64,000 nt of DNA from Vicinamibacteria bacterium (lineage in GTDB: Bacteria > Acidobacteriota > Vicinamibacteria > Marinacidobacterales > Marinacidobacteraceae): NCBI GenBank assembly GCA_965199715.1, contig OZ241322.1, positions 320,001 to 384,000 of the forward strand, in the 5' to 3' direction. The position numbers and the translations under genes were made by a program. Shown here in pieces: positions 1 to 64,000 of this stretch; position 1 is the first letter of the stretch, and each line of letters begins with the position of its first letter. The notes below the pieces were generated by a model. That model worked only from the letters and a program-made list of their open reading frames with translations. It made no database searches and was not told where the DNA came from.

Positions 1-847
1 GGTAGCGGACGGCGGCTCCGGCGGCGGCGACGGCGGCCGGGGCGTCCGCGATTCCGAACGACTCGAGCGAGACCGTGCCGAACTGGCGGGTGAGCGCCTC
101 GGCGGCGTGGCGCGGCTCGAACCAGTACGCCGGGCGCGCCGTCACCAGCGGGTTCCCGTCGCAGGCGGCGGCGCGCCCGTCGGCGGCGCCGTCGTCGGCC
201 ACGAGAAGCTCCTTCGGACCGAACGCGGCGGCCGCCTCGGCGCAGGCGGCGAATTCGCCGGGGGCGAAATCGGCGGCCACGAAGTGGGCGGTCGAGAGGT
301 CCGCCCACGCCGCGCCGATCCGGCGGGCGTGGGGCGGGCCGACTTTGGCCACGGCCATGAGCCAGGCGCCGTCCGAGTCCTCGTCCTCGGCGTGGAGCCA
401 CGTCGAAGGCGTCGCGATCCGCACGACCTCCCGGCGGACGATGCCCCGGGACGCCCCGGCCGGCTCGACCTGTTCGCCGATGGCGACCCGATGCCCCGCG
501 CGGACCAGCTTTCCGAGGTAGCCCTCGAGCGCGTGGTGCGGGAACCCGGCCATGGGGATGGGGTTGCCTTCTGCGTCGCGCTGACGCGAGGTGACCGCGA
601 GGTCGAGCACCCTTCCGGCGACGTGGGCGTCCTCGCCGAACATCTCGTAGAAGTCGCCCATCCGGAAGAACAGGATCGCGTCGCCCGCCTCCCGGCGAAG
701 CTCCTCGTACTGGAGCATGGCCGGCGAGCCGCCGCCGCCCGGCGCGCGGGCGGATCGCTTCCTGGGCCTGGCGGCCGCGGGGGCCGGCGTTTCCGGCGGC
801 GCCGCCCGCTCCGTCGGGAACAGCAGGCGGGGAATGGAGAGGGACAC
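1..847 (-). CDS. mutS: DNA mismatch repair protein MutS (N-terminal part; runs off the window edge)
   Basis: Hand translation of the minus strand gives PAMLQYEELRREAGDAILFFRMGDFYEMFGEDA...IPMAGFPHHALEGYLGKLVRAGHRVAIGEQ, the MutS domain I F-X-E motif. Absent from the ORF track, presumably because the frame has no stop in the window. GTG start at 847 is approximate. Confidence 0.95.
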   Translation of the reverse strand, partial: MSLSIPRLLFPTERAAPPETPAPAAARPRKRSARAPGGGGSPAMLQYEELRREAGDAILFFRMGDFYEMFGEDAHVAGRVLDLAVTSRQRDAEGNPIPMAGFPHHALEGYLGKLVRAGHRVAIGEQVEPAGASRGIVRREVVRIATPSTWLHAEDEDSDGAWLMAVAKVGPPHARRIGAAWADLSTAHFVAADFAPGEFAACAEAAAAFGPKELLVADDGAADGRAAACDGNPLVTARPAYWFEPRHAAEALTRQFGTVSLESFGIADAPAAVAAAGAAVRY

Positions 848-891
848 GGCGAGCCCCGCGGCCGAGCGGATGGGCAGTATGGTACTGGCCC

Positions 892-1581
892 GTGACCGAG
901 CGAACCGCGCCCCGGGCGGTCGTCGGGGTCGATACCACGGGCGATCTCGGAAGCGTCGCGGCGCTCGTCGGGGAGGAGCCGATCGTCCGCTCCTTCGCCC
1001 CGGGCCGGCAGCACTCGGCGAACCTGCTGCCCGCGCTCGAGGATGTCCTTGAAGCGGCGGGAGCGGATCTCGGGCCGCGGACGCTGCTCGCGGCGGCGCG
1101 GGGCCCCGGCTCGTTCACCGGCCTGCGGGTCGGGCTGGCGACGATCCAGGGGCTCGCGCTCGCGAACGGCCTCGAGGCGGTCGGGGTCTCGGCGCTCGAC
1201 GCCGCGGCGGCCATGGCGCCGGCCGCGGACGGGCCGGTCCTCGTGCTGGTGGACGCGCTTCGCGGCGAGCTCTTCGGCGGCGTGTACCCGCGCGGGCCCG
1301 GCCCGATGCGGCTACGGCCCGAGGAGACCGGAGGCGTCGTCCGGGAGTGCGGCGCGGTCGCCGTCGCGGGACCGGGGGTCGCCCGCTGGCGCGACGCGCT
1401 GCGGGCCGCGAACCCGGGAATCCCGGTCCACGACGAAGTTCCGCCGCTCGCCGCCGCGGTCGCCCGTATCGGACGGGACCGCTTCGTGCGCGGAGAACCC
1501 GCGCCGCTCGCGCCGCTCTATCTCCGGGCGCCGGACGCGGTACCCTCTCCCCCGGCGGGGCGCGCCCCGCGACGAACGTGA
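892..1581 (+). CDS. tsaB: tRNA threonylcarbamoyladenosine biosynthesis protein TsaB
   Basis: GVDTT, HSANLLP and GPGSFTGLRVG motifs; C-terminal PLYLR. Confidence 0.93.
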   Translation: MTERTAPRAVVGVDTTGDLGSVAALVGEEPIVRSFAPGRQHSANLLPALEDVLEAAGADLGPRTLLAAARGPGSFTGLRVGLATIQGLALANGLEAVGVSALDAAAAMAPAADGPVLVLVDALRGELFGGVYPRGPGPMRLRPEETGGVVRECGAVAVAGPGVARWRDALRAANPGIPVHDEVPPLAAAVARIGRDRFVRGEPAPLAPLYLRAPDAVPSPPAGRAPRRT

Positions 1582-1613
1582 ACCGAGACTGAACCGACGG
1601 GCGGGAGGCGCCG

Positions 1614-1826
1614 ATGGAACCCACGGAAACGCAAGAGAATCCGGCTCCCGGGGAGGCGCGGGCGCTGGAGGAGATGAAGCAGGAACACCGGCGCCTCGAC
1701 GAGCGCATCGCCGAGCTGGAGTCGCAGCTCACGCTCACCCCGGACGAGCACATGCAGGCCGCCGTGATGAAGAAGCGCAAGCTCGCGCTGCGGGACCGGA
1801 TCGAGCTCGCGTCCCAGAGGGCCTGA
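1614..1826 (+). CDS. DUF465/YdcH-like small coiled-coil protein
   Basis: EHRRLDERIAELE...MKKRKLALRDRI pattern; GGAGG RBS upstream. Confidence 0.8.
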   Translation: MEPTETQENPAPGEARALEEMKQEHRRLDERIAELESQLTLTPDEHMQAAVMKKRKLALRDRIELASQRA

Positions 1827-1845
1827 ACCCGGACGCGCGGGGCGC

Positions 1846-2478
1846 ATGCGCATCCCCATCGCCCCCGAGGGCCGCGCGTTCGTCGCGATTCCGCTGGCGC
1901 TCGCGCTGGGAACCGCCGCGCTCCACCTGGCCGCCGGGGTGCCGTGGCTTCTCGTTGCGCTCGGTTTCGCGGGCGCGGCGCTCTTTTCGGCGTTCTTCTT
2001 TCGGGATCCGACGCGCCGGCCGCCCGAGGACCCGGACGCGGTCGTCGCCGCCGCCGACGGGGTGGTAACCGCGGTGGCCGAGGACGAGGACGGGGCGACC
2101 CGCATCACGGTGTTTCTCTCGATCTTCGACGTGCACGTGAACCGGGCGCCGGTCAGCGGCGTGGTCACCGGCGTCGAGCGCCGTTCCGGGGAGTTCCGCG
2201 CGGCCTTCCGGGAGGACGCCGGCGAGCGGAACGAAACCAACGAGGTCCGGATCCGCAGCGGGGCGGGGACGGTGCGGGTGCGCCAGATCGTCGGCGCGGT
2301 GGCTCGCCGGATCGTCTGCCGGGTCGCGCCGGGCGACCGGCTGGCGCGCGGCGAGCGGTTCGGGCTGATCCGGTTCGGGTCCCGGACCGACGTGCTGCTT
2401 CCCGCCGGGTGCCAGGTCCTGGTCCGCCCCCGCGAACGGGTGCGGGGCGGCGAGACCCTGGTGGCGCGGCTCCCGTGA
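1846..2478 (+). CDS. psd: Phosphatidylserine decarboxylase proenzyme
   Basis: FFRDP, FLSIFDVHVNRAP and GLIRFGSRTD self-cleavage motif. Confidence 0.95.
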   Translation: MRIPIAPEGRAFVAIPLALALGTAALHLAAGVPWLLVALGFAGAALFSAFFFRDPTRRPPEDPDAVVAAADGVVTAVAEDEDGATRITVFLSIFDVHVNRAPVSGVVTGVERRSGEFRAAFREDAGERNETNEVRIRSGAGTVRVRQIVGAVARRIVCRVAPGDRLARGERFGLIRFGSRTDVLLPAGCQVLVRPRERVRGGETLVARLP

Positions 2479-3236
2479 AGATCCGCCGCCCGCTGCTGCG
2501 AACCCGCCGGGGGGTCTTCCTGCTGCCCGCCGGGTTCACCGTCGCGAACATCTTCCTCGGCTTCTACTCGATGATCGAGAGCCTGCTGGGGGACTACCGG
2601 GCGGCGGCGCTCGCGATCGGCTTCGCGATCCTCGCCGACCTCGTGGACGGGCGCGTGGCCCGGTTCGCCTCGGCGACGAGCGAATTCGGGCGCGAGCTGG
2701 ACTCGCTCGCCGACATGTGCTCCTTCGGGATCGCGCCGGCGATCCTCGTGTGGTCGTGGTCGCTCCACCACGTCGCGCCGACCGGTTGGCTCGTGGCCGC
2801 GCTCTACGCCGTGTGCGCGGCGGTGCGTCTCGCCCGATTCAACGTGGGCCGGCTGAATCAGGACAGCGGCTTCTACGTCGGGCTGCCCACGCCGGCCGCG
2901 GGCGCGCTCGTGGGGGCGGTCGTGTATGCGTTGCCCGAGCCGCCCGGGCCCGGTCTTCCGACCGCGCTCGCCTTCCTGTCGATCGTGGCCCTCTCGATGC
3001 TCATGAACAGCCCGGTCCGCTATCTGAGCTTCAAGGGGCTGAGCGAGCGGCGGGCGCACTCGTACCGGTTGCTGCCGATCCTCGCCGGATTCGTCGTCGC
3101 GACGATCGCCGAGCCGGTCGTGATGTTCCTCGTCCTCTCCATCGGATTCGCGATCCACCCGGCGTTCCTTCGCGCCCGGCGCCTGGCCCTCCGGAAGCGG
3201 TCCGCCGCCGCGCTCCCGCAGGAAGAGAAGTCCTGA
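2475..3236 (+). CDS. pssA: CDP-diacylglycerol--serine O-phosphatidyltransferase
   Basis: DLVDGRVAR...GRELDSLADMCSFG CDP-alcohol phosphotransferase motif, RLARFN, GLPTP. GTG start overlaps the psd stop (GTGA). Confidence 0.93.
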   Translation: MKIRRPLLRTRRGVFLLPAGFTVANIFLGFYSMIESLLGDYRAAALAIGFAILADLVDGRVARFASATSEFGRELDSLADMCSFGIAPAILVWSWSLHHVAPTGWLVAALYAVCAAVRLARFNVGRLNQDSGFYVGLPTPAAGALVGAVVYALPEPPGPGLPTALAFLSIVALSMLMNSPVRYLSFKGLSERRAHSYRLLPILAGFVVATIAEPVVMFLVLSIGFAIHPAFLRARRLALRKRSAAALPQEEKS

Positions 3237-3239
3237 GCG

Positions 3240-3686
3240 TCAGCGCCGCGCCCACGCGGTGATCTCGCGGACGCGCCACCCCTCCTCGCCCCGGCCGCCG
3301 AGCTCGAGGGCGATCCGGAACCGCTCGCGCAGCGGCCGGTCGTTTCCGATCTCCATGCTCCGCCACTCGGCGGAGAGGATCGCGAAGCGCCCATCGGCGG
3401 AACGCCGGATCGAGCCGGGCCGCTCGGTCCAGGCCACGGACGCCCGCTGGCGGAACAGGACCCCGAGCCGCCGCCGGAGTTCGTCCCCGGTGACGCTCCG
3501 CCAAGGCTCGCCGGCCAGCGCGATGACCGCCCAGCCTTCCGGGTAAAGACCCGCCATCCGGTCGGCGTCGCCGGCCTCGAAGGCGGCCCCGAGGCGCCCG
3601 AGCGCGTCGGCGAGCGTGTCGCGAGGCCCGTCCGCCGGCGCGCACGCGGTCCCGAGCGCCAGGAGCAGCGGCGCGAGCCTCCTCAC
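3240..3686 (-). CDS. Putative lipoprotein, NTF2/SnoaL-like fold
   Basis: Signal and lipobox LALGTAC, AFEAGDADRMAGLY helix, C-terminal WRVREI. GTG start overlaps the kinase stop. Confidence 0.6.
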   Translation of the reverse strand: MRRLAPLLLALGTACAPADGPRDTLADALGRLGAAFEAGDADRMAGLYPEGWAVIALAGEPWRSVTGDELRRRLGVLFRQRASVAWTERPGSIRRSADGRFAILSAEWRSMEIGNDRPLRERFRIALELGGRGEEGWRVREITAWARR

Positions 3687-6600
3687 GGCCCCGGCCCCCG
3701 CAGCGGGAGGAGCACCGCGATCAGAAGCCCCGGCTCGCCGTCGGGACGGCTCTCCGCCCGCACCGAACCGCCGTGCGCCTCGGCGAAGCGGCGGGTGTTC
3801 GCGAGGCCGAGGCCGGAGCCCCTGGTCCTCGTCGAGAACTCGGCCTCGAAGACCCGCTCGCGAAGCTCCCGGCTGACGCCCGGGCCGTTGTCCTCCACCT
3901 CGATCCGCGCCCGCGAGCCGGCCCGGCGGGCGCGGACCGCGATCTCCCCGTCCTCGCGCCCGGAGTCGCCGACGGCCTCGAGCGCGTTCTGGAGCAGGTT
4001 CTCCACGATGCGGGCGAGGATTCCGGCGTCCGCCCGGACCCGGAGGCCGAGTTCGGCCTCCACCCGAATTCCGATCCCGCCCGACGCCCGCGCGTAGGGA
4101 GCGACGGTCTCGCCGGTGAGCGTCCCGAGATCGACCTCCTCGAGCTCGAGCGGCGCGCCGACGGCGGAGAACTCGGAGGAGATCCGGCGGAGGCGCTCCA
4201 CCTGAAGCAGGATGTCCCGGCTGCCCTCGAGCGCGGTCTCGCGCACGTCCCGGCCGCGCGGGTCGCGGGCCACCCGGTCGATGTAGTCGGCGGTGAACTG
4301 GATCGGCGCCAGCGCGTTCTTGATGTCGTGCGCCGCCCGCCGCGCGAGGTCCGCCGTCGCCTCCTCGCGCATCCGTCGACGCACGCCGGGAATGCGGCGG
4401 GTGAGCCGCTCCACGCTGCGGGCGAGGAGGCGCAGCTCGTCCACGTCTCCGGCCTCGGCTACCGGCCCCTCGACCGATCCGTCGGCGATGCGATGGGTGA
4501 CCCGCGCCAGCCGCCGCACCGGCGCTGCGAGCCGCCGCGCCATGAAGCCGGGGAGCAGCACCGCGCACACGAGCGCCACCACTCCGGCGGCGAGGACGAG
4601 CGTGTGCTGGAGCGCCCGCGCCCCGGCCTCCCGCGCCGCCTCCAGTCGGGGCAGGGGAACCGCGAGGAAGCGCTCGCGGACGCCTCCGGGCAGCCGCACC
4701 CAGGCGATCCGGTAGCGCAGCGAATCGGGCTCGGCGCGATCCAGCACCGGCTCGCTCCCGATCGCCGCCATCGCCGGGATCGCCGGATGAGCGGGCAGCA
4801 GGCCCGCGAGCGCCAGCGCCGGACGGCTGACCCCGGCGAGTCGGCCCGCCTCGTAGAGCGCGAGGTCGGCGTCCACCTGGTCCGCCGCCCGCGCCAGCCG
4901 GAGCTCCAGCTCGGACGGGTCGAGTCCGGCCTCGAACGCGCCCGAGGCGCGGGCGACCCGCTCGGCGACGCCCGCCCGCTCGGCCGCCTCGGCCTCGCTG
5001 GTCCCGTCGAGCACGGCCTCCATCCGCCGCTCGCCGAAAACCGAGAGCCCGATCACCGCGACGAGCACCGCGGCCCCGAGCGCTTCGGTGAGCTGCATCC
5101 GGAAGCTGCGCCGCAAGCGGCGTCGGCGCGAGCCGGGAGCGAGCAGCCGAATGCGGACGGCGACTGCGGGGACGAGCGCGAACACGACCGCAAGGAAGAG
5201 CCATCCGAGCGCGCCGGCCGCGATGTCCTGCCAACCGGTCCGCCGCCACGACACGCGCCATAGCTCGTCGCCGACGGGGATCGACGAGGACGCCCGATCG
5301 GAGTCCAAAAGCCCGGCCGCGGGCGCGAGGCGAAGGTCGCGTCCGGCGAAGATGGCCGGAGCGGCGGGGTCCTCGAGCAGGAAGTGGTCGGCGACCCCGC
5401 CCGGCCGCGACGCCATCGGGACGTCGGCGACCCGCACGGCCACGGTTAGGCGGAATCGTTCTCCTCCCGCGAGGCGCCCGTCCACGTGGAACGCGTCCCC
5501 GGAGTCGGCCGCGCAGGCGCGGAACGCCCCGCCCGGCGCGCCGTCGGGCGCCGCGGGGCCCATCGGCGCACCGGCTTGGCGGGGAAATCCGACCGAGAAT
5601 CGGGAAACCGCGCCCTCCGCGCCCTCGACGGCGAGGCCGCTCGGCAGGTTCAGCCGGGGCAGGCCGGTGGCGAGCCAGAGGCGCCACGCCGCGTCCGGCG
5701 GCGCCGCCGCGATCGCGGTCCGCGCTAGCTCGGCGCTCGCCTCCGCGGCGGCGTGGCAGACCCGGTAGCGGTGCCGCTCGATCTGCGCCGGGGCCTCGGT
5801 GGCGGCGAAGGCGTGGCGGCTGGCGCCCTCGAACCACTCCATCGCCGGGAGCAGCAGCAATTGCGGGCCGATGAAGAGGCTCAGCGCGAGGAAGAGGGCG
5901 AGCCCCGGCTCCTTCCGCCCGAGCGGCGCCCGCAGTTGGCGCATCCACAGGCGGCCTCGGGAGGTTCGGCGGACGGCGAGCGCTCCGGCGAACGCGAACG
6001 CCGCGGCGAGCCCGACGGCCGGACCGAAACCGATTCCGGCGAGCGCGACCGCGCCCCACCCGGCGCCGGACGCCCACCCGCCCCGGCGCAGCGCGAGCAG
6101 CGCCCCGAGCATCGCGGCGGAGACCGCGGCCATGAGCGCGAACCAGCCGACGATCTCGGCGCTCCCGGCGCCGACCTGCCAGCGCGGCGTCATCGGGAAC
6201 GCGCCGGTCGCGGCGATCTCCCGCAGGAGGAGCACGAGCGCCACGACGATCCCGGCGGCGAGCGCGCCGTGCGCGGCGGCCCGGAGCGGTTTTCGGGGCG
6301 CGGCGGCGCCGCCGGGTCCTTGCACCTGCACCACGCGCATCGCCGCGAGCGCGGCGAGCGCGGTGAGGAGCGCCCCCGCGGGCGAGGCGGGAATTCCCGG
6401 CAGCCCGGGAGACGCGCCGCCGCCCCAGGCGAACAAGGCGGCGCCCGGGAAGGCGTCGGAAAGCGCGCGCAGGAGCGAACCTCCGCCGAAGAGGAAGAGC
6501 CCGACCGCCGCGAGCGCGCCGAAGAGGCCCGACTTCCACAGCAGCGTCCCGGCGACCGCTCCGCCGGCGAACAGCGCGAACGCCGCGAGCGGCTGCGCCC

Positions 6601-7564
6601 GGGCGCGGCGTTCCGCCTCCCGCACCCGGGGCGGCGCGATGAGCGTGTTCGCGACGCCCAGAAGCTGTCCGTCGTAGGCCCGCAGGGCGAAGAAGTACTC
6701 GAGCGCGTCCGGCGAACCCTCGCGGAAGCGCTCACCGCGCAGCTCGAAGAGGCTCGCGAGGGCCGAAGGGTCCTCGGCGCCCCGAAGGAATTGCACCGTC
6801 ATGCCCCGGCGCCCGGCGATCTCCAGCGCCGAGAGCGGCGGGTCGCCGAACACTGGGGGGGGGTCCTCCGAGATCGGGGCCTCGACGGTCACGAGGCCGA
6901 GCCGGTTCCGCAGGCACTCGGCGGCGACGAGCGTGCCCCGGCCGCCCTCCTCGCTGAAGAAGAAGAGCGGAAAGTAGGGCTCGGGGCAGTCCTCGGCGCG
7001 GACTCCCTCGGGGAACATCTCCCCGAGCGCCGCGTCGATGTGGGGATTCCGCCCGGACCACGCCACCGGCTCGAGGCCCCGGTCGTACAGCGTCGCCGTG
7101 GCGGGGCCGATGCCGGCGTCGGGAAGGCGCCAGCCCGACAGCGCGGCGAAGGCCGGCCCATGCGTGTCTCGGGCGTCGGACCCCTCGACCGCGGCTGCGA
7201 TCGCCGGGGTCCGGGCGATCAGGTAGGCCGCGTCCCCGACCTGCCGGGAGAGGTCGGCGAGCCAGGCGTCCACCCGGTCGGCGGCGCGGTTCGCGCCGGT
7301 GGACTCGCCGCGGACCCCGCGCTGAAGCGCGCTCCCGATCCCGAGCGCGGCCAGCGCCGCGAGCAGCAGCGCGGCGGGCGCCGCCCGATCCGTCCGTTGG
7401 TAGCGGACGAGCGCCGCGGCGGCGAGGAGCAGGAGCGCTCCCGACGCCGCGTAGCCTGCCGGCGGAAGCCACGCGAAGCGGCTCTGGACCTCGCCGACGG
7501 CGACGGCGTAGAGCGCGAGCCCCGACGCGAGCAGAACCGAGCCGGAGCGGAAGGGAAGGGCCAC
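3683..7564 (-). CDS. Large multi-TM sensor histidine kinase (NtrY-like HAMP-HisKA-HATPase)
   Basis: H-box AAHDIKNALAPIQ, N-box NLLQNALEA, G1 DNGPG, G2 GSGLGL; many hydrophobic segments. GTG start is approximate. Confidence 0.88.
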   Translation of the reverse strand: MALPFRSGSVLLASGLALYAVAVGEVQSRFAWLPPAGYAASGALLLLAAAALVRYQRTDRAAPAALLLAALAALGIGSALQRGVRGESTGANRAADRVDAWLADLSRQVGDAAYLIARTPAIAAAVEGSDARDTHGPAFAALSGWRLPDAGIGPATATLYDRGLEPVAWSGRNPHIDAALGEMFPEGVRAEDCPEPYFPLFFFSEEGGRGTLVAAECLRNRLGLVTVEAPISEDPPPVFGDPPLSALEIAGRRGMTVQFLRGAEDPSALASLFELRGERFREGSPDALEYFFALRAYDGQLLGVANTLIAPPRVREAERRARAQPLAAFALFAGGAVAGTLLWKSGLFGALAAVGLFLFGGGSLLRALSDAFPGAALFAWGGGASPGLPGIPASPAGALLTALAALAAMRVVQVQGPGGAAAPRKPLRAAAHGALAAGIVVALVLLLREIAATGAFPMTPRWQVGAGSAEIVGWFALMAAVSAAMLGALLALRRGGWASGAGWGAVALAGIGFGPAVGLAAAFAFAGALAVRRTSRGRLWMRQLRAPLGRKEPGLALFLALSLFIGPQLLLLPAMEWFEGASRHAFAATEAPAQIERHRYRVCHAAAEASAELARTAIAAAPPDAAWRLWLATGLPRLNLPSGLAVEGAEGAVSRFSVGFPRQAGAPMGPAAPDGAPGGAFRACAADSGDAFHVDGRLAGGERFRLTVAVRVADVPMASRPGGVADHFLLEDPAAPAIFAGRDLRLAPAAGLLDSDRASSSIPVGDELWRVSWRRTGWQDIAAGALGWLFLAVVFALVPAVAVRIRLLAPGSRRRRLRRSFRMQLTEALGAAVLVAVIGLSVFGERRMEAVLDGTSEAEAAERAGVAERVARASGAFEAGLDPSELELRLARAADQVDADLALYEAGRLAGVSRPALALAGLLPAHPAIPAMAAIGSEPVLDRAEPDSLRYRIAWVRLPGGVRERFLAVPLPRLEAAREAGARALQHTLVLAAGVVALVCAVLLPGFMARRLAAPVRRLARVTHRIADGSVEGPVAEAGDVDELRLLARSVERLTRRIPGVRRRMREEATADLARRAAHDIKNALAPIQFTADYIDRVARDPRGRDVRETALEGSRDILLQVERLRRISSEFSAVGAPLELEEVDLGTLTGETVAPYARASGGIGIRVEAELGLRVRADAGILARIVENLLQNALEAVGDSGREDGEIAVRARRAGSRARIEVEDNGPGVSRELRERVFEAEFSTRTRGSGLGLANTRRFAEAHGGSVRAESRPDGEPGLLIAVLLPLRGPGP

Positions 7565-7591
7565 GGCGATCGGTACAGTATCGGCGGCACC

Positions 7592-8914
7592 TTGCTCCGC
7601 GTCTTCCTCCGCCCGGCCGTTCCGGGGTTCTGGCTCGCCGCGGCGATCGCGGCGGCGCAGCCTCCGCCGACGGAACCGCCGCCCGCCGAGGCCCAACCGG
7701 AGCAGCCGCCCCCGGAGGAAGGGCAGGAGGAGCAGGCGCCGCAACCGCCCCCCGCCGAAGCCAAGCCGGAAGAAGCCGCGTCGGAAGAAGCCGAGTCCGG
7801 GCCGGCTCCGGAGCCTCCGCCGACCCCGACCGCCGGGATCCTGCCCGCGAACGAGCTCGCCGCGCCGTCGCCCGGTTTCCGGGATCCGATCGTCCAGGTC
7901 GCGCGGCACGGCGACGGCCTCGTCGTCCGCACCCGGACGGGGCGGGTCGTCGTCTACGCCCCGGACGCCGTTTCGGCCCGCTGGGCTCCCAGCGGGGACG
8001 CGACCCGGTTCATCGGCGTCCGGGACGACTCGCTGTTCCTGCTCGGCGACGAGGGGCGGCTCCAGTTCCGCAACCTGCGCGACGGAAGCGAGGTCGCGGC
8101 CCGGACGCTCGCGCCGCCGCCGCCCGCCGGGATCGTCGGTTCGGCGGGCGGATTCCTGCTCGCCGGCGGCGAAGGCGCGCTCTTCGGCTACGCGCCCGAG
8201 ACCGGCGAGCGCCGGTTCGAAATCCCGCTCCCGGGAGGAGCGGCGCGGACCATGACCGCGCGATCAGGCCTCCTCGCCGTCGCGCTCGACGGCGGCGCGG
8301 TGCTGCTCGCCGAGCGGCACGGCTCCGCGCTTCGCGAGCGCTGGCGGCGGGAAGGGGTCGGCACGGTCGAGACGAGCCTCCTGCTGCTCCCTGAGCGGGG
8401 TCTCCTCGTCGTCGGCACGATGGAGGGCGACCTTCTCGCGCTGCGCCTCGACGACGGCTGCGAGGCGTGGTCGTGGGCCCTCCAGGAAGCGTTCCGGCAC
8501 GCCCCGGGCGTCGGCGAGCGCTTCCTCTTCGCCGCGTCGGGGGCGAACACTCTCTACGCCTTCGACGTCGGGGGCGGGTCCGAGCGGTGGCGCGCGGCGC
8601 TGCCGGGCCGGCCGGCGGCCAGCCCGCTGACCATGGGCAATCGCCTCCTCGTCGCCACCCGCGACGGGCTGGCGCTGGAGTTCGACCCCCGCACCGGCCA
8701 CGCGGCGGGCGGCTACCAGGACGTGGGGGCCGAGATCGTCGGGGTCGTCGCGGGCGTGGACGACTCCGACTGGAGGGCGCGGCGCCTGTATCTGGGCCTT
8801 CGCGACGGGCGCTTTCTCGTCCTCGCGCCGCGCGGCGCGTCGCGGGCGGAGGAGCCGGAACCGCCGGATAGACTCCCGCCCGTCATGGAATCCGACCCGC
8901 TGCGCGCCCGGTGA
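7592..8914 (+). CDS. Exported PQQ-like/BamB-type beta-propeller repeat protein with Pro/Glu-rich N-terminal linker
   Basis: Repeated LYAFD/LLALR..G...W propeller motifs (ETGERRF, DDGCEAW, GGSERW); signal-like N terminus. TTG start is approximate. Confidence 0.7.
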   Translation: MLRVFLRPAVPGFWLAAAIAAAQPPPTEPPPAEAQPEQPPPEEGQEEQAPQPPPAEAKPEEAASEEAESGPAPEPPPTPTAGILPANELAAPSPGFRDPIVQVARHGDGLVVRTRTGRVVVYAPDAVSARWAPSGDATRFIGVRDDSLFLLGDEGRLQFRNLRDGSEVAARTLAPPPPAGIVGSAGGFLLAGGEGALFGYAPETGERRFEIPLPGGAARTMTARSGLLAVALDGGAVLLAERHGSALRERWRREGVGTVETSLLLLPERGLLVVGTMEGDLLALRLDDGCEAWSWALQEAFRHAPGVGERFLFAASGANTLYAFDVGGGSERWRAALPGRPAASPLTMGNRLLVATRDGLALEFDPRTGHAAGGYQDVGAEIVGVVAGVDDSDWRARRLYLGLRDGRFLVLAPRGASRAEEPEPPDRLPPVMESDPLRAR

Positions 8915-8928
8915 CGCCCGGCGGATCC

Positions 8929-10470
8929 ATGAGTCCTGAGATCCTCGTCCTCGATTTCGGCTCCCAGTACACCCAGCTCATCGCCCGGCGATTCCGGGAG
9001 CTCGGCGTGTACGCGGAGATCCTTCCGTGCACCGTGGGGACCGACGAGATCCTCGACCGGAAGCCGAAGGGGATCGTGCTCTCGGGAGGGCCCGAGAGCG
9101 TGTTCGCGCCCGGCGCCCCCGCGATGCCGCCGGGACTGCTCCCGGCGCCGGTCCCGGTGCTCGGCGTCTGCTACGGCATGCAGCTTCTGGCGAGCGGCGC
9201 CGGAGGCGACGTGCGTCCGGCCGGCCGGCGGTCCTACGGGCCGGCGCATTTCGTCCGCGACCCGGCGCGGGGCGGGCGGCTTTTGGAAGGGGTGCCCGAG
9301 GAAATCCGCGCCTGGGCGAGCCATGGGGACAACGTGGAGTCGCTTCCGCCCGGCTTCGAAGCGCTGGGACGAACGGACGGCGCCCCGATCGCGGCGTTCG
9401 CGCACGAGGGCCGCGGCCTCTACGCGCTCCAATTCCATCCCGAGGTCGCCCACACCGAGCACGGCGCGCGCATCCTGCGGAACTTCGCCGAAGCGATCTG
9501 CGGAGCCGCCGCCGACTGGAGCCCGGCGGCCTTCGGGGAGCGTGCCGTCGCCCGGATCCGCGAGCAGGCCGGCGGCGGCCAGGTGGTCTGCGGCGCGTCG
9601 GGCGGCGTGGACAGCACCGTGACCGCCGTCCTCGCCCACCGCGCCATCGGAGAGCGGCTCCACTGCGTGTTCGTGGACAACGGCCTCCTGCGGAAGGACG
9701 AGGTGGAGACGGTCCGCCGGTCGTTCGAGGACGGCCTCGGGATCCCGCTGCGGGTCGTGGACGCCCGCGACCGCTTCCTCTCGCGCCTAAAAGGCGTGAC
9801 CGACCCGGAGCGCAAGCGCAAGATCATCGGCGAGGAGTTCATCCGGGTCTTCGAGGACGCGACCGCGGACATTCCCGACCTGCGCCATCTCGCCCAAGGG
9901 ACGCTCTATCCCGACGTGATCGAGAGCGTCTCGGTGCGCGGACCGTCGGCGGTCATCAAGAGCCACCACAACGTGGGCGGGCTGCCCGAGACGATGCGCC
10001 TCGGCCTCATCGAGCCGCTGCGGGAACTCTTCAAGGACGAGGTGCGCGAGCTGGGTCGTGACCTCGGCGTTCCCGCCGCGCTCCTCGACCGCCACCCGTT
10101 CCCGGGGCCCGGACTCGCGGTCCGGATGCTCGGCGAGGTGGAGCCCGGGGGACTCGAGGTGCTGCGCGCGGCGGACGCGGTGGTCCGCGAGGAAATCCGC
10201 GCCGACGGGCTGCGCGACCGGATCTGGCAGGCGTTCGCGGTCCTCCTCCCGCTTCGGGCCGTGGGGGTGATGGGCGACGACCGGACCTACGAGCGGGTGG
10301 TGGCGGTGCGCGCCGTAGAGAGCCGCGACGGGATGACCGCGGATTGGGCCCCGATTCCGGTGGAGACGCTCCGGCGCATCTCCAGCCGGATCACCGGCGA
10401 GGTGCGGGGCGTGAACCGGGTCGTGTACGACGTGACCTCGAAGCCGCCGGGAACGATCGAGTGGGAATGA
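8929..10470 (+). CDS. guaA: GMP synthase (glutamine-hydrolysing)
   Basis: LDFGSQYTQLI, GVCYGMQ, QFHPEV, SGGVDS, IKSHHNVGGLP, KPPGTIEWE. Confidence 0.99.
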   Translation: MSPEILVLDFGSQYTQLIARRFRELGVYAEILPCTVGTDEILDRKPKGIVLSGGPESVFAPGAPAMPPGLLPAPVPVLGVCYGMQLLASGAGGDVRPAGRRSYGPAHFVRDPARGGRLLEGVPEEIRAWASHGDNVESLPPGFEALGRTDGAPIAAFAHEGRGLYALQFHPEVAHTEHGARILRNFAEAICGAAADWSPAAFGERAVARIREQAGGGQVVCGASGGVDSTVTAVLAHRAIGERLHCVFVDNGLLRKDEVETVRRSFEDGLGIPLRVVDARDRFLSRLKGVTDPERKRKIIGEEFIRVFEDATADIPDLRHLAQGTLYPDVIESVSVRGPSAVIKSHHNVGGLPETMRLGLIEPLRELFKDEVRELGRDLGVPAALLDRHPFPGPGLAVRMLGEVEPGGLEVLRAADAVVREEIRADGLRDRIWQAFAVLLPLRAVGVMGDDRTYERVVAVRAVESRDGMTADWAPIPVETLRRISSRITGEVRGVNRVVYDVTSKPPGTIEWE

Positions 10471-10480
10471 GGCGCTGAGC

Positions 10481-13400
10481 GTGGCCGACCCCTTCGTCCA
10501 CCTCCACACCCACACCGAGTACTCGATCCTCGACGGCATGAGCCGGATCGGGGAGATCGCCCGGATCGCGGCCGACGACGGGATGCCGGCGATCGCGATC
10601 ACCGACCACGGCAACCTCTTCGCCGCCCTCAAGTTCCACAAGGCCGCCCGCGCCGCCGGCGTGCGCCCGATCCTCGGCTGCGAGGCCTACGTGGCGCCGG
10701 GCCGCATGGAGGACCGGAACCCGGACTCGGAGAACGAGCACCTCGTGCTGCTGGCGAAGAACCGGACCGGCTTCGAGAACCTCATGCGGCTCACCTCGGT
10801 CGCCTTCCACGAGGGCTTCTACTACAAGCCCCGCATGGACTTCGCGCTGCTGGAGAAGCACCATGAGGGACTCATCGCGCTGTCCGCGTGCCCAAAGGGG
10901 GCCGTCCCGAAAAGCGTGCTCGGACTCGGCGATCCGGTGGAGGTCGCCGGGCGCTATCAGGAGGTCTTCGGGAAGGGCAACTACTTCCTCGAGGTGATGG
11001 ACCACGGCTCCGACAGCTGCGAGCCCGAGCTCGGACGGATCGAGCGGGCGATCTCCGACGGGGTGCTGGAGGTCCACAGCAAGACCGGGATTCCGCTGGT
11101 GGGCACGAACGACTCCCACTACGCCGAGCCGGGCGACGTCGAGGCGCACGACCTGCGCATGTGCATCAGCACCGGCGAGACCATCTCCAGTCGAAAACGG
11201 CTCCGCTTCGGCTCCGACCAGTTCTGGTTCAAGACGTCGGCCATGATGCGCGAGGTCTTCCGGGACGTCCCCGAGGCCGCGGCGAACACGCTCCGGATCG
11301 CCGAGAGCGTCGAGGACTACGACGTCGCGACCGGGGAGAGCCGCCTTCCCGACTACGCGGCGCCGGGCGGCAAGAGCCTCCACGAACACATCGAGGACTC
11401 GGTCCGAAGCGGCCTCGACGCGCGGCTCGCGTCGCCGGAGCGCCACGGCAAGCGCCCGCCGCGCGGCGACTACGAGGACCGGCTGGTCCTCGAGCTGGGG
11501 GTCATCCGCAAGACCGGGTACGCCGCCTATTTCCTTATCGTCCAGGACTTCGTCAAGTTCGCGCGGACGAAGCGCATTCCGGTGGGGCCGGGCCGTGGAT
11601 CGGCGGCGGGGAGCCTCGTGGCCTACTGCCTCGGGATCACCGACATCGACCCGCTGGCGCACGGGCTGCTCTTCGAGCGCTTCCTGAATCCGGCGCGGAT
11701 CAGCCCTCCCGACATCGACGTGGACTTCTGCGAGCTGCGCCGCGAGGAGGTCCTCGACTACGTCGTCGAGCGCTACGGCAAGGATCGGGTGGCCCAGATC
11801 CTCACGTTCGGCACGCTCGGAGCGAAGTCGTCGCTGCGGGACGTGGCGCGGGGACTGGAGGTGCCGCTCGCGCAGGTGGACCGGCTCGCCAGGATGGTTC
11901 CCGACTTCGTCGATCTGGACACGGCGGTGCGCGAGGTGCCGGCGCTCGCCCAGGAGGCGACCAAGCCGGAATTCCGGAAGTTGTTCCGGCTCGCGCGCCG
12001 GCTCGAGGGGTTGCCCCGCAACGAGGGGACCCACGCCGCCGCGGTCGTCATCGCGCCCGCGCCGCTCGAGGAGATCGTGCCGCTCGGCAAGGACGCCGAG
12101 CGCGGGAAGCGCGTCAGCGACACGGTGCGCCGCAAGACGCAGTTCGACATGCACGACTGCGAGGCCGTGGGGCTGTTCAAGATGGACTTCCTCGGCCTCC
12201 GGGCGCTGACCCACATCCAGGACTGCGCCGACCGCATCCTCGCCGACCCGGATCTGGACCTCTCGCCCGAGATTCGGCGGGCGGTGGAGGACGTCGTCGC
12301 CGGCCGATTCGAGAAGGTCCCCCCCGACGAGGCCACCTTCGAGCTGTTCGGGCGGGCCGACACCGACGGGATCTTCCAGTTCGAGAGCTCGGGGATGCGC
12401 GAGCTGCTTCAGAGCTACCGGCCGGAGAATCTCGACGACCTCGCCGCGATGAACGCGCTGTTCCGGCCCGGCCCGCTGAACTCGGGGAACACCGAAGCCT
12501 TCGTGACCGCCAAGCGCAGCGGGAAGCTCTCCACCGCGCTCGACGCCCGCGTCCGGGAGCTCTTTCCGGAGACCCGCGGCCTGATCGTGTACCAGGAGCA
12601 GGTGATGCTGGCGGCCCGCGAGATCGCCGGCTACGAGCTGGGCGAGGCCGACATCCTGCGCAAGGCGATGGGGAAGAAGAAGCCCGAGGTGATGGAGCAG
12701 CAGAAGCAGCGCTTCGTCGCCGGCGCGGTCGAGCGGGGGCTCTCGGAGCAGGCGGCGGTCCAGACCTTCGATCAGATCGACAAGTTCGCCGGGTACGGGT
12801 TCAACCGCGCCCACGCGGTCGGCTACGCGCTCGTGGCCTACGTCGCCGCATGGCTGCGCACTCACTTCGCGCCCCACTTCTTCGCCGCGCTGTTCACTTC
12901 CGAGGCGCGGTCGTCGGACAAGGACGTCCGGCTCGCCCGGTTCCGGCGGCGGGCCGAGGAGATCGGCGTGGCGGTGCTGCCGCCCGACGTCCAGGCGAGC
13001 GACGCCGGCGCGCGGGTGGAGGGCGAGGCGGTGCGCTACGGGCTCGGGGCGCTCAAGAACGTGGGGCAGGCGGCGGCCGAGGCGATCGTCCGGGCGCGCG
13101 GGAACCAGCCGTTCGACTCGCTCAGCGACCTCGTCTCCCGCACCGAGGCGGGCGCGCTCAGCCGGGGCGCGCTGGAGGCGCTCGCGAGCGCCGGCGCGCT
13201 CGACTTCGTTGGCGTGCCGCGGGCGCGGATCGCGGCCGGCGCCGGCGAGATCCACGACCGCGCCCGGCGCCGTCGGGATCAGGAAAGGGCCGGCGTCCAG
13301 GCGCTGCTCGGAGCCGTCCGGCAGGCCGACCTCTGGCCCGACTGCCCCGACTGGACCGAAATGGAGCGCCTCCGGCACGAGCACGCCGCGTTCGGGTTCT

Positions 13401-14086
13401 ACTGGGAGGGCCATCCGGCCCCCGAGTACCGGCGCGCGCTCCGCCGCCACGTGGACGGGCCGATCGGCGCCCTCGATCCGCGCTCCGGACCGGCGGCGCG
13501 GTTCGCGGGGGTCGTGCGGGGGCTCAAGTCGCGCAAGACCCAGCAGGCGCGGCGCATGGCCAACTTCAACCTCGAGGACGAGACCGGCGTCCTTCCGGTG
13601 GTGGTCTTCCCGGACGCCTGGGAGAACTGCCCCGAACTGGCGGAGGGCGCGGCGGCGTTCGTCGAGGGCCAGCTCGGCGTGAACCGCCGCGACCCCGAGC
13701 AGCCCGAACTGCGGGCCGATTCGATCCGTATCGCCGAGGAGGCGCCGCTCGCGCTCGCGAGGAAGGTCACCCTCGTGGTGCGCGATCCCAGGGCGCTGCG
13801 GGCCGGCCTCGAGGGGCTCCTGCGCGAGCACGGCGGGCGGACCGCGCTGGCGCTCGAGATCCACGACGGGGAGCGGACCTTCCTGCTGCGCACTACGAGC
13901 CCGGTCCGCCCGACCCGCGCCTTCGCGACCGCGGCCGCCTCGCTTCTCGGCGCGGACGCGGTCCGGATTGACGGCGAGCCGCTGCCGCGCCTGTGCCTGC
14001 TCGTTTCGGACGGCGAGGCGTCCCAGGCGGCGCGCTCGGCCTCCGCCCCCGCCCAGCCGGAACTGCTCGCCGGACCCCCTTCCTGA
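10481..14086 (+). CDS. dnaE: DNA polymerase III alpha subunit (replicative DnaE1)
   Basis: PHP HLHTHTEYSILDG, GRGSAAGSLVAY, PDIDVD, KMDFLGL, YGFNRAH; no intein seen. Confidence 0.98.
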   Translation: MADPFVHLHTHTEYSILDGMSRIGEIARIAADDGMPAIAITDHGNLFAALKFHKAARAAGVRPILGCEAYVAPGRMEDRNPDSENEHLVLLAKNRTGFENLMRLTSVAFHEGFYYKPRMDFALLEKHHEGLIALSACPKGAVPKSVLGLGDPVEVAGRYQEVFGKGNYFLEVMDHGSDSCEPELGRIERAISDGVLEVHSKTGIPLVGTNDSHYAEPGDVEAHDLRMCISTGETISSRKRLRFGSDQFWFKTSAMMREVFRDVPEAAANTLRIAESVEDYDVATGESRLPDYAAPGGKSLHEHIEDSVRSGLDARLASPERHGKRPPRGDYEDRLVLELGVIRKTGYAAYFLIVQDFVKFARTKRIPVGPGRGSAAGSLVAYCLGITDIDPLAHGLLFERFLNPARISPPDIDVDFCELRREEVLDYVVERYGKDRVAQILTFGTLGAKSSLRDVARGLEVPLAQVDRLARMVPDFVDLDTAVREVPALAQEATKPEFRKLFRLARRLEGLPRNEGTHAAAVVIAPAPLEEIVPLGKDAERGKRVSDTVRRKTQFDMHDCEAVGLFKMDFLGLRALTHIQDCADRILADPDLDLSPEIRRAVEDVVAGRFEKVPPDEATFELFGRADTDGIFQFESSGMRELLQSYRPENLDDLAAMNALFRPGPLNSGNTEAFVTAKRSGKLSTALDARVRELFPETRGLIVYQEQVMLAAREIAGYELGEADILRKAMGKKKPEVMEQQKQRFVAGAVERGLSEQAAVQTFDQIDKFAGYGFNRAHAVGYALVAYVAAWLRTHFAPHFFAALFTSEARSSDKDVRLARFRRRAEEIGVAVLPPDVQASDAGARVEGEAVRYGLGALKNVGQAAAEAIVRARGNQPFDSLSDLVSRTEAGALSRGALEALASAGALDFVGVPRARIAAGAGEIHDRARRRRDQERAGVQALLGAVRQADLWPDCPDWTEMERLRHEHAAFGFYWEGHPAPEYRRALRRHVDGPIGALDPRSGPAARFAGVVRGLKSRKTQQARRMANFNLEDETGVLPVVVFPDAWENCPELAEGAAAFVEGQLGVNRRDPEQPELRADSIRIAEEAPLALARKVTLVVRDPRALRAGLEGLLREHGGRTALALEIHDGERTFLLRTTSPVRPTRAFATAAASLLGADAVRIDGEPLPRLCLLVSDGEASQAARSASAPAQPELLAGPPS

Positions 14087-14089
14087 GCG

Positions 14090-14105
14090 AGGCACGCCAT
14101 TTGCT
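14090..14105 (+). promoter_or_regulatory. Sigma54-type -24/-12 element (AGGCACG-CCAT-TTGCT)
   Basis: Matches TGGCACG-N4-TTGCW except at the first base; GG-N10-GC spacing is exact; lies in the dnaE-accA intergenic region. Confidence 0.6.
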
Positions 14106-14140
14106 TGGCGGCGGGCCGAGCCTCGCTAGACTCCGTAAAC

Positions 14141-15124
14141 GTGCAGACCGCCTTCCTCGATTTCGAGACCGAGATCCAGCGCCTCGTCCAGCGCATCGAC
14201 GCGCTCACCGGTCTCCCCGAGCGCCGCGCCGCCGAGATCGCCGCGCTCCAGAAGGCACTGCTGCGCAGCCGCCGGCGGATCTACGCCGACCTGACCCCGT
14301 GGCAGCGGGTGCAGGTGGCCCGGCACCCGGAGCGCCCCTACGTTCTCGACTACGTCCGGCGCATCTTCACCGGGTTCACCGAGATGCACGGCGACCGCCG
14401 CTTCGCCGACGACCCCGCCGTCGTGGGCGGCGCGGCGTGGCTGCATGGCCGGCCGGTCATGGTCATCGGACAGCAGAAGGGGCGGGACATTCCCGAGCGG
14501 CTGCATCGCAACTACGGCATGGCGCGGCCCGAGGGGTACCGCAAGGCGCTGCGGCTGATGCAGCTCGCCGAGAAGTTCGACCGGCCGGTCGTGACGCTCG
14601 TGGACACGCCGGGCGCGTATCCCGGGATCGAGGCCGAGGAGCGCGGCCAAGCCGAGGCGATCGCGGTCAACCTGCGCGAGATGGCGCGGCTCAGCGTCCC
14701 GATCGTCGTGGCGATCATCGGGGAAGGGGGGAGCGGCGGGGCGCTCGGGATCGCGGTCGGGGACCGTATCCTGATGCTGGAGAACGCGATCTACTCGGTC
14801 ATCTCGCCCGAGGGATGCGCCGCGATCCTGTGGAAGAACCCCGAGAGCGCCCAGGCGGCGGTGGTCGAAGCCGCCGAACGAATGCGGATCACCGCCCCCG
14901 AGCACCTGCACAACGGCCTCGTCGATGAGATCGTGCCCGAGCCTCCCGGAGGAGCCCACGCCGACCACGACCGCGCCGCCGAGATCCTCGGCGAGCGGCT
15001 CCTCGAGGCGCTGCGCGGGGTCGAGTCGCTGTCGCCGGCGGAGCGGCGCCGCGCCCGATACCGCAAGTTCCGGGAGATGGGGAGTTTCGGATTCGGGCCC
15101 GCCGTTCCGGAGGACCCTGCGTGA
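14141..15124 (+). CDS. accA: Acetyl-CoA carboxylase carboxyltransferase alpha
   Basis: LDFE, ARHPERPY, PEGYRKALRLM, DTPGAYPG, GEGGSGGAL. GTG start at 14141 follows a TAGACT -10. Confidence 0.98.
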   Translation: MQTAFLDFETEIQRLVQRIDALTGLPERRAAEIAALQKALLRSRRRIYADLTPWQRVQVARHPERPYVLDYVRRIFTGFTEMHGDRRFADDPAVVGGAAWLHGRPVMVIGQQKGRDIPERLHRNYGMARPEGYRKALRLMQLAEKFDRPVVTLVDTPGAYPGIEAEERGQAEAIAVNLREMARLSVPIVVAIIGEGGSGGALGIAVGDRILMLENAIYSVISPEGCAAILWKNPESAQAAVVEAAERMRITAPEHLHNGLVDEIVPEPPGGAHADHDRAAEILGERLLEALRGVESLSPAERRRARYRKFREMGSFGFGPAVPEDPA

Positions 15125-17025
15125 CCGGGCTGCGGGCCGGCCGGTTCTTCCGGCGGCTCACGAGGCTCGCGACCTTCGCCGCGCTTGGCGGACTCGGCCT
15201 CCTCGTGGTGGGGGAGATCCGCCGGGGCCTCGTGCCCCACGAGGTCGGCAGCCTCGGCGAGTGGCGCGGATCCAACGAGGACATGGTCTCGAGCGGCGTC
15301 CGCCTCGTTCAGGTCGATGAGCGCGGGCGTCCCGTCGCCGAGATCGAGGCGGAGGAGGCGGTCGCCCAGTCGGGACCCGACCAGCGCTTTCTCGGGGTCT
15401 CGGTCCGCTTCGTGCGGACCCACGGCGAGGACGACACCCTCGTCGAGGCCGACGAGCTGATCCTCGACACGCGCCGCGAGACGTTCCACTTCGCCGGACA
15501 CGCCGTGCTCACGACGACCGACCTCGAGCTTTCGGGACCCCACCTCCACTTCCGGAGGAACCCGGACCACCTGTGGACCCCGGAGCCCACGCAGTTCCGC
15601 GCCGGCGAATTCCACGGGGTGGCCGGGAATCTCGCCTTCCAGTTGAGGTCGGGAACGGTGAGCATGCAGGGCGTCGCGCTCGCCTCGCACGACGACGCCC
15701 CGATCGCGATGGTCGCCGACCGGGCCCGGTTCGAGCGCGAGACCGGGGAGATCCTCCTGAGGGGGGACGTCCTCGTGACGACGGACGGGTTCCGGCTGGA
15801 GTCGGCGCAGACCGTCGCGATCCGCCGCAATCCGCTGCTGCGGCGGGTGACCGGCCTTTCCGCCGGGTTCCGCACCCGCATGGAGATCGCCGACGAGGAC
15901 GGCGCGCCGATCCTGACCTTGCAGGCGGACGACCTCGACATGGACCTCGGCCGGGGCCGCCTTCCCCGGGCGATCCGGGCCGTGGACGGCGCCCGCTTCG
16001 AGGACGCCCGGGAGAGCCGGGCGCGAGGGGAGACCGCCGAGCTTCGCTTCGACGACGACGGGAATCCGGTGGCGCTCTCGCTGCAGACGGGCGTCCGCAC
16101 CCGGACGACTCCGTCGGGGTCCGACTACTGGATCGAAGCCGAGGCGCAACGGGCCGAGCTCGGATTCGCGCCGGACGGGGCCCTGAGCGCGGCCGAGTAC
16201 GAGGGCGAGGTGGTCGTCCACCACGGCCAGGCCTCGGCGCGGGCCGGCGAGGCGAGCTTCGACGGGGCGAGCTCGCTCGTTTTCCGGCAGGAGCCCCGCA
16301 TCGAGGATCGGTCGCTGCTGGAGCTGGCCGGCGAGGTCCTGCGGATCGAGATCGGCTCTCCCGGCCGGATCGCCGGCGAGGGAGGCGTCGTCGGTCGCTT
16401 CCTCGGGCGGAAGGCCGGCTGGCTGCCGGGCGCTCCCCGGGACGCCTCCATCCTCGGCGACCGCGCCGAGATCGAGACCGGCTCTGGACGGGCGCGGTTC
16501 TCGGGGTCGGTCCGGATCCTGCTGGACCCGAGTCTCATCACGGGAGACGCGGTGACGCTCGACGCCGAAGCCGGAACCCTCGCCGTGGACGGAGGCGTCG
16601 AGAGCCGGATGCGCCTCGGCGACGAGGACCTCGCGTTTTTCGTGCGTTCGGAGAGCCTCCGCTACGCCGAGGAGCTGCGGTACTCGGGCGCCCCCGACCT
16701 CCGGCACCGCTCCGGAACCGACGAGAGCCGGCTCGAGGCCCGGACCATCGTGGCCGAGATCGACAAGGAAGGCCGTCTCGGCGGGCTCGTGGGGGAGGGG
16801 ACGGCGCGGTTCTCCCGCGGTGAGAGCCGGGTCGAGGGCGCCCGCATTCGCTTCGATCCCACCGCGGACGAGCTTCTCGCGACGGGCGCTCCGGCGGCGG
16901 TCGCGACCGGGGGCCGGCGCACCGAGGGCGGCGAGGTCGCCATCGCGCTCGACGTCGATCGCTGGAACGTCCTCCCGAGCCCGACGAGCCGCACCCGGAC
17001 CACGCTGCGCGTGAGGCCGCAATGA
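15121..17025 (+). CDS. LPS export LptC/LptA-like multi-beta-jellyroll protein
   Basis: Single N-terminal TM followed by long beta-strand-rich repeats; immediately upstream of lptB. Confidence 0.7.
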   Translation: MTGLRAGRFFRRLTRLATFAALGGLGLLVVGEIRRGLVPHEVGSLGEWRGSNEDMVSSGVRLVQVDERGRPVAEIEAEEAVAQSGPDQRFLGVSVRFVRTHGEDDTLVEADELILDTRRETFHFAGHAVLTTTDLELSGPHLHFRRNPDHLWTPEPTQFRAGEFHGVAGNLAFQLRSGTVSMQGVALASHDDAPIAMVADRARFERETGEILLRGDVLVTTDGFRLESAQTVAIRRNPLLRRVTGLSAGFRTRMEIADEDGAPILTLQADDLDMDLGRGRLPRAIRAVDGARFEDARESRARGETAELRFDDDGNPVALSLQTGVRTRTTPSGSDYWIEAEAQRAELGFAPDGALSAAEYEGEVVVHHGQASARAGEASFDGASSLVFRQEPRIEDRSLLELAGEVLRIEIGSPGRIAGEGGVVGRFLGRKAGWLPGAPRDASILGDRAEIETGSGRARFSGSVRILLDPSLITGDAVTLDAEAGTLAVDGGVESRMRLGDEDLAFFVRSESLRYAEELRYSGAPDLRHRSGTDESRLEARTIVAEIDKEGRLGGLVGEGTARFSRGESRVEGARIRFDPTADELLATGAPAAVATGGRRTEGGEVAIALDVDRWNVLPSPTSRTRTTLRVRPQ

Positions 17026-17747
17026 GCGAACGCGTGCTCGCCTGCGAGGATCTGGTCAAGAGTTACGGCCGCCGCCGGGTCGTGGACGGAATCTCGGTGC
17101 GCGTGCGCACCGGGGAGGTCGTCGGCCTGCTCGGCCCGAACGGCGCCGGCAAGACCACGACGTTCCGGGTGATCGTGGGCCTGATCCGCGCCGAAGGCGG
17201 CGCGGTGACCCTCGACGAGGAGGACCTGACCGGGCTTCCGCTGCACCGGCGCGCCCGGCGCGGCATCGGCTACCTGCCGCAGGAGCCCTCGGTGTTCCGG
17301 GGGCTGACAGTGGAGGAGAACCTGCTCGCCATCCTCGAGCTGCGGGGCGTGCGCCGCGCCGAGCGCGTCGAGCGCACCCGGGCGCTGCTGGACGAGTTCG
17401 GGCTAGCCGACCGGGCGCGGGCGTACGGCGAGTCGCTCTCGGGCGGGGAGCGGCGCCGCGCCGAGATCGCCCGCGCGCTGGCCACGCGCCCCGGGTTCCT
17501 CCTCCTCGACGAGCCGTTCGCCGCCTGCGACCCGATCGCGGTGGCCGAGCTCCAACGGGTGCTGGCGCGGCTCCGGGATCGGGGGATCGGCGTGCTCGTG
17601 ACCGACCACAGCGTGCGGGAGACGCTGCGGGTGACCGACCGGGCCTACATCATCGAGGACGGCCGGATCCTCTTCGAGGGCGCGCCGGACGAACTCGTGC
17701 AGAGTCCCGACGTCCGGCGCGCCTACTTGGGAGCGGACTGGCAATGA
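17022..17747 (+). CDS. lptB: LPS export ABC transporter ATP-binding protein
   Basis: GPNGAGKTT, YLPQEPSVF, LSGGERRR, LLLDEPFA, TDH, YLG; upstream of rpoN. Confidence 0.95.
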   Translation: MSERVLACEDLVKSYGRRRVVDGISVRVRTGEVVGLLGPNGAGKTTTFRVIVGLIRAEGGAVTLDEEDLTGLPLHRRARRGIGYLPQEPSVFRGLTVEENLLAILELRGVRRAERVERTRALLDEFGLADRARAYGESLSGGERRRAEIARALATRPGFLLLDEPFAACDPIAVAELQRVLARLRDRGIGVLVTDHSVRETLRVTDRAYIIEDGRILFEGAPDELVQSPDVRRAYLGADWQ

Positions 17748-19192
17748 GCGCCCGGCCCGGCGTGCGCCAGGGGCTCCAGGTCGGCGTCCGGCAGCAGCAG
17801 CGGCTGCGGCTGACCCCGCAGGTGCGCCAGACCATCGAGATGCTCTCGCTCCCGCTGGTCGAGCTGCGGATGCGCGTGGAGCAGGAACTGCGCGAGAACC
17901 CCGCGCTCGAGGAGCTCGGGCCCGGCGAGGACGCGAACGAGGAGCCAGAGCCGATCGCCGCGGCGGACGAGGAGGACGAGGCCGAGGCCCCGCTCGAGGA
18001 CCCGGTCACCGATCTCGACTCGGAGTCGTGGTTCGAGGAGTACCGCGACCGCGGCGGCGGCTCGGGGTCGTCCGAGGAGCCGCCGTCGTTCGAGCGCACG
18101 CTCCCGGCGACGCGCACGCTTGCGGCGCATCTCGGGGAGCAGCTCGGGACCGAGGTGGAGACCGAGCGCGAGCGCCAGGTCGGGCTCGAGATCATCGGGA
18201 ACCTCGACCAGCGCGGATACCTCGACGCCACGGTCGCCGAGATCGCGGGCGGCCTCGACGCGCCGACCGACGAGGTCGAAGCGATCCGCCAACGGATCCT
18301 CCGGTTCGATCCGCCCGGATGCGCCTGCCTCGACATCGAGGAGTGCCTCGTGACCCAGCTTGAGGTCCGCGAAGGGCCGGACGGGCCGCTGGCGCGGATC
18401 GTCCGGGAGCACCTCGACCTCATCATGGGCGCGCGCTTCCGCGATCTGGCGAAGGCGCTCGGCAAGGAGCTGGACGTGGTCATGCGGGGGATCCGGCAGA
18501 TCGGCGAGCTGGACTTCCAGCCCGGCGCCCGTTACGCCTCCGACGCGCCCTCGTACGTGATTCCCGACGCCCGCGCGTACCGCGTCGGCGCGGTCTGGCG
18601 CGTCGAGATGAACGAGGAAATTCCGCGGCTGCGGGCGAATCCGCTCTACCGGAACATCCTGAAGTCGCGGGACGCCCACTCGCCGAAGGAGCGCGCCTTC
18701 ATCAGCGACGCCTGGGCGCGCGCCAAGGGGTTCGAGCGCTCGGTGCGCCAGCGGCAGGAGACCGTCCGGCTCGTCGCCGAGGACATCGTGCGCAAGCAGG
18801 AGGAGTTCTTGAACGAGGGGATCGACCGCATCCGCCCGCTGGTCCTGAACGACGTGGCCCGCGACATCGGGCGCGCGGAGAGCACCGTGTCGCGGGTCGT
18901 GAACGAGAAGTACCTCGCGACCCCGCGCGGGGTCATTCCCTTCCGCCGGTTCTTCCACAGCGCGTTGGCGCTGCGGAACGGGCAGCAGGTGTCGTCCGAG
19001 GCGGTGAAGGCCCGGGTGCGGCGGGTGATCGAGCGCGAGGATCCCGAACGCCCGCTCGCCGACGAGCAGATCGTCCAGCTTCTGGGCCGGGACGGGGTGA
19101 TGATCGCCCGCCGGACGGTCGCGAAGTACCGCAAGGCGCTGCGCATCCCCGCCTCCACCGAGCGGCGGGTGCGCTATCGCAACCAGGCGTAG
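17744..19192 (+). CDS. rpoN: RNA polymerase sigma-54 factor
   Basis: Q-rich region I, ENPALEE, ESTVSR HTH, RpoN box ARRTVAKYR. Confidence 0.98.
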   Translation: MSARPGVRQGLQVGVRQQQRLRLTPQVRQTIEMLSLPLVELRMRVEQELRENPALEELGPGEDANEEPEPIAAADEEDEAEAPLEDPVTDLDSESWFEEYRDRGGGSGSSEEPPSFERTLPATRTLAAHLGEQLGTEVETERERQVGLEIIGNLDQRGYLDATVAEIAGGLDAPTDEVEAIRQRILRFDPPGCACLDIEECLVTQLEVREGPDGPLARIVREHLDLIMGARFRDLAKALGKELDVVMRGIRQIGELDFQPGARYASDAPSYVIPDARAYRVGAVWRVEMNEEIPRLRANPLYRNILKSRDAHSPKERAFISDAWARAKGFERSVRQRQETVRLVAEDIVRKQEEFLNEGIDRIRPLVLNDVARDIGRAESTVSRVVNEKYLATPRGVIPFRRFFHSALALRNGQQVSSEAVKARVRRVIEREDPERPLADEQIVQLLGRDGVMIARRTVAKYRKALRIPASTERRVRYRNQA

Positions 19193-19211
19193 CCCGGTAC
19201 TCTCCCGTTCC

Positions 19212-19631
19212 ATGATCGGGATCGTCGTGGTGACCCACGGCCAGTTGGCGCGGGAGCTGGTCGCGGCCGCGGAGATGATCACCGGGGACGACATCCCGAA
19301 CGCCACGTCGGTCTCGATCGGCTGGCACGACGGCCCCGAAGAGGCGCGGGCGGCGATCGTCGCCGCGATAGAACGGGTGGAGAGCGACGACGGGATCGTG
19401 ATCCTGACCGACATGTTCGGCGGCACGCCCTCGAACCTCGCGCTGAGCCTGCTCCGGGCGGGGGCCGTGGAGGTCGTCACCGGCGTGAACCTGCCGATGC
19501 TGATCCGGCTGGTCTCGTTCCCCCAGGAAGACGAGGTGGAACTGCTCGCCGCAGCGCGGGCGGCGCTCTCCCAGGGCAAGGAGAACATCTACCTCGCCTC
19601 CGAGCTGCTCGGCCGCGACCCCGCCAAGTGA
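19212..19631 (+). CDS. PTS EIIA component, mannose/fructose type
   Basis: VVTHG phospho-His, DMFGGTPSN, GVNLPML. Confidence 0.93.
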   Translation: MIGIVVVTHGQLARELVAAAEMITGDDIPNATSVSIGWHDGPEEARAAIVAAIERVESDDGIVILTDMFGGTPSNLALSLLRAGAVEVVTGVNLPMLIRLVSFPQEDEVELLAAARAALSQGKENIYLASELLGRDPAK

Positions 19632-19641
19632 AGCGGCGTCC

Positions 19642-19911
19642 GTGGTCGAACGGGACGTCGCGATCACGAACCGGCTGGGTTTCCACGCCCGCGCCGCGGC
19701 GCGCTTCGTGAAGACCGCCTCCCGCTTCGACTCGGTGGTCACCGTGACCGCGGGCGGCGCCACGAGCGACGGCAAGAGCATCCTCGGGCTCCTGTTCCTC
19801 GCCGCGGGGGCCGGAACCGAGATCCGCATCCGCGCGACCGGCCCCGACTCGGAGGCGGCGCTCGACGCCCTCGCGCGGCTGGTCCAGAACGGCTTCGGAG
19901 AGACCGGATGA
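19642..19911 (+). CDS. ptsH: Phosphocarrier protein HPr
   Basis: GFHARAA (His15) and KSILG (Ser46). Confidence 0.95.
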   Translation: MVERDVAITNRLGFHARAAARFVKTASRFDSVVTVTAGGATSDGKSILGLLFLAAGAGTEIRIRATGPDSEAALDALARLVQNGFGETG

Positions 19912-21620
19912 GCGCCGAGATCACGCTCACCGGCGAGGCGGCCGCTCCCGGGGTCGCGGTCGCGCCGGCGACGCTCTTCGAGCGGAGCGTGGTCCCGATC
20001 TTCCGGGTGACGGTGGCGCGGCGCCAAGCGCCCTTCGAGCTGCGGCGGTTCGAGCTGGCGTGCGAACAGGCGGAGGGGCAGCTCGAGCGCATCCAGGAAT
20101 CCACCCGCAACGCGATCGGAAGCGACCACGCCTACCTGTTCGAGGCGCAGAAGCTCATGATCCGGGACCCGGTGCTTGTCAGCCGGGTGCGCGAGATCAT
20201 CCGCTCCGAGCAGACGAACGCCGAGTGGGCGCTCGGCAAGGCGCTCGGCGAACTGGAGGCGGTCTTCGACGGCCTCGCCGACGACTACCTGCGCCAGCGG
20301 CGGGGCGACGTCGCCGACGTGGGCGGCCGCCTGCTGAAGAACCTCTCCGGAGGCGACGAGCGCGGGCTCCAGACGCTCGAGCGCAACCACGTGGTCATCG
20401 CCGGCGACCTTGGCCCCTCGGACGCGGCCGAGCTCGACTGGCCGCACGTGGCGGCCATGGCGATGGAGGCGGGCGGCCCGACGTACCACAGCGCGATCCT
20501 CGCGCGGACCCACGGGGTGCCCTGCGTCACCGGGGTGGCCGGGCTCCGCGAGGAGGTGCGCATCGGGGGAACCCTGGTCGTGGACGGCTTCGAGGGAGTG
20601 GTGGTCGTGAACCCCTCGGAGGAGACGCTCCGCCGCGCCCGCCGGAAGCGCGTCCGGGAGCGGGAGCGCCGCCGGCGCATGCTGCGCACCGCCCGGAGCC
20701 GCGCCGAGACCGCCGACGGCCAGCGGGTCGCACTCCTCGCCAACCTCGACAGCCCGGACGAACTGGAGCTGGTGCGGCAGTACGGGGCGGAGGGCGTCGG
20801 CCTGTTCCGCACCGAGCGGATCGCCGGCCCGAGCGTCCCGAACGAGGAGGAGCAGTTCCGGATCTATCGCCGGCTCGCCCGCTCGCTCGCGCCGCATCCG
20901 CTGGTGATCCGCGCCTTCGACCTCGACGCGATCGCGCTCGGTCGCTCCCGCGAGCAGAATCCGGCGCTCGGGCTGCGCGGCGCCCGCCTCCTCACCGAGT
21001 CCTCCGCCGTCTTCGAGGCCCAGATCCGAGCCGTGCTCCGCGCCGCCGCCCACGGCGAGATCCAGTTGATGTTCCCGATGGTCGGCGGACTCGAGGAGTT
21101 CCGGGCGGCCCGCGCCCACGTCCGGACGGCGACCGGCGAACTGGAGAAGAACGAGATCCCCTTCCGCGAGCCGCCGGTCGGGGCCATGCTGGAGCTCCCG
21201 TCGGCCGCCGCGACCGCCGACTTCGTCGCGAGCGAGGCCGACTTCCTGAGCATCGGCACCAACGACCTGATGCAGTACCTCTTCGGGGCCGATCGGGCCA
21301 ACGAGCGGGTCGCGCACTTCAACGATCCCTTCCACCCGGCCTTCCTGCGCACGATCCGGTTCGCGATCCGGGCGGCGCAGGGGACGGGAACCCCGCTCGC
21401 CATCTGCGGGGAGGTGGCCCGCGAGCCGCTCATCATGCCCCTGCTGCTGGGGTTCGGCGTGCGCAGCTTCTCGATGAGCCCGCAAGCGGTGCCGGAGGTC
21501 AAGGAGCTGATCGGAAACGTCGAGATCGGCGTCGCCGAGAAGCTCGCTTCGGAGATCGTCCAAGTGCCGACCGCGCAGGAGATCCGCGCCCGGGTGATGC
21601 GGCGCGTCGGGGCTTCCTGA
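19908..21620 (+). CDS. ptsI: PEP-protein phosphotransferase (Enzyme I)
   Basis: GGPTYHSAIL, GVGLFRTE, NPALGLRG, SIGTNDLMQY, ICGE. Confidence 0.95.
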   Translation: MSAEITLTGEAAAPGVAVAPATLFERSVVPIFRVTVARRQAPFELRRFELACEQAEGQLERIQESTRNAIGSDHAYLFEAQKLMIRDPVLVSRVREIIRSEQTNAEWALGKALGELEAVFDGLADDYLRQRRGDVADVGGRLLKNLSGGDERGLQTLERNHVVIAGDLGPSDAAELDWPHVAAMAMEAGGPTYHSAILARTHGVPCVTGVAGLREEVRIGGTLVVDGFEGVVVVNPSEETLRRARRKRVRERERRRRMLRTARSRAETADGQRVALLANLDSPDELELVRQYGAEGVGLFRTERIAGPSVPNEEEQFRIYRRLARSLAPHPLVIRAFDLDAIALGRSREQNPALGLRGARLLTESSAVFEAQIRAVLRAAAHGEIQLMFPMVGGLEEFRAARAHVRTATGELEKNEIPFREPPVGAMLELPSAAATADFVASEADFLSIGTNDLMQYLFGADRANERVAHFNDPFHPAFLRTIRFAIRAAQGTGTPLAICGEVAREPLIMPLLLGFGVRSFSMSPQAVPEVKELIGNVEIGVAEKLASEIVQVPTAQEIRARVMRRVGAS

Positions 21621-21629
21621 GCCGGACGC

Positions 21630-23279
21630 TCAGAAATTCGGCCGCCGTTCGCGGAAGTCCGTCGCTTCCTCGAGCGCCCGCGCCGCGAGCAGCAGCCGCT
21701 CCTCGCCGTACACCTGTCCGACGAGGGCGATCCCGGTCGGGGTTCCGTCCTCCTCGAAGCCGTTCGGAACGGTCACGACCGGGTGCCCAGTCATGCTGGT
21801 CATCGGGTTCACCGCCCGCCACGGCGTGACCACGGCGTCCAGCCCGTCCATGGCCCGATGGACCTCCAGCATGTTCCGGTAGCGGATCCGGTTCGCCTGC
21901 AGGTAGTCCACCGCGGGAACGAGCCGCGAGGCCCGGAGCTCGCCCCGGTGCCCCTGCCGCACGAGGTCCCGGTCCATGCCGCTTCGGGCGAATTCCTCGA
22001 AGCCGGCGGCGCGCTCGACGTACTCGATGAAGTAGGTGAGGCGGTTGTCGGGCAATTCCACCGGCTGCAGGTCGTGGCCGAGGCCGCGCAGGGTCTCGAG
22101 GCTGCGCCGGGCGTTCCCGTCGGCCTCCTCGAAGGCGAAAGCGAGGAAGCCGAGGCGCAGGTCGCCGCCGGACGCGGTTCCGTCCCAGTTGAAGGGAACG
22201 TCCCGGACCGTCGCCAGATCCCGGTCGTCGGGTCCGGCGACGGCGTGGAGCACGAGCGCGGCGTCCTCGGCCGAGCGGGTCATCGGACCGATCTTGTCGA
22301 GCGAGAAGCCGGCCGCCATGACGCCGTGTCGGCTCACCCGTCCGAACGTGGGGCGCAGGCCGAAGACGCCGCAACGGACGGCGGGCGACAGGATCGAGCC
22401 GCCAGTGTCGGTCCCGATGGCGAAGCCGACGAGGCCCCCGCCGGCCGCCGAGCCGGAGCCGGCGGAGGAGCCGCTCGAACCCTCGTCGGGGTTCCACGGG
22501 TTGTTCGTGCGTCCGCCGAACCAGTTGTGGCCGAACGCGAGTTCGCCGGTCGTGAGCTTGGCCACGAGCACCGCCCCCGCCGCGTCGAGCCGCTCCACCA
22601 CGGCGGCGTCGAGATCGATTTCCTGATCCTCAAAAACCCCGGCCCCCCAGGTCGTGCGATACCCGCGCACCGCGATGATGTCCTTCGCGCCCCACGGGAC
22701 GCCGTGGAGCGGCCCCCGGTAGCGCCCGGCGGCGATCTCCGCGTCGGCTGCGCGCGCCTGCTCGCGCGCTCGCTCCGGAGTCAGGGTCACGACGCAGTTG
22801 AGGACCGGGTTCAGCCGCTCCAGCCGGGCGAGGTACATCTCGGTGAGTTCGACCGACGTGACCGCTCGGGTCTCGAGGAGGCGGGCGAGCCGGGTCACCG
22901 GCCAGAAGGCGACTTCCTCCAGATCGGCCGGACGAGTCGGCGCGGGCGCTTCGCGGCGGCGGAGCGGGCGCTCCTCCCGGTCGAACCTCATGCCGGGGAC
23001 GGCCGGGTTGAAATAGAGCGGCGGCGGAATCGCGTTGTGGAGCGGGATCTCCCGGATCTCCTCGCAGAAGTCGAGGTTCTTGTTGGCCTCGTCCACCATG
23101 AGCCCGAGCTCCTCGTCGGAGAACTCGAGTCCGGCGAGCGCGGCCGCCTCCCGCATCATCGAGAAGCGGATCCGCGCCGCGCCGCTCTGGTCGAGGCGCG
23201 TCCACAGACAGCCGGGAAGGAGCGTTCCGGAGACGCCGGCGGCGTACGCCCAAGCGAGGAAGTTGCGTCGGCGGTACAT
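21630..23279 (-). CDS. Amidase signature family enzyme with Tat-like signal
   Basis: GPLHGVPWGAKD, GSSGSSAGS, GTDTGGSI; N-terminal RRNFL. Confidence 0.92.
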   Translation of the reverse strand: MYRRRNFLAWAYAAGVSGTLLPGCLWTRLDQSGAARIRFSMMREAAALAGLEFSDEELGLMVDEANKNLDFCEEIREIPLHNAIPPPLYFNPAVPGMRFDREERPLRRREAPAPTRPADLEEVAFWPVTRLARLLETRAVTSVELTEMYLARLERLNPVLNCVVTLTPERAREQARAADAEIAAGRYRGPLHGVPWGAKDIIAVRGYRTTWGAGVFEDQEIDLDAAVVERLDAAGAVLVAKLTTGELAFGHNWFGGRTNNPWNPDEGSSGSSAGSGSAAGGGLVGFAIGTDTGGSILSPAVRCGVFGLRPTFGRVSRHGVMAAGFSLDKIGPMTRSAEDAALVLHAVAGPDDRDLATVRDVPFNWDGTASGGDLRLGFLAFAFEEADGNARRSLETLRGLGHDLQPVELPDNRLTYFIEYVERAAGFEEFARSGMDRDLVRQGHRGELRASRLVPAVDYLQANRIRYRNMLEVHRAMDGLDAVVTPWRAVNPMTSMTGHPVVTVPNGFEEDGTPTGIALVGQVYGEERLLLAARALEEATDFRERRPNF

Positions 23280-23289
23280 CGGATCACCA

Positions 23290-24727
23290 GTCTATGCGCC
23301 GGACGCGCCAGCAGCGCGGCGCATCCGGCGGTCAGGGCGACCACGACCCCCGCGAGCGCGACGAGCCACGCGAGCGAGCAACCGGCCGCCGCGCCGGCCG
23401 TCGCCGCGAGGACCAACCGGCGCGTCGCCCCAGGTCGCCGCGCGCCTGCCCGACCACGCTCCCGAGAGCGAGCAGCAGCCCGGCCGCCCCGAAGATCCCG
23501 ACGGCCGGCGTCGCGATCGCGTCGGCCCCGAGCAGCGCCGCGCGGCGGCAGGTCGCGGTCTCCAGCTTCAGCACCCGCAACGCCGAGTCGGTCGAATGCG
23601 CCGCGTTCCGGATGGCGAGCAGCGCGTCCGGGCCGGGCGGCTCCCGCAGGCGCGCCACGACCTGGGTCGGTCGGGGGAAGGGGAACGGGGCCGAATTTCC
23701 GAACGGCACGAACATCGAACCCTCGACCGGGAAGGGGGGTCGCTCCCGACTGCGCACCTCGGGGACCACCCCCGCGATGCGGTACTGCTCGAGGCGTGAC
23801 CGCACGACGGTCCCGAGCGGGCTCCCCTCGATCCGCCGCGCCGGCGCGGCGTCGGCCAGCCCGACCGGTTCCGCCGGCGGAGCGTCGGACGGCAGCGAGC
23901 CGCGTCCTTCCGTGACCTCGAGGCCGAGCGTGCGAAACAGGTCGTGATGCACCCGAGCACCGCGACCTTCGCTTCCGCGTCGCCGTCGAGGCCGTCCCCG
24001 TCCAGAAAGCCACTGCCGGGCCAGTCGGGAAGTTGGTCCGCGACAGCAGCCGCTCCAGCGCGTGATCGAGCGCGAGCCGCGACAGCAGCCGCTCCAGCGC
24101 GTGATCGAGCGGCGGCGCCGGCGTCCACGCCTCGAATTCCGGGCCGGGGAACATGAAGCGCTCGGGCGTCACCCCCAGCACTCGATGCTCCGCGCCGTCC
24201 AGTTGGATCGTGCGGCCCACGATCTCCGGCGACCCGCCGAAGGCCTCCCGGAACAACCGCCAGCCGAGCACCACGCTCCCGTCGCCGGCGGCCACGAGCT
24301 CATGATCCTCGGGCCGGAACAAGCGTCCGTGCGCCGGCGCGATCCCGAGGTTGTCGAGCAGGCCCGGACTCACGCTGGCGGCGAGCAGGGCGCGGGTTCC
24401 GGCTTCGGTCTCGAGCACGGGCCGGGCCACCCTCCAGACGTCCACCGACTCGAACGAGTCGGACTCGGCGGCGAGGAAGCCGATTTCCCGCTCGAAGAGG
24501 AGCGCGGGGCTTCCGGGCGCCGCCCGCTCCACCACCAGCTCTACGAGCGCGTCCCCGTCCGGAAACGCCAGCGGCCGCCCGATCACGGCGTCCCACGCCG
24601 CGTTCGCGGCGACCGAGGCGGCGACCGCGAGGGAGACAAGCGCGACAGTCGCCGCGGTCGTCCCCGGAGTCGCTCGCAGCGAACGGACGGCGGCACGGAC
24701 CGACGCGCCCACCCGGCCGGACAGCAC
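23290..24727 (-). pseudogene. Degraded ADOP/MacB-like ABC permease (internal deletion and frameshifts)
   Basis: N-part AVRSLRATPGTTAATV...RPLAFPD...GRLFRPED...GRTIQLDG..RVLGVTP. Second-half fragments (HDLFRTLGLEVTEGR..IAGVV) lie in another frame. About 1.4 kb in total, far shorter than intact members. Ends are approximate. Confidence 0.75.
24038..24111. repeat. Tandem duplication: two identical 35-bp copies with a 39-bp period
   Basis: CCGCGACAGCAGCCGCTCCAGCGCGTGATCGAGCG at 24038-24072 and 24077-24111; encodes LDHALERLLSR twice. Confidence 0.95.
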
Positions 24728-24732
24728 GAGAC

Positions 24733-25338
24733 CTAACCGGGAGCGGATGGCCCCGACCCGGTCCGGTCGGGCCCGACGAATTCTCGCAGCAGATCTCGAC
24801 TCTGCTGGCGGACGAAGTACCTCCCCTCCGGGACGCTCGCGACGGCGGCCCCGTGGTGAAGCAGCAGCCGCACCGCCTTCACGTCCCCGGTCAGGAGCGC
24901 CAGCGCCGTTCGACGTGCACCCTGCGACGCGGCCCAGGTGAGCGGACTCCACCCGAAGCCCCCCGTCCGATTCACGTCCGCGCCCTCGCTCACGAGCCAC
25001 TCGACGACTTCCGTTCGGTCGAACCCCGCCGCCAGACGCAGCGGCATGCGTCCCTTCAGATTCCGGGCGTTGACGGACACGCCGCTGGCCGCGAGCGCCC
25101 GTACCGCGTCCAGATCTCGATCGGCCGCGGCGGCGACCAACCGGCCCTCGGGAGTCTCGTCACCACGCAATTCTGCGAAGAACTGTGCCTGCGTAACTGG
25201 ACCGTCCGTGGATTCGCGAGGTCGCTCCTGGGGTGCGTCGCGGCCGGGTTGGAATGCGCCCAGCCTCCACCAAGCGGCCCCCACGAAGATCCCCGCCGCG
25301 ATCAGAAGCAGCAGGGTGCGCGCGCGAACTCGTCGCAT
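24733..25338 (-). CDS. Membrane-anchored ankyrin repeat protein
   Basis: N-terminal TM; repeats GRMPLRLAA..EVVEWLVSEGADVN, GWSPLTWAA, VRLLLHHGA. Confidence 0.82.
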   Translation of the reverse strand: MRRVRARTLLLLIAAGIFVGAAWWRLGAFQPGRDAPQERPRESTDGPVTQAQFFAELRGDETPEGRLVAAAADRDLDAVRALAASGVSVNARNLKGRMPLRLAAGFDRTEVVEWLVSEGADVNRTGGFGWSPLTWAASQGARRTALALLTGDVKAVRLLLHHGAAVASVPEGRYFVRQQSRDLLREFVGPDRTGSGPSAPG

Positions 25339-25412
25339 CACGTTCCAACGCCAAGCAGAACCGGGAGGCCGCCGCAAGGGAAGGTCGGAACCGGCTCGGC
25401 CGAGCGCACTCG

Positions 25413-28400
25413 TCACTGGAAGTCCCGGCTTGGGATGTCGGGGGCCGCGATTTCCGGGCGGAAGAGGCGCTCCACGATGACGTGGGTCACCCCCTGGCCG
25501 GCCTCGGGGCCGGCGGAGCTCCGCTCGGTCTCGATCCGTCCGGAGACGCCGAGGAACGACAGCGTCAGGGCGAGGCGGCGCTGGCGCTCGAAGACGTCCG
25601 GCCAGAGGATCAGATTCACGAACCCGGTCTCGTCCTCAAGCGTCATGAACAGCACTCCCGAAGCGGTGCCCGGACGCTGCCGGCAGATCACGAGGCCGGC
25701 GTAGCGGACCTCATTCCCCGAGCGCATCGCCGCCACTTCCCGCGCGGTCGGAAGCCCGTCGGCCTTGAGCCGACCCCGAAGCGGCTCGAGCGGGTGGCCG
25801 CGCACGCTGTGACGGGTCGTCCGGTGGTCCCACGCGATGGACTCGAAGGAGTCGAGCCCGGCGAACCGGGGCGCGGGCTCTTGCAGCAGCGACTCGCCGG
25901 CCTCCCCGGCGGCGCCGAGCGCGGTCCAGACCGCCTCCCGGCGGTTCTTCGGGCCGAGGCCCCGGAAGGCGTCGGCCTCGGCGAGCGCGGCGAGCGCCTT
26001 CTTGCCGAGACCGGTCCGGCGGGCCAGATCCTCGATGGAGGCGAATCGCCCCTCGTTCCGGGCGCGGAGCAGTTTCGCCGCCTCGGCCTCGCCGAGCCCC
26101 TTCACGTATCGAAGGCCCATGCGGATCGCCGGCGCGTCCTTCCCGAACGGCTCGAGCGCGCAGTCCCAGCCGCTTCGGTTCCCGTCCACCGGGAGGAACC
26201 GCACCCCGCGCCGGCCCGCGTCCTGGATGATCGTGGAAGGCTGGTAGAAGCCCATCGGCTGGGCGTTCAGGAGCGCGCAGACCGACTCCGCCGGGTAGTG
26301 CCGGAGGATCCACGCGCCGGCGTAGCTGATGAGCGCGAAGCTCGCGGCGTGGCTCTCGGGGAACCCGTACTCGCCGAACCCCTGGATCTGCTGGACGATC
26401 CGCTCGGCGAACTCACGGGCGACGCCTCGGGCGGTCATCCGCGAGATCAGCCGCGTCCGGTGCCCGCCGATGCTGCCGGCGCGCCGCCACGCCGCCATGT
26501 CGCGGCGAAGCTGGTCCGCCTCGCCGGGCGAGTAGTCCGCCGCCACCACCGCGAGCCGCATCACCTGCTCTTGGAAGAGCGGCACTCCGAGCGTCTTCTC
26601 CAGCACCGGAACCAGCAGCGGGTGGGGGTACTCCACCGGTTCCTCGCCGCGCCGGCGGCGGAGATAGGGATGGACCATGCCCCCCGCGATCGGGCCGGGG
26701 CGGACGATGCTGATCTGGATGACGAGGTCGTAGTAGTTCTCGGGGCCGAGCCTCGGGAGCATGGACATCTGGGCGCGGCTCTCGATCTGGAACACCCCCA
26801 CGGTGCGCGCCTCGCGGATCATGGCGAAGGTCTCCGGGTCGTTCGGGGGGATGCTCGCCATGTCGAGGTCCACGCCCCGGGACTCGCGCAGCAGGCGGAA
26901 GGCGAGATCGAGCTGGGTGAGCGCCCCGAGCGCCAGCAGGTCCACCTTGAACAGGCCGAGCGCCTCGATGTCGTCCTTGTTCCACTGGATCACCGTCCGC
27001 CCCGGCATCGCCGCCCGCTCCACCGGGACGATCGTGGAGACCGGCTCCCGCCCGAGGAGGAAGCCCCCGGGATGGATCGAGAGGTGGCGGGGGAACCCCT
27101 GGATCTCGCCGACCAGCCGGATGAGATGGCGCACCGCCGGGGTCTCGGGCGACCACCCCGCCGCCTGGAGCGACCGGTCGGAGGCCGGCTCGTCGCGGGA
27201 GAAGCGCCGCGCCAGCCGGTCCACCGCTCCGGCGGAGAAGCCGAGCGCCTTGCCGAGGTCCCGGACCGCCGAACGGGTCCGGTAGCGGACGGTGTTCGCC
27301 ACCATCGCCGCCCGGTCCTCGCCGTACTTCCGGTACACGAAGCGGATCACCTCCTCGCGACGGGCGTGCATGACGTCCAGATCCATGTCCGGGGGCTCGG
27401 CCCGCTCCCGCGAGAGGAAGCGCTCGAACAGGAGGCGCATCCGCACCGGGTCCACCGCGGTGATCCCGAGGCAGTAGCAGACCGCCGAATTCGCCGCCGA
27501 GCCGCGCCCCTGGCAGAGGATCCGGTTCTCCTCGCAGAAGCGGACGATCTCATGCATGGTCAGGAAGTAGCCGCCGTAGTCGAGCTCCTCGATCAGCTCC
27601 AGCTCCTTCAGAAGCTGGCGGCGCACCGGCTCGGGGACGCCCTCGGGCCAGCGGCGGGCGGCGCCCTCGAAGGTCCGCTTCCGGAGCGCGTCCCCGTCGC
27701 CCTCCAGCGGGTAGCGGTAGCGGACGTCGTCGAGGGAGAAGCGGCAGCGCTCGCCGATCTCGAGGCTGCGGGCCACCGCCGCCGGGTGGTCGGCGAAGAG
27801 CGCGGCGAAGTTCGCCCCGGCGCGGAGGAAGTACTCGGCGTTCGGGCGCAGGAGGCGGCCCGCCCGGGCCAGCGGGGTCCGATGGCGGATCGCGGTGAGC
27901 GCGTCCTGGAGGTCGCGGCGACCCGGACGGTGGTAGAGCACCTCGGTGGCCGCGACCAGCGGCGCCTGGTAGCGCGCCGCGCGCTCCCGAAGGCGCGCCT
28001 CCTCGGGAACGTCGGAGTCGCGGGCGTGCCGGGGGAGCAGGATGGAGAGGCGCTCGCCGAAGGCGTCCCGGAACAGGCGGCCCTCGCGGTCGGGCGGGCC
28101 GTCGTCGAGGAGCGGCGTCCGGCCCGTCCCCCAAAGCGCCTGGAGCCCCTCGGCCGCTTCCGCGATCTCCTCGGGGCGGACGCCCGAGGTCCGGGTCCCC
28201 ATGGGGGCGCCGTCGTCGGCCTCGACCCGATGGGAACTCCGCATGAACCCCCGGGTCAGCAGCCGGCAGAGGTTCTTGTAGCCGGTCCCGTTCTCCGCGA
28301 GCAGCACGATCCCCCCGGCGGGCGCCCCGTCCTCTCCCAGAATTCCCGCCTCGGCCCCCACCACGAGCCGGAGACCGAGGTTCCGAGCCTCCACGTGGGC

Positions 28401-28544
28401 CTGCACCATGCCGCCGAGGCTCTCCCGGTCGGTGAGCGCGAGGCCCGGCAGGCCGATGGCGTGGGCCTCGGTCACGAGCTCCTGCGGGTGGCTCGCGCCC
28501 TCGAGGAGCGAGGCGTTGCTCTTGCACCACAGCGGGTAGTACAC
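25413..28544 (-). CDS. dnaE2: Error-prone DNA polymerase DnaE2 (ImuC)
   Basis: CQGRGSAANS, PDMDLD, LSIHPGG, YGFPESH, NAQPMGFY, RQRPGTASG, C-terminal SRDFQ. Confidence 0.97.
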   Translation of the reverse strand: MYYPLWCKSNASLLEGASHPQELVTEAHAIGLPGLALTDRESLGGMVQAHVEARNLGLRLVVGAEAGILGEDGAPAGGIVLLAENGTGYKNLCRLLTRGFMRSSHRVEADDGAPMGTRTSGVRPEEIAEAAEGLQALWGTGRTPLLDDGPPDREGRLFRDAFGERLSILLPRHARDSDVPEEARLRERAARYQAPLVAATEVLYHRPGRRDLQDALTAIRHRTPLARAGRLLRPNAEYFLRAGANFAALFADHPAAVARSLEIGERCRFSLDDVRYRYPLEGDGDALRKRTFEGAARRWPEGVPEPVRRQLLKELELIEELDYGGYFLTMHEIVRFCEENRILCQGRGSAANSAVCYCLGITAVDPVRMRLLFERFLSRERAEPPDMDLDVMHARREEVIRFVYRKYGEDRAAMVANTVRYRTRSAVRDLGKALGFSAGAVDRLARRFSRDEPASDRSLQAAGWSPETPAVRHLIRLVGEIQGFPRHLSIHPGGFLLGREPVSTIVPVERAAMPGRTVIQWNKDDIEALGLFKVDLLALGALTQLDLAFRLLRESRGVDLDMASIPPNDPETFAMIREARTVGVFQIESRAQMSMLPRLGPENYYDLVIQISIVRPGPIAGGMVHPYLRRRRGEEPVEYPHPLLVPVLEKTLGVPLFQEQVMRLAVVAADYSPGEADQLRRDMAAWRRAGSIGGHRTRLISRMTARGVAREFAERIVQQIQGFGEYGFPESHAASFALISYAGAWILRHYPAESVCALLNAQPMGFYQPSTIIQDAGRRGVRFLPVDGNRSGWDCALEPFGKDAPAIRMGLRYVKGLGEAEAAKLLRARNEGRFASIEDLARRTGLGKKALAALAEADAFRGLGPKNRREAVWTALGAAGEAGESLLQEPAPRFAGLDSFESIAWDHRTTRHSVRGHPLEPLRGRLKADGLPTAREVAAMRSGNEVRYAGLVICRQRPGTASGVLFMTLEDETGFVNLILWPDVFERQRRLALTLSFLGVSGRIETERSSAGPEAGQGVTHVIVERLFRPEIAAPDIPSRDFQ

Positions 28545-28568
28545 GGGCGACTCAGCGGCGGGCCGGCC

Positions 28569-30161
28569 TCATTCCACCCGTCCCTCCAGAAACCAGTCGC
28601 GCCGCTCTCGGTCGTAGAACACCCAGCAGGTCTCGCCGGTCTTCAGGGAGGCGAAGTAGTAGTCCCGGACGACCGGCCTGCCGGAGAGCCGCCGCCACCA
28701 TCCCCCGGAAATCCGGTAGGGGCCGACCGCCGAGACCACCGAACCGTGCTCCACGCCCCGGAGCAGCCAGCCGTCCGGCTCCGCCGAGTCCCGGTGGGGC
28801 AGGGCGAGCGGCTCGTCGTAGATCCGCCGGACGATCGCCGGGGCTCCGGGCAGCCGCCCGCCGTCCCCGCCCTCCATGAGGATCGGTTCGGAGGCGGGCT
28901 TCGGCGCGGCGGGCCGGGACCGGGGAAACGCCCGATCCGCCGGAACCGGCCGGCAGCGGTACCGCTCGGCCGGCAGCCAGCCGTCGCGCTTCTCGATCCG
29001 GAACAGGCAGCTCTCGCCGAACTCGGCCTGGACCCGGGCGAGCCCGCCCGCCGCGAGCTTCCGTTGGCGCGGAGAGGTTCCGAACAGCCCGGCCTGCTCG
29101 GAGAGCGCCGCCCCGCCGTGCGCGCGGAGGACTAGGCAGGCGACGCGGCCGCCGCCCTGGGCCAGCTCGCGGTCGAACCGGAGGCGCAGCAGGGAGAGGA
29201 TCCGGACCGCGTCCGCCGAGGGCTCCGCCGGAACCACCTCGCCTTCCCGGCGGCCGTCCTCCTCGTCGTCGATCCGGTAGGCGAGCTTCCGGAGCGCGAG
29301 GCCCCGATGGCCCAGATCGGCCAGCAGTCCGTCCACGAGCCGCTTGACCTGGAAGAGCAGCCGCTCGCCGTCCGACTCCGGCGGCTCGAAGTCCATGCGC
29401 CGCTCGAGCGGCCGCTCGGGGCGGAAGACGTCGCCGGCCATCGTCTCGACGGCGCCCGAGGCCAGGCGATGCAGCTGGGCGATCTCGACCCCGAACCGGT
29501 TCCGGAGCCCGCCGGCCGGCTGCCGGAGCAGATCCCCGAGGGAGCGGACGCCGAGCCGGTCGAGGGCGGCGAGCGTCGGGGCGGGCAGGCCGAAGGAGAC
29601 GAGCGGAGTCCGGCCCGCCGCCTCGCGCTCCTTCTCCAGGTCGGGGAAGACCCGCATCCCGAAGGACGCGCGGGCGGCGGCGAAAGAGCCGAACCGGGTG
29701 AATCCCACCGTCACCGAGGCCTGGAACCCCCGCTCGGCCAGGTCCTCGCGGATGGCGGCGCCCCATTCGGAGGGCGACCCGAAAAGCGTCGAGAGGCCGG
29801 AGGCCACCAGCCAGAAGGTCCCCGACGCGCCGCGGCCGTCCAGAAGCGGAGCGAGCGCGTCGGCCAGCTCGACCTGCGGGCTCCATCGCCGCAACCGGGA
29901 CGCGACCGCTTCGGCCTCCTTGCGGACTTCCGGCTCGGAAACCCAGCCGGCGCGCAGGTCGGGGCAGACCGCGGCGGCCGTGGGGTGGCGCATGCCGACG
30001 CGCACGCCCTGACGGATCGCGGCGCGGTTCGCCGAGGCGATCCGGGCGAGGGCGCCGTCCTCGGTCAGCGACGCCGCCGGACCGTCCCGCCAGTCCGGAC
30101 GGCTCCGCAGCAGGATCTGCAGCGGAAACGCCGGCAGGTCAACGCAGGCCGTTCGGCTCAC
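28569..30161 (-). CDS. imuB: ImuB, catalytically inactive Y-family polymerase
   Basis: Y-family N terminus (GVRVGM...A.AVCP), QAGLF clamp-binding-like motif, C-terminal GGWW..RDYY; lies between imuA and dnaE2. Confidence 0.88.
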   Translation of the reverse strand: MSRTACVDLPAFPLQILLRSRPDWRDGPAASLTEDGALARIASANRAAIRQGVRVGMRHPTAAAVCPDLRAGWVSEPEVRKEAEAVASRLRRWSPQVELADALAPLLDGRGASGTFWLVASGLSTLFGSPSEWGAAIREDLAERGFQASVTVGFTRFGSFAAARASFGMRVFPDLEKEREAAGRTPLVSFGLPAPTLAALDRLGVRSLGDLLRQPAGGLRNRFGVEIAQLHRLASGAVETMAGDVFRPERPLERRMDFEPPESDGERLLFQVKRLVDGLLADLGHRGLALRKLAYRIDDEEDGRREGEVVPAEPSADAVRILSLLRLRFDRELAQGGGRVACLVLRAHGGAALSEQAGLFGTSPRQRKLAAGGLARVQAEFGESCLFRIEKRDGWLPAERYRCRPVPADRAFPRSRPAAPKPASEPILMEGGDGGRLPGAPAIVRRIYDEPLALPHRDSAEPDGWLLRGVEHGSVVSAVGPYRISGGWWRRLSGRPVVRDYYFASLKTGETCWVFYDRERRDWFLEGRVE

Positions 30162-30882
30162 GACAGACTCCCTCGAAGCGGAACCCCGGGGGCAGGGAGG
30201 CTTCGGAAGATTGGCCCTTGTCCTTGAGGACGGTGACCGCGAGCTCCTTGCCCTGGGGACCCCGTCGGCTCGCGTCGTAGCGCTTCACGATCCTCGGGTC
30301 CAGCGAGGGCATGCCGGAGCCCTTCGCGGTCAGGAGGACCACCGCGTTCCCGTGTCGCCTCGCCAGCGCCGACAGCCGGGCCAGCGGCGGAACCCGCGGC
30401 CGCGACCGCTCCGGGCGACCGCTCCGGAACGGCCGCCGGGCGCCGCCGAGGCGGGGCTGCTCCGCGTCCGCGAGATCCACCACCACCAGCCCGAACGCTC
30501 CGGCATGGGCGAGATGGGTCGCCGCCCGGATCTGGGCTTCGGTCCCCTCCACCCGGACGAGGACGATGCGCTCCGGCGCCGCTCCGGACCGCTCGGCGTC
30601 CGGCGGATAGAAGACGCTCCGGGGAGACCCGACCCAGGCGACGAAGCCGTGCCGCTCCTCGTCCTCCTGGGCTTCGGCGACCAGCCGGAGCGCCGCCGTC
30701 AGCGCGCCCGAAGCCGGCCCGCCCGAGATCTCGACGAGGCATCCGAGAAGCGGCCGCAGCCCGAAGACCGGAGCGGGAAGCCGCTTGCGGGAGAACCCTC
30801 CCGCAGCGGGGGCCGGAAACGGCAGGACCGCCGGAGCGGGCGGTTCCGGTTGGAGCTTTCGCAGGGGCAACATCGCGCTCAC
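30139..30882 (-). CDS. imuA: ImuA, RecA-like accessory protein
   Basis: LVEISG..SG degenerate P-loop, AWV....FYPP, LVVVD; position in the cassette. Confidence 0.82.
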   Translation of the reverse strand: MSAMLPLRKLQPEPPAPAVLPFPAPAAGGFSRKRLPAPVFGLRPLLGCLVEISGGPASGALTAALRLVAEAQEDEERHGFVAWVGSPRSVFYPPDAERSGAAPERIVLVRVEGTEAQIRAATHLAHAGAFGLVVVDLADAEQPRLGGARRPFRSGRPERSRPRVPPLARLSALARRHGNAVVLLTAKGSGMPSLDPRIVKRYDASRRGPQGKELAVTVLKDKGQSSEASLPPGFRFEGVCREPNGLR

Positions 30883-31490
30883 CGAAGGCTGCGGCGCAGC
30901 TCCACGACCCGGCCGAGGATCCGGCAGGAATCCGGGTTGGGTCGGAGGATTTCGAAAGCGGGGTTCTCCGGGCGCAGCTCCACCCCCCCCGCGCTCCGGT
31001 GGAACCGCTTCACCGTGGCCTCTCCCTCCACGAGCGCCACGACCACCTGACCGTTCGCCGGCTCGACGCCGCGCTCCACGACCACCGTGTCGCCGGGGAG
31101 GATGCCGGCCCCCGTCATGCTCTCTCCCCGGACCCGGAGCGCGAGGAAGTCCTCCGGATCCCGGCTTGGGGAAAGTTCGACCGGGAGGAAGCCCTCGGGG
31201 TTCTCGACGGCCTCCTCGAAGCCGCCCGCGGCGACCTCGCCCAGAATGGGAATCGGCTGGGCGGGCACCGCAAGCCGGTCGGGAAGGCGGTAGCCCCGCG
31301 CCCGGCCCGGCTCCCGCAACAGCCTTCCTTCCCGCACCAGCGCGGTCAGGTGCGCCCTTGCGGTCTCCAGGGCGCGAAACCCGAAGTGGTCCCGGATTTC
31401 CCGCAGGGAAGGGGAATCCCCCCGCTGGAGCCGCTGGCGGACGAAGCGGAAGATCCGTTCCCGGGTCTGGCCGGGAGGCGTCTTGGGCAT
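30879..31490 (-). CDS. lexA: LexA repressor
   Basis: HTH PSLREIRDHFG, Ala-Gly cleavage site VAAG, Ser in GESM, Lys in TVKR. ATG at 31490 is preferred as start. Confidence 0.95.
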   Translation of the reverse strand: MPKTPPGQTRERIFRFVRQRLQRGDSPSLREIRDHFGFRALETARAHLTALVREGRLLREPGRARGYRLPDRLAVPAQPIPILGEVAAGGFEEAVENPEGFLPVELSPSRDPEDFLALRVRGESMTGAGILPGDTVVVERGVEPANGQVVVALVEGEATVKRFHRSAGGVELRPENPAFEILRPNPDSCRILGRVVELRRSLR

Positions 31491-31497
31491 GCCCGGA

Positions 31498-31527
31498 ACG
31501 GTAACAGACATTTGTCTGTTATCGCAA
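31498..31527 (-). promoter_or_regulatory. lexA promoter (-35 TTGCGA, 18 nt, -10 TACCGT) containing the perfect palindrome TAACAGACA-N2-TGTCTGTTA (candidate LexA operator)
   Basis: Palindrome at 31502-31521 fills the -35/-10 spacer; the -10 lies 7 nt before the ATG. Confidence 0.75.
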
Positions 31528-31535
31528 ATCCGGGA

Positions 31536-32318
31536 TCAGAAGGGGACCTCGTCCTCCTCGTCGTTCTGCTCCACGCCGCTGCTCCGCTCCGGCGCGTACC
31601 GCGGCGCCGGCTCCGTCCGCCGCAGCTTCTCGTTGAACCCGTCGTCCGCGCGGCCCGAATCCGTGCGCGCCGCCGGCTCCCCGGTGCCGTCGCTTCCCAC
31701 CACGGTCTGCGCGATCGTCTCGGTCGAACGGCGCTCGCTTCCGTCGCGGGCGGTGTACTTGCGGCTCTCGACGTGCCCCACCACGAAGACCCGCTGGCCC
31801 TTGCCCAGCTCCCGCTCCATCCGGTCCGCGAGCGAACCGAAGGCCGTCACCGAATGCCACTCGGTCTCCTCGACCTCGCCGGGGGGCGGGGGCCAGCCCG
31901 AGCTGGTCGCCACTCCCACGCTGGCGCCGGACCGGCCGAACCTGCGGACCTGGCTAATGTTGCCGAGGATGAACGATCGGTTCCGCTGCGGCTCGGCGTC
32001 CTCGACTTCCTGCACGATGTCGGCGAGCACGCCGGTCGCCTGCATCTGCTGTCCCGACCGATTCCGGAACTTGCGCGTCTGGAGGCGGCCCTCGACGTAC
32101 GCGGCGGACCCGGTCTCGAGCCTTTCGGCCGCGGTGATGGCGGCGCCCCTCGCGCAGATGCGGTGGAACGCCGACCGCTCCTGGCTCGAGCCGTCCTCCG
32201 CGGGTTCGAGGGTGACGGTCTTCATCACGAAGCCCACCCGGCGCGCTCCGCCGGAGTCCTTCGTGGTGGGCGGGTCATGCACGATCCCGCGCAGGATGAT
32301 CTTGTTGACGTCTCTCAC
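31536..32318 (-). CDS. ssb: Single-stranded DNA-binding protein with two OB folds and acidic tail (EDEVPF)
   Basis: OB1 VNKIILRG..FHRI..YVEGRLQTRKF; OB2 NRSFILGN..TEWHSVTAFG.LA..GKGQRVFVVGHVESRKY. GTG start overlaps the upstream stop. Confidence 0.88.
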   Translation of the reverse strand: MRDVNKIILRGIVHDPPTTKDSGGARRVGFVMKTVTLEPAEDGSSQERSAFHRICARGAAITAAERLETGSAAYVEGRLQTRKFRNRSGQQMQATGVLADIVQEVEDAEPQRNRSFILGNISQVRRFGRSGASVGVATSSGWPPPPGEVEETEWHSVTAFGSLADRMERELGKGQRVFVVGHVESRKYTARDGSERRSTETIAQTVVGSDGTGEPAARTDSGRADDGFNEKLRRTEPAPRYAPERSSGVEQNDEEDEVPF

Positions 32319-33064
32319 AGCCACTCGTCCTCCATGCCGCCGTCGTCCTCGCGGGACGGGCCGGTCATCTCCTCGGGCTCGTCGGGCTCGGACGGCGCTT
32401 CCCCGTTCCCGTTCGCGAGGATCGTCCGGACGACGGTCTCGGTGGCGCGGCGATCCTCGCCCTCCCGGTCGGTGTACTTGCGCGTGCGGACGTAGCCGAG
32501 CGCGAAGATCCGCTCGCCCTTCTGCGTCGTCCGGTCCATCTCTTTCGCGAGATCGCCGAATGCGGCGACCTCATAGAACGCCGCCTCCTCGTAGTCCTCG
32601 AATCCGCCGCCGACCTTCCGGAACCGCTTCTCGTCCACGGCGACCCGCACCCCCGCCGCGATGAGCGAGTCGCTCTCCCGGAGCTTTTGCTTGCGGTCCA
32701 CCGAACCGAGCAGGATCGAATGGTTCAGGTGCGGGTCGGCGCTCCGGACGGCGCGAAGGACCCTCGCGCGCACCTCGGTGGCCTCGGCTTCCTGCCCCTC
32801 CCGATTCGTGTAGCTGCGGGTGCGGAGCTCGCCCTCCACGTAGACCGGACTGTCCTCGTCGAGCCCCTCGGCCACGTCGGCGTTCTTGCCCCGCGCCGAG
32901 ACGCGGTGCCAAGCCTTCTGGTCGCGCTCGCCGCCGTCGGAGTCCGCTTCCGAGGTCACGGTGTGGACGTTGATGTTGACGACCTTCGACCCTCCGTCGA
33001 ATTCCCACTTTTTCGGCGGCTCCGAAAGGACTCCGCGCAGGATGACCTTGTTCAGGTCCTTCAT
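32315..33064 (-). CDS. ssb: Second single-stranded DNA-binding protein with two OB folds and variant acidic tail (EDEWL)
   Basis: OB1 LNKVILRG..WHRV..VYVEGELRTRSY; OB2 LNHSILLG..FYEVAAFG.LA..KGERIFALGYVRTRKY. Confidence 0.85.
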   Translation of the reverse strand: MKDLNKVILRGVLSEPPKKWEFDGGSKVVNINVHTVTSEADSDGGERDQKAWHRVSARGKNADVAEGLDEDSPVYVEGELRTRSYTNREGQEAEATEVRARVLRAVRSADPHLNHSILLGSVDRKQKLRESDSLIAAGVRVAVDEKRFRKVGGGFEDYEEAAFYEVAAFGDLAKEMDRTTQKGERIFALGYVRTRKYTDREGEDRRATETVVRTILANGNGEAPSEPDEPEEMTGPSREDDGGMEDEWL

Positions 33065-33104
33065 GACCAGCGCTCCTTCCCGTCGCCCGAAGGCGGCCGG
33101 GCGA

Positions 33105-33941
33105 TCAGCAGCCGGGTTCCGACGCCGGCAGCCCCGCCAACTGGCGCTCGGCTGCGAGGGCGGCCGGGGTCCCGGCGAATACCTCCAATATGTCCTCGTA
33201 GATCTCCCGGGCGTCCTCTTGGTTGCCCAGTCGCTCCAGGATGTACCCCTTCTTGTACCAGGCGTCGGGCACTTGGTCGCTGTCGGGGAAGTCCTCGATG
33301 AGTGTCTCGAACTGCGAGAGCGCGTCCTCGAGTCGTTCCTCGGCGAGCATCGACTCGCCGAGGAAGTACACGGCGTTGTCCGCCAACTCGCCCCCGATCT
33401 CGATCACGTGCTCGAAGCCGGAGACCGCGAGCGCGTACCGTCCTTGCAGATAGTCGGCGCGAGCCTCCAAGAAAAGATCCGAGACCCCCGGCCCTTCCAG
33501 CACCTCGGCCTCGGGCGCCGCGTCCTCGTCTTCGGCCGCCGGGTCGGGGCCGGCGGTCGCCTCCTCTTCGGTTCCCGGCGTCTCGACGGGAAGGAGCGCC
33601 GCGCTGCGGAGCTCGCGCAGCTCCTCGACCTCGGCCATCAGGTCTGATAGCCGCTGGTTGTTCTGGCTGATCGACTCCCGAATGACGTCGACGTTCCGGT
33701 CGAGGCGGGAGATCGTGTTCGAGCTCTCGGCGCGCGCCCGCCGGTTCGCCTCGAGCTCCTGGTCCAGTTCGGCGCGCAGTCCGGTGATCTCTTCGGCGAG
33801 CGTTCCCTGCGCCTCGATGAGGTCCGCGAGCTGCGTCTGGATCTGACGGATCTCGGCGATGATGCGGTCCTGGTCGCGCTGCGCGCCGAACGCCGGAGCG
33901 ACGCCGACGAGGAGGATCGCCGGAAGGACGAGCCGGATCAC
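33105..33941 (-). CDS. cpoB: Cell division coordinator CpoB (YbgF)
   Basis: Signal peptide, coiled coil, C-terminal TPR (LADNAVYFLGE..DAWYKKG); downstream of pal. Confidence 0.88.
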   Translation of the reverse strand: MIRLVLPAILLVGVAPAFGAQRDQDRIIAEIRQIQTQLADLIEAQGTLAEEITGLRAELDQELEANRRARAESSNTISRLDRNVDVIRESISQNNQRLSDLMAEVEELRELRSAALLPVETPGTEEEATAGPDPAAEDEDAAPEAEVLEGPGVSDLFLEARADYLQGRYALAVSGFEHVIEIGGELADNAVYFLGESMLAEERLEDALSQFETLIEDFPDSDQVPDAWYKKGYILERLGNQEDAREIYEDILEVFAGTPAALAAERQLAGLPASEPGC

Positions 33942-34555
33942 TTGGCCACGACCACGAAGTGGGCCCTGCGGTTGCGCCGCCACGCCTGCTCGTTGCGCGC
34001 CGGATCGAGCGGGACTTCCTTCCCGAAGCTGATCGTGCGCAGCCGGTTCGACGCGATGTCCAACTGCGCCAGGAAGTCGCGGACGCTCCGGGCGCGCAGG
34101 TCGCCGAGCGCGAGGTTGTACTCCACCGTGCCGCGTTCATCGCAGTGCCCCTCGATCTGCACCGAGACGGCGCCGTGGCGGCGCAGCCATTCGGCGTGCC
34201 GGGTCAGGATCGCCTGCGCCTCGGCCGAGAGGTCCGCGCTGTCGTAGTTGAAGTGCACGTCCTCGAGCGGCGCCAGCGCGTTCAGCTCGGCGAGGGTCAT
34301 CGAGGCGACGTCGAGCGATTCGGAGCGGACCGAGGACTCGGGCGCGCGGGCGAGGATCTCGTCGTCGGTGAGCCCGCCGGCGGACGCGGCGCCCCGGGCG
34401 TCCGCCGCGGCCGGAGCCGATTCCGCGGTCTCCTCCGTCGCGTCCATCACGGCGTCGGCGGGAACGCCCGCGGTCGCCGGGGCGCGCCCCGAGCTCCCGC
34501 AGCCGCCGAGCAGAAGAAGAACGCCCGCGCTGGCCAGAAGACGAGAGAGAGACAT
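33938..34555 (-). CDS. pal: Peptidoglycan-associated lipoprotein Pal
   Basis: Lipobox LGGC; IEGHCDERGTVEYNLALG; NRRAHF. Confidence 0.96.
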   Translation of the reverse strand: MSLSRLLASAGVLLLLGGCGSSGRAPATAGVPADAVMDATEETAESAPAAADARGAASAGGLTDDEILARAPESSVRSESLDVASMTLAELNALAPLEDVHFNYDSADLSAEAQAILTRHAEWLRRHGAVSVQIEGHCDERGTVEYNLALGDLRARSVRDFLAQLDIASNRLRTISFGKEVPLDPARNEQAWRRNRRAHFVVVAK

Positions 34556-34568
34556 CACGGGAAAGACC

Positions 34569-35933
34569 TCATTCGGGGCTGGCCGGCGGATTCCCCCAGC
34601 GCGGCGTGGTGTTGCTTCCTTCGCGGGTGAGCTGCCGCAACCCGGAGCCGTCCCGATGCATGGTGAAGATCTGAGCCTCGCCGGTCCGGTCCGACGCGAA
34701 CGCGATGTGGAGGCCGTTCGGCGCCCACGACGGGCTCTCGTTACTGCCGCGGCCGGTCGTGAGCTGCCGCGTCTGCCGCGTCTCGAGGTCATGCACCACG
34801 ATGTCGAACGGGCGGCGCTCGATGCGCGAGGCGTACGCGATCTCGCTGGACTGGCGCGACGGCGACCATGAGGGCGCGTCGTTGTAGGACCCCTCGAACG
34901 AGACGCGCCGGAGGTTCAGGCCGTCCTGGTCCATCACGTAGATCTGCGGGGAGCCGGTCCGGTCCGAGGTGAACGCGAGGGTCCGCCCGTTCGGCGACCA
35001 GGTCGGGGAGACGTCGATGGCGCGGTTGTTGGTGAGCCGCCGCAGCCCGGTTCCGTCCTGCGAGATCACGTAGATCTCCGACTGCCCGTCCCGGCTGGAC
35101 GTGAACGCGATCGTGCTCCCGTCGGGCGACCACGCGGGGGTGAAGGATTGGCTCTCGGCGACGAGCTTCTCGCCGCGCCCCTGGTAGAGGAACGCAAGGT
35201 AGAGGGCGGGGGCGCCCTCCCGATAGGAGATGTAGGCGATCGCGCGCCCCGTCGGAGACCACGTCGGCGTCAGGTTGAGGGATCCGTTGACGGTGACCGG
35301 TCGCTGCGCGTGCCCGTCGTAGTCCATCAGGAAGATCTCCTTGCTTCCGGGCTTCCTGCGGGTCGTCGAGAACGCGAGCCGCGTCTGCGCGACGCCGCGG
35401 TAGCCGCCGGCCTGCATCAGCACGTCGTCCGAAATCCGGTGCGCGAGCTCCCGCGCGGCGTCGGGACCCGCGGTGTAGCGCCGCCCGAACACCCGCTCCC
35501 GGGCGCGCACCGCGTGAAGCCAGACCTCGGCGACGAGGTTCCCGTCCTCCACGTCCACGTGCGCCTCGACGAGGATGTCCGCGCCGACCGAATCCCATTG
35601 GTAGTAATCGACTTCGCCCTCGGTCGCCCGTTCGGCCGCGACGTCGTAGAAGCGCTCGGGTAGCATCCGGTACACGCCGGCGAAGGCGACGTCGTCTCGC
35701 AGCACGCGGGTCATCATCCGGGCCTCGTCGGGAAGGCCGGGCCGCTCCTTGGGCGCGGTCGCGCCGAGCTTGGGGATCGCCATGCGAACCGGGGTACCCG
35801 GACGGGTGATGTCCAGATACCAGTCGCCGGCGACGGGCTGCTGGGCGGCGGGTCCGGCTCCGAGCGTCGCGAGGAAGGCGAGGCTCGAAACCGCCGCCGC
35901 GACGAGGACCGGGGCGAACGGGCGCATCCTCAC
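34569..35933 (-). CDS. tolB: Tol-Pal beta-propeller protein TolB
   Basis: AHRISD; repeated PxWSPxG PD40 repeats. Confidence 0.94.
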   Translation of the reverse strand: MRMRPFAPVLVAAAVSSLAFLATLGAGPAAQQPVAGDWYLDITRPGTPVRMAIPKLGATAPKERPGLPDEARMMTRVLRDDVAFAGVYRMLPERFYDVAAERATEGEVDYYQWDSVGADILVEAHVDVEDGNLVAEVWLHAVRARERVFGRRYTAGPDAARELAHRISDDVLMQAGGYRGVAQTRLAFSTTRRKPGSKEIFLMDYDGHAQRPVTVNGSLNLTPTWSPTGRAIAYISYREGAPALYLAFLYQGRGEKLVAESQSFTPAWSPDGSTIAFTSSRDGQSEIYVISQDGTGLRRLTNNRAIDVSPTWSPNGRTLAFTSDRTGSPQIYVMDQDGLNLRRVSFEGSYNDAPSWSPSRQSSEIAYASRIERRPFDIVVHDLETRQTRQLTTGRGSNESPSWAPNGLHIAFASDRTGEAQIFTMHRDGSGLRQLTREGSNTTPRWGNPPASPE

Positions 35934-36790
35934 GCTCCGGCCCTTCCTTCGTAGGTGAACAGCAGGTGGACCCCGACCTGGTCCCGGGGATAGCTGTCGG
36001 GAAGCTGGGGGAACGGCTCGCCGAGGATCACGGCGCGCAGCGCGGCCCGATCGAGGAGGTTCTGGCCGCTCGACTCCTCGATATCGGCCGCCGAGATCGA
36101 GCCGTCGCGGTGGATCGTGAAGCGCACCACGACCCGCGCCTCGCCCCGCACCGGGATCTGCTGCCAGTTGGCCTGGATGCGGGCGATCATCTGACGCTGG
36201 TAATAGGCGTACTCGAAGTCCTGGTCGAACATCGAGCCGCCGGGGATCCCGCCGAGGCCGATTCCGCCCCGGCCGGAACCGCTGGACGCGCTGCTGGACC
36301 GGTTCCTCGAGGGTCGGGAACTCGTGTCCACCGGGCGGCGCGACGCCACCCGCCCGGCGGCCGCCGAGGCGGCGTCGCGCCCCCGCAGCCCCGAATCCGG
36401 CTGCGACGGGCGCGGCTCGTTGCGGCGCGCCCGGGCCTCGGGGGTCGGCATCCGCTCGCGCGTCTCGGCGGTGGGGCGCACGACTTCGGGACGGGCCTCG
36501 GGTTCGGGGGGCGGAGGCTCGGGGGCGGGGGGTTCGGGCTTCGGCTCCGGCGGCTCGGGTTCGGGAGCGGGGGGTTCGGGAGCCGGGGAAGAGGCGCCGA
36601 GGCTCGGCGTGGGCGAGGGGCCCGACATCCCGAGCTCGACGAACGTCGCGGAGGGAAGCGGCATGGCCGGTCCGGAATCCGCGGCGTACACGACGGCGAC
36701 CAGCCCGAGAGCGCCGAAATGGGCGGCTCCCGACCAGACGAGATTCCGCCGGAAGCTGTCTGCGGCGGTCTTCGGACGCTCAGCGGCCAC
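35930..36790 (-). CDS. tolA: TolA/TonB family energy transducer
   Basis: TM with His (AAHFG), Pro-Glu-rich linker, C-terminal SSG...LDRAALRAV...FPQLP. Confidence 0.8.
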   Translation of the reverse strand: MAAERPKTAADSFRRNLVWSGAAHFGALGLVAVVYAADSGPAMPLPSATFVELGMSGPSPTPSLGASSPAPEPPAPEPEPPEPKPEPPAPEPPPPEPEARPEVVRPTAETRERMPTPEARARRNEPRPSQPDSGLRGRDAASAAAGRVASRRPVDTSSRPSRNRSSSASSGSGRGGIGLGGIPGGSMFDQDFEYAYYQRQMIARIQANWQQIPVRGEARVVVRFTIHRDGSISAADIEESSGQNLLDRAALRAVILGEPFPQLPDSYPRDQVGVHLLFTYEGRAGA

Positions 36791-37262
36791 CCTGTTCTCC
36801 GGGATACGCGTACACGAGACCGACGCGATCGAAACCTGCCCGCTTCATCGTGTCGACGACCTCGATGACCCTTCCGTATTGTAGCGAGACGTCCCCTTGC
36901 AAATACCCCTCGCGGGCCCCCTCGAGCTGGACCATCTCGCGCAGTCGCTCCTCGAGCAGGATCGGGTTCACGGCGTCGTCGCCCACGTAGGTGCGGCCCT
37001 CGGAATCGACGGTCACCATGATCCGTTCGGTGGATTCCGCCGACTTCATGCGGGCGGTGGGAAGGCTTACGTCGAGGGATCGGACGAGTAGCGGCGCGGT
37101 GACCATGAAGATGATGAGAAGGACCAGCACCACGTCCACGAAGGGCGTCACGTTGATCTCGGAGAGCGCCGAAGCGCCCCGGGCCGAGCGCCGCGCCTTC
37201 AGCCTCGCAAGCGGCGAGCCGCCGCCGGAGCCGCCCCCTTCCGACGCCGTCTTCATGCCCAT
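36780..37262 (-). CDS. tolR: TolR/ExbD family protein
   Basis: EINVTPFVDVVLVLLIIFMVTAP. Confidence 0.92.
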   Translation of the reverse strand: MGMKTASEGGGSGGGSPLARLKARRSARGASALSEINVTPFVDVVLVLLIIFMVTAPLLVRSLDVSLPTARMKSAESTERIMVTVDSEGRTYVGDDAVNPILLEERLREMVQLEGAREGYLQGDVSLQYGRVIEVVDTMKRAGFDRVGLVYAYPGEQGGR

Positions 37263-37266
37263 GGGA

Positions 37267-38073
37267 TCAAGCCTCGGCGAAGCGCTCGAGCCGAGCGGTG
37301 AGCTCCAGCGAGAACTCGTCCATGTCGGTCTCGATGCGCCGCAGCCGGGCGAGAAACGCGTTGTACGCGATCACCGCCGGAATCGCCGCCCCCAGCCCGG
37401 CCGCGGTCGCGATAAGGGCCTCGGAGACGCCCGGAGCCACCACGCTGATGTTCGCCGCCTGGGTGAAGCCGATGTCCTGGAACGCGTTCATGATCCCCCA
37501 CACCGTGCCCAGCAGGCCGATGAATGGGGTGGCGCCGCCGGTGGTGGCGAGGAACACCAGCCGCTGCTCCAGCCGCCGGCCCTCCCTCGAGGAGGCGAGC
37601 GCCATCGAGCGGGCGACCGCCTCCATGTTGCTCACGACCAGCGTCTCGCTGCCGCGCGCCCGGGATTGCTGGACGACTTCCTCCTGGCCGGCGAGGAACA
37701 GGCTGGACAGCGGGCTCGCCCCGTGCTTGCGCGCCGCCATCGAGACCTCGGCCAACTGCTGCGCCCGGCGGAAGTCGGCGAGGAAGGCGGTGGACTCCCG
37801 CTCCGCCCGGCCGAGCTCGCGCGACTTCGAGACGATGATCGCCCACGAGACGAGGCTGAACATGAGCAGCGTCAGGAGAACGAACCAACTGACCGGCCCG
37901 GCCTCGATGATGAGGCCGAGCATGTTGTCGGCGGCGAACACCCCCGACTCGCCCATGTCCGTCGTTTCCACCACCGGCTCGGCGGGGGTCTGATCCTGCC
38001 CGAACGCCGGAAATCCGACTGCCAGGACGAGCGCGGCGGCGAGCGCGCGAACCGCCGCGAAAAAGGGAGACAC
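37267..38073 (-). CDS. tolQ: TolQ/ExbB family proton channel
   Basis: TPFIGLLGTVWGIM, VVAPGVSEALIATAAGL. GTG start at 38073 lies 8 nt after TACAAT. Confidence 0.92.
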   Translation of the reverse strand: MSPFFAAVRALAAALVLAVGFPAFGQDQTPAEPVVETTDMGESGVFAADNMLGLIIEAGPVSWFVLLTLLMFSLVSWAIIVSKSRELGRAERESTAFLADFRRAQQLAEVSMAARKHGASPLSSLFLAGQEEVVQQSRARGSETLVVSNMEAVARSMALASSREGRRLEQRLVFLATTGGATPFIGLLGTVWGIMNAFQDIGFTQAANISVVAPGVSEALIATAAGLGAAIPAVIAYNAFLARLRRIETDMDEFSLELTARLERFAEA

Positions 38074-38132
38074 CACAACATATTGTACTGCGGGGGCCGC
38101 CATACCACTACCGGTTGGGGTACCGTGCATCC

Positions 38133-39836
38133 ATGCTCGAGTGGTTGAGGGTGCGCAACGTCGCCCTGATTCCCGAGGCGTTCCTCGAGCTGGGAGAGGG
38201 GCTGAACGTCGTCACCGGGGAGACCGGGGCCGGCAAGAGCGTGCTCCTCGAATCGCTGATGCTCGCGCTCGGCGCCCGGGCTCCGTCGCGCGTGGTCGGC
38301 GCCTTCGGAGACCGGGCGTTGGTCGAGGCGGGGTTCCGGCTCGCGCCCGACGAAGCCCTCGGCGAGATCCTCGACGACCACGGCGTCGAGGCCGAGGACG
38401 GGGAGCTGATCGTCCGCCGGGAGCTGCGCGCGAAGGGCGCGGGGAGGATCCGGGTGAACGGGGTCCCGATCGCGGCTTCCGGGCTGCGCCGGATCGGGGC
38501 GCAGCTCGCCGAGGTGTTCAGCCAGGGCGCCCACCAGGAAATCCACCAGGCCGGCGGCGCCCGCGCTGCGCTCGACCGCGCGGTCGGGAAGCCCGATCGG
38601 ACGCGGCGGCTCCGGGAGGTCTTCGAGCGCCTGCGCGAACGGGAGGAGGAACTGGAGCGGCTCGCGTCCGCGCTGGCCCGGGAGGACGCCGAGCGGGAGG
38701 CGCTCGGGCGGCTCGTCGAGGAGATCGAGTCGGCCGAACTCGAACCCGGCGAGGACGAGGCCCTGCGGAACGAACGGCGGAGGCTCGCCGCCGCCGACCA
38801 GTTGCGCTCGCTGCTCCGGACCGCGCGGCGCACGCTCTACGACGCCGAGGAATCGGCCACGAGCCAGATCGGCGTCGCGCTGCGTTCGCTCGAGCGGGCT
38901 TCGGAATGGGATCCGGAACTGGAGCCGGCGCTCGTCCGCCTGCGCGACGCGCTCGCCGCCGCCGAGGACCTCGCGCTCGAGATCGGCGAGCGCGAGAAGC
39001 AGGTCTCGGCGGCCCCCGAGCGGCTCGGCTGGATCGAGGACCGCCTCGCGCTCGTGCGCGGCCTCGAGCGCCGGCACGCCGGAGGAGCGGGCGGCGCGGA
39101 CGCGCTCCTCGAACGGGTCCGGGAGGCGGCGGCGGCGCTCGGAGCGATGCGGGACCGCCGCGAGGCCCGGGACCGGCTCCGGGAGGAGGTCGCGGCGGCC
39201 GGGGCGGAGTACCGCCGGCTCGCGGAAGAGCTCTCGGGGGCCCGCCGCCGGGCGGGGAAGAGGATCGAGGCCGTCGTCAAGCGGGAGCTCGCCGGGCTGG
39301 GCATGCCGAAGGCGCGCTTCATGGTCGCCCTGACCGGACTTGCCGAGGATCCGGAACGCCCGACCGCCCAATTTCGGCCGCACGGGACCGACCGCGTCGA
39401 ATTCCGGTTCGCCGCCGCCCCGGACGCGGCTCCGGGGCCGCTCGGGAGCATCGCTTCCGGCGGCGAGTCGTCGCGCTTCTTTGTGGCGCTCAAGGCCGGT
39501 CTCGCCGATGCGGGCGGCCCGCCCACGACGGTCGTGTTCGACGAGGCCGACTCCGGCACGTCGGGCCGGATCGCGCATGCGGTGGGGGCGCGGCTGCGCC
39601 GGCTCGCGCGGACGCGCCAGGTGCTCTCGGTCACCCACCTGCCGCAGGTCGCGGCGCTCGGGGACGCGCACCTCGTGGTCGAACGGGTAGAATCGAGCCA
39701 GTCGGTGCGGGTTCGGGGTCTTTTGGGAGCGGACCGGATCGAGGAGATCGCCCGCATGCTGGCCGGCCCGGAGATCACCGAAAGCGCCCGGGCGCACGCC
39801 CGCCAACTGCTTTCCGCCGAAGCGGAGGATGCATGA
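38133..39836 (+). CDS. recN: DNA repair protein RecN
   Basis: TGETGAGKS, IASGGE.SR, VFDEADSG, THLPQVAA, EIARML. Confidence 0.97.
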   Translation: MLEWLRVRNVALIPEAFLELGEGLNVVTGETGAGKSVLLESLMLALGARAPSRVVGAFGDRALVEAGFRLAPDEALGEILDDHGVEAEDGELIVRRELRAKGAGRIRVNGVPIAASGLRRIGAQLAEVFSQGAHQEIHQAGGARAALDRAVGKPDRTRRLREVFERLREREEELERLASALAREDAEREALGRLVEEIESAELEPGEDEALRNERRRLAAADQLRSLLRTARRTLYDAEESATSQIGVALRSLERASEWDPELEPALVRLRDALAAAEDLALEIGEREKQVSAAPERLGWIEDRLALVRGLERRHAGGAGGADALLERVREAAAALGAMRDRREARDRLREEVAAAGAEYRRLAEELSGARRRAGKRIEAVVKRELAGLGMPKARFMVALTGLAEDPERPTAQFRPHGTDRVEFRFAAAPDAAPGPLGSIASGGESSRFFVALKAGLADAGGPPTTVVFDEADSGTSGRIAHAVGARLRRLARTRQVLSVTHLPQVAALGDAHLVVERVESSQSVRVRGLLGADRIEEIARMLAGPEITESARAHARQLLSAEAEDA

Positions 39837-41224
39837 GCGAGTCCCCCGGAACGCCGCGCTACCGGATCGAGACGTGGGGCTGCCAGATGAACGTCCACGA
39901 CTCGGAGAAGATGGCGGCCGCGCTCGCGAGCGCCGGATACGCCCCGGCGGGCGACGAGACGCCGGAGCTGGTGCTGCTGAACACCTGCTCGGTGCGCGAG
40001 AAGGCGCAGGAGAAGGTGTTCCGCCGGGTCGCGGAGCTCGCCGCCGGGCGCAAGCGCGGCGATCTCATGATCGGTGTGGCCGGCTGCGTGGCCCAGCAGG
40101 AGGGCGGGGCCATCCTCGCCCGCGCGCCGGCGGTGGACTTCGTCCTCGGGACCCAGAGCGTCGTGCGCCTGCCGGGGATCGTGGAGCGCGTGCGGGACGG
40201 CGAGCGGGGCGTGGTCGAGATCGGCCGCCATCCGGACAACCTCGACATCCCGCCCGAGCGGATCGAGCGGCTTCCGGGCGTCAAGGCGTACGTCACGATC
40301 ATGGAGGGGTGCGACAACTTCTGCTCGTTCTGCGTCGTGCCGTTCACCCGGGGACGCGAACGCTGCCGCTCGGTGGAGAGCGTCGCGCGGGAAGCCGAAT
40401 CGCTCGCCGCCGACGGATTCGTCGAGATCCAGCTCCTCGGCCAGAACGTGAACTCGTACCGCGACCCGGTCGCCGGCCGCAGTTTCGCCGAGCTCGTGGA
40501 CGCGGTGGGCGCGGTTCCCGGAATCCGCCGGCTGCGCTTCACCAGCCCGCACCCGAAGGACTTCGGCGAGGACCTCATGGAGCGCTTCGCCGACTCGGGG
40601 CCGCTCATGCCCCACATGCACCTTCCGGCGCAGTCGGGTTCGACCTCGGTGCTCGACCGGATGCGCCGGGGCTACAGCCGCGGGAAGTTCCTCGATCTCG
40701 TGCGCCGGGCGCGCGAGTTCGTGCCCGGTCTCGCGATCTCGACCGACCTGATCGTGGGCTTCTGCGGCGAGTCCGACGAGGAGTTCGCGGACACGCTGAC
40801 GCTGCTCGACGAGGCCCGGTTCTCGTCCGCCTACTCCTTCCGCTACTCGGAGCGTCCGTTCACGCTCGCGTCGCGGTCGCTTCCGGACGACGTGCCCGAG
40901 CCGCTCAAGCTCGAGCGCCTCAAGGAACTGCAAGCGCGCCAGCGCGGGATTCAGGTGGAGCTCAACCAGGCGCGGATCGGCGCCACGGTGGAGGTCCTCG
41001 TCGAGGGCGCCGCCCGGCTGCCCGGCCAGCTCCGGGGCCGGGGGCCGGACCACCGGGTCGTGAACTTCATGGGCGACGAGGCGCTCGTCGGGCGTTTCGT
41101 TCCCGTGGAGGTGATCGGCTGCGGACCGAACAGCCTGCTGGGTCGTCAAGCCGACGGCGGGGACCGGGATCCGATCCCGCTTCCCGTCCTTCAGGAGGCG
41201 CCGGGAGCGCCTCTCGACAATTGA
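39833..41224 (+). CDS. miaB: tRNA-2-methylthio-N6-dimethylallyladenosine synthase
   Basis: GCQMNVHDSE, NTCSVRE, CDNFCSFC radical SAM motif, TRAM domain. Confidence 0.97.
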   Translation: MSESPGTPRYRIETWGCQMNVHDSEKMAAALASAGYAPAGDETPELVLLNTCSVREKAQEKVFRRVAELAAGRKRGDLMIGVAGCVAQQEGGAILARAPAVDFVLGTQSVVRLPGIVERVRDGERGVVEIGRHPDNLDIPPERIERLPGVKAYVTIMEGCDNFCSFCVVPFTRGRERCRSVESVAREAESLAADGFVEIQLLGQNVNSYRDPVAGRSFAELVDAVGAVPGIRRLRFTSPHPKDFGEDLMERFADSGPLMPHMHLPAQSGSTSVLDRMRRGYSRGKFLDLVRRAREFVPGLAISTDLIVGFCGESDEEFADTLTLLDEARFSSAYSFRYSERPFTLASRSLPDDVPEPLKLERLKELQARQRGIQVELNQARIGATVEVLVEGAARLPGQLRGRGPDHRVVNFMGDEALVGRFVPVEVIGCGPNSLLGRQADGGDRDPIPLPVLQEAPGAPLDN

Positions 41225-41234
41225 GGGCGGGACC

Positions 41235-41735
41235 GTGGAAATCGAGATGACCATCAAGGCGATCCTGACGGTGCCGGCCACGAGGGCCACCGTCGTGCTG
41301 CTGAAGGAGGAGACCGGCGAGCGGGAACTGCCCATCTGGGTCGGGCCCTGCGAGGCGCGGGCGATCGGCGTGCAGATCGAGAACCTCGAGACGCCCCGGC
41401 CGCTGACGCACGACCTGATGCGCGAGCTCCTGCGCGAGCTGGAGGCGCGGGTGCACCGCGTGGTCATCCACAGCATCTCGGACCGCACCTTCCTCGCCCA
41501 CATCCACCTCGAGCGGAAGCGGCTGCGCATGGCCATCGACGCGCGTCCGAGCGACGCGATCGCGCTGGCGCTGCGCACCCGGGCGCCGATCTTCGCGACC
41601 TCGGACGTCATGGACTCGGCGGCGCAGCTCGGGGACATGACCCAGAACGGGCCGAGCGAACCCCCGCAGGACAAGGAAGAGCTGGACGCCTGGCTCGAGA
41701 CGCTGGACGAGGAGGATCTGGGCGGCGCCCAGTAG
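41235..41735 (+). CDS. Bifunctional nuclease family protein (DUF151)
   Basis: LPIWVG..EA, PRPLTHDL, IDARPSDAIALALR. Confidence 0.92.
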   Translation: MEIEMTIKAILTVPATRATVVLLKEETGERELPIWVGPCEARAIGVQIENLETPRPLTHDLMRELLRELEARVHRVVIHSISDRTFLAHIHLERKRLRMAIDARPSDAIALALRTRAPIFATSDVMDSAAQLGDMTQNGPSEPPQDKEELDAWLETLDEEDLGGAQ

Positions 41736-41742
41736 CGGAATC

Positions 41743-42522
41743 GTGCGCGGCTCCGTCATCGCCATCACGAACCAGAAGGGCGGGGTGGGGAAGACCACCA
41801 CCGCGGTGAACCTCGCCGCCGCGCTCGCCGGGGAGGGTCACGAGACGCTGGTGCTGGACGTGGATCCGCAGGCGAACGCGACCGTGACCTTCCTCGGCCC
41901 CGAACCGGTGGAGGCCTCGCTCTTCGACGTGCTCGGCGGCGACGCCCGCCTCGTGGACGTCATCCGGCCCACCCCCATTCCGCATCTCTCCATCGCGCCC
42001 TCCCACATTTCGCTGGCGCGGCTGGAGCGCCAGCTTCTCGGCGACATCGACGCCTACTACCGGCTGCGGGACCGCACCCAGCACGTCGGCGACCAGTACG
42101 ACTTCCTCATCGCCGACACCCCACCGACGCTGGGGATGACCACGGTGAACGCGCTCGTGGCGAGCCACCACCTGATCCTCCCGATGCAGCCGGCGTACTT
42201 CTCGCTCGAGGGAGCGGACGACCTGCTGGACACGCTGGAGCAGGTCCGGCGGCGCCCGAACCCCGACCTGAACCTCCTCGGCGTCCTCGTCACGATGGTG
42301 GACGCCCGCACCCGGCTTTCCCGGGACGCCGAGGCGCGGATCCGGGAGCACTTCGGCCCGAAGGTCTTCGACGCGACCATCCGGCGCAACGTCCGGCTGG
42401 AGGAGAGTCCGGCCTACCGCGAATCCATCTTCACCTTCGCGCCGTCCTCGCGGGGCGCGGCGGATTATCGGCAGCTCGCCGGAGAGGTGCTGGAGCGTGT
42501 CCAAGCGTACCGGGCTCCCTGA
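41743..42522 (+). CDS. parA: ParA/Soj family ATPase
   Basis: NQKGGVGKTTT, DVDPQANAT, DTPP, IRRNVRLEESP. Confidence 0.93.
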   Translation: MRGSVIAITNQKGGVGKTTTAVNLAAALAGEGHETLVLDVDPQANATVTFLGPEPVEASLFDVLGGDARLVDVIRPTPIPHLSIAPSHISLARLERQLLGDIDAYYRLRDRTQHVGDQYDFLIADTPPTLGMTTVNALVASHHLILPMQPAYFSLEGADDLLDTLEQVRRRPNPDLNLLGVLVTMVDARTRLSRDAEARIREHFGPKVFDATIRRNVRLEESPAYRESIFTFAPSSRGAADYRQLAGEVLERVQAYRAP

Positions 42523-43318
42523 GCGCGTCGGCCTTCGGGCCCGCGACCGCCACTACCTGACGGGAGGGACCGAACCCGAGACCGAGTCCGACTATCGGCT
42601 CATCCCGCTGGACCGGGTGCATCCGAACCCGGAGCAGCCGCGCGAGCGGGTCGGCTCGCTCGCGCCGCTGGCCGAGTCGATCAAGGAGAACGGGATCCTG
42701 CAGCCGATCGTGGTGCGTCGGATCGGCGCCAAGGACTTCCAGATCATCGCCGGCGAGCGCCGCCACGCCGCGGCGCGGCTGGCCGGGCTGCGCGAGATTC
42801 CCTGCTTCGAGCGCCAGGCCGACGAAGGGAAGACGCTGGAGCTCGCGCTCGTGGAGAACCTCCTCCGCAACGACCTGACTCCGTTCGAGGAAGCTTCGGC
42901 CTACCGCGGCCTCATCGACGACCACGGCTACACGCACGAATCGCTGGGCCAGCGGGTCGGCAAGACGCGCACGACGGTCACCGAGACGCTCACGCTGCTG
43001 CACATCCCCTACGAGATCCGCGAACTCTGCTGGAGCTCGGGAATCCACTCCCGCCGGCAACTGCTCCGGATCGCCCGCCAGCCGGACGCCGAGGCGATGA
43101 GCGCGCTGGTGCGCCGCATCGCCCAGGGCTTCGCCGATCCCGCGCCGTCGCCGAAGCGGGCCGCCGGGCGGGCGAAGCCCTTCGTGTTCCGGTACGCGCC
43201 CAAGGGAGGGCCGTTCCGGCTGCAGATGACGTTCCGCCGCTCGCAGGTCGAGGACAAGGAAGTCGTGGCGGCCCTGCGCGAGCTGCTGCGCAGCCTCGAG
43301 AACGCGGACGGAGACTGA
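42497..43318 (+). CDS. parB: ParB/Spo0J family protein (non-canonical HTH region)
   Basis: PNPEQPR, GILQPIVVR, IIAGERR, ALVENL.R.DL. Confidence 0.88.
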   Translation: MSKRTGLPERVGLRARDRHYLTGGTEPETESDYRLIPLDRVHPNPEQPRERVGSLAPLAESIKENGILQPIVVRRIGAKDFQIIAGERRHAAARLAGLREIPCFERQADEGKTLELALVENLLRNDLTPFEEASAYRGLIDDHGYTHESLGQRVGKTRTTVTETLTLLHIPYEIRELCWSSGIHSRRQLLRIARQPDAEAMSALVRRIAQGFADPAPSPKRAAGRAKPFVFRYAPKGGPFRLQMTFRRSQVEDKEVVAALRELLRSLENADGD

Positions 43319-43343
43319 CGGCGTCGGCACGCCGACATCGCTC

Positions 43344-43370
43344 CTAACTGACTGATCTACAATCGGTTAG
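43344..43370. promoter_or_regulatory. AT-rich imperfect inverted repeat CTAACTGACTG-N5-CAATCGGTTAG
   Basis: 9 of 11 positions are complementary; lies between parB and the selenoprotein operon. Confidence 0.45.
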
Positions 43371-43413
43371 ATTCATACATCCCGCTGCTTCGGGCGTGCG
43401 ATAGACTCGCGCC

Positions 43414-43974
43414 ATGAATCCTTCCCGACTCGCGCTCCCCGTCCTCGTCGGAGCGGCGCTCGCCGGAGCGCCGGCGCTGGCGCAGGACGACCGGACCGAA
43501 ACGCTCCAGGTCGGTTCCCCGGCCCCGGATTTCGAGCTGATGGACGCCGCCGGCGCATCCCACCGACTGTCCGAACTCGTCCAGAGCGGCCCGGTGGTGC
43601 TGGAGTTCTTCCGCAGCGGCGACTGGTGACCGTTTTGCAAGGCGCAGCTCGGCGAGCTGCAAGAGTCGCTGGACCGGTTCCGGGACGCGGGCGTGACCGT
43701 GCTCGGCATCTCGAAATACGACCGGGAGGAAACCGCGCGCTGGGTCGAGGAGAACGACTGGACCTTCCCGATCCTCGCGGACGGAGGCGTGGTGATTGAC
43801 GCCTACGGCCTCCGCAACCCCGACCACGATGGAACCGGGCGCCACGGCCTCCCGCATCCGGCCACGATCATCGTGGATCGGGAGGGGACCGTCCGCTTGT
43901 TGAACATCTGGGTCAACTACCGAGAGCGCACGCCGCCGGACGAGATCCTGGCGGAGATCGCGCAACTTCCCTAG
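43414..43974 (+). CDS. Exported peroxiredoxin-like (AhpC/TSA redoxin) selenoprotein with UxxC motif
   Basis: Track ORFs 43414-43629 and 43693-43974 share one frame. Reading through TGA 43627-43629 gives FFRSGDW-U-PFCKAQL. Also APDFEL, FPILAD, PATIIVD and a signal peptide ending ALA-Q. Confidence 0.88.
43644..43660 (+). other. SECIS-like hairpin GCAGCUC-GGC-GAGCUGC
   Basis: Perfect 7-bp stem with a G-starting loop 21 nt after the UGA. Confidence 0.7.
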
Positions 43975-43982
43975 GAAAGGCC

Positions 43983-44522
43983 ATGCCCCGAATCGCCCTC
44001 CTTTCGCTCCTCGGCCTGATCGCGCCGGCCGCTTCCGGCGCCCAGGTCCACATCGAGATTCCCGACTGGGAGAACGCGGCCGACTTCAAGCTGGTCGCGT
44101 CGCAGAGCGCCGTGCGCGACGGCGATCCGTTCGAGGTCGCGGTCGTGGCCGAGATCGAGCCCGGCTACCACCTCTACGGGCCGGACGAGAAGCCGCCCAG
44201 CGCGACCGCGGCCGAATGGAGCGCGCCGGAAGCGTTCGCTCCGGGCGATCCGATGTATCCGGAGCCCATCCGCCGAGATTTGTCCGGGCTGGGCGAGTTC
44301 GACCTGTACGAGGGCCGCGTCGCGATCCGGATCCCGGTGGACGCCCGCCTCGACGGCGGCGGTTCCGTCGAGGCCGAAGTGCTGCTGCGGTACCAGCTCT
44401 GCACCGACAACGCCTGCAGCGCACCGACCAGCACCACCCTGACGCTCGACATCCCGGTCGCGGGGAAGGGGGAGACGGTCGAGCCGACGCACGCGGACGT
44501 CTTCCAGGAGAGTGCGCGATGA
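43983..44522 (+). CDS. Exported DsbD N-terminal (alpha)-like domain protein
   Basis: Signal peptide; IEPGYHLY and YQLCTDNAC motifs typical of DsbD-alpha. Confidence 0.78.
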   Translation: MPRIALLSLLGLIAPAASGAQVHIEIPDWENAADFKLVASQSAVRDGDPFEVAVVAEIEPGYHLYGPDEKPPSATAAEWSAPEAFAPGDPMYPEPIRRDLSGLGEFDLYEGRVAIRIPVDARLDGGGSVEAEVLLRYQLCTDNACSAPTSTTLTLDIPVAGKGETVEPTHADVFQESAR

Positions 44523-44986
44523 GCGAGGTCGTCCACACCTGCCACGCGCGGATCGTGAAGCAGGCCGGCCCGGTGCGCCAGGCGTTCCTCGAGGACTTCG
44601 ACGCGCCGGTCCGCTTCGGAGTCCACAGCGGCATCGCCGCGTTCTACGGCGTGCAGCCGGCGGAGGAGATTCCGGCGACCCTCGACTACGTGGTCGCCGC
44701 CACCGGCGGTTGAATGGTGGGCACGCTCGGGCGGGCGCTCGAGGTACGCGGCATTCCGAGCCAGCCGGACCGGCTCGAGGCGAACGTGGAAGGCGACGTC
44801 GTGGACGAGGGCGGGGTCATGGCGCTCCGCCGGATCCGCATCCGCTACCGCATCGTCGTTCCCGCCGGGAAGCGGGCGGAGGCGGAGCGGGCGCTCTCGG
44901 TGCACGAGCGCGGATGTCCCTTGGCGAACACGCTGCGAGGGGCGGTGGAGCTCAGCTACACGGCCGAATTCTCGGACGCGGCCTGA
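44519..44986 (+). CDS. OsmC/Ohr-like selenoprotein
   Basis: In-frame TGA 44711-44713 in LDYVVAATGG-U-MVGTL, the position of the first catalytic Cys; second Cys in RGCPLANTL. ATG overlaps the upstream stop. Confidence 0.85.
44719..44740 (+). other. SECIS-like hairpin GGG(CA)CGCUC-GGGC-GGGCG-CUC
   Basis: Bulged stem with a G-starting loop 15 nt after the UGA; apical motif resembles the one at 43644. Confidence 0.55.
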
Positions 44987-44993
44987 ACGCGCG

Positions 44994-45482
44994 ATGGACG
45001 CGAATCCCCCGGACCTGCGGGCGTTCATGCGGAACGCGCCGCAGGCGGTCAGTGTGGTTACGGCGGCCGGGGAAGGGGGGCCTCGGGGGATCACCGTGAG
45101 CGCGTTCTTCTCGGTGAGCGTCGAGCCGCCCCTGATGCTGATCTCGATCGGGCGGGCGGCCCGGGCGCATCCGGCGATCCGCCGGGGTTCGTTCCGCATC
45201 CACCTGCTGGCCGACGACCAAGCCGGGGTCTCGAACCACTTCGCGCGCCCGGGCCTCGATTCGGCGCAGCAGTTCCCGGATCATGCGCCCGACGGAATCG
45301 ACCCGCCCCGGATCCCGAATTGCGTCGCGTGGGCCGACTGCCGGATCGTGAGCGCGCACGATGAGGCGGACCACACGCTCTTCGTCGGCCGGGTGACGGC
45401 GAGCCGGGTGGAGCGGCCGGACGCCCGCCCGCTGCTCTACCAGCAGGGGAGTTACCGCACCGTCGGGCCCGCTCCGGCATGA
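44994..45482 (+). CDS. Flavin reductase family protein (HpaC/RutF-like)
   Basis: VSVVT, GITVSAFFSVSVEPP, ADHTLFVG, PLLY. Confidence 0.92.
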   Translation: MDANPPDLRAFMRNAPQAVSVVTAAGEGGPRGITVSAFFSVSVEPPLMLISIGRAARAHPAIRRGSFRIHLLADDQAGVSNHFARPGLDSAQQFPDHAPDGIDPPRIPNCVAWADCRIVSAHDEADHTLFVGRVTASRVERPDARPLLYQQGSYRTVGPAPA

Positions 45483-46354
45483 AGGCGCGCACGTTCGTCC
45501 TGATCGGGACGCTCGCCTGGGGCTGCGGCGCTCCGGAAAAGGAAGCTCCGCCCCCCGAGCCGGTCGTCGAGCCGGAACCGCCCGCTCCCGAGCCCGAGCC
45601 GGTCGCGCCGCCGCCGCCCCCCCCCGAGCCGGACCTTCCGCGTTTCGGAACGCTCCACGTGGAGGGGACGGCGGGGGCGGCGGTGTTCCTTGGCGGGGAA
45701 CGGCTGGGCACGGTCCCCGGACGCTGGGAGGCGCTCAAGCCGGGGGACCATGACCTTCGGGTGGAACTGGAGAACCACATTCCATTCGAGGTCGAGGTGA
45801 CGATCGCCGCAGGCCGAACGCGAGTGGTTTCGGCGGTGCTCGACGAGCGGCTGGGCTCGATCATGGTCGAGAGCGACCACGCCGGGGCGATGGTGTTCCT
45901 CGACCGGAACTTCAAGGGAAACACGCCGGTGCGAATCGGGGAACTCCAGCCCGGGGAGTACCGACTGACGATCTCGCTCGAGGGGTACGACGTCGAGAAC
46001 CGGCGGGTGACCGTCGAGCGCGATTCGGTCACGGTTCGCGTGGAGTTCGGCGATCCGATTCCGACGCTGGAGGCCGCCGTGGCGGTCGTCCACAAGCACA
46101 CCTTCGGTTCCTGCGCGGGAACGCTCGCGGCGACCGAGGACGGATTTGCGTACCGGACCGACCATCGCGACGCCTTCACGCTCGCGTTTGGTCAAGCCGA
46201 GGCGTTCGAGCTGAACTACATCGAGAACAACCTGCGGCTCAAGGTTCGAGGCGGGCGCACCTACAACTTCGAGTCGCCGACGGACGACATGGATTCGCTG
46301 TTCGTGTTCCACCGCGACGTGAACGGCTACCGCGAAGCCGTCGCCGCCCGCTGA
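45479..46354 (+). CDS. PEGA-domain lipoprotein
   Basis: Lipobox AWGC, Pro-rich linker, two PEGA repeats (GAAVFLGG..LGTVP; GAMVFLD..KGNTP..LQPGEY). Confidence 0.82.
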   Translation: MKARTFVLIGTLAWGCGAPEKEAPPPEPVVEPEPPAPEPEPVAPPPPPPEPDLPRFGTLHVEGTAGAAVFLGGERLGTVPGRWEALKPGDHDLRVELENHIPFEVEVTIAAGRTRVVSAVLDERLGSIMVESDHAGAMVFLDRNFKGNTPVRIGELQPGEYRLTISLEGYDVENRRVTVERDSVTVRVEFGDPIPTLEAAVAVVHKHTFGSCAGTLAATEDGFAYRTDHRDAFTLAFGQAEAFELNYIENNLRLKVRGGRTYNFESPTDDMDSLFVFHRDVNGYREAVAAR

Positions 46355-46363
46355 GACCCGACC

Positions 46364-46395
46364 AGGCCGGCTCCGCTCCTCCCTGCCGGCTTTGT
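46364..46395 (+). terminator. Putative intrinsic terminator
   Basis: AGGCCGGC / GCCGGCTT stem followed by a T-rich tract, after the PEGA gene. Confidence 0.45.
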
Positions 46396-46423
46396 ATGTT
46401 ACATAAGATTTCTTATCGGAAGT
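46396..46423 (-). other. Chromosome dimer resolution site dif (XerC/XerD)
   Basis: Minus strand reads ACTTCCGATAA-GAAATC-TTATGTAACAT: 11-6-11 architecture with ATAA/TTAT inner cores. Lies between convergent genes, and KOPS polarity switches here. Confidence 0.88.
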
Positions 46424-46442
46424 AGCGTCGGCGCCAAGAAAC

Positions 46443-46907
46443 TCATTTCTCGACCGCGCCAAAGCGCTTCCGCAGCATCGCCCGCCGGTGCGAGAAGCTC
46501 GCCACGATGTCCCGCTTGGCGAGTCCCTCGAGCGACGCGCTCAGCGCCGTGCGGTACTCGACCTGCTCGGCCAACCGCACCGTCTCCCGGCCCTTGGCGT
46601 CCTGCTTCGGCTGGAAGCGCATCTCGTGCACCCATTTCCGGTAAGGCCCGCGCACCTGCTCCACGATGATCCGCCGAGGCGGCTCCCAGACCGCGACTCG
46701 GCTCAGCCAGCGCAGCGGGATGGTCCGGAACATCTTGAATCGAAACTCGAACTTCGCGCCGGCCCCCATCTCGATCGGCATCTTGGTCAGTAACTTCAGG
46801 CTGATCCACGCGGGGCTCAGGATGTCGAGGCTGCGCGGGTCGCCCACGAATTGGAACACCCGCTCCTGCGGGCTGGCGAGGTGTACGGCGCTCCGGTACG
46901 TCGCCAT
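46443..46907 (-). CDS. SRPBCC/START-domain protein (paralog 3)
   Basis: VHLASP.ERVF.F..P..L..LSP, WEPP, EQVRGPYRKWVH. Confidence 0.85.
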   Translation of the reverse strand: MATYRSAVHLASPQERVFQFVGDPRSLDILSPAWISLKLLTKMPIEMGAGAKFEFRFKMFRTIPLRWLSRVAVWEPPRRIIVEQVRGPYRKWVHEMRFQPKQDAKGRETVRLAEQVEYRTALSASLEGLAKRDIVASFSHRRAMLRKRFGAVEK

Positions 46908-47074
46908 GGGCACCGTCCCAGGCCTTCAGACCAAGCAGTCGGCGCACTCCGGCGCCGTTGCTCGGGTCCCGGCGTCGGCAAGAACGCCCGACGACTCCGG
47001 GCGGGGGTTTACGATACGAAAAACGTCCACTTCATCATAAGGATACCAAATCGGCTCGTCGCTCCCGGACGGCC

Positions 47075-47541
47075 TCAGCCGGACGCCGAACCGAACCGCT
47101 CGACGAGTTTCGCCTCCCGAAACGCGAAGACTTGCCGAATGTGCCGTGCGATCAGCTTGCGCTCCACCCATGGTCCGCCGAACCGCGCTCCGAACTCGAG
47201 CCGGTAGTCGAGCACGACGGTTTCCGATCCGTCCGCGCCCCGCTTGGGAGTGAATCGCATCTCGTGGCTCCACGCCCCGAAAGGCCCCTGGACCAATTCC
47301 TCGACCATGCGGTGCGGCTCCCACACGGTGACCTCCGTGTCCAGCTTCGCCGGAATCGTCTTCAGAAGCAGCACCCGGTAGTGGACTGCGGCGCCCACTT
47401 CCCGCTCGAGCGGGGTCGGGCTGATCAACTGGAACCCGGTGCGCGGCGGCATCGGCGACGCAAGCTCGCTCCCCTCGGCGAACAGCTTGAAGACGGGCGC
47501 GACGGGGCTGGCCAGATGGACGGACTGCTGTGCGTTCTCAT
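47075..47541 (-). pseudogene. SRPBCC paralog 2 with an apparent 1-bp deletion near the 5' end
   Basis: ATG AGA ACG CAC AGC AG- TCC GTC CAT CTG GCC: restoring one base gives MRTHS(x)SVHLASP, colinear with the paralogs MATYRSAVHLASP and MGTFRGSVRLASP. Confidence 0.65.
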
Positions 47542-47563
47542 GAACCGATCATCCGCCCGGCGT

Positions 47564-48031
47564 TCAGGACGGAGTGATCGGCCCGAAGCGCTCGACGAGC
47601 GCCCGCGTGCGGAAGGCGAAGATCCGCTCGACGTCCCGGGTCACGAACAACCGCTCCAGGAGGCGGCCCCCCGGCGCCCGGTACTGCACGTGGTCGCTCG
47701 CGACGATGACCTCCCCTCCCCCGGCGTCCCGTTCCGGCTGGAAGCGGTGCTCGTGGATCCAGGTTCGGTACGGCCCCCGCACCTGTTCGTCCACGAAGCG
47801 ATGCGGCGGCTCCCACGCCGTGATCCGGCTTCGCCAGCGGATCGGCAGGCCGCGGATGCGCAGCCGATAGTCGATGAGGGCGCCGACCTCCATCTCGATC
47901 GGGGCCGGGGTGAGCACCTCGAACCGCAGCCACGGCGGAGTCAGTTCCTCGAGGTTCCGGGCCTCGCTGAAGAACGCGAACACGGACTCCAGCGGGCTCG
48001 CCAGACGGACGGAACCCCTGAACGTGCCCAT
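47564..48031 (-). CDS. SRPBCC/START-domain protein (paralog 1)
   Basis: VFAFFS.ARNLEELTPPWL, WEPPHRFVDEQVRGPYRTWIHEH. Confidence 0.9.
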   Translation of the reverse strand: MGTFRGSVRLASPLESVFAFFSEARNLEELTPPWLRFEVLTPAPIEMEVGALIDYRLRIRGLPIRWRSRITAWEPPHRFVDEQVRGPYRTWIHEHRFQPERDAGGGEVIVASDHVQYRAPGGRLLERLFVTRDVERIFAFRTRALVERFGPITPS

Positions 48032-48128
48032 CGTTCCACGATGGTAGCATTCGTCCGATTCGCGCTATCCGACGGCGGAAACGGGTCGCGTCAGGTCCCC
48101 TTTCCCTCCCGCAGGCAGGAGTTTTTTC

Positions 48129-48548
48129 ATGGCAGAAGCGCACATTCCGGGCATCGACTTCCAGCCCGACGGCGCTCCGGAGCAGCGCGAACGTACCCGG
48201 CAGAACGGCCCGACTTCGTCCTACACGATGATCGAGCCGCGGCTGAAAGTCATTTACGGGCGCTTCTACAAGGAAAGCTACTTCTCGCCCGAGTCCACCA
48301 TCGATCCCCTGAACAAGGAGCTCATCGCGATCGCCTGCTCGCTGCTCGCCAAGTGCGAGGGCTGCCTCGACGGGCACATCCAGAAGGCGCTCGAGGCTGG
48401 GGCCTCCAAGCAGCAGATCAGCGAGACCATCGCCATCGCGATCGGGATCAACGCCGCCGCCGTCGTGGATCAGACCGACCGCGCCGCCGCCCGGCTCGGC
48501 CTGAACCACTTCCCGGTCCACCGCAAGGCCCCCAAGCCGATTTCCTGA
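48129..48548 (+). CDS. Carboxymuconolactone decarboxylase/AhpD-like protein
   Basis: KELIAIA..KCEGCLDGH..A...GAS..I.E; AGGAG RBS. Confidence 0.85.
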   Translation: MAEAHIPGIDFQPDGAPEQRERTRQNGPTSSYTMIEPRLKVIYGRFYKESYFSPESTIDPLNKELIAIACSLLAKCEGCLDGHIQKALEAGASKQQISETIAIAIGINAAAVVDQTDRAAARLGLNHFPVHRKAPKPIS

Positions 48549-48567
48549 CCGGCCCCGGGGCCACGGC

Positions 48568-51063
48568 TCAGCGCGGCGACCCGATCGGGGATCCCGGCGG
48601 CAGCGACGGACGGCGCGCGTGCGGGTCGAGGCTCTCGGTCCGGTTCAGGAACCGGTGGATGTCGCCGACCGCGAGCTGCTCGTGCGGCGTCCGGGCGATC
48701 GAGCCGAGCGTGGCGCCGAGCTCGCGCAGCCGATCCTCGAGGATCGCCCGCACCCGCGCCGGATTGTCCGGGTTCGTGGCTTCGCGCATCATCGCGTCGA
48801 TGACGCTGCGCTCCGCCGCGTCCTGAACCGCCCGGAGGTACGTGGAGTCGGGTTCGGCCCCGCCCCACGTCGCCTCCACCAGCCGGTCGAGCACCTCCGA
48901 GAGGCCGGGCTGCGCCGGGTCGCGGGCGTGGTTGTTCACGAGCCGCGCCATGCGTTCCGGATGGAGCAGCAGGAGCACCGTGTAGTCGGCGCTCGTGTCC
49001 GCGGCCGCGAGCGGGTCGAAGACGAGCCCGGTGTGGCCGTCGAAGGCTTCGCCCCCGCGCTCGCGGTAGGCGGGCGGCGGGATCAGGTCCACGATCCGCT
49101 CCGGCAGGGCGAGGAAGTCGGTCTCGAGCGTGCGGAGCACGACGTCGAGCGCCGCGCGCTGGCGGTCCCCCGGAATGGGCATGACCGGCAGTTGGCCGTC
49201 GCCCCGGACCGCGTAGTAGTACTCCTGCCCGCCGATCGTGTTCATCGCCGCCTTCATCTGGAAGCGATGGTGCAAGTAGAGCGGCACGAGGATCGGCTCC
49301 AGCGCGGACATGGGGTCGCCCACGCGGATCGCGTTCTCGGAGAAGGCGTCGAGGCCTGCCGCCCGGATGTCGATCTCGCGCTCGAGGTGGCGCACCAGAT
49401 CGCCGCCGTTGTCCCAGACCGACGCCAGCGGGTGCGCCCCGGCGCCGATGTAGTTGTCGGTGTGCGCCATGAAGCGGGTCTCCGACGAGAGGCCTTCGCG
49501 CATGATCGCTTCGAGCCGCGTCGCGGTCTCGTCGGGCGGGAAGTGCCCGTAGGCCCAGCGGACCGACAGGACGTCGTACGAGCCGACACCCACTCCGTAG
49601 GCGTCGTCGAGCGAGATCTCGCCGTCCTCGAGCACCGCGAGCGGCGCCGGGTAATCCATGACGCTGGCGCGGTTCCCGTAGGTGGAGGACATGTAGTTGT
49701 GCGGGAAGCCGAGGGTGTGGCCGACCTCGTGCGCCGAGAGTTGCCGCACTCGGGCGAGCGCCATATCCACCGGCGAGGCCCCCGCCGCCTGCGCCAGGTA
49801 CGCGAATCCCGGCGCCGCCGAGAGGCCGCACGAATCCGGGCTTCCCGGGTCGGGCGGCAGCCCCATCGCGTCCGCGCCGTGGGGCGACGTCAGGCCGACC
49901 CCGATGAGATGGTCCTGGCGCAGCCGCAGGCTGCCGAGGTTCACGTTCCCCTTGATGATCTCGCCGGTGCGGGGGTCCTGTACCGAGCCGCCGTAGGACC
50001 AGCCCCGGGTGCGCCGGTGGGTCCAGTGGATCATGTTGTAGCGGATGTCCTGCGGGTCGGCCCCCTCGGGGAGCACCTCGACTCGGTATGCGTCGATGAA
50101 CCCGGCGGCCTCGAAAGCGTCGCTCCACCAACGGGCCCCGTCCAGCAGGGCACCGCGGATCGGCTCCGGCACGCCGCGGTCGAGGTAGTACACGATGGGC
50201 TCGACGACCTCCGAGCGCTCCGCCGACGGATCCACCTTCTCGAGCCGGTGCCGCGCCGTCAGCCGGACCGTCAGGGGCTGGTCGATCGGCGTGGCGTAGT
50301 CCATGTACTCGGGGCCGTTAACGCCGATGCGCGGGTCGGCCACGCGCAGCTCGAAACCCGGTTCGGGCAGCCGGACGAGCGAGTGGTGGTGCCGCAGCGT
50401 GACCGCGTCCCCGCTGGCGGCGACCCCGCGGACGAGCGGACCGGGCTGGTCGCTCGTGAAGGTGAGCATCGTCTCGACTTCGCTGTTGTCGGGGAACCCC
50501 CGGGTGTTCTCCAGATAGAACACGCTGCGGGAGCGGTCCAACTGGAAGGTTCCCTGCCCGGCCCGCCGGATCCGCGCCGCCGAGCCGTGGGCGTCGCGGA
50601 GGAAGAAGTCGGTCGTGTCCACGAGCACGCGCCCGCCGGTCTCGGCGGCCACCTCGAATCCCCAGTGCACCGACGGCGCGAAGGCGTCGCGCACGGCGCG
50701 GACCTCGTCGGGGTTGTCGCTGATCGCCCGGAACCGGTAGTTCGGCTCCATGAGCAGCAGCCGCGGCCCGACCCGGATCGGCTTCAGCACGGCGCGCCGG
50801 CTGAGCTGGCCCCGGTCCAGTCCGACGGGGTTGCTCCCGAGACCGGACGCGGCGGAGACCGAGTAGAGGAACTCCTCCTCCATCGAGGCGAACTCGGCGT
50901 ACATGCGGCCGGTCCGCTCGTCCCAGTACAGCGGCACGAACCCGTCGATGGGGGTCATTCCGGCGACCTTGTCCTCGATCGTCGGCGGCGCTTCCTGCGC
51001 GAGCGCCGGCGCGGCCAGCGCCGCCGCGAGCACGGCGAGCAGGAGGAAACGGCGATGGGTCAT
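48568..51063 (-). CDS. Secreted zinc-dependent metalloprotease (metzincin, DUF5117/DUF4953-type)
   Basis: AHEVGHTLGFPHN zinc motif, SVMDY Met-turn, DPRTGEII, signal peptide. Confidence 0.9.
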   Translation of the reverse strand: MTHRRFLLLAVLAAALAAPALAQEAPPTIEDKVAGMTPIDGFVPLYWDERTGRMYAEFASMEEEFLYSVSAASGLGSNPVGLDRGQLSRRAVLKPIRVGPRLLLMEPNYRFRAISDNPDEVRAVRDAFAPSVHWGFEVAAETGGRVLVDTTDFFLRDAHGSAARIRRAGQGTFQLDRSRSVFYLENTRGFPDNSEVETMLTFTSDQPGPLVRGVAASGDAVTLRHHHSLVRLPEPGFELRVADPRIGVNGPEYMDYATPIDQPLTVRLTARHRLEKVDPSAERSEVVEPIVYYLDRGVPEPIRGALLDGARWWSDAFEAAGFIDAYRVEVLPEGADPQDIRYNMIHWTHRRTRGWSYGGSVQDPRTGEIIKGNVNLGSLRLRQDHLIGVGLTSPHGADAMGLPPDPGSPDSCGLSAAPGFAYLAQAAGASPVDMALARVRQLSAHEVGHTLGFPHNYMSSTYGNRASVMDYPAPLAVLEDGEISLDDAYGVGVGSYDVLSVRWAYGHFPPDETATRLEAIMREGLSSETRFMAHTDNYIGAGAHPLASVWDNGGDLVRHLEREIDIRAAGLDAFSENAIRVGDPMSALEPILVPLYLHHRFQMKAAMNTIGGQEYYYAVRGDGQLPVMPIPGDRQRAALDVVLRTLETDFLALPERIVDLIPPPAYRERGGEAFDGHTGLVFDPLAAADTSADYTVLLLLHPERMARLVNNHARDPAQPGLSEVLDRLVEATWGGAEPDSTYLRAVQDAAERSVIDAMMREATNPDNPARVRAILEDRLRELGATLGSIARTPHEQLAVGDIHRFLNRTESLDPHARRPSLPPGSPIGSPR

Positions 51064-51121
51064 GGCGGGCGCCTCCAAGAGGGAAGGAAGGGACGCGTAG
51101 TGTGACAGCCCGCCGGCGGGA

Positions 51122-52054
51122 TCAGCGCGAGCCGCGGAGGAAGCGCAGGAACTCGCTGTCGCTTCCGATCACGATCGTGACTTCCTCGTCGAGCGCGGTG
51201 CGGTACGTCTCCAGCGACTTCATGAAGCTGTAGAACTCGGGATCCCGGCTGTAGGCGCCGGCGTAGATCGCCGCCGCCTCGGCGTCGGCCCGCCCGCGGA
51301 TCTCCTCTGCCTGGCGGAACGCCTCCGACTCGACGGACTTGAGCTCCCGCTCGCGCTGGCCGCGCACCTCGGCGGCCCTTCCCTGCCCCTCGGACCGGCT
51401 GCGCTCGGCGATCCGCAGACGCTCGGAGATCATCCGGTCGTACACGCTGGCTCGGACCTCCTCGACGTAATTGACGCGCTTGATGCGCACGTCCACGAGC
51501 TCGATCCCGAACGAGGGCGTGACCTGCGAGGCCTTTTCGAGGATGCTGCGGGTGATCGCGTTCCGCCCGTGCTCGATCTCGCCGGCGGTCTCCTCGGTGG
51601 CGAACGAGATCAGATCCTCGGTGAGCTCGAACTCGCGGTTGCTGATCCGGACGATCTCGAGCAGGTCGAAGCTCGCCACGGCGTTGCGCGTCTCGCCGTC
51701 GATGATGTCGTCGAGACGGCTCTGGGCGCCGCGCTCGTCGCGCACCGACTGGAAGAAGAGCAGCGGGTCGGAGATGCGCCAGCGGGCGTACGTGTCCACC
51801 CAGATGAACTTCTTGTCGCGGGTGGTGATCTGGTTCGCGTCGCCGTCCCACGGGAGCCAGCGCTTGTCGAACCGGGTGACCCGATGCACGAACGGCAGCT
51901 TGAAGTGCAGGCCCGGGTCGGACACCGATTCGCCGACCGGATCGCCGAAGAGCGTGATGATGGCCTGCTCGGTCTCGCGCAGCGTGTAGGTGCTCGAAAC
52001 CGCGATCACGAGCGCGGCGAACGTCCCGCCCAGCTTGTACGCCGCGCCCTTCAT
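51122..52054 (-). CDS. hflC: FtsH modulator HflC
   Basis: PGLHFKLPF, RMISER, DPEFY.F.KSLE.Y. Confidence 0.95.
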   Translation of the reverse strand: MKGAAYKLGGTFAALVIAVSSTYTLRETEQAIITLFGDPVGESVSDPGLHFKLPFVHRVTRFDKRWLPWDGDANQITTRDKKFIWVDTYARWRISDPLLFFQSVRDERGAQSRLDDIIDGETRNAVASFDLLEIVRISNREFELTEDLISFATEETAGEIEHGRNAITRSILEKASQVTPSFGIELVDVRIKRVNYVEEVRASVYDRMISERLRIAERSRSEGQGRAAEVRGQRERELKSVESEAFRQAEEIRGRADAEAAAIYAGAYSRDPEFYSFMKSLETYRTALDEEVTIVIGSDSEFLRFLRGSR

Positions 52055-53112
52055 CGCCGCTCCTCCGGTCCGCCCGGAGCCCGCGCCGGCGCGTTGCCCG
52101 AGAGGTTCAGCAGGGGAAGCAGGTTCCCCGCGTCCTCGTCGAGGATCACCTTCTGGCCCATGCGCGGGAGCACTTCGGAGAGCGTCTCGAGATACATCCG
52201 CGCCCGGGTGACCCGGGGCGCGTTGCGGTACTCCTCATGGACCGCTGCGAACCGCGCCGCCTCGCCGCGCGCCCGGTTCACCCGCTCGGTGGCGTAGCCC
52301 TCGGCCTCCTCGAGCACCCGCTGGGCGTCGCCCCGGGCGCGGGGGATCGCCTGGTTGTACTCGGCGAGGGCCTCGTTGGTGAGGCGCTCCTTCTCCTGGA
52401 TCGCCTCGTTCACCTGGTTGAACGAGGGCTTCACCGTGTCGGGCGGGTTCACGTCCTGGAGCACGAGCTGCTGGACGCTGATGCCGGTGTCGTAGCGGTC
52501 GTTGATCTCCTGGAGCAGATCCTTGGCCTGCGCCGCGATGCGCTCGCGCCCGACGGTGAGCACCTCGTCCACGCTGTGGTCTCCGACGACGTCGCGCATG
52601 GCCGCTTCGCTCATGTCGCGGAACGTGCTCCGGATTTCGCGCACGTTGAAGAGGTACGCCCGCGGATCCTGCACCTTGAACTGGACGATCCACTCCACCA
52701 CGGCGACGTTCAGGTCGCCGGTGAGCATGAGCGACTCCTCGAGGAACTGGCGCTCGTCGTAGGTCGTGCGCACGCCGGCCTCGAGGGTCCGGAACCCGAA
52801 CTCCTCCTTGAGCTGGCGCTCCACCGGCACCTTGGTGACGTCCTCGACGAACGGCACGATGAAGTGCAGGCCGGGGGCGGTCACCCGCGCGTACCGGCCG
52901 AACCGAGTCACGACGCCCGCCTCGTCCGGATCCACCTGATAGACCGACAGGGCGAACGCGACGACGGCGAGGAGGCCGGCGACGATCATCCCCAACTGAC
53001 GCCGGGGAAGCCCCTGGAACCGGTTCAGGATCTCGTCCACCGGAAGGCGCTCGCGGGCGTTCGTGAATTCGGAGAAACCGCCGAAGCCGCCCCCGTTGTC
53101 CTGTTGGCGCAT
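52051..53112 (-). CDS. hflK: FtsH modulator HflK
   Basis: MLTGDLN, DVNPP, IPRARG, VTRARMYLET. Confidence 0.95.
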   Translation of the reverse strand: MRQQDNGGGFGGFSEFTNARERLPVDEILNRFQGLPRRQLGMIVAGLLAVVAFALSVYQVDPDEAGVVTRFGRYARVTAPGLHFIVPFVEDVTKVPVERQLKEEFGFRTLEAGVRTTYDERQFLEESLMLTGDLNVAVVEWIVQFKVQDPRAYLFNVREIRSTFRDMSEAAMRDVVGDHSVDEVLTVGRERIAAQAKDLLQEINDRYDTGISVQQLVLQDVNPPDTVKPSFNQVNEAIQEKERLTNEALAEYNQAIPRARGDAQRVLEEAEGYATERVNRARGEAARFAAVHEEYRNAPRVTRARMYLETLSEVLPRMGQKVILDEDAGNLLPLLNLSGNAPARAPGGPEERR

Positions 53113-53154
53113 GCCTGGACTCTCCCCGCGAAATCGCTGGGCTATGTTATCTCG

Positions 53155-53598
53155 GTGCCGCCCGCCCGCCTCGCTCCCTTACTGCTCCTCGCCCTTGGAT
53201 GCGGCGGCGCGCCCGACGCGGAGCGAGAGGCGATCGAGTCCGAGATCCGGGCGGTGCTGGACCGGCAGGCCGAGGCCTGGAACGCCTTCGACCTCGAGAG
53301 CTTCGTCGCCGACTACCTGGATTCGCCGCGGACCCGCTTCGTGAGCGGAGGAACCGTCCTGCGCGGCACCGGCGACCTCCTCGAACGCTACCGGACGAAC
53401 TACCCGGATCCGGCGGCGATGGGGCGGCTCGAGTTCCGGGACCTCGAAATCCAGCCGGTGTCGAGCGACGCCGCGCTGGTCTTCGGGCGCTACCGCCTCG
53501 AACGCGAGACCGACGCACCGACCGGCCTCTTCACGCTGCTGCTGGAGCGCGGCGCCGACGGCTGGAAGATCAGCCACGACCACACGAGCGCCGAGTAG
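53155..53598 (+). CDS. NTF2-like (DUF4440) lipoprotein
   Basis: Lipobox ALGC; AWNAFDLESF, GLFTLL, GWKISHDHTS. Confidence 0.8.
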   Translation: MPPARLAPLLLLALGCGGAPDAEREAIESEIRAVLDRQAEAWNAFDLESFVADYLDSPRTRFVSGGTVLRGTGDLLERYRTNYPDPAAMGRLEFRDLEIQPVSSDAALVFGRYRLERETDAPTGLFTLLLERGADGWKISHDHTSAE

Positions 53599-53604
53599 CG
53601 GCGC

Positions 53605-56600
53605 TCAGCGGCGGGGGGATTCCGGCTCGGCGCGGCCGAGCGCCCGGAAGTACTCCTCCACCATCTCCTCGTAACCCTCGGGCGCCCGCTCGGCGCCGGT
53701 CGCGACCACGTCGGTCTGGCCGCCGCGCAGCGCCCGCCGCAGGTCGAACTCGAACTCCCGCAGCGCGTCCAGCACGTCCGACTCGAGGGCCGCGACCGCC
53801 CTGGGATCGCCGATGAGGTCGTCCGGCGAGAGGCCGCGCATGGAGTCGATCGCGCCGTCCAGCCGCTCCGGCCCGAGCGGACCGCCCGCGCCGCCCACGT
53901 TCCCGAGCGCCCCCCGCAGCCCATCGGCCTCGGCGATGCGCCGGTCCATCTCCCGGTCGAGCTGGCGAGCCTCGTCGGATCCGCCGCCCGCTCCCTCGCC
54001 CCGCTCCGCCAGCCGGTTCCGCAACGACTCGAGGCCGCGCACCAGCGATCCGGCCCGGTCGAGCACGTCCTCCCTCGCGGCGCGCTCGGACCCCCGGACC
54101 GTCTCCCCGGCGCGCTCCAGATCCTGCTCCAGCGCCTCGAGGTCGGACGCGATCATCGCCTCGAACTGGTCGGCGTAGTCGGGGCTCCGCTCGGCGATGA
54201 CGCCGCGCGAGTAGTGGATCTTCTCCTTCAGCTTGCGGTCGCGGATGCCCCGGGCCGCGGCGCCCACGGCGCGCGAGGCCTCCGGTTCGTCCCGGCTCCA
54301 CTCGCGGCTCACCTCGTCGAGATCGCCCTCGACTCCCTGCACCCGTTCGGCCAGATCCGCCTTCTGCTCCTGCAGCGCGCGGACCGCGTCCCGATCCGGC
54401 CGATCCCCGAGCCCAGCGACCTCATCGCGAATCCGGTTCTGGGTGGAGCGAAGCCGGCCGACTTCGTTCGCGAGCCGTTCCACGTCCCGGTCGAGCCGCT
54501 CGCGGCGCTGGCTGTCCAGCTCCCGCCGGGCCCCGCGCAGCCCCTCCGCCGCCGAAAGCCCCGAAGCGACCCCGTCGGCTCCGCCGTTCGCCCCGCGCAT
54601 CTGCTGGGCGGCCTCGCGGAGGCGCCGCGAGACGGCGGCGAGGTCGGGCCGGGAGCGCTCCCGCGCGAGGCGCTCCAGCCTCCGCGCGATCTCGTCGGTC
54701 TCCTCGGCGATCTGACGCTGGCCGCCGCCGTCGCCGGGCCCCTGCGGCAGCCCACGCCGCGCGTTCTCCTGCTCCTGCCGCCGCGCCAGCTCGGCGAGGC
54801 GCTCCATGACCTCGTCCACCTCGTCGGCGGCGGAGCCCTGCTGGCGCTGCTCCACGGTCTCGTACTGGTTGCGCAGCTTGTCCATCTCCAGCTCGAACAG
54901 CCGGGCCAGATCCTCGGACTGCGGCGTCGGGGCCCCTCCCCCGCCTCCGCCGCCGCCCCCGAAGCTGACCTCGCGCTCTGAGAAGGTCGCGTCGGCGCGC
55001 TGCAGGTGGGCCAGCGCCTTCTGCTCCGAGGGAAGCGCGCCGTCGGGGTCGCCCGCGACGAGAAGCTCCTCGGCGGCGGCCATCTCGACGAGCGCCGCCT
55101 CGAGCTCCTCGACGATGCCCCCGAACTCGGGAACCTGCGCGATCCCGCGGTTGCGGAGCCGCCGGGCGAGCGTGCTCACTTGCTCCCGGAGCCGTCCCTG
55201 GGCGAGCCCGACCGTCGCCACGGTCTCCGAAAAGACCGTCCCCGGCAGGTCGGGCCGCTCCTGGATCACCTTGAAGGTCGCGACCACGACCTGCTTCTGG
55301 CGCAGTGTGAGCGTCCCGTCGAGCGCGTCGCCGGCTCCGCCCGCTCCGCCGCCCCCCGGAGCCGAGTCGGCCTGCCGCCAAGTCCGGTCGAGCCGACGGA
55401 TGGCGACGAAGTAGAGGTCGGTCGAAGCGGTCGTCCCGGCGCCGTCCTCGGCGACCGCGTAGTAGGAAAGGAGATCCCCGGGGACGAGCTCGTGCTCCTC
55501 GAGGAAGAGCGTGTGCCCGGTCTGGATCTCGGACCGGAGGCCGGAGCCGAGCAGCACTTCGGTCCGCTCCTCGCCGCCGTTCACCGCCCAGCGCAGCTCG
55601 AGGCGCCGCAGCGCGTAGTCGTCCTCGGCGAAGACCTCGGTGAAGACCTCCTCCACCGCGCTCGCCTCCACGTCCCTCCCCGGCTGGACGAAGCGGGCGA
55701 TCGGGGGCAGGTCCTCCAGCAACTCGATCGCGTAGTCGCGGGACGCGGTCCGCACCCGTCCCCGCGGATCCGCGAGCGCGATCCGGTAGGAGCCGGATCG
55801 CTCCGGCGCGAGCACCGCCGTGAGGCCACCGTCGGGACCCGGCTCGAGCGGGATCTCGACGATCTCGCGCGCCCGCTCCGGACCGGTCTCCATGCGGATC
55901 GCGCCGGCCTCGACCGCGACCGACGTATGCGCCAGCACCTCGATCCGGGTGCCGGTCACGGCGGCGACGTCCCCGCCGTCCTCGACGACCCGGGGCTCGA
56001 GTCCGGTGTGCGCCGGATAGCGGTAGGTCAGGTCGAGCCGGGCGACCTGGGGCACGTCCTCCACGTCGATCCGGTAGCGGGAGGAGCGGACGCCCTCGGC
56101 CTCGACGAAGTAGTGGGTCGTCTCCGGAATTCCGAGGAGGAGATGGCGGAAGGAGCCGGTCTCGGGGTCGAACCCCATCGCCTCGCTCCGGCGGCCGCCG
56201 CCGTCCGAGTCGGTGACGATCTCGACCCGGTCCGCCGTGAAACCCTCGAGGTGCGCGTCGATCCAGCGGTCGCTCCCGGTGGCGACCACCAGGTCGCCCG
56301 GATCGACGTGGATCCGGTACGGGTTCGCGGCGGAGACGTCCCGCCACGGCGTCAGCAGCAGCGACACGCCACCCTGGAGCACCGGGGGCGCGATCACGGC
56401 GACGCCGGCGATCGCGACCAGCACCGTGGCGAAGGCCGCGCCGGTGCGGCGCAGGCCGCCGGTCTCGACCGACTTCCCGACGTTCCCCTCCTCGCAGCGG
56501 CGGATGGCCTCCTCCACGACCAGCCGCGCCAGTTCCGGCGACACGCCGGCCAGCCCGCGCTCGCCTGCCTCCATCTCGGAGCCGAGCTCCACGCCGCTCA

Positions 56601-56946
56601 CGACGGTCTCGCGCAGCGAGGCGTCGTGCTCCTCGACGTAGAGCGCCACCTGCCGATCGCTCACCCGGGAGCGGAGCGGATTCCACAGGAAGCGGACCAG
56701 CGCGCCGAGCACGAGGAGCCACGCCGACGCCTGGAAGACCCGCACCACCCACTCCTGGTAGCGCAGGGCGTCCATCGCCCACGCCGAAGCCACGACGACC
56801 ACGAGCGAGGCGGCGACGCCGAGCGCGAGACCGCTGAGGATGCGCCGCAGCCGCCAGCGGGCGCGCACCCGGCGGATGACCTCCAGCAGCTCCCGGGTGG
56901 AGGAGCCGCGGTCCGGCCCGAGGAGTCGGTGCTCGAATGCGCTCAT
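53605..56946 (-). CDS. Large membrane-anchored coiled-coil protein (DUF4175-like) of a MoxR cluster
   Basis: N-terminal TMs, beta-rich middle (YPAHTGLEP, AEDDYAL), long helical C terminus ending YEEMVEEYFRAL. Confidence 0.75.
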   Translation of the reverse strand: MSAFEHRLLGPDRGSSTRELLEVIRRVRARWRLRRILSGLALGVAASLVVVVASAWAMDALRYQEWVVRVFQASAWLLVLGALVRFLWNPLRSRVSDRQVALYVEEHDASLRETVVSGVELGSEMEAGERGLAGVSPELARLVVEEAIRRCEEGNVGKSVETGGLRRTGAAFATVLVAIAGVAVIAPPVLQGGVSLLLTPWRDVSAANPYRIHVDPGDLVVATGSDRWIDAHLEGFTADRVEIVTDSDGGGRRSEAMGFDPETGSFRHLLLGIPETTHYFVEAEGVRSSRYRIDVEDVPQVARLDLTYRYPAHTGLEPRVVEDGGDVAAVTGTRIEVLAHTSVAVEAGAIRMETGPERAREIVEIPLEPGPDGGLTAVLAPERSGSYRIALADPRGRVRTASRDYAIELLEDLPPIARFVQPGRDVEASAVEEVFTEVFAEDDYALRRLELRWAVNGGEERTEVLLGSGLRSEIQTGHTLFLEEHELVPGDLLSYYAVAEDGAGTTASTDLYFVAIRRLDRTWRQADSAPGGGGAGGAGDALDGTLTLRQKQVVVATFKVIQERPDLPGTVFSETVATVGLAQGRLREQVSTLARRLRNRGIAQVPEFGGIVEELEAALVEMAAAEELLVAGDPDGALPSEQKALAHLQRADATFSEREVSFGGGGGGGGGAPTPQSEDLARLFELEMDKLRNQYETVEQRQQGSAADEVDEVMERLAELARRQEQENARRGLPQGPGDGGGQRQIAEETDEIARRLERLARERSRPDLAAVSRRLREAAQQMRGANGGADGVASGLSAAEGLRGARRELDSQRRERLDRDVERLANEVGRLRSTQNRIRDEVAGLGDRPDRDAVRALQEQKADLAERVQGVEGDLDEVSREWSRDEPEASRAVGAAARGIRDRKLKEKIHYSRGVIAERSPDYADQFEAMIASDLEALEQDLERAGETVRGSERAAREDVLDRAGSLVRGLESLRNRLAERGEGAGGGSDEARQLDREMDRRIAEADGLRGALGNVGGAGGPLGPERLDGAIDSMRGLSPDDLIGDPRAVAALESDVLDALREFEFDLRRALRGGQTDVVATGAERAPEGYEEMVEEYFRALGRAEPESPRR

Positions 56947-58997
56947 GACGCCTTGCCGGTGAGTATAGGAACCGCGGGCGAGCCGCGGCGGAATCCGCCG
57001 GTCGCGACGATTCCCTCGGAGAGGAGCAGGAGCGCGAGCGCGAGAAGCAGCGGCCATCCGAGGCGCAGCCCGGCGGCGACGGCCGGGGCCGGCTCGCCGT
57101 CCTCGGGCTCGGTTGGCGGCGGCGCGGCCACCGCGACCCGCACCTCCTCGGCGTCCAGCAGCGCCGGGTCCAGCTCGGCGAGCGGCGGATTCGCGGCGAT
57201 CGCGCGGAACTCCTCCGCCTCGGGCGGGCGGGCGCCCCAACGGCCGGCGGCGTCGAGCCGCAACGCCGCTCCCTCGGCCAGCACCGACGCGCTTCCGTCC
57301 GGACCGCGCACCAGCAGCTCCGCGCCCTCCGCCCGGAACGCGGACGCGGGATCCACGACCTGGCCCACCCGCCACGCGATCGGGACCTCCTCGAAGCGGG
57401 CGGCCCACGCGAGCAGCTCGTGGACCAGCGGCACGAAGGCCGGACGCTGCGGGAGGTCGTTCCACGAGGCGTCGAAGGAGCTCAGGAAGGTCGCGACCCG
57501 TCCGGCGCCCCGCTCGTGCGCGACGAGCGCGGGCCGGCCGTCGTCGAAGCGCGCCAGCGCCGCCCCGTCGGGAATCGCTCCCGAGACGGAGCGGTAGCGG
57601 AAGAACGCCGCGCCGCTCAGCGCCGCGGTGACCCCGCCCCCGCCGGAAAAGGGCGCGAAGATCGGATGGCGGTTCCGCAGGTTTCCGATCCGCCCCGGCG
57701 GAAACCGCTCCACCGCGTCGCCGACGGCGAACGGGATCACCGCCTCGAGGCCGGTTCGGACGCGGGTCGGCCCCATTCCGAGGACGAGTCCCCCGCCCGC
57801 ATCGACGAACGCGCCGAGCGCCTCGACGGCGGCGGGGTCGAGGCGGCCCGGATCGGCCGCGACCACGACCCGGACGCCCTCGAGCGGGGGCGCTCCCCGG
57901 ACCGGACCGTCCTCCACGAGGAACGCGGGCGACGCGCCGACCCGCAGCGCCTCGCGCAGATACAGCGGCGAGCTTCCGCCGCCGAGGTGCAGGACCCGCA
58001 CCGCGTCGCCGGGATCGACGACGAACCGGAACGCGTCGTCGTCGGGGAGCCAGTCGGGCCGCGGCCCGGAAATCCGCACCTCCGCCGCGATCGGCTCCGC
58101 CGAGCGGACGAAGGGAGCGAAGCGCACGGCGGCCGCCTCGAGCGAACGCGCTCCCTCGAGCACGACGGTCCGGCGCTCCACGGCGCGCCCGGCGAGCCAC
58201 AGCGACGCCTCCGCCTCGACCCGCTCCCCCGAGGGACCGGGAACGAATCCGATCCGGGCGGCGGCCGCAAGGCCGTCGCGTCCCGCCGGAGCGAGCGTCA
58301 CCGACGAGACCGACGCGCCCCACGAGGCCGGCGGCGAGCCGACCCCGACCACGGTCACGGCGGCGCCCTCCGGGAGCGCCCGATCCGGACTCCCGTCCTC
58401 GAAGCCGCTGCGCTGGAGGTCCGAGATCAGGACGACCTCGCGCCGGCGGCCCGGCGCCGCGGGAACGAGCCGCGCCCCGAGTCCCAGCGCCGTCGCGATG
58501 CGGGTTCCGGCCTCTCCCGGCTGGATTCCCTCGACCGCGCGGCGCAGCTCGTCGCGATCCTCGGTGAGCCCGGTGAGCGCCTCGGGGCGGTCGTCGAAGG
58601 CGAGCACGACCGCGCGGTCCGCCGGGCCGAGCCCGGACAGGACCTCCGCCGCGGCTTCGCGGGCCGCTTCGCCCCGGTCGCCGATCCTCATGCTGAGCGA
58701 ACGGTCCACCACGAGCGCCACGTCCCGGGGCGGATCGGCCCAGTCCGCCGCCGCGCCGGAGTCGAGCAGCGGGCGGGCGAACGCCAGCGCGAGCAGGAGC
58801 AGCGCCGCGATGCGCAGGAGCAGCAGCGGCAGGTTTCGGATCCGCCGGCGCCGGTGACGAACGGCGGGGCCGAGCCGCTTCAGGAAGAGCAGCGACGGGA
58901 ACGCGACCGGCTTGCGCCGCCTCCGGGTGAGGTGCAGCACGATCGGCAACGCGACCAGAAGGCCGCCGAGCAGGAAGAGCGGCGCGACGAATCCCAT
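56943..58997 (-). CDS. BatA-domain / von Willebrand A membrane protein
   Basis: LPIVLHL..FPSL.FL..LALAFARP BatA motif; DRSLSM MIDAS; ISDLQ. Confidence 0.85.
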   Translation of the reverse strand: MGFVAPLFLLGGLLVALPIVLHLTRRRRKPVAFPSLLFLKRLGPAVRHRRRRIRNLPLLLLRIAALLLLALAFARPLLDSGAAADWADPPRDVALVVDRSLSMRIGDRGEAAREAAAEVLSGLGPADRAVVLAFDDRPEALTGLTEDRDELRRAVEGIQPGEAGTRIATALGLGARLVPAAPGRRREVVLISDLQRSGFEDGSPDRALPEGAAVTVVGVGSPPASWGASVSSVTLAPAGRDGLAAAARIGFVPGPSGERVEAEASLWLAGRAVERRTVVLEGARSLEAAAVRFAPFVRSAEPIAAEVRISGPRPDWLPDDDAFRFVVDPGDAVRVLHLGGGSSPLYLREALRVGASPAFLVEDGPVRGAPPLEGVRVVVAADPGRLDPAAVEALGAFVDAGGGLVLGMGPTRVRTGLEAVIPFAVGDAVERFPPGRIGNLRNRHPIFAPFSGGGGVTAALSGAAFFRYRSVSGAIPDGAALARFDDGRPALVAHERGAGRVATFLSSFDASWNDLPQRPAFVPLVHELLAWAARFEEVPIAWRVGQVVDPASAFRAEGAELLVRGPDGSASVLAEGAALRLDAAGRWGARPPEAEEFRAIAANPPLAELDPALLDAEEVRVAVAAPPPTEPEDGEPAPAVAAGLRLGWPLLLALALLLLSEGIVATGGFRRGSPAVPILTGKAS

Positions 58998-59000
58998 GCC

Positions 59001-59945
59001 TCAGCGCCCCCGGGAGCGCCCCTCGCGCTCGGTCAGGTAGCGGAACAGCGCGAAATCGAGCGGCGTGGCGGTGTCGGCGAGCACGTGATCCGCTCCCCGG
59101 CGCCCGAGCCCGGCGCGCAGCTCGGCGATGTGCGCGTCGAGCAGGTCCCGGTAGCTGTCGCGGATCCGGCCCGGCTGAACCTCGAGCACGGCTCCCGTCT
59201 CGAGATCCCGGATGCGCGAGCCGCCGTCGTCGAAATCGGGGAGCCCGTCGAGGTCGAGGTCGCGCTCGGCGGGGTCGAGCACGTGGAACGCCATCACGTC
59301 GTGGCCCGCCGCCCGCAGCCGGTCGAACGCCGCGAGGATCTCGTCCGCCGGCTCGTAGAAGTCGGAGACCACGGCCACGAGCCCGCGCCGGGTGAGCACC
59401 GCGCCCATCCGCCCGAGGATTCCGCCGAGGGTCCCGGCGCCCTCGTCGCGCACCGGCCCCGGCTCGGCGGCGGCGAGCGTGCGGAGCACCGTGTCGAGGT
59501 GCTTCGCCGAGGGCGGCACGAACTCGCGAAGCTCGTCGTCGAACGTGACGAGGCCCACCCGGTCGCGCTGGCTGCGTGAGAACGCGGCGAGGCAACCGGC
59601 GAGGAACCGGGCGTAGTCGAGCTTGCGGATCCCCCGATGGCGGAAGTCCATCGAGCCCGAGACGTCCACCGCCACGACGAGGTTCGCGTTCGTGTCCGCC
59701 TCGAATTCCTTCACGTGAAAGCGGTCGGACCGGGCGAAGAGCCGCCAGTCCAGCCGGCGGATGTCGTCGCCGGGCATGTAGGGACGGTGCTCGGCGAAGT
59801 CCACCGAGCGCCCGAGGAAGGTCGAGCGGTGGAGGCCGCTGATGAATCCCTGCACCACGACCCTCGCGACGAGATGCAAGTTGGCGATGCGCGCCAGCGC
59901 GACCGGATCGAGGAACCGGGCGGCCGGGTCACTGGCCGGAGCCAT
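59001..59945 (-). CDS. DUF58 family (vWA) protein
   Basis: FAEHRPY.PGDDIRRLDW, DVSGSM, VVSDF. Confidence 0.93.
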   Translation of the reverse strand: MAPASDPAARFLDPVALARIANLHLVARVVVQGFISGLHRSTFLGRSVDFAEHRPYMPGDDIRRLDWRLFARSDRFHVKEFEADTNANLVVAVDVSGSMDFRHRGIRKLDYARFLAGCLAAFSRSQRDRVGLVTFDDELREFVPPSAKHLDTVLRTLAAAEPGPVRDEGAGTLGGILGRMGAVLTRRGLVAVVSDFYEPADEILAAFDRLRAAGHDVMAFHVLDPAERDLDLDGLPDFDDGGSRIRDLETGAVLEVQPGRIRDSYRDLLDAHIAELRAGLGRRGADHVLADTATPLDFALFRYLTEREGRSRGR

Positions 59946-59951
59946 CGGGCC

Positions 59952-61022
59952 TCACATCCGGGAGCGGGGCGTCGGCACGGCTTCCAGCAGCTTCGCCACG
60001 ATCGCCTCGGAGTCCACCTTCTCCGACTGGGCGTGGAAGTTCGGGAGGATCCGGTGCCGGAAGATCGGGGGCGCCATCGCCCGCACGTCCTCGAGCGCCA
60101 CGTGGTGGCGCCCTTTCATCAGGGCGCGGGCCTTGCTGGCGAGGACGACGTTCTGCGCGGCGCGGACGCTCGCGCCGTAGGCCACCCACTCCTTGACGAA
60201 GTCGGGCGCGTCGTCGGCGTCCGGACGGCTGCGGCGGGCGAGCTCGACCGCGTAGCCGAGGACCGCCTCGGTCACCGGCACCCGCCTCACGAGGCGCTGG
60301 AATCGGATCAGGTCCTCGCCCTCGAGCGCCTGGTCGAGCTGCGGCTTCGCGTCGCGGGTGGTCGTCCGCACGACCTCGAGCTCCTGGTCCGCCGGCAGGT
60401 AGCCGATGACGATGTTGAAGAGGAACCGGTCGAGCTGCGCTTCGGGCAGCGGATAGGTGCCCTCCAGCTCGATCGGGTTCTGGGTCGCGAAGACGAAGTA
60501 GGGCTCGGGCAGCCGGTAGGTCCGCCCCTGGACCGTGACCTGGCGCTCCTGCATGGCTTCGAGCAGCGCCGACTGGGTCTTCGGCGGCGTCCGGTTGATC
60601 TCGTCCGCGAGCACGATGTTCGTGAAGACCGGCCCCTTGACGAAGACGAGGTTCCGCTTTCCGGTCTCCGGGTTCTCCTGGATGATGTCGGTGCCGGTGA
60701 TGTCCGACGGCATCAGGTCCGGGGTGAACTGGATCCGGTTGAAGTCCAGCGAGAGCACCTCGGAGAGCGTCTGGACGATCAGCGTCTTGGCGAGCCCGGG
60801 GACGCCGGTGATGATGCTGTTTCCGCCCGCAAGCAGGCTCACCAGCACCTGTTCGAGCGCCGCTTCCTGCCCGATGATGGCCTTCTGGATCTCGCGGGTG
60901 ACCGCCTCCATCGAGTTCTGGAGCCGGACGGCGAGTTCCGCGTCGGATTCGGCGGGAACCGTTTCGGCGGGGGCCGGGGCCGCCGGCCCGCCGAGGTCCT
61001 GTTCCGAAGTCGCGTCGCTCAA
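59952..61022 (-). CDS. MoxR family AAA+ ATPase
   Basis: GVPGLAKT, RIQFTPDLMPSD, DEINRTPPKTQSALLEAMQE, YPLPEAQLDRF; TTG start with GGAGG RBS. Confidence 0.95.
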   Translation of the reverse strand: MSDATSEQDLGGPAAPAPAETVPAESDAELAVRLQNSMEAVTREIQKAIIGQEAALEQVLVSLLAGGNSIITGVPGLAKTLIVQTLSEVLSLDFNRIQFTPDLMPSDITGTDIIQENPETGKRNLVFVKGPVFTNIVLADEINRTPPKTQSALLEAMQERQVTVQGRTYRLPEPYFVFATQNPIELEGTYPLPEAQLDRFLFNIVIGYLPADQELEVVRTTTRDAKPQLDQALEGEDLIRFQRLVRRVPVTEAVLGYAVELARRSRPDADDAPDFVKEWVAYGASVRAAQNVVLASKARALMKGRHHVALEDVRAMAPPIFRHRILPNFHAQSEKVDSEAIVAKLLEAVPTPRSRM

Positions 61023-61032
61023 GCGAGCCTCC

Positions 61033-61824
61033 CTAGTGGATCATCCCGTATATGACGTAGTTGACGCCCAGCTTGAACGCCTCGTTGGTCAGGTCCACCG
61101 GCCAGTAGCCGCTGCCCGACCATTCCCAGTAGTCGCCGATGTCGTGGTTGTAATTGGCGATGACCATGAGGCGCCCGTTCGAGTCGTTGTCCTCGAAATA
61201 GCCGTAGTACACCGGAACGAGGTCGGGCCTCGTCGCGTGCTCGAATTCGAGCGTGTCGATGTGGAAGAACGAGTCGAAGACCGGATGGGTGACCTCCAGC
61301 TCGATCAGGTCGTGACCGGGGAGCACGCGCTCCATCTGGCGGGCGAAGTTGGCGAGCGCGCGCGACTGGACGAAGTCGTCCACGACGAGGAACCCGCCCT
61401 TGAGCAGGTAGGCCCGGAGGTTCTCCGCCTCCTGGTCGCTCGGAAGCCAGTAGCCCACCTCGCACAGATACGCCCACGGCCGGCGGAAAAGTTCCTCGTC
61501 GTTCAGCGACCAGATGTCGGTGCCCTCGTCGTGGAGCGAGAGCGAGGTGTACTCGGCGAGGATGCGGTTGAAATTCTGCTCGCCCCACGGGTAGTCGTGG
61601 TTCCACTTGAGGTCGAGCCCCCAGTAGAAGCCGCCGCGCCGGTAGCGGGGCGGCTCGAAACGGATGCGCACGAACGCGAACCGGTGGTCGTACGGCGCGT
61701 TCGCGTAGTCGAGCGGGAGCTCCAACGCGTTCGGGTCGGGCCGGAACGTCGCGGTCAGCTCGCGTGCGGGCTCCTGGGCGAACGCCGCGACCGGCAGCGC
61801 GATCAGGAGCGCCCGGCGGATCAC
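61033..61824 (-). CDS. DUF4159 domain protein
   Basis: WNHDYP, LRAYLLKGGFLVVDDF, HPVF, FKLGVNYVIY. Confidence 0.85.
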   Translation of the reverse strand: MIRRALLIALPVAAFAQEPARELTATFRPDPNALELPLDYANAPYDHRFAFVRIRFEPPRYRRGGFYWGLDLKWNHDYPWGEQNFNRILAEYTSLSLHDEGTDIWSLNDEELFRRPWAYLCEVGYWLPSDQEAENLRAYLLKGGFLVVDDFVQSRALANFARQMERVLPGHDLIELEVTHPVFDSFFHIDTLEFEHATRPDLVPVYYGYFEDNDSNGRLMVIANYNHDIGDYWEWSGSGYWPVDLTNEAFKLGVNYVIYGMIH

Positions 61825-64000
61825 GATCCCTCCTCCGAGAGCCGCCGGAGCAGCCCGAGCGCGTCCCGGTAGGTGGGCGCGATCTCAAGCGCCTCGAGCA
61901 CGCGCCACCGCGCCCTCGTCCGGTCGCCCGCGAGGCGGTGCGCCCGGGCGAGGCGGTAGAGCGCGCCGGCCCGGTCCGGGGGCTCGGTCGCGAGCACTGC
62001 CCGGCGTTCCCGGATCTCGCTACCGTGGTCGCCGAGTTCGGCGAATGCGTCGGCGAGGCGCTCGTGCGGCTCCCGGCTCATCGGCCACGCGAGGAGTCCC
62101 GCCTCGAGCGCCTCGGCCGCTTCCGCCGGATCGCGCCGCAGCGCGGCGAGCCGCACCCAGCCCTCGTGGTCGGCGGGAACCAGCGCGAGGTGCCGCTCGA
62201 GCGCCTCCGCCGCCTCGGCGTCGCGCCCGGCCCGCTCGTGGATGCGCGACAGCGCCCGGGACGCGCCGTCGAGCCCGCCGTAGTCGGGAGCCGACCGGAA
62301 GGCGCGCTCCAGGTACGGGACCGCCTCCGCGTCGCGGCCACTCGCTTCGAGCGCGTTCCCCGCGGCGAGCTGGGCGAAGAAGTCCTCCGGGCGCTCGTCG
62401 GCGCGCCGCCGCAGCCCGGGGAGCGAGACGGGCCCGGGAACGTCGGCGAGCGCGTTCGCCGCCGCGCCGAACCGCTCCTCGACGCCCGCCGCGAGCGCCG
62501 CGTCGAGCGCGTCGAGCGATTCGCCGAGAACCTTGGGAAGGACCTCGCGGCTGGTCTCGCCCCGGTGGAACCCGTCCAGCATGGAGAGGATCGCCGGGAA
62601 CCCGTACGTCGCCTCCACCTGCTCCAGCACGAGCGAGGAATGGTAGTAGGAGACCCCCACCTGCCCCGGCCACGTGGGGCGCAGGAATCCCTCGTCCAGT
62701 TCGCCGAGCGGCAGGAGCGCGTCGCCGCGCATCGCCTGGTAGAAGGCGCGGCTCGCGCCGTCCCCGAAGCGCCGCCGCTCCTCCAACTGGCTCATCCCCT
62801 CGGTGAACCAGCGCGGAACGCGGTTCCCCGTCAGGCCCATGGTCACCGCATGGGCCAACTCGTGCCACAGCGTGGAGGTCCAGTGGTACTCGCCCACCTC
62901 GCGGGTCGAGGGCGACTCGAGCGCGATCACGTTTCCGAAGCAGACCCCGTGCGCGCCGATGCCGGTCATCCCCACGGTGCGCACCGAGAAGTCCGCCGAC
63001 CGGTCGTACACCTCGATCCTGATCGTCCCGTCGGGTCTCCAGCCGTACCGCTCGCCGAAGGCCTCGATCGCCTCGCGGGACACTGCTTCCAAGTACGGCA
63101 GTAACAGGTCCGCCTGGGTCGGCGGCAGCACGAACTCGAACGGCGGCGCGCGCACGACCGTGAACGCTTCCAACTCGTCCAGCAGGTCCAGCGTGTTCTT
63201 CACGAACGCGTCGAACGGATCGCGCTGGAAGGCGGCCTCGAGCGCCCTCCGCCCGGCTTCCATTTCGCCGAGTCGCAGGAGGTTGAGCCCCGAAAGGCGC
63301 AGGGCGGCCACCGACTCCGGATCGCGCTTCAGCGCCGCCTCCGCCCGCTCGGCGGCCTCCCGGTAGCGCCGGGTGCGCTCGGCGGCGGCCCCGACGCCGA
63401 GATCGAGCCGTGGATCGCCCGGAAACGCGGTCCGGAACCGCTCCTCCACCGCCGCTGCGCCGGCGAGGTCGCCGCTCAGGAAAAGCGCCCCCGCTCTAGC
63501 CTCCAGCGCGGCGGGCGAACGCGGCAGGTCGGCGAGCAGCGCGGCGGAGGCCTCGAGCGCGGCCTCGGCGTCGTCCTCCTCGAGCAGGCGGACGATCCGC
63601 AGCGCCCGCGCCTCGGGATGCCGGGGGTTCACGGCGAGCGCGGCGTCGAGCGGATCCCCGCTCGCGGCCGCCCCGCGCAGCCGGGCGATTCCGAGAAGCG
63701 CCCGCGGATCGCGGGGGTTCCGGTCCAGCACCGCCCGGAACTCGCGCTCGGCCTCCGACAGGTTGCCCTTGTCGGCCAGAAGCTCCGCCGCGAGCAGGCG
63801 CGGGAGCCGGTCGCCGGGCGCGAGCGCCGCCGCTTGGTCGAAGAGCTGCAACGCCTCCCGGACGAGGCCGCTTCCGAGGTAGCCGAGCCGGACCAGCGCC
63901 TGTCCCGCGGCGACGAGTCCGGCAGCGGTGCGGGCCTCGGGCGGCGCCCGCTCGTGCTCGCGGAGCGCCGCCTCGAGCCGCTCGCGCGGGTTCGCGCCGC
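61821..64000 (-). CDS. TPR-repeat protein with a peptidase MA-like HExxH domain (5' end outside the window)
   Basis: TLWHELAH..VPRWFTEG plus TPR-like helices. The frame stays open beyond the track's TTG start to the window edge. Confidence 0.85.
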   Translation of the reverse strand, partial: GANPRERLEAALREHERAPPEARTAAGLVAAGQALVRLGYLGSGLVREALQLFDQAAALAPGDRLPRLLAAELLADKGNLSEAEREFRAVLDRNPRDPRALLGIARLRGAAASGDPLDAALAVNPRHPEARALRIVRLLEEDDAEAALEASAALLADLPRSPAALEARAGALFLSGDLAGAAAVEERFRTAFPGDPRLDLGVGAAAERTRRYREAAERAEAALKRDPESVAALRLSGLNLLRLGEMEAGRRALEAAFQRDPFDAFVKNTLDLLDELEAFTVVRAPPFEFVLPPTQADLLLPYLEAVSREAIEAFGERYGWRPDGTIRIEVYDRSADFSVRTVGMTGIGAHGVCFGNVIALESPSTREVGEYHWTSTLWHELAHAVTMGLTGNRVPRWFTEGMSQLEERRRFGDGASRAFYQAMRGDALLPLGELDEGFLRPTWPGQVGVSYYHSSLVLEQVEATYGFPAILSMLDGFHRGETSREVLPKVLGESLDALDAALAAGVEERFGAAANALADVPGPVSLPGLRRRADERPEDFFAQLAAGNALEASGRDAEAVPYLERAFRSAPDYGGLDGASRALSRIHERAGRDAEAAEALERHLALVPADHEGWVRLAALRRDPAEAAEALEAGLLAWPMSREPHERLADAFAELGDHGSEIRERRAVLATEPPDRAGALYRLARAHRLAGDRTRARWRVLEALEIAPTYRDALGLLRRLSEEGS

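Follow-up and report, generated by a model that had tools for sequence, protein, structure and literature searches.

The window, a stretch of 64,000 nucleotides from the genome of an uncultured Acidobacteriota bacterium (2.66 Mb in 2 contigs, 93.37% complete), carries two SSB genes, ssbA and ssbB, that lie in tandem on the minus strand between the tol-pal cluster and lexA (Table 1). The two overlapping open reading frames reported in a preliminary description of this DNA were confirmed, with products of 249 and 260 residues and a shared GTGA at 32315-32318 when ssbB is read from the second of two GTG codons; from the first GTG the frame covers 31536-32324 (262 aa), and from the second 31536-32318. 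Of the two, the second GTG is more probably the start codon, because GGAGGA stands 9 nt upstream, the resulting MRDVNK N-terminus resembles the family consensus, and a 260-aa form of the product is present in public protein data (P0025). In a six-frame Pfam search of this 93.37%-complete genome, four OB matches were obtained, all within ssbA and ssbB; the search for another ssb that the preliminary description had proposed thus returned no canonical single-OB gene elsewhere, and the pair are the only SSB genes found for this cell.

Table 1. Features of the ssb locus and its surroundings (positions in the window)
Feature	Position	Strand	Description	Evidence
cpoB/ybgF-like TPR protein	33105..33983	minus	last tol-pal cluster gene, 40 nt upstream of ssbA	TPR Pfam matches; conserved neighbour in relatives
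ssbA	32315..33064	minus	upstream double-OB SSB paralog, 249 aa	ORF; PF00436 in 2 stretches
ssbA N-terminal OB	32753..33061	minus	residues 2-104	OB-HMM envelope; Pfam 59.1 bits
ssbA C-terminal OB	32417..32734	minus	residues 111-216	OB-HMM envelope; Pfam 49.4 bits
ssbA linker and end	32318..32416	minus	33 aa, short, acidic, net charge -11	pLDDT < 50, modelled as disordered
Coupling junction	32315..32333	minus	GGAGGA at 32328-32333, 9-nt spacer, ssbB GTG overlapping ssbA TGA (GTGA 32315-32318)
ssbB	31536..32318	minus	double-OB SSB paralog, downstream copy; starts at GTG 32318; 260 aa	ORF; PF00436 in 2 stretches
ssbB N-terminal OB	32010..32315	minus	residues 2-103	OB-HMM envelope; Pfam 46.3 bits
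ssbB C-terminal OB	31698..31991	minus	residues 110-207; E. coli-like aromatic set	OB-HMM envelope; Pfam 57.0 bits
ssbB disordered linker and SSB-Ct tail	31539..31697	minus	SGVEQNDEEDEVPF	family-motif alignment; pLDDT < 50
Candidate LexA operator	31503..31520	.	18-nt perfect palindrome AACAGACAAATGTCTGTT (minus-strand letters), 15 nt past the ssbB stop
lexA	30879..31490	minus	ATG 31490 most likely start, by comparison with relatives	TIGR00498 139.5 bits (cut-off 110.95)
imuA-like	30139-30882	minus	RecA-like ImuA candidate	below cut-offs; putative assignment from position and a weak resemblance to RecA
imuB-like	28569-30161	minus	IMS/ImuB-type	PF00817 38.6 bits
dnaE2	25413-28544	minus	error-prone DnaE2	NF004225 1232 bits (cut-off 939)

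At the coupling junction, the last 6 codons of ssbA fall inside 32315-32333 and overlap the ribosome-binding site of ssbB, and a comparison of the leaders of the two genes found them alike. Contigs from RNA libraries cross the A/B junction (X6, 32109-33600; X7, 31534-32854) and are identical to the genome or differ by one synonymous change, such contigs proving neither transcription nor a single transcript. X7 has no contig over 31435-31521, where X6 has one, and missing cover of this kind proves nothing. A scan of 31300-34200 found no promoter-like sites; its terminator-like sites, all weak, numbered 3 where 1.3 were expected, and none lies between ssbA and ssbB. Overlaps are frequent in this compact operon, for lexA/imuA and imuA/imuB overlap too.

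For a metagenome-type assembly, a mis-assembled repeat or a gene split by a frameshift was also considered as the source of the pair. Such an artefact is extremely improbable, since the 38% protein identity between the copies makes a collapsed or expanded repeat impossible and each gene encodes a complete two-OB protein. Moreover, an 11,259-nt contig from a run of another study, possibly the source of the DNA itself, spans 31000-33600 with 0 differences, and contigs of a second study span 31000-32605, likewise with 0 differences, at depth 2.

Downstream of the pair, the palindrome at 31503..31520 occurs once in the genome, and its core, CAGACA-N-ATGTCTG, precedes lexA in 8 of the 10 relatives' regions listed, where LexA begins with MPKTPPGQ directly past the palindrome. 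Its location, its symmetry and its recurrence in relatives make the palindrome a candidate LexA operator. The preliminary description had placed a lexA-imuAB-dnaE2 cassette downstream of, and co-oriented with, the ssb genes, which holds; the adjacency, however, cannot be taken as a sign of co-regulation, because the cassette's own candidate operator stands downstream of ssbB, the sole copy of the palindrome lying before lexA and not ahead of the ssb pair, and the arrangement is synteny shared by the whole family.

OB folds, tails and predicted chain structure

Each product contains two complete OB modules, as had been proposed. PF00436 matches each in two stretches (ssbA, E 5.4e-30, 104 bits; ssbB, E 1.9e-28, 99 bits; cut-off 26 bits), and so does TIGR00621 (103.6 bits for ssbA and 104.5 bits for ssbB; cut-off 53.95 bits); the scores of the four modules taken singly in the six-frame genome search are given in Table 1. 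The positions of W54 and W88 are aromatic in all four folds, and 20 columns are invariant over 21 family sequences, ssbA and ssbB included. The N-terminal OB of ssbA keeps the equivalent of W54/H55 (AWHRV), and that of ssbB has Phe at the W54 equivalent (AFHRI). In the C-terminal OB of ssbB, the SSGW...TEWHSVTAFG set that had been singled out as E. coli-like does align to W40, W54, H55 and F60 of E. coli SSB, with Tyr at W88. The C-terminal OB of ssbA has undergone W54>F and H55>Y, a change to Arg at the W40 position, and T>A and E>A in the ETEW motif.

The AlphaFold2 models are confident over both OBs of each chain (ssbA, pLDDT 87.0 and pTM 0.78; ssbB, pLDDT 82.2), and full-length Foldseek searches returned 2FXQ, 2IHF, 2IHE, 2CWA, 1SE8 and 3UDG as the best PDB matches, with E from 6e-17 to 7e-12 and target TM of 0.73-0.83. 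In the models, the two OBs are thus arranged within the chain as in the dimeric SSBs of Deinococcus-Thermus, which according to PMC4872115 and PMC1761420 are homodimers that bring together four OB folds, each chain bearing one tail. The proteins of D. radiodurans (1SE8/3UDG), T. aquaticus (2FXQ/2IHE) and T. thermophilus (2CWA) likewise carry two OBs per chain of about 260-300 aa, followed by a disordered linker, and their acidic ...PF end is shared by ssbB. However, they are only 21-24% identical to ssbA and ssbB, and where Deinococcus-Thermus has a single gene, two diverged tandem genes are found here, one of them without a PF tail.

The two C-termini are dissimilar. That of ssbB is DEEDEVPF, the canonical acidic Pro-Phe SSB-Ct that the preliminary description had recognized, and it aligns with the family motif SGVxTxDDxDxVPF. 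The product of ssbA ends in GGMEDEWL, with neither a Pro-Phe end nor the family motif SGV..DD.VPF; this end had been regarded as a variant tail, but it looks rather like a lost one, because the ssbA frame extends into the ribosome-binding region of ssbB. An EWL ending is absent from the 70 double-OB representatives found within the best 150, the ssbA product itself excepted, and from the 13 full-length homologues listed.

This partition of the linker motif and the ...DEVPF end, both present in ssbB and absent from ssbA, together with the singularity of EWL, favours a possible though rather doubtful reading in which two homodimers share the labour: B2, bearing two canonical tails as the Deinococcus-Thermus protein does, would serve replication as the housekeeping SSB, and A2 would be a tail-less accessory SSB that coats or protects ssDNA without the usual recruitment of partners, like SsbB of Bacillus, Streptococcus or Streptomyces. 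Paralogous SSBs with distinct roles in one species are on record (PMC3384303, PMC3128108, PMC3616714); of the two, one retains the complete partner-binding tail, and its counterpart is more specialised. The 38% identity between A and B also leaves room for drift of the interface. Pairs such as those of Bacillus subtilis, Streptococcus pneumoniae and Streptomyces coelicolor resemble the present one in placing two SSB paralogs in one genome; they differ in being single-OB tetramers from separate loci or under separate regulation, one of them expressed in competence or sporulation, whereas ssbA and ssbB are both double-OB and adjacent, with no further SSB found. Separate regulation of the second paralog, which marks the known SsbB genes, is not seen here: the genes overlap by 4 nt, no promoter- or terminator-like site lies between them, and, as weaker evidence, RNA-library contigs cross the junction. 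The overlap and the contigs speak against two independently working homodimers.

Distribution and origin of the two-OB gene

Two surveys found a double-OB ssb at one locus in 24/24 and 26/26 genomes of the family, within the synteny tolB-pal-cpoB-ssb-lexA-imuA-imuB, while the other 18 families of the class that were sampled have single-OB SSBs (double-OB in 1 of 19 sampled families). A double-OB ssb at the tol-pal/lexA locus is ancestral for the whole family. Most members have one such gene, and duplicated pairs and one triple are distributed across three genera. The pair studied here, whose conservation in relatives had been put forward as a check, is unconserved, since all 3 genus mates carry a single ssb gene. 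Two further genera of the family have undergone ssb duplications of their own. One of them, g5, retains its separately arisen tandem pair in two species, where both copies are under purifying selection with a dN/dS of ~0.23 each.

The assumption that double-OB SSBs are a hallmark of Deinococcus-Thermus is not borne out, given their presence throughout this family and the at least two OB domains in 70 of the best 150 representatives, proteins of 220-320 aa that mostly end in (D/E)(I/V/L)PF. In a FastTree domain tree, the two domains of one protein are direct sisters in 27 of 63 other double-OB SSBs, which points to separate internal duplications unrelated to the gene of the host family. Double-OB SSBs are thus widespread in sequence space and have arisen many times over. 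One example, a Thermodesulfobacteriota MAG protein (L044), has two PF00436-like OBs, as the family's protein does. At the level of the protein sequences, no tandem pair was noticed among these other double-OB SSBs. Two candidate Deinococcus-Thermus representatives, P0051 (263 aa) and P0070 (264 aa), turned out to be something other than Thermus SSBs. A pattern search for related loci in genome contigs, which brought up L044, also matched ordinary SSBs, and 1 of its 80 loci came from the host's family.

The family's own gene is likely to have arisen separately from that of Deinococcus-Thermus, because its sister families are single-OB. In a PDB sequence search, the C-terminal OB of ssbB scored 52.6 bits against E. 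coli-type SSBs, and the whole of ssbB 37-38 bits against 2CWA or 1SE8. One tree places the C-terminal OBs of the family beside a gammaproteobacterial MAG and its N-terminal OBs beside a UBP10 MAG (SH-aLRT 90 and 82), and a second gathers both into a single loose cluster (support 87); these domain trees comprise sequences from outside Deinococcus-Thermus, and their deep nodes are weak.

Divergence of the two copies

Across the family, N-terminal and C-terminal OBs form separate clades (SH-aLRT 100 and 99), and ssbA and ssbB are collinear at 38% identity. The two rounds of duplication that had been suggested fit these data, the older giving rise to the two-OB gene and the later, a tandem whole-gene event, to A and B. 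As to the date of the later event relative to the split of the genus, trees with A and B as sisters, with B outside and with A outside lie within 0.03 log-likelihood units (AU test, p-AU 0.44). Both copies evolve rapidly: ssbB is 44-50% identical to its genus mates, which share 59-69% among themselves, and the closest outside match to the ssbA product among 5.8 billion clustered proteins reaches 50%. When invariant columns are defined outside the genus, the C-terminal OB of ssbA is the most altered of the four, with 12 of 30 columns changed against 3-6 in genus mates; the N-terminal OBs have 4/34 (ssbA) and 6/34 (ssbB) changed, within the genus range of 3-6. A scheme of complementary decay, in which A keeps its N-terminal and B its C-terminal fold, is weak, as only the C-terminal OB of ssbA exceeds the genus range. 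Between ssbA and ssbB, dN is 0.61 and dS 0.63 (NG86), near neutral at face value, and no conclusion on selection can be drawn, because dS is unreliable and probably compressed at a GC3 of 0.92-0.94.

The alteration of the C-terminal OB of ssbA fits decay as well as specialisation, and the former leads to an unlikely reading in which ssbA is a redundant young duplicate being lost while B, or B2, does everything; a deletion that reached the duplicated ssbB leader would have cost ssbA its tail, and the copy would be drifting. The absence of the pair from the genus mates, the lack of a close relative of ssbA, the substitutions at W54, H55 and the W40 position, an A-B dN/dS near 1, the similar leaders and the use of the ssbB ribosome-binding site as end codons of ssbA all accord with such a loss. 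At the same time, the ssbA frame is open over 249 codons with a GC3 of 0.92 like the genome context, its N-terminal OB is no less conserved than those of genus mates, the confidence of its model exceeds that of the ssbB model, and it is unchanged in contigs from runs of further studies. A useless gene would, moreover, be expected to disappear from a streamlined 2.66-Mb genome, and ssbB is accelerated as well; this acceleration is odd for the unchanged housekeeping copy that a division of labour between two homodimers would call for.

Oligomeric state and its meaning

For residues 1-220 of A paired with residues 3-215 of B (numbered on the 262-aa product), the one pairing covered, the complex prediction scored 0.50, in the weak band (runs 0.43, 0.53 and 0.50; best control 0.00); the runs share at least 77% of contacts, and partner pLDDT is at least 82. 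Of 157 solved complexes, 116 reach the mark for such scores, as do 2 of 215 mismatches; only 18 of the 157, but both of the passing mismatches, do so at 0.60 or under. The A+B pass may reflect memory of the fold, because solved SSB dimers and tetramers exist; even so, that the A/B model beat its controls counts, weakly, against two separate homodimers.

The best explanation, held with a confidence that stops a little short of an even chance, is that ssbA and ssbB, tandem paralogs of the family's two-OB ssb between the tol-pal cluster and lexA, are the sole SSBs of the cell and are made together, with an A/B heterodimer as a major, possibly the main, species. We infer the heterodimer from translational coupling, the junction-spanning RNA-library contigs and the weak complex prediction. 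Two two-OB chains would assemble into one four-OB unit, as in Deinococcus-Thermus, and production of both chains from a single message would make the mixed dimer a major product. The ssbB chain would supply one canonical partner-recruiting tail (...DEVPF), and the ssbA chain two more OB folds together with a brief, strongly acidic C-terminus that has no PF motif. That both copies diverge so fast, the C-terminal OB of ssbA most of all, would reflect constraint relaxed once the gene had been duplicated, since the partner chain can stand in for the function. As far as is known, each member of a bacterial SSB paralog pair works in a homo-oligomer of its own. A single gene suffices for the 3 genus mates, and the heterodimer is therefore not needed by the lineage. 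A stronger form, in which A/B is an obligate heterodimer and the only replicative SSB of the cell, with four different OBs and one canonical tail, is improbable.

The textbook bacterial SSB is a symmetric homo-oligomer with four equivalent OB folds. So far, work on how many OB folds and tails are required has relied on linked constructs engineered from the E. coli protein (PMC4872115), one of which, the linked dimer SSB LD, complements in vivo. The proposed A/B species resembles SSB LD, and the SSB LD variants in which two OBs are disabled, in building a four-OB unit from two two-OB chains, with non-equivalent OBs and fewer than four tails; however, SSB LD was made in the laboratory and its OB sequences are identical, whereas the asymmetry here is natural, and four different OBs with one canonical tail would remain if A/B forms. 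An engineered E. coli four-OB unit with one tail reportedly fails.

The locus belongs to a natural series within one family, leading from single-OB sister families to a double-OB gene and on to independent pairs and one triple. If the heterodimer is real, no earlier case of a natural bacterial SSB with four different OBs and one canonical tail is known to us. Were it also obligate, ssDNA wrapping and partner recruitment would have been re-divided among non-equivalent OBs in a manner like RPA of eukaryotes, and two other genera of the family may have followed the same path independently. Even without a heterodimer, the many two-OB origins indicated by the 27/63 direct-sister cases correct the view that such proteins belong to Deinococcus-Thermus only, as does the two-OB SSB that serves an entire Acidobacteriota family as its only SSB.

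Organization of the gene pair and its junction with lexA

The preliminary description of two overlapping genes, each encoding two SSB-type OB folds (N-OB and C-OB), is borne out. The ssbA product (A) and the ssbB product (B) score 104 and 99 bits, respectively, against Pfam SSB (cut-off 26), with two matched stretches each in this model and in TIGR00621, and the GTGA at 32315–32318 joins the ssbA TGA to the ssbB GTG. A and B are collinear at 38% identity (93/243), and are thus whole-gene duplicates of a gene that already had two domains. For ssbB, GTG 32318 is taken as the start, because GGAGGA (32328–32333) lies 9 nt upstream, the resulting N-terminus MRDVNK matches the family consensus, and the 260-aa form is present in a public protein collection (P0025). 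The stretch is present in "sponge metagenome" runs, which may be its source, and in runs of further studies; an 11,259-nt contig, from a run that is itself a possible source, spans 31000–33600 without difference, and contigs of another study span 31000–32605 with zero differences at a depth of 2. The tandem two-OB pair is confirmed as real and an artefact is ruled out.

Features of the ssb–lexA region and of related loci (L, locus; G, genome of a relative; g3 and g5, other genera of the family)
Feature	Sequence	Position	Strand	Description
ssbA + ssbB	window	31536–33064	minus	two ORFs occupying the stretch
ssbA	window	32315–33064	minus	249 aa, C-terminus GGMEDEWL
ssbB	window	GTG 32324 or GTG 32318	minus	262 aa (GTG 32324) or 260 aa (GTG 32318), C-terminus DEEDEVPF
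Candidate LexA operator	window	31503–31520		minus-strand sequence AACAGACAAATGTCTGTT; perfect 18-nt palindrome, 15 nt past ssbB stop
Operon with lexA, imuA, imuB	window	28569–31511		lexA/imuA overlap 4 nt, imuA/imuB overlap 23 nt
imuA candidate	window	30139–30882		
Tandem ssb pair, g5	L023 (G007)	4394–6125		copies ~100 nt apart
Tandem ssb pair, g5	L028 (G012)	4245–5967		copies ~100 nt apart
Three tandem two-OB ssb genes, g3	L021 (G005:C147)	4266–7455		ends DEAPF, GEPPF, DEVPF
Extra divergent SSB-like ORF	L031 (G014:C2)	3541–4164		207 aa, one weak OB
Extra divergent SSB-like ORF	L038 (G020:C91)	1584–2375		263 aa, second OB alone recognisable; on a 3.5-kb contig
Two-OB SSB	L044	3992–4795		267 aa, Thermodesulfobacteriota MAG

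Adjacency of the pair to the lexA cassette stands; the order tolB-pal-cpoB-ssb-lexA-imuA-imuB is found across the family, and the position is therefore inherited synteny, not a trait of the pair. The palindrome overlaps the longest-ORF start of lexA and occurs as a single copy in the 2.66-Mb genome; its core lies directly before lexA in 8/10 relatives' regions examined, and in the remaining two it is cut off at the region end in one and was not seen in the other. Next come a -10-like TATGCT and then the conserved start MPKTPPGQ. The longest lexA ORF begins at 31511, and relatives start at the equivalent of ATG 31490, which would be the true start in the window's own genome (G000). The palindrome is likely a LexA operator; lexA-imuA-imuB-dnaE2 would then have a candidate operator of its own, be its only target in G000, and leave the ssb pair outside it. 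The gap between ssbB and lexA has shrunk to ~45 nt, versus 100–800 nt in relatives, so that read-through into lexA may occur. The very compact operon downstream fits the smaller genome (2.66 Mb versus 2.9–4.9 Mb in the family), and the imuA candidate, whose matches to ImuA and RecA models are weak (16–22 bits, far under the cut-offs), is identified by its position between lexA and imuB.

Distribution and repeated duplication of the two-OB gene

A six-frame PF00436 search (E up to 0.01) of G000 (2,656,567 bases in 2 contigs, 93.37% complete) yields four OB matches, all within ssbA and ssbB; no canonical ssb was found elsewhere by this search, about 7% of the genome being possibly missing. In 24/24 sampled family members the OB matches come in adjacent pairs, the mark of a two-OB gene, and 15 of the 16 genomes from two sister families of the order have one OB match and 1 has none; G033, of the same order and flagged unpublished, contributes one single-OB row to the counts and row L008 to one tree. 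A profile built from alignment A1 of the two-OB protein was run against 151 class genomes. Among the matches listed, those of full length fall in G000 and in 26/26 further genomes of the family; for the 18 remaining families, likewise among the matches listed, 120 of 124 genomes match the C-terminal half only (approximately positions 113–269), and 4/124 have no match. The two-OB ssb gene is a family trait. A phylum sample of 401 genomes, which contained no further member of the family, returned G000 as the sole genome at E 1e-40, a floor from a stricter first look. Extra divergent SSB-like ORFs lie off the main locus in two relatives (L031, L038).

AF2 models built on 21-row family alignments give confident OB folds and disordered tails for both proteins (A, pLDDT 87.0, pTM 0.78; B, 82.2, 0.72). 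Among solved structures, both models are matched best over their full length by dimeric SSBs from T. aquaticus, T. thermophilus, and D. radiodurans, with target TM 0.73–0.83, E 6e-17 to 7e-12, and 21–24% sequence identity; single-OB SSBs cover no more than half of either model. The C-OB of B scores 52.6 bits against E. coli-type SSBs, versus 37–38 bits for whole B against 2CWA or 1SE8, and this score, together with the class distribution, suggests an origin of the family gene separate from that of Deinococcus-Thermus. A profile search of 1.84 billion protein representatives returned 67 at E 1e-30 or better and eight full-length clusters above 300 bits, A and B each forming a cluster of its own; two OB domains are present in 70 of the best 150 matches. 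In a FastTree domain tree, the two domains of one protein are direct sisters in 27/63 examples from outside the family, which indicates that two-OB SSBs arose many times; for instance, the two domains of L044 are mutual closest relatives, pointing to an independent internal duplication. In the open-access literature searched, no publication was found on two-OB SSBs in Acidobacteria or on a heteromeric two-OB SSB.

The pair is not conserved in the genus: all three genus mates (G001–G003, each one contig) carry a single two-OB gene, and the pair is species-level within the genus. Tandem two-OB copies occur elsewhere in the family, two in G007 and G012 (g5) and three in G005 (g3). Maximum likelihood applied to 30 full-length proteins groups A and B with the single-copy proteins of the genus mates (support 85/93) in a trichotomy without resolution, gives the g5 copies a separate clade (100/99) in which both species share each copy (100/100), and places the G005 copies apart; the two-OB gene was thus duplicated at least three separate times in the family. 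AU tests do not separate a G000 duplication before the genus split from one after it (p 0.44). The g5 pair, independent of that in G000, has a downstream copy ending in DDPGF, not VPF; the strongest alteration in the family is that of the middle G005 copy (18/30 C-OB invariant columns changed).

Both G000 copies are fast-evolving, with end branches of 0.95 and 0.80 versus 0.11–0.40 for genus mates. SSB identity is 44–51% between A or B and the mates and 59–69% among the mates, whereas TolB (82–85% versus 80–88%) and LexA (76–77% versus 76%) give similar values in the two comparisons. Against G003, dN is 0.40 for A and 0.37 for B, versus 0.16–0.23 among genus mates; a verdict on selection is withheld for A and B because dS is compressed by extreme GC3. 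The g5 paralogs, each compared between its two species, have dN/dS of ~0.23–0.24, and selection can therefore keep such tandem pairs.

Divergence of the OB folds and tails

Aligned to E. coli SSB, the C-OB of B conserves W40, W54, H55, and F60 and has Tyr at W88, residues whose roles are described in passages of PMC4872115. Family-wide, N-OBs keep AWH(R/Q)V and miss the W40 and F60 equivalents; the Trp of this motif is kept in A and is Phe in B. The C-OB of A has AAFYEV in place of the family ETEWH.V (W54>F, H55>Y), and Arg, then Phe, at the W40 position. Among columns invariant in 18 single-copy proteins from outside the genus, A changes 4, B 6, and the genus mates 3–6 of 34 in the N-OB; the corresponding numbers for the 30 in the C-OB are 12, 7 (3 in one deletion), and 3–6.

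In B, linker motif and C-terminus follow the family pattern SGV..(D/E)n.VPF; the linker of A is 33 residues long, carries a net charge of -11, and lacks PF. Besides A itself, none of the 70 two-OB representatives examined has an A-like C-terminus, nor has any of 13 full-length homologues, and the nearest outside relative of A has 50% identity. The last six codons of A (ATG GAG GAC GAG TGG CTG) are also the ssbB Shine-Dalgarno region and start, and the leaders before ssbB and ssbA are alike, a weak likeness between two sequences of high GC. What had been described as a variant tail of A hence reads as a lost one: A appears to have lost its original tail and to end now in a duplicated leader, which would make it a tail-less subunit, not the bearer of a second docking tail.

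Possible pairing of the two products

Pairing is favored by the 4 nt that ssbA and ssbB share downstream of a ribosome-binding site, and by the lack of any promoter-like or terminator-like site found between the two genes. Contigs of two metatranscriptomic libraries also cross the junction (X6, 32109–33600; X7, 31534–32854, with one synonymous difference at 31884), with the caveats that RNA libraries can contain DNA, that a contig over two genes is not proof of a single transcript, and that the study to which both belong may itself have supplied this DNA. Complex prediction on the analysis's own alignments gave 0.50 for A+B (runs 0.43, 0.53, and 0.50) versus 0.00 for the best control, with contact agreement of at least 77% and partner pLDDT of at least 82, a result rated "weak support"; the mark is passed by 116/157 solved complexes and 2/215 mismatches, and passing scores of 0.60 or less comprise 18/157 solved complexes and both of these mismatches. 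The pass may instead reflect memory of the fold, SSB dimers and tetramers being solved. Paralogs of homomer ancestry that are made together often continue to cross-assemble, and for this reason a mixed A/B dimer, as opposed to A2 plus B2, is ranked first among the readings, as a reasonable, if tentative, idea of how the two products would assemble.
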